A stretch of 10,206 nt of DNA, from the NCBI GenBank assembly GCA_049700215.1, contig JBNAVT010000048.1, positions 1-10,206 of the forward strand, given 5' to 3'. The notes beneath the pieces were generated by a model that did not search any database, was not told the DNA's origin, and saw nothing but the letters and a program-made list of their open reading frames with translations. Position numbers and translations under genes: made by a program. This stretch comes from Thermoproteota archaeon (GTDB lineage: Archaea; Thermoproteota; EX4484-205; JAAOZP01). Of this stretch, positions 1 to 10,206 are shown one piece after another (positions within the stretch are counted from its first letter, which is position 1; each line of letters begins with the position of its first letter).

Positions 1-278
1 AGGCTCCTCCCGTCCCAGCTTAGCCTGAAGTCCTCAATCCTCCCGGGAAGATCTTCGGTTATGCTTAGAACCCCAGGCCCAGTGTTTTCTAAGACGAGTT
101 TTTTAACACTAGTCTCGCCTTTAATCGTTGACAGCGAGAGCCTCAACCCTTCGCGGGTTCTTCTCAAAACTATTTTTAAAGTGTTGCCTGGAATGCTTAC
201 TTCAGCCTCACCCGGCTCCAGTTTCTCCAAGAGGAGCGTATTCTCCTTCTCCAAATAAACGCAGCTAGGCCCCTCCAT
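1..278 (-). CDS. hypothetical protein, N-terminal part (runs off the left edge)
   Basis: Not in the ORF track. Hand translation from ATG at 278 gives 92 open codons to the edge (MEGPSCVYLEKENTLLLEKLEPGEAEVSIPGNTLKIVLRRTREGLRLSLSTIKGETSVKKLVLENTGPGVLSITEDLPGRIEDFRLSWDGRS...). Host-like codon use (GAG/AAG/AGG). Divergent from the gene at 341. No family recognised. Confidence 0.6.
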   Translation of the reverse strand, partial: MEGPSCVYLEKENTLLLEKLEPGEAEVSIPGNTLKIVLRRTREGLRLSLSTIKGETSVKKLVLENTGPGVLSITEDLPGRIEDFRLSWDGRS

Positions 279-313
279 GTCCCTCTAAAAAGGTTATGAG
301 TTTGAGATAAGTG

Positions 314-319
314 TTTAAA
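314..319 (+). promoter_or_regulatory. putative TATA box for the phosphodiesterase gene
   Basis: TTTAAA about 22-27 nt upstream of ATG 341, the spacing typical of leaderless archaeal transcripts. Supports 341 rather than 311 as the start. Confidence 0.45.
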
Positions 320-340
320 GGGGGAATTCTTATTCTTCAC

Positions 341-1630
341 ATGCCAACCGTCTGGGAGAACGCGGTTGAGGAGCTTCGGCTGAGAAGAATAACCGACGGC
401 CTGTTCATCCCAGGGTACGACGGCTTCGCCCTCTCAAACTTATCCAACAGCCTCATGAAGCTTATGGGTGCTAAGCCCCCTGGGAGAAGGCTTAGCAACG
501 ATTTTCTAACAGACTTCAAAAACGCTAGCAAGATTGTTCTACTAGTCATAGATGCGATGGGGCTTAACGTCTTTGAAAAGGCTTCTGAAGGGCTTAAACG
601 CTTCCTAAACGGTTTGTTCGCGAAAAGAGGCATCCCCGTAAGGGCTTTAACATCCGTCTTTCCGTCGACAACCTCGGCTGCACTGACGAGCCTCAACACT
701 GGGTTAAGCCCTCAGGAGCACGGCGTAGTGGCTTACACGCTCTTCATGAAGGAACTCGGCTCAATGGTTAACATGATTTCCCTAAGCCCTGTTAACGATG
801 AGAGGAGGAACAGGATTTTCGAGCTCGGCATGGACGCTGAAAGGATACTTGGAGTAAAGGTTCTGACGGAGAAGCTTTGGGAAGCAGGGGTTGAATCCAA
901 AACCATAATTAGGTACGGCATAAGGAACAGCGGTCTTTCGACACTGATCTACAAGGGTTCTAAGATAGTCCCCGCCTTAACCAGCGTGGATTTCGCTATA
1001 AACCTCGCTAGGCTCATAAACGATAGGACCACGGGATTCATAGTAGCCTACTGGGATAGTTTCGACGGCCAGTCGCATTACTATGGGCCGTTCAGCACTG
1101 AGGCTGAGCTCGAGCTCCTAAACACCCTGACCCTTGTAAGAGAAGCCTTCAGCAGGGTTAAGCCAGATGCTGCCAGGGAGACGCTCCTCGTGATGACTTC
1201 AGACCACGGCCAGTCAAGGGTTAGGGACGACAAGTCGATCAGGCTTAACAGTTTAAAATGGCTTAAAGATTCCCTCGTAATGCCCCCCGCCGGCGAGTCC
1301 AGGGCAGCCTACCTGTATCTCAAGAAGGGTGTTGAAGGGTTTGAGAGAAAGTTCCGCAGGGAGACTCGAGGCATCTCTCTGTTTAAATCCAGCATGCTGC
1401 TGGATAAAGGTGTTTTCGGAACAGGCGGGGTGAAGCCATGTGTACCAGACAGGATTGGAGACTATACTGCACTTTCTAAGGACGAGAGCAGACTCGTGTT
1501 CCACTACGATTTGAAGGAGAGAATGGAGCCGGAGTTCGTAAGAGCGGGGGCACACGGCTCACTAACGCTGGATGAGCTTTTAGTGCCATTCATCGCGTGC
1601 AGGCTTTCAAGCCTCTCGGAGCATGGCTAA
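341..1630 (+). CDS. alkaline phosphatase superfamily protein (type I phosphodiesterase / nucleotide pyrophosphatase-like)
   Basis: Motifs LLVIDAMG, TSVFPSTTSAALTSLNTG (catalytic Thr), DGQSH, TSDHG and GAHGSLTLDELLVP give a complete two-metal site. ORF track start is GTG 311; ATG 341 preferred. Confidence 0.88.
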   Translation: MPTVWENAVEELRLRRITDGLFIPGYDGFALSNLSNSLMKLMGAKPPGRRLSNDFLTDFKNASKIVLLVIDAMGLNVFEKASEGLKRFLNGLFAKRGIPVRALTSVFPSTTSAALTSLNTGLSPQEHGVVAYTLFMKELGSMVNMISLSPVNDERRNRIFELGMDAERILGVKVLTEKLWEAGVESKTIIRYGIRNSGLSTLIYKGSKIVPALTSVDFAINLARLINDRTTGFIVAYWDSFDGQSHYYGPFSTEAELELLNTLTLVREAFSRVKPDAARETLLVMTSDHGQSRVRDDKSIRLNSLKWLKDSLVMPPAGESRAAYLYLKKGVEGFERKFRRETRGISLFKSSMLLDKGVFGTGGVKPCVPDRIGDYTALSKDESRLVFHYDLKERMEPEFVRAGAHGSLTLDELLVPFIACRLSSLSEHG

Positions 1631-1793
1631 GACATCAAGCCTCCCTAGCTGGGAACCAGTTGAAAAACATTTGGAGAAAGTATTCTTGAAAACAGTTGAA
1701 AAGGATTCTGGTTTAGATTATAACACACGCCAGCTGGTTTAGAGGTTTGATTCACCGGCTTTTAATCGCTAAGAAGGCTTATTCAGAGTACCC

Positions 1794-2207
1794 TTAATAC
1801 CTCCTCCTTGAACCACGGTTGAACCTTCTGCCGCCGTAGTACCCCCCTGAAACCTCTTTCTCAGACATGTTGTTGGAGGTGTCGACGCTTCCTATCTGGG
1901 CGTCGCTCTTCTCTATGGAACCATACTTACCCACGTTTAGCCTAAGGGTTCTTTGAAAAACTGTTACGTAACCGTTTTTAATCATTATAACGTCGTCCGG
2001 CTTAACTAGGTCGATGTTCTCATTCCAGAGGGTCAGCAGTATTGTCCCTGTTTCGTCACCGATCTTTGCTTCCGCAACCCTGTTCGTTGAGCCTCCGTAC
2101 CTAGATGCCACTTCTCTCGCTTCGGAGAGTGAGAGCACCTTGGCGAGAAGGTTTACGTGTTTGGAGTCGGTGTTAAGGTCTTTAACCTTAACAAGCTGCT
2201 CCGCCAC
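1794..2207 (-). CDS. ssb: single-stranded DNA-binding protein, crenarchaeal single OB-fold type
   Basis: KVKDL...VNLLAKV...VAEAKIGDETGTILLTLWN...IKNGYV...LRLNVGKYGSI matches Sulfolobus-type SSB, followed by a Gly/Arg-rich tail. GTG start with purine-rich GGAGATGAG upstream. Confidence 0.92.
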   Translation of the reverse strand: MAEQLVKVKDLNTDSKHVNLLAKVLSLSEAREVASRYGGSTNRVAEAKIGDETGTILLTLWNENIDLVKPDDVIMIKNGYVTVFQRTLRLNVGKYGSIEKSDAQIGSVDTSNNMSEKEVSGGYYGGRRFNRGSRRRY

Positions 2208-2240
2208 TTCTTCTCATCTCCGCAAATCCATTCCTAAGGC

Positions 2241-2258
2241 TATATTTAACCTTTCCCC
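2241..2258 (-). promoter_or_regulatory. BRE-TATA promoter for ssb
   Basis: Minus strand reads GGGGAAAGG-TTAAATATA, a purine-rich BRE next to a TATA box, upstream of the GTG at 2207. Confidence 0.6.
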
Positions 2259-2263
2259 CTTTG

Positions 2264-2277
2264 GAAAAGCTTATCTT
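2264..2277 (+). promoter_or_regulatory. putative BRE-TATA promoter for the first Lrp/AsnC-domain gene
   Basis: GAAAAG-CTTATCTT ends about 26 nt before ATG 2303 and is back-to-back with the ssb promoter. Confidence 0.45.
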
Positions 2278-2302
2278 GAGACACGCATCATTCTAACATA
2301 CT

Positions 2303-2536
2303 ATGGAGGCAGTAATACTCGTAAGGGTTTCAAGCAGCTTCCAAGGCAACATTGGAAAAGTCCTTCAAATAAAAGGGGTGAAAAAGGTTTACGAGTTGAC
2401 GGGAGACATAGACCTCCTCGTCGAGGTTGAAGCACCTTCTGAAGTGGAACTTAGGAGGATAGTCGACGAGATCCTTAGCGTTAAAGGCGTGGAATCGACT
2501 GACACTCGCATAGTATTGTCACACATCGTCAAATAG
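2303..2536 (+). CDS. stand-alone Lrp/AsnC ligand-binding (RAM) domain protein, copy 1
   Basis: 77 aa with the pattern AVILVRV...IKGVKKVYELTGDIDLLVEV...IVDEILSVKGVESTDTRIVL. No HTH domain. Confidence 0.88.
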   Translation: MEAVILVRVSSSFQGNIGKVLQIKGVKKVYELTGDIDLLVEVEAPSEVELRRIVDEILSVKGVESTDTRIVLSHIVK

Positions 2537-2577
2537 GAAAAACATATATGGCTGCTTGCACTTCGTGAACCCTAGGA

Positions 2578-2823
2578 ATGCAGGCTTTCGTACTCGCTAA
2601 AATAGGTAAGGGGTTTGACAGGGAGAAGGTTATGGAGAAGCTTCTTAGCATCGATGAGGTTAGAGAGGTTATGGAGTTGACAGGAGACATAGACCTGCTG
2701 GTTAGGGTCGACGTGCTCGACGTCGAGAGGCTTATGAAGACGGTTTTAAAAATTAGAAGCGTGGAAACCATTGTTACGACGGATACTCGCGTAGTACTCT
2801 CGGTTGAGCGGGCTAAGGTTTAA
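2578..2823 (+). CDS. stand-alone Lrp/AsnC ligand-binding (RAM) domain protein, copy 2
   Basis: 81 aa: AFVLAKI...IDEVREVMELTGDIDLLVRV...KIRSVETIVTTDTRVVL. Paralog of 2303-2536, no HTH domain. Confidence 0.88.
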   Translation: MQAFVLAKIGKGFDREKVMEKLLSIDEVREVMELTGDIDLLVRVDVLDVERLMKTVLKIRSVETIVTTDTRVVLSVERAKV

Positions 2824-2834
2824 AACCTTTCCCC
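2815..2834. promoter_or_regulatory. 15-bp palindrome overlapping a TATA-like element upstream of the HAD gene
   Basis: AAGGTTT-A-AAACCTT (2815-2829) is a perfect 7-bp inverted repeat containing TTTAAAA about 30 nt before ATG 2856. The minus strand also reads as BRE-TATA (GGGGAAAGG-TTTTAAA). Confidence 0.45.
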
Positions 2835-2855
2835 AATGCTGGCTATGCGACTCAG

Positions 2856-3527
2856 ATGATTGAAGCAGTACTGTTCGACTTGGACGGGACCCTTATAGAG
2901 TTCAACTATGATCTTGGTTCAGCCAGGACGATAGGTATAGCTAAGCTGTTGGAAATGGGTGTTGACAGGAGGATCCTCTCGGAATCTAAGCCTATCGCTA
3001 TAAACATTGAGGACGCGGTTGAATTCATGAGGAGAAAGGGCTTGAGTGAAGATGAGTTGAAATTCTTGAGGAGGAAGGTCTATGAGGCTGTGGAGGCTTT
3101 GGAGCTTAGGGCTGCTGAGAAACCGGTTGCTAGGAACGGTGTTTCAGAACTTCTTTCATGGCTTAAAGAGCGTGAAGTCAAGACAGCGGTCTGCACCAAC
3201 AATTGCAGGAAGGCGGTTGAAATAGTTCTTGAAAAAACAGGCTTGAAAAAATTTTTCAACGATGTTTTCACGAGAAACGATGTTGACAGGCTTAAGCCTT
3301 TCCCAGACCTTATCCTTAAGGCTTGTGAAAAACTCGGTGTCCATCCTTGGGAAACCGTCCACGTGGGAGACTCCCCTATAGATATTGAGGCCGCTGTGAA
3401 AGCCGGAGTTAAGCCGATAGGGATGGTTTCCAGCCTCAGCAGTGCTGAAAGGCTCAGAGACGCTGGTGCAGAGACCGTGGCTTTAAACCCGTATGAGCTT
3501 AGGGAGCTCCTGTCCGCTTGGATTTAG
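2856..3527 (+). CDS. HAD-superfamily hydrolase (phosphoglycolate phosphatase-like)
   Basis: Motif I FDLDGT, motif II CTNN, motif III KPFPD, motif IV VGDSPIDI. Substrate not predictable. Confidence 0.9.
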   Translation: MIEAVLFDLDGTLIEFNYDLGSARTIGIAKLLEMGVDRRILSESKPIAINIEDAVEFMRRKGLSEDELKFLRRKVYEAVEALELRAAEKPVARNGVSELLSWLKEREVKTAVCTNNCRKAVEIVLEKTGLKKFFNDVFTRNDVDRLKPFPDLILKACEKLGVHPWETVHVGDSPIDIEAAVKAGVKPIGMVSSLSSAERLRDAGAETVALNPYELRELLSAWI

Positions 3528-3536
3528 CATGCCATA

Positions 3537-3551
3537 GAAAAATATTATATA
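3537..3551 (+). promoter_or_regulatory. BRE-TATA promoter for the Ino1-like gene
   Basis: GAAAAA-TATTATATA ends about 23 nt before ATG 3574 (leaderless spacing). Confidence 0.6.
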
Positions 3552-3573
3552 CTAGTAAAATAGCTTTTTATTC

Positions 3574-4629
3574 ATGGCGGGCAGGCGAATAAGAGTCGCG
3601 ATCATAGGAGTGGGAAACTGCGCCTCAGCAGTCATACAAGGCCTATACTACTACTCTACAAACCCTGAGAAGGAGGGGTTGTGGCACCCCGTCGTCGGAG
3701 GCTATAGAGTCAGCGATATTGAGATCGCTGCAGCCGTAGACATAGACGCTAGGAAGGTTGGGAAAGATGTTTCTGAAGCAGTTTTCTCAGAGCCCAACAC
3801 TTTTGAGAAACACTTCGCAATACCCAAGACCGGTGTCGTGGTGGAGGGTGGGCTACTGGAGGATGAGCTAAACCCGTATCTCGCCTCCACGGTTAAACCC
3901 GTGAAACAGGATAGGGGGAGTATAGTCGAATACTTGAGGGAAAACCGTGTGGAAATAGCTTTAAACATGATTTCCAGCGGTCTCAACAATTCTTCCCTAG
4001 CGTATGCTGAGGCGGCGTGCGAGGCTGGGGCAAGCTTCGTGAACACTACTCCGACGATCATCGCTACAAACCCTGTTGTGATTGAAAGATTCAGGGGGAG
4101 GAGGCTCGTAGTGGTTGGGGACGATCTTATGAGCCAGCTTGGTGGAACAGCCTTCCACAGAGGGCTTGTAGCACTTCTAAAGTCCAGGGGGATTAAGCCG
4201 GTTAAAAGTTATCAGCTTGACGTGGGAGGAGGGCTGGAGACTTTGAACACGATGCACGAGGACCTTAGAGATTTCAAGAAGCAGATTAAAACATCATCCA
4301 TAGTTGAGGAGGCGGAGGAGGGCTGGGAAGTGGTTTCCGGAACAACAGACTACGTTGACTTCCTTAGGAACAATAGGGTTACCTACCTCCAGTTTAACGC
4401 TACGGGCTTCATGGGCGGCGGCTTCACCGTAAACGTTAGCCTTAGGTCTAACGACGGGCTTAACGCGGGAAACATAATACTGGATGTTGTGAGGGCTGTT
4501 GCAAAGGCCATGGAAGACGGGCTTAGCGGGAACGTCGGCGAGATCTCCAACTACGGTTTCAAGAAGACGCTTGAGAGGAAAAGGCTTGCTGAAGCCACCG
4601 CTGTATTCCAGTCTAAATACTGCGGCTGA
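3574..4629 (+). CDS. myo-inositol-1-phosphate synthase family protein (divergent paralog)
   Basis: Rossmann motif VAIIGVGNCASA, then DIDARKVGKDVSEAVF, FVN, GDD..SQLGGT and YQL.VGG, matching the bacterial/archaeal Ino1 layout. Several active-site motifs deviate (see findings), so no gene symbol is given. Confidence 0.85.
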   Translation: MAGRRIRVAIIGVGNCASAVIQGLYYYSTNPEKEGLWHPVVGGYRVSDIEIAAAVDIDARKVGKDVSEAVFSEPNTFEKHFAIPKTGVVVEGGLLEDELNPYLASTVKPVKQDRGSIVEYLRENRVEIALNMISSGLNNSSLAYAEAACEAGASFVNTTPTIIATNPVVIERFRGRRLVVVGDDLMSQLGGTAFHRGLVALLKSRGIKPVKSYQLDVGGGLETLNTMHEDLRDFKKQIKTSSIVEEAEEGWEVVSGTTDYVDFLRNNRVTYLQFNATGFMGGGFTVNVSLRSNDGLNAGNIILDVVRAVAKAMEDGLSGNVGEISNYGFKKTLERKRLAEATAVFQSKYCG

Positions 4630-4908
4630 CTAGTCTTTCTCAGCGATAAGCCTAAGGTCCAGTGATTTATCGCCCAGCCTAATGACCTCTATCCCAATTA
4701 TTTTCAGGCTTATTTTAAGATCCTTAGACCTAACCATCATCCTCTTGGGGTTTGAGGGCGAAACCTCCTTAGCCTCCTTAAGGAAAACGCTGAGAGGGAT
4801 GAGCTCGTCACCCCACTCCACCGCCTTAGTTGGAGAAGGATCTCCGACCTCGTGGAGCATAAGGGTTAACTCAACCTCGTACTCTCCCCCAGCCCATCTT
4901 TTAAACAT
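4630..4908 (-). CDS. hypothetical protein (92 aa)
   Basis: ATG 10 nt downstream of the DUF123 stop on the same strand. Its stop abuts the Ino1-like stop. Plausible globular composition, no family recognised. Confidence 0.6.
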   Translation of the reverse strand: MFKRWAGGEYEVELTLMLHEVGDPSPTKAVEWGDELIPLSVFLKEAKEVSPSNPKRMMVRSKDLKISLKIIGIEVIRLGDKSLDLRLIAEKD

Positions 4909-4918
4909 GCGTTTAACA

Positions 4919-5380
4919 CTACGACGGGCTTATTAAAGCCTCTGGGTTGAAAATCCTAAACCGTATACCGCTCCTCCTCAATCCGCACGCTATTCTTTCA
5001 ACAGTCTTCCTTGCACCCTCATTGGAAGACAGAAGGTGTGAGAAATCACTCGGGGAGTCGGTTGCCCCAAACCCTTTAACCACCTTAACGAAGCCAAGGG
5101 AGGGAAGCATGCGTGCAAGCCTAGACTCCCCATGTCGAAGGGGAGCATAGATGATGCTTTTAACCTCGACAGTCCTGAGCCTCGTTAAATAGTCAATGTG
5201 CCACCTAGCCTTCTTACGCTTCCTTAGGTGTCTAAAAACCCTTTTCTCAAAGCCACCTGGACCCATGGCGGAGCCTACGTAAACATAGCAGCCGGGGGGA
5301 AGCCTGACCCTTGGGAGAGAACCCGGTTTAAAACATGTGCCTCTCTCGACTGAAATAACAAGAATATAGGTTCCTTTCAA
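4919..5380 (-). CDS. DUF123 / GIY-YIG (Uri superfamily) endonuclease
   Basis: KGTYIL...[20 protein letters not shown]...WHIDYL...E...GFGATD...SHL. Start moved from 5386 to TTG 5380 because GGTGG (5391-5387) is then a correctly spaced SD sequence. Confidence 0.85.
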
Positions 5381-5422
5381 AAACAACCACCTGAATCAGA
5401 ATGCTTAAGAAACTCCAAGCTG

Positions 5423-5998
5423 ATGAGAAAAGTGTTGGCGAACGAGAGGAATAGGGAGCAGCAGCTCGACCCTGAGAGACTCAGGATGATAGAGGTTGCT
5501 GCAAACCCGCATAGGATTAGGATAATTATGGAGCTGCTGAACAGGGAGGGCACAGCGGCGTCGCTCTCCAAAGCCCTAGGATACTCCAGGCAGCTCGTAG
5601 ACCACCATCTGGAAACATTGGAGAGAAGCAGGCTAGTGTTGAGAAGAAAGGTTGGAAACGTCGAGATGTATAATGCTACGGAGGCTGCGAGAGCGATAGT
5701 CACGGAAATACTGAGGATGCATTCTGAAATAGGAAGAGCTGAGGAAGGCGAGACAGTGACAGTGACGCATCCTGGAGCCGGGGGAACAGGGGAAGGCGAG
5801 AAGGCTGCAAAGGTTAAGCATGCGGCTATTGGTTTAAGACCTAGGAGGCTCATACCCCTAGTCATAGGAATCTCAACAATACTCGTAGCATCCGCTGAAG
5901 CGATCCGTGCAGGAGTCTACACCTATATTCTCGGAGGAGTCCTGCTCGGCATTCTTCTCTACGCGGGGGCTTCAATGCTCATCCGGCTTCTAGAATAG
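5423..5998 (+). CDS. ArsR-like winged-helix regulator with C-terminal transmembrane hairpin
   Basis: [13 protein letters not shown]...[29 protein letters not shown]...VEMY is an ArsR-type wHTH. A G/E/T-rich linker is followed by two hydrophobic segments ([16 protein letters not shown]; [23 protein letters not shown]). Exact start uncertain (5423/5432/5435/5486). Confidence 0.78.
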
Positions 5999-6773
5999 TA
6001 CATTCAACACCGGCCTCACCCCTTATCATGCGGCTTAAAGCACCCGGACGGGTCAGATTCCCTATCAAAACTCTGACACCTCTTTCAGTAGCGTAAAAAC
6101 CCTCCTCAATCTTCCTGTAGATCCCCCCGGTGACGTCGCCCGGCCTAAGCGAGGCTGTGAGGCCCGGCATCATGCTCCTCCTCAAACGCGGAATCAGGCT
6201 TGCACCAGGGTCAAGCCTAGGGTCGCCTGTGAAGACGCCGTCCACATCAGTCCCGTAGACAAGCTTAAAGGCGCCGAGCTTAACGGCGAGAAACGAGGCC
6301 AACTGGTCCCCGGAAACTATTGTAAACCTTTTCTCAGAAGAATCCATAGCAATGTCTCCTGGGATTAGTGGCACGAGGCCTAGGCTGAGCATCATTTTCA
6401 GCGGCTCAGTGAAAAAGCTTTCTATCCTTCCCGACGAGCAGGTTAAGCAGCTGACAGGAGTCACCGGTACTGCTGGAACACCGTGTGAAGCGAGGCTCGC
6501 GAGAATGAGCTGGGTCAGCTCGTTCATCCTTAGCTTAACCTTCGACAGCCCTATGAGCTGGCCTGGTTGAAGATAACCCTCGGCTACACGATACTCTGAA
6601 GCAACCACGTGCCCGTATGAGCCTCCGCCGTGAACAAGAATAAGATTATAATCCTGGAGGAGCTCTGAAACCTGTTTCGAAACCTGCTCTATCACAGGAG
6701 TGTTAGGCGTGAAGGGCTCATCTTTCCTGGTCACCACGCTTCCCCCTAGCTTAACAATCACCAGAGGCCTCAT
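5979..6773 (-). CDS. ipk: isopentenyl phosphate kinase (amino acid kinase family; archaeal mevalonate pathway)
   Basis: [19 protein letters not shown] (IPK-signature His), PGD, SGD, TDVDGVF and DVTGGI..K motifs. Lies 3 nt downstream of a prenyltransferase gene. Confidence 0.9.
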
Positions 6774-6776
6774 TTT

Positions 6777-7805
6777 TCACTTGTTCCTGTAAACAACGTA
6801 GTCGGCAAGCTCGAACAAGAGCCTCTTAGCCCTTGAATCCGGGAGAACGCTGAGCATTGACTTAGCCTTCTCCGAGAAAAGCCAGGCTTCCCTCACAGCA
6901 TTCTCCCTCACACCCGTCCTAGCCAGGATGCTTAAAGCCTCGTCTAAATCCTCCTGGGAAACCTGTTTACTCCTTAAAACACTCAGGAAAAACCTTTTGC
7001 TCTCACCATCCATCCTCTCAAGCCCCCGGAGTATCAGCATGTTCCCAAGCTTATGCTCCAAAACGTCTTTCCCAACCTGCTTACCTGTTTCAGAGGCCGA
7101 GCCGAACAAGTCTAGAAGATCGTCTACAATCTGGAAGGAGACGCCCAGGTTTAAGCCGAACACCCTAAACGCTTCAACAACCGTGTCGCCAGCACCGGCT
7201 TCCACAGCACCCATCATCGCACTCGCCTCGTAGAGGGAAGAAGTCTTTCGGACAACCATGTCAACATAGTCGTCGAAGCTCACGTTCAGCCTCCTGTGCT
7301 CAGCAACATACGGGTCGTCCTCCCTCCCAACCTGTTCGAAGAGAACATCCAGACGCTCACCCTCGACAAGCCTCATAACGTAATGGTCAACAATGGAGAG
7401 AAGCCTGCCAGCATTCCTAGACCTAAGCAAGAGCTCTGAAACAACCTCCCTGTACTGGACAGCGGCGAGAAGAGCCATTGTTAAACCATATTTTTTCCAG
7501 AGGGTTGGCCTACTCCTCCTGACTTCACCGTGGTCTATGATATCGTCTATTATCAGGGTATAGTTGTGGATGAGCTCTATGGCTGCTGCAGCGTTCAAAG
7601 CATTCTCAGGATTCCCGCCGGCGGCTTCGCAGGAGAGCATCAATACTGCCGGCCTAATTCTCTTGCCGCCCGCTTTAACAGGGTAAAGCAATACTTCTTG
7701 AAACTCTGGTGAAGCGTTCTCCGAAAGCGCGTCGTAAATCACTGGTTCAACACTCCTAGCTATTTCGTCAAGCACTTCCGCGAGATCCTGATCCTCTCTC
7801 AACAT
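6777..7805 (-). CDS. trans-prenyl diphosphate synthase (GGPP/GFPP synthase; resembles the Aeropyrum geranylfarnesyl-PP synthase clade)
   Basis: GGKRIRP, FARM YTLIIDDIID....RR, KT, SARM FQIVDDLLD and GKQVGKD motifs. Operonic with ipk. Confidence 0.92.
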   Translation of the reverse strand: MLREDQDLAEVLDEIARSVEPVIYDALSENASPEFQEVLLYPVKAGGKRIRPAVLMLSCEAAGGNPENALNAAAAIELIHNYTLIIDDIIDHGEVRRSRPTLWKKYGLTMALLAAVQYREVVSELLLRSRNAGRLLSIVDHYVMRLVEGERLDVLFEQVGREDDPYVAEHRRLNVSFDDYVDMVVRKTSSLYEASAMMGAVEAGAGDTVVEAFRVFGLNLGVSFQIVDDLLDLFGSASETGKQVGKDVLEHKLGNMLILRGLERMDGESKRFFLSVLRSKQVSQEDLDEALSILARTGVRENAVREAWLFSEKAKSMLSVLPDSRAKRLLFELADYVVYRNK

Positions 7806-7825
7806 GCAGACTTATCCCCGGCACG

Positions 7826-7840
7826 TATATAAAACTCTTA
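7826..7840 (-). promoter_or_regulatory. BRE-TATA promoter of the prenyltransferase-ipk operon
   Basis: Minus strand TAAGAG-TTTTATATA, TATA box about 21-29 nt upstream of ATG 7805. Confidence 0.6.
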
Positions 7841-8040
7841 ACCAGCTAAGCTTTTATTCCCGGCTCAATTGCTGATGAATAGCACACGCTCTCCTGGGGA
7901 TGTAAGCAGAATAATAAATAAGGTTTCAAATTAAAAAGGTTGATACCATTAAAACATGGTGAGAGGAAGCCTCGAATTTGGACTTGAATAGTGCACGCTA
8001 AAAGGATGTTGTAAAGGTGCTTGGGAAAAGAATTTGTTTT

Positions 8041-8709
8041 TCACGTCTTGCGCCTGCGTTGCTTCTCGACGGTCAGACCGATGCTAACTAAGTATTCATT
8101 CATCATCTCTTCGTTTTCAAACATCTTCGCGGCCTCAAACATTCCCTCGGCCCTTCTGAGGATCTCGCTAATCTTCAGCTCCTCATTCATCCTCTTGGAG
8201 TCAAAGGTTGTAAAGAAGCCGGATTCGGTATCTATCTCAAATCTAACTTCAAAGCCGTACTTATTACCTATTCTCCTAGCTATCTCATCTCCCCACATGT
8301 GTTTCCTCGTATAATAGGAAATAATACCTTTAGCGTTTAGATATTTCTCGAATTCCCTCTGCTTGAAATCCTTAACTATCATCTCAGCTTCCTCAATCCC
8401 CCTTTGCCAAATCATCCTCTTCTCCTTTTCCGTCTTTGCTGCCCTTTCTTTGTACCTATATTTCTTGGGATAGAGATAGAACTCTAATATTTCAGACCTG
8501 GTGCGCTCTGGGCTCGTCACGAATTTAACCCTTCCATCCTCATGCTCTTCGATGTAGACACTGAGGGCACGGGGATACCAAAGCATTATCCTCCACTTCC
8601 AATGATATGCAAAAGGCATGTCCAAACTAATGAATCTGGGCTCGAGCTTTAGTCTCTCCATCAGCAGGTTCCTCAACTTCTCAGCCGTGCTCAATTTCTC
8701 ATCCCCCAA
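8041..8709 (-). CDS. hypothetical soluble protein, candidate immunity protein
   Basis: 222-aa open frame rich in K/E/R and aromatic residues, with no transmembrane segment or signal peptide. Low GC. Coupled to the upstream stop. True start may be TTG 8694, after the SD-like GGGGGATGA. The immunity role is inferred from position only. Confidence 0.7.
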   Translation of the reverse strand: MGDEKLSTAEKLRNLLMERLKLEPRFISLDMPFAYHWKWRIMLWYPRALSVYIEEHEDGRVKFVTSPERTRSEILEFYLYPKKYRYKERAAKTEKEKRMIWQRGIEEAEMIVKDFKQREFEKYLNAKGIISYYTRKHMWGDEIARRIGNKYGFEVRFEIDTESGFFTTFDSKRMNEELKISEILRRAEGMFEAAKMFENEEMMNEYLVSIGLTVEKQRRRKT

Positions 8710-9049
8710 GTCCGAGCTCAGACCTCGTATATGCTTCTATCTTTATCTCTATGCGCTCGCTCGGCCACCCGGCGAGAACATCCACGGGTTTATACCGGAA
8801 TCCTATCGCTATGCCGTACTGAACATTTTTATAATCATCAAGTTGCATGTGATTCTTAAGGTCTTTTATTGCTTCACCCAATAGATCTTCCAAGCTTTTG
8901 TTTTTTTCTTTAAGCATCGTTGACCCTATCTCTATTACCGCAATATCCTCGCCCTTCTTAAACACCACTCTGTCACCCACTACAATATCCTTTACTGCAG
9001 AGATCACACCATCAACTTCCCCAGTTCCACTAATGTGCTTGAATTCCAC
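8699..9049 (-). CDS. PD-(D/E)xK restriction-endonuclease-like domain, candidate toxin tip (probably an N-truncated or frameshifted fragment)
   Basis: GEVDGVI (PD-like strand), IAVIEIGST (ExK-like, K replaced by G), helix LGEAIKDLKNH, then strands YGIAIGF and IKIEAY. The frame is open only up to 9055 (in-frame TAG at 9058-9056). Confidence 0.5.
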   Translation of the reverse strand: MEFKHISGTGEVDGVISAVKDIVVGDRVVFKKGEDIAVIEIGSTMLKEKNKSLEDLLGEAIKDLKNHMQLDDYKNVQYGIAIGFRYKPVDVLAGWPSERIEIKIEAYTRSELGLGG

Positions 9050-9050
9050 C

Positions 9051-10206
9051 TTATCCTACCCTGAGACCCGCCACCGGGCTATTATCGTGGGCCCAGAAGG
9101 CCCTAATGTTGACGTTTCCGCTGCTCCTCTCCGCGGAGATTTTAATGTGGGTGAAGACCAGGGTCAGCTTGGGCAGCATGGTTGCAAGCTCAATCTCATC
9201 GTTTCTATTCTTGGAGGAGAATCCAACTTTTCTAGAGACGTTCAATTCTTGGAAAGCCTTCACCGTGGCATAGCCGGTTTCAACACCACCCCTAATCCTC
9301 TCCGTTACCCAGCCGCTTGAAGTATAGTAGCTTATGGTCTGGTTGAACGTTATTTTTGAGCCGCTGTTAGTCCACATCTCCGAGCCTATGAGCGTTCCTC
9401 CAACAACCCTAGTGTCCCTTTTAATCTCTGTGACGAGGTATCTGGCTGAGGTGAACCCAACCTCGTCGCCATTGCTAATCGCGACAGCGATCCTGCGAAC
9501 CCCAGATTCCCCGGAGCCCTCGTCGTAAGCAGAATCTATGGCGTAGCCCTCGCCGACACTGACAGATGGAACATGCTCGCCCACTTTAATCACGACCGGG
9601 CTTGTGAAAACCCAGCAGTCCCTGTTAACACCTTTGAGAACTGCTCTCTGAACGCTTCCGGGCACTCCACAACCTTTTTTCTCAATGCCTTTCCATACTG
9701 TCCTCCAGCTCATGTTCCTAACCCCACTGACCTGGGGGAGCCTGAACACTAAGGTATGTGTCGCATCCCCGTCCAAGGCTGCTTCAGCTGTGTGGGATTC
9801 CGCGTTTATCGCCCCGCCTCCCTCGAGCCTTATGTCTATCGCAGCATACCCTATGGTGAACGTGTCGCTCGTCGTCCTGTTAGTCCATACGGAGGCGTGG
9901 ATTAAAAGCTTAACCTCATGCGTCCCAGGACCTAGGGTCGCAGCCCTTGAATAGCAGCTTGGCCACCAGTAGCCCGTGAGCTCGTAGACCTTAACATTGT
10001 CGACATAAACCCTAAGATACTTGTTGAAGACACGCCAGCAGTTATCGTAGGGGGGAGTCTGGGGATTACGGTCGTCACCACAAACGTAAACCCCTGCGGA
10101 AACGCCATCGGGTATCGTAACGGTTGCGATGCACTCCTTCCAATCGCTGTAGGTGCCGGGGCCACTCGTAGGGATGCTGAGGTATCCTGTCCCGCCGTAC
10201 CATGCT
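9051..10206 (-). CDS. large beta-rich, probably extracellular or surface protein, C-terminal part (runs off the right edge)
   Basis: The frame of the track ORF 9051..9776 stays open to 10205 (384 codons; added part AWYGGTGYLSIPTSGPGTYSDWKECIATVTIPDGVSAGVYVCGDD...YLRVYVDNVKVYELTGYWWPSCYSRAATLGPGTHEVKLLIH...). Rich in T/S/G/V/W/Y with 6 Cys. YVD...LGPGTHEVKL is typical of beta-sandwich domains. Confidence 0.75.
   Translation of the reverse strand, partial: AWYGGTGYLSIPTSGPGTYSDWKECIATVTIPDGVSAGVYVCGDDRNPQTPPYDNCWRVFNKYLRVYVDNVKVYELTGYWWPSCYSRAATLGPGTHEVKLLIHASVWTNRTTSDTFTIGYAAIDIRLEGGGAINAESHTAEAALDGDATHTLVFRLPQVSGVRNMSWRTVWKGIEKKGCGVPGSVQRAVLKGVNRDCWVFTSPVVIKVGEHVPSVSVGEGYAIDSAYDEGSGESGVRRIAVAISNGDEVGFTSARYLVTEIKRDTRVVGGTLIGSEMWTNSGSKITFNQTISYYTSSGWVTERIRGGVETGYATVKAFQELNVSRKVGFSSKNRNDEIELATMLPKLTLVFTHIKISAERSSGNVNIRAFWAHDNSPVAGLRVG

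Follow-up and report, generated by a model that had tools for sequence, protein, structure and literature searches.

An apparent orphan cassette of a nuclease-type domain fragment and an immunity-like gene joined to a truncated secreted-protein gene in a hot-spring archaeon

Are the three tightly packed genes at the end of this archaeal contig a working toxin-immunity locus, or what is left of one? The contig (G000:C48) was analysed whole, and its 10,206 nucleotides are referred to here as the window. The initial annotation read three minus-strand frames at one end as a polymorphic toxin-immunity system, in which a beta-rich stalk carried an REase-like tip and was followed by the gene for an orphan immunity protein. 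The frames themselves, co-oriented and tightly packed, are in the ORF list with coordinates. The appropriate annotation is a truncated stalk gene, followed by a pseudogene fragment of a toxin domain and an immunity-like gene left as an orphan. The locus is a remnant and not a working toxin locus, since the tip is truncated, carries Gly at the catalytic Lys/Glu position and was fused by rearrangement to a truncated stalk gene.

Layout of the locus and the joint near position 9057

The stalk-type secreted-protein gene, placed by the ORF list and its paralogues, occupies 9051..10206 on the minus strand (ORF 9051-10205, 384 aa). It is open at the contig end, where its N-terminus is lost, and its last 48 residues are replaced by a Gly and a stop codon. 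The orphan 3' fragment of the REase-like C-terminal domain, delimited by domain profile and alignment, lies at 8699..9049 (minus strand) and encodes 116 aa counted from the GTG at 9049, or 118 codons stop to stop. Next comes the intact partner (immunity-like) gene at 8041..8709 (minus strand; ORF and family alignment), with two candidate TTG starts, at 8709 (222 aa) and 8694 (217 aa). These fall 11 nt before and 4 nt after the tip stop codon (8699-8701), respectively. An AT-rich, lineage-specific spacer at 7856..8040 (blastn and GC; GC 0.384, no strand) separates the partner gene from housekeeping genes and has no second copy within the genome. Homology to the GGPPS-PFK intergenic DNA of relatives ended at about 7855 (blastn, L143 and L144). 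The locus was missing from the syntenic site in 7/7 relatives examined, and in 6 of these 7 PFK-HypF lay immediately beside GGPPS.

A recombination joint between stalk-derived and tip-derived DNA was placed at 9053..9060 on the minus strand from the ends of DNA homology and a step in GC. Stalk-side homology to paralogues on contigs C84 and C81 and to locus L114 stopped at ...CAGGGTA, and tip-family homology, DKV, began at GAT AAG GTG. GC dropped at the joint, being 0.537 in the stalk, 0.439 in the tip and 0.447 in the partner. Across 17 genomes of the genus, all 14 non-self DNA matches to the joint region covered the stalk side only and began at query position 94-117, which corresponds to window position 9053 or higher; the joint was seen in 0/16 other genomes.

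The annotation had treated stalk and tip as parts of one polymorphic toxin, for which the 222-aa protein would supply immunity; a +1 shift at GGA-TAA-G would also fuse the two frames. The stalk stop (TAA at 9051-9053) and the tip GTG at 9049 are 1 nt apart, a +1 slip at that stop would enter the tip frame, and the stalk family bears an N-terminal signal-like segment. However, the two frames differ and a TAG at 9056-9058 closes the tip frame, so these are two ORFs and not a single protein, and the joint region contains both this tip-frame TAG and the stalk-frame TAA. The absence of the joint from the 16 other genomes of the genus and the loss of the first third of the domain, together with its K/E residue, also count against a single toxin.

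A second possibility is that the joint is a metagenome-assembly artefact at repeated genes and that the tip-partner cassette really lies elsewhere. The stalk-tip adjacency is known from a single contig, and the repeated stalk gene breaks the assembly, with contigs C84, C81, C69 and C64 all terminating inside stalk copies. The truncated stalk protein is recorded on the window contig alone, and the same 116-aa tip ORF and the partner ORF are also found on an independent 182,562-bp contig. Yet that independent assembly calls an identical 116-aa ORF, for which a stop must lie at or near the same upstream position, and the tip side is unique in the genome (the next best paralogue has 31% amino-acid identity), which leaves no shared repeat to mis-join. 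The genome also contains other chimeric junctions of this gene family, such as the fusion of an aspartokinase-like N-terminus to a big-protein fragment on contig C10. We consider an artefact very improbable.

The window arrangement would result from one inversion involving a stalk gene and an orphan cassette next to it in divergent orientation, as arranged in L053. The reciprocal joint, with a stalk tail beside the 5' part of a tip, did not turn up in the genome, which is 94.6% complete. Internal deletion of a stalk-giant-partner operon was also considered as the origin of the joint and is unsupported: the tips of the 1600-aa family, in full-length proteins or as orphans, share 47-59% identity with that of the window. 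Tips of the giants downstream of stalk genes were missed by tblastn and were detected by profile comparison alone.

The stalk-type gene as a member of a separate family

The stalk belongs by sequence (60-86% identity) to a family without a name, whose members are normally 480-526 aa long and come from Brockarchaeota and Thermoproteota MAGs. There were 41 matches to it in the protein database, none of them a full-length version of the window stalk at 90% identity or more, and a metagenome scan around the stalk gave two distant loci only. Within its own genome, paralogues are found on contigs C84 and C81 (85% DNA identity), and also on C69, C64, C18 and C1.

All 26 stalk homologues that bear the anchor motif share a fixed end with a 50-aa tail, whereas the window tail is 2 aa; in the remaining 14 of the 40 homologues the regex did not pick up the motif. 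A variable tip was found in 0/26 of the motif-bearing homologues, the outcome that the annotation had itself named as refuting its reading, and the beta-rich stalk can thus no longer be regarded as the carrier of the tip. In relatives and paralogues the stalk stop overlaps the start of a gene for a 2340-2445-aa protein, which makes the stalk the first gene of an operon; in the window this giant gene is absent 3' of the stalk. Carriers of this tip type are 1580-1613 aa long and unrelated to the stalk. By sequence, then, the stalk is a separate predicted secreted protein of a family other than that of the tip's carriers, and a stalk-tip toxin is exceedingly improbable. Homology between the stalk and a gene of about 400 aa upstream of the 1600-aa proteins was rejected (hhalign probability 1.4%).

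The tip domain and its partner

The complete tip domain is about 175 aa long, and the window fragment comprises profile positions 62-172 of 177, the last two-thirds. It lacks the N-terminal helices, including the helix that bears a conserved Glu. Two residues, Asp and Glu, were invariant in 19/19 domain sequences aligned and are retained in the window, where the motif reads E-I-G with Gly at the K/E position. The third motif position was Lys in 10/10 sequences from other clades; in the window-type clade (n = 9) it was E in seven, K in one and G in one, the latter being the window itself. The first-helix Glu was replaced in 3 of the 17 sequences that cover that helix (L062, L045 and L010). A conserved stretch, S-E-K-T-G-I-P-x3-L, lies at the domain boundary. 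Seven of about 28 short tip fragments in the database begin at profile positions 57-69 (the window begins at 62), which is suggestive of a preferred crossover just past the S-E-K-T-G-I-P stretch. Start-codon calling or contig ends could also yield such recurrent fragment starts.

The full domain was modelled with AlphaFold2 (pLDDT 93.3, pTM 0.88). The order of elements in the model was a helix with the conserved Glu, a strand, the Asp and a strand, a hairpin, the E-x-E/K strand, a helix and a strand. This is the helix-strand-strand-strand-helix-strand order of PD-(D/E)xK nucleases (Tox-REase-1 to -10, Hjc, HsdR-N and lambda-exonuclease-type enzymes), which likewise carry a first-helix Glu, an Asp ahead of strand 2 and E-x-K within strand 3. 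The motif of Tox-REase-7, in the part of Zhang et al. 2012 (PMC3482391) consulted, resembles the G-x-x-x-E ... D ... E-x-K of the domain. The domain departs from these families in its inserted beta-hairpin, which lies between strands 2 and 3 in most members, and in the E-x-E of seven of nine window-type sequences.

Structural comparison pointed in the same direction, although the matches were distant. In a wide VIA-align search, 30 of the 50 listed rows were named nuclease, restriction enzyme or resolvase. The top match was LHK-Exo (3syy; rmsd 3.4, 106 aligned), whose Z of 6.2 falls under the caution line of Z 8, followed by matches to 3ijm, of REase-like fold (Z 6.0), and to an HsdR fragment (Z 5.8). 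Foldseek gave no match to the model at E <= 0.001; its weak top rows had CinB first (non-significant) and included the defence nucleases SPARDA and NucC. No Pfam model of these nuclease families reached threshold, and PDDEXK_9 matched 4/19 domain members below it (best E 4.1e-4). Feature neighbours of the domain in the protein atlas, HSDR_N_2 and Hjc at 0.88-0.89, serve as a lead only. A PDB sequence search with the domain and partner profiles returned rows at chance level only. The three window proteins had no meaningful score in Pfam, NCBIfam or PADLOC, and their matches in PHROGs were weak and of unknown function. Pfam includes Tox-REase models; neither these nor other toxin models matched the window proteins, four big proteins or the 19 domain sequences at E <= 1.

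The model and these matches support assignment of the tip to an REase-like domain family. The PD-(D/E)xK domain of roughly 118 aa proposed in the annotation stands as a probable family assignment and as a model with the expected order of elements, but the window itself holds a partial core and the structural matches are low. With the first helix gone and E-I-G in its motif, the window tip departs from the PD-(D/E)xK signature, and we infer that the fragment is inactive from its missing helix and the Gly at the K/E position. Full-length window-type versions, with E-x-E in 7/9, might not be nucleases of the standard kind. BamHI offers a known case of an active enzyme with E-x-E.

The partner protein of the window keeps all five family-invariant residues and has no signal peptide. 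In an alignment with six relatives, the conserved start ATG, overlapping with the stop of the tip, lies 2 nt out of frame in the window, and a partner gene without this ATG may be decaying too. The protein had been called an orphan, which it is not: its family comprises 12 clusters in a database of 5.8 billion proteins (the window's own included), 14 ORFs in its own genome and members in 16/16 further genomes of the genus, where a single genome yields as many as 13 matches, tandem copies and stop-containing fragments among them. Its co-occurrence with the tip domain was borne out, as 8 of the 10 tip-domain ORFs in its own genome are followed by a partner-family member; this count is the sole unbiased one, many loci having been retrieved with the partner protein as query. 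The gap between tip and partner was -3 to +5 nt in most pairs. A protein atlas search with the partner gave no usable match, and the stored model had a pLDDT of 0.47.

Tip and partner identities co-varied across 18 pairs (r = 0.92), and 0/2000 Mantel permutations gave a value as high; linkage by itself would make neighbouring genes co-vary. When the L052 domain and its own partner were submitted to complex prediction, the score was 0.60 (runs 0.74, 0.03 and 0.60), against 0.01 for the best of three controls. Contact agreement between runs was at least 75%, and partner pLDDT was at least 81. The mark used was reached by 116/157 solved complexes and 2/215 mismatched pairs, with scores of 0.60 or less in 18 of those 157 complexes and in both passing mismatches; these calibration counts are rough and used our own alignments. 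The prediction lends weak support to binding of the L052 domain to its own partner.

Carrier proteins, cassette exchange and possible roles

A domain search of 1.84 billion representatives returned 75 proteins at E <= 0.001. In the single-stretch matches of at least 300 aa (about 23) the domain lies at the extreme C-terminus, and many of the 75 are fragments of 55-190 aa. The system is confined to Brockarchaeota-type MAGs, abundant in one genus and almost absent elsewhere. In the literature surveyed on Brockarchaeota toxins and archaeal polymorphic toxins the family is undescribed; Makarova et al. 2019 (mBio), which possibly holds related arCOGs, lay outside this survey.

In relatives, the tip domain forms the C-terminus of signal-peptide/transmembrane proteins of 1580-1680 aa, and a homologue of the 222-aa gene invariably comes next. 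The order bigN-bigM-bigC-tip-partner was found in L051, L052 and L062 (tblastn and ORF maps), and orphan tip-partner versions in L053, L054, L056-L058, L060, L061 and L063. Contig C1 carries an array of a big gene, a partner, a 65-aa fragment and a second partner, and tandem partner genes occur on G005:C22 and G006:C54. Identity along the carriers is mosaic: C10 and L052 are 65-86% identical to residue ~1060 and 26-33% in the last 200, and L052 and L062 are 15-43% identical in 780-1110 and 76-82% in 1160-1450. Partner GC (0.415-0.459) was below N-terminal GC (0.470-0.532) in 6/6 full loci, and tip GC was below it in 5/6. The giants of the stalk operons (2340-2445 aa) carry a domain of this type at their C-terminus (hhalign probability 93.6%) and are paired with the same partner family in L114 and L119, and in L117 at 98.9%; other stalk-operon giants are paired with unrelated partner families. 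Pfam searches of the other C-termini and other partner families came back empty.

A hydrophobic N-terminal segment was present in 6/6 full-length carriers; the window copy has no carrier. The first ~750 aa contain 9-17 N-x-S/T sequons, against 2.7-4.3 expected, and are followed by two or three hydrophobic segments, a ~650-aa region and the tip. Four of the six carriers have a hairpin near 750-800 plus a third hydrophobic segment at 897-970, and the other two the two-segment hairpin alone. The 690-785 aa after the membrane segments are charged, Ser/Thr-poor and contain 0-1 sequons each, in all 3 observed against a shuffled expectation of ~17 in these six related proteins. The nuclease end could sit in the cytoplasm of the producer, a location that would not fit an exported toxin.

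This architecture recalls polymorphic toxin systems of bacteria and a few archaea (CDI/CdiA-CT and Rhs, among others), which in the part of Zhang et al. 2012 (PMC3482391) consulted likewise have a large protein with an N-terminal export signal and an extreme C-terminal toxin-type domain, conserved N-terminal parts with a differing tip and a partner gene directly 3', and standalone truncated tip cassettes with partners alongside multi-copy partner loci. Unlike in those systems, Pfam detected no RHS, filamentous-haemagglutinin, VENN, LXG/WXG, HINT or PrsW elements and no known secretion-system genes here, and in the full-length proteins no FHA, RHS/YD repeats or VENN; the PxxxxDPxGL boundary is absent, the boundary motif being a different one. 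Other differences are the hydrophobic segments inside the carriers and a partner family that is new; the tips found so far are divergent versions of one fold and not many folds.

Another archaeal parallel is VARTIG of Thermococcales, likewise lineage-restricted and multi-copy, with a large secreted lead protein, a recombination-shuffled C-terminal part and variable downstream genes, and likewise uncharacterised in the portion of Makarova et al. 2021 (PMC8416519) consulted. There the variable part is an Ig domain, and its authors report no nuclease or other toxin domain in the module; here a nuclease-like domain forms the variable end and has a partner of its own, and Pfam gave no Ig-type domain. 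Colicin E DNase/Im, barnase-barstar and Wolbachia CinB/CinA also set a nuclease beside a small cytoplasmic protein, the binding here being predicted. Unlike those pairs, to which there is no sequence or significant structural relation, the nuclease here ends a giant membrane-associated protein.

Conserved N-termini, divergent tips, tip-partner co-variation, orphan fragments and partner arrays fit a polymorphic-toxin-like system. We think it reasonably probable that the window holds an orphan cassette of such a Brockarchaeota-type system, a nuclease-type toxin-domain 3' part with its cognate inhibitor gene, joined to a stalk gene. The annotated toxin-immunity system would thus survive for the wider family, with its swapped tips, orphan cassettes and partner arrays, but not for the window, where stalk and tip are not one toxin. 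Under this orphan-cassette reading, 8041-9049 would be the 3' two-thirds of the toxin domain plus the inhibitor (immunity-like) gene. Intact loci would encode a signal peptide, a sequon-rich ectodomain of ~750 aa, two or three hydrophobic segments, ~650 aa and a PD-(D/E)xK-like end of ~175 aa, with a gene for a ~220-aa cytoplasmic protein directly 3', overlapping or 4-5 nt off. N-terminal parts would be common between loci, tip and partner would be exchanged jointly as a lower-GC cassette, and truncated tips with full partner genes, as well as tandem partners, would pile up elsewhere in genomes. The window cassette would have been fused, at about 9057, to a stalk-type gene stripped of its final 48 codons and of the giant gene downstream. 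The stalk-type gene would normally stand first, in an accessory role, in a second and related operon for a giant protein. The partner would bind and block window-type nuclease tips, and may be retained because, as an orphan, it protects against the toxins of neighbours and/or serves as a reserve for recombination. The full-length proteins may act as inter-cellular DNases.

The topology of the carriers also admits a receptor-coupled intracellular effector. The giants would be membrane sensors, glycosylated outside, with a cytoplasmic nuclease held inactive by the partner and freed on virus attack or non-kin contact, leading to abortive infection or self/non-self recognition; the window would be a dead effector fragment and a spare antitoxin. 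The third segment at 897-970 in 4/6 carriers allows an odd number of hydrophobic segments, the charged, Ser/Thr-poor post-membrane part is nearly free of sequons compared with the ectodomain, the partner lacks a signal peptide, and SPARDA and NucC are among the weak Foldseek rows. However, the two-segment hairpin of the other 2/6 places the C-terminus outside, and sequons below shuffled expectation are unexpected for an unselected cytoplasmic region. No PADLOC model matched the window proteins. Orphan and tandem partners with truncated tip cassettes are what defence against incoming toxins classically leaves behind, and a purely internal effector has no obvious use for them. We hold an intracellular effector to be unlikely.

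The domain might also have a non-toxic role, as a DNA-binding or structural module of giant surface or membrane proteins (for example in DNA uptake or cell-cell exchange), with the partner as a chaperone or assembly factor and not an inhibitor. The E-x-E of most window-type members, the replaced first-helix Glu in 3/17 and the lack of any sequence match to described toxin families would agree with this. The invariant Asp and Glu and the Lys kept throughout the other clades speak against it, and an assembly factor would not readily account for the arrays of fragments with partners or for cassette exchange. Such a role appears quite improbable.

A broader proposal, which we put forward tentatively and regard as doubtful, is that of a so far undescribed Brockarchaeota-type conflict system of giant membrane-anchored proteins with exchangeable REase-like tips, each with its own inhibitor. 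New specificities would come from the swapping of low-GC cassettes of tip and inhibitor out of orphan stores like that of the window. It would involve at least 10 genes of 4-7 kb per 2-Mb genome and at least three unrelated partner families. In its boldest form, the nuclease would sit on or inside the producer membrane as a contact- or virus-triggered self/non-self switch and not be a secreted toxin.

In the parts of PMC8416519 and PMC3482391 consulted, archaeal polymorphic toxin systems are almost only predictions, rare or bacterial-like. The locus described here points to a self-contained archaeal family whose nuclease-domain clade, partner (immunity-like) family and giant carriers are all new. 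It provides concrete protein pairs for toxin-immunity biology in thermophilic archaea, and a clear example of the origin of orphan cassettes and chimeric junctions. Judged from its genes and those of its relatives, the window apparently preserves a vestige of giant membrane proteins with exchangeable nuclease-like tips, a large and hitherto undescribed family of hot-spring archaea.

Gene content of the window and the joint between stalk and tip

The window is contig C48, complete at 10,206 bp, of a 2.09-Mb genome in 85 contigs (G000), and homologues of its proteins come from MAGs named Candidatus Brockarchaeota, Thermoproteota and similar. Ordinary genes occupy positions 1-7805: those for a phosphodiesterase, an SSB-like OB fold, two RAM-domain proteins, a HAD hydrolase, inositol-1-phosphate synthase, DUF123, an ArsR-type regulator, an amino-acid-kinase-fold protein and a polyprenyl synthetase. 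The two RAM genes (2303-2536 and 2578-2823, plus strand) are adjacent, stand-alone Lrp/AsnC ligand-binding genes of 77 and 81 aa without a DNA-binding domain. The three minus-strand frames of the initial annotation were borne out by ORF calls: the stalk (9051-10205, 384 aa, open at the contig end), the tip (8699-9049, 116 aa, GTG start) and the partner (8041-8709, 222 aa, TTG start). The frames of stalk and tip differ, and the tip frame is closed by a TAG at 9056-9058, two codons above the GTG. Searches of Pfam, NCBIfam and PADLOC gave no match for any of the three proteins, and PHROGs gave weak matches of unknown function only.

Stalk paralogues with 85% DNA identity were present on contigs C84 and C81 of G000. 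C69 and C64 carry N-terminal pieces, and C1 and C18 more distant relatives, that on C18 being a protein of 1178 aa. Database searches returned 41 stalk matches, mostly of 480-526 aa. The stalk had been proposed to be a carrier with a variable tip; this proposal failed, as all 26 homologues bearing the anchor motif (the regex missed 14 of 40) carry a tail of exactly 50 residues past it, and only two such residues are found in the window. On C84, C81 and in five relatives, the stalk stop overlaps the start of a gene for a giant protein of 2340-2445 aa, whose C-terminus carries a D...E-x-K/E domain that aligned to the tip profile with an hhalign probability of 93.6%. The giants are followed by partner-family genes (loci L114 and L119, and L117 at 98.9%) or by unrelated small genes. 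The stalk is a member of a gene family distinct from that of the tip's carriers.

The joint at ~9057 is a REARRANGEMENT, with the sequence ...CAGGGTAG on one side and GATAAGGTG... on the other. DNA homology to the stalk paralogues ends at ...CAGGGTA (~9057), and tip-family homology starts at GAT AAG GTG. A 191-nt probe across the joint gave 14 non-self matches in 17 genomes, all to the stalk side only. An independent contig of 182,562 bp carries identical 116-aa tip and 217-aa partner ORFs; C48 is the only contig with a record of the truncated stalk protein, and so of the joint. The segment from ~7856 onward is missing from the syntenic site in all seven relatives examined, and in six of them PFK-HypF and the polyprenyl synthetase gene are arranged back to back; in G000, PFK-HypF is located on C10. 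Approximately 26 bp of the relatives' GGPPS-PFK intergenic region are present on both contigs, at 7831-7855 of the window and ~21194-21222 of C10, with exact matches of 11 bp and 13 bp. A short duplication, formed at the breakpoint when the cassette arrived by insertion or rearrangement, could explain this.

The tip as part of a C-terminal domain with a predicted nuclease fold

Within G000, tblastn placed partner paralogues on seven other contigs, with a weak tip match just upstream of the paralogue on C4. Large ORFs lie upstream of the paralogues on C10, C28, C4 and C57, that on C10 encoding 1620 aa with a hydrophobic N-terminus, and the tip aligns with the last ~150 residues of these ORFs. 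Three loci of relatives in the same genus (L051, L052 and L062) encode big proteins of 1580, 1613 and 1594 aa, which are 58-74% identical to the C10 protein over its N-terminal 850 aa. Their C-terminal domain is 48-55% identical to the window tip, and a partner homologue (35-51% identity) directly follows each. The domain profile comprises 177 positions, and the window ORF covers 62-172 only. Compared with 1.84 billion representative proteins, the profile returned only 75 matches at E <= 0.001, many of them fragments of 55-190 aa; in single-stretch matches of at least 300 aa (~23 of the 75) the domain lies at the very C-terminus. All named cluster members come from Brockarchaeota or Thermoproteota MAGs and are annotated as 'hypothetical protein'. 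The window tip is one piece of this domain, which forms the C-terminus of giant proteins. Seven of ~28 short database tip fragments start at profile positions 57-69, and the window fragment starts at 62; this region, just past the most conserved stretch (S-E-K-T-G-I-P-x3-L), may be a preferred crossover point for cassette exchange.

The initial annotation described the tip as REase-like and expected AlphaFold and Foldseek to recover that fold. The 175-aa domain of L052 was modelled with AlphaFold2 from the domain alignment (pLDDT 93.3, pTM 0.88). The model contains a helix (20-37), a strand (67-71), Asp79 with a strand (80-84), a hairpin (88-96), a strand bearing Glu106 and Glu108 (101-110), a helix (116-131) and two strands (141-148 and 164-169), which we take to be the element order of the restriction-endonuclease (PD-(D/E)xK) core. 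The description fits the family domain, of which the window ORF spans only a part, without the first helix. Foldseek against the PDB returned nothing at E <= 0.001, its weak top rows being CinB, SPARDA, NucC, MGME1, SwaI and similar nucleases. A search independent of Foldseek gave LHK-Exo (Z 6.2), a 'restriction endonuclease-like fold' protein (6.0), a phage exonuclease and an HsdR fragment (5.8), and lower down PaqCI (5.1), MspI (5.0) and Hjc (4.9). Nuclease, restriction enzyme or resolvase titles made up 30 of the 50 listed rows, and six rows were clearly other things. As all Z values fall under the tool's caution line of 8, the assignment draws on topology, motif placement and list consistency combined, which together suggest a PD-(D/E)xK-type fold. 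Sub-threshold PDDEXK_9 matches in four of 19 domain members (best E 4.1e-4) and atlas neighbours HSDR_N_2 and Hjc (0.88-0.89) point the same way.

An Asp and a Glu are invariant in the 19 aligned domains, the Glu within I-A-I-x-E-x-K/E. Two residues past this Glu, Lys occupies the position in 10/10 sequences of the C10-like clades, and the nine window-type sequences have Glu (seven), Lys (one) or, in the window itself, Gly. BamHI is a known case of E-x-E standing in for E-x-K. A Glu of the upstream helix (G-x-x-G-E-x-I) is kept in most sequences; the window ORF is without that helix.

Partner genes and proposed exchange of cassettes

In public data the partner family is small, with 12 clusters at 90% identity, one of them the window's own. 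It occurs in 16/16 other genomes of the genus, in one of six genomes of one neighbouring family and in none of the 38 remaining genomes searched, with up to 13 matches per genome when tandem copies and stop-codon-bearing pieces are included. G000 encodes 14 partner-family ORFs (nine full-length, five partial) and 10 tip-domain ORFs, eight of the latter followed by a partner gene; on C1 the order is big protein, partner, 65-aa tip fragment, partner. All five family-invariant residues are kept in the window partner. A conserved ATG overlaps the tip stop in six relatives and is 2 nt out of frame in the window, so translation of the window partner must start at a TTG (8709 or 8694).

Identity matrices of tip and partner were correlated across 18 pairs (r = 0.92; reached by 0/2000 permutations), for which linkage alone could be sufficient as a cause. 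This co-variation contrasts with the N-termini, as identity between the C10 and L052 proteins is 65-86% to approximately residue 1060 and drops to 26-33% over the final 200 residues. L052 and L062 share 15-43% in the middle and 76-82% further on. GC content was lower than in the N-terminal parts for the partner in 6/6 loci and for the tip in 5/6. Complex prediction for the L052 domain with its own partner, built on our own alignments, scored 0.60 (runs 0.74, 0.03 and 0.60), above the tool's pass mark but rated 'weak support' by the tool, and the best of three controls scored 0.01. Of 157 solved complexes 116 reach that mark, as do 2 of 215 mismatches; both of these mismatches, but only 18 of the 157, score 0.60 or under. 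Contact agreement in the runs was at least 75% and partner pLDDT at least 81.

In another species (L053, on contig C15 of genome G014, 6279-9322), a stalk-giant operon is divergent to an adjoining orphan cassette of big-protein C-terminus, tip and partner, and this tip is the closest relative of the window tip (58.9%). A single inversion between neighbours placed like this would produce the layout seen in the window; the reciprocal joint of such an inversion was not found in G000. A second chimeric junction of this gene family in G000 lies on C10 (347-3223), in a 958-aa ORF with an aspartokinase-like (amino-acid-kinase-type) N-terminus; the ORF continues as a fragment that shares 66% identity with the N-terminal part of the 1620-aa big protein.

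Further small-protein families lie beside giant or big genes. A family of 246-254 aa (N-terminus ...RKRF..S..YLR..DFFQDY...) lies in convergent orientation directly beyond the 3' end of giant or big genes with tips ending in ...LDKII...NLNY, and recurs beside stalk loci (L116:10126-10866; L118:10252-10992; L120, which is C85 of G000, 1784-2539; C10:5327-6091; further sites C69:644-964, C1:28376-28708 and L053:9591-9989). No Pfam match was obtained for it, and it is no relative of the partner family (hhalign 0.1%); it may represent a third type of partner in unusual orientation. A second family ('...GNFF.K..E..RKY..V.F.F') follows other big proteins, on C40 (L122:1479-4204) and C85 (L120:5182-5913), and likewise has no relationship to the window's partner family (hhalign 6.9%); its C40 members are three to four tandem paralogues, an arrangement resembling a multi-immunity array.

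Membrane topology and a polymorphic-toxin-like reading

All six full-length big proteins (L008, L051, L052, L062, L121 and L123) contain a hydrophobic hairpin around residues 750-800, and in four of them an extra hydrophobic segment is found around 900-970. The ectodomain (first ~750 aa) carries 9-17 N-x-S/T sequons compared to 2.7-4.3 expected, a 2-4-fold over-representation (P <= 0.011 in 6/6), and the 690-785 aa past the membrane segments carry 0-1 compared to 1.8-4.1 expected from shuffled sequences. The split in composition may indicate which part is exposed to the glycosylation machinery. The C-terminal part may be cytoplasmic, as it would be if the giant proteins were membrane sensors whose nuclease stays in the producer's own cytoplasm, an explanation we regard as unlikely; alternatively, this part may be exported and stay unglycosylated. 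Topology is the main uncertainty of the toxin-like reading.

We read the family as a polymorphic-toxin-like system, in which an exported or membrane-anchored giant carrier would present a putatively toxic, DNase-type tip, and a cytoplasmic partner would bind and block the cognate tip. Tip and partner cassettes would be swapped through recombination, and decayed cassettes may be retained as spare parts or for the protection that the partner still gives against tips of neighbours. This reading builds on the observed homologies, co-occurrence and truncations, on the joint and on the fold model; inhibition, export, toxicity and an advantage of keeping the orphan are inferences from them. Polymorphic toxin systems as described by Zhang et al. 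2012 (PMC3482391) resemble this family in their defining organisation; their known carrier, processing, toxin and immunity families are all unused here. Archaeal polymorphic toxin systems were predicted in 2019 and are given as not yet characterised by Makarova et al. 2021 (PMC8416519), where VARTIG is presented as a comparable hypervariable module without a toxin domain. No description of the present family was found in the literature searched, a scope that excludes the 2019 archaeal polymorphic-toxin survey. Under the toxin-like reading, the window would hold one such cassette, in which the tip fragment is inactive and the partner probably functional, joined to a truncated stalk gene. The window locus itself is a remnant, and its interest lies in the wider family that it reveals.
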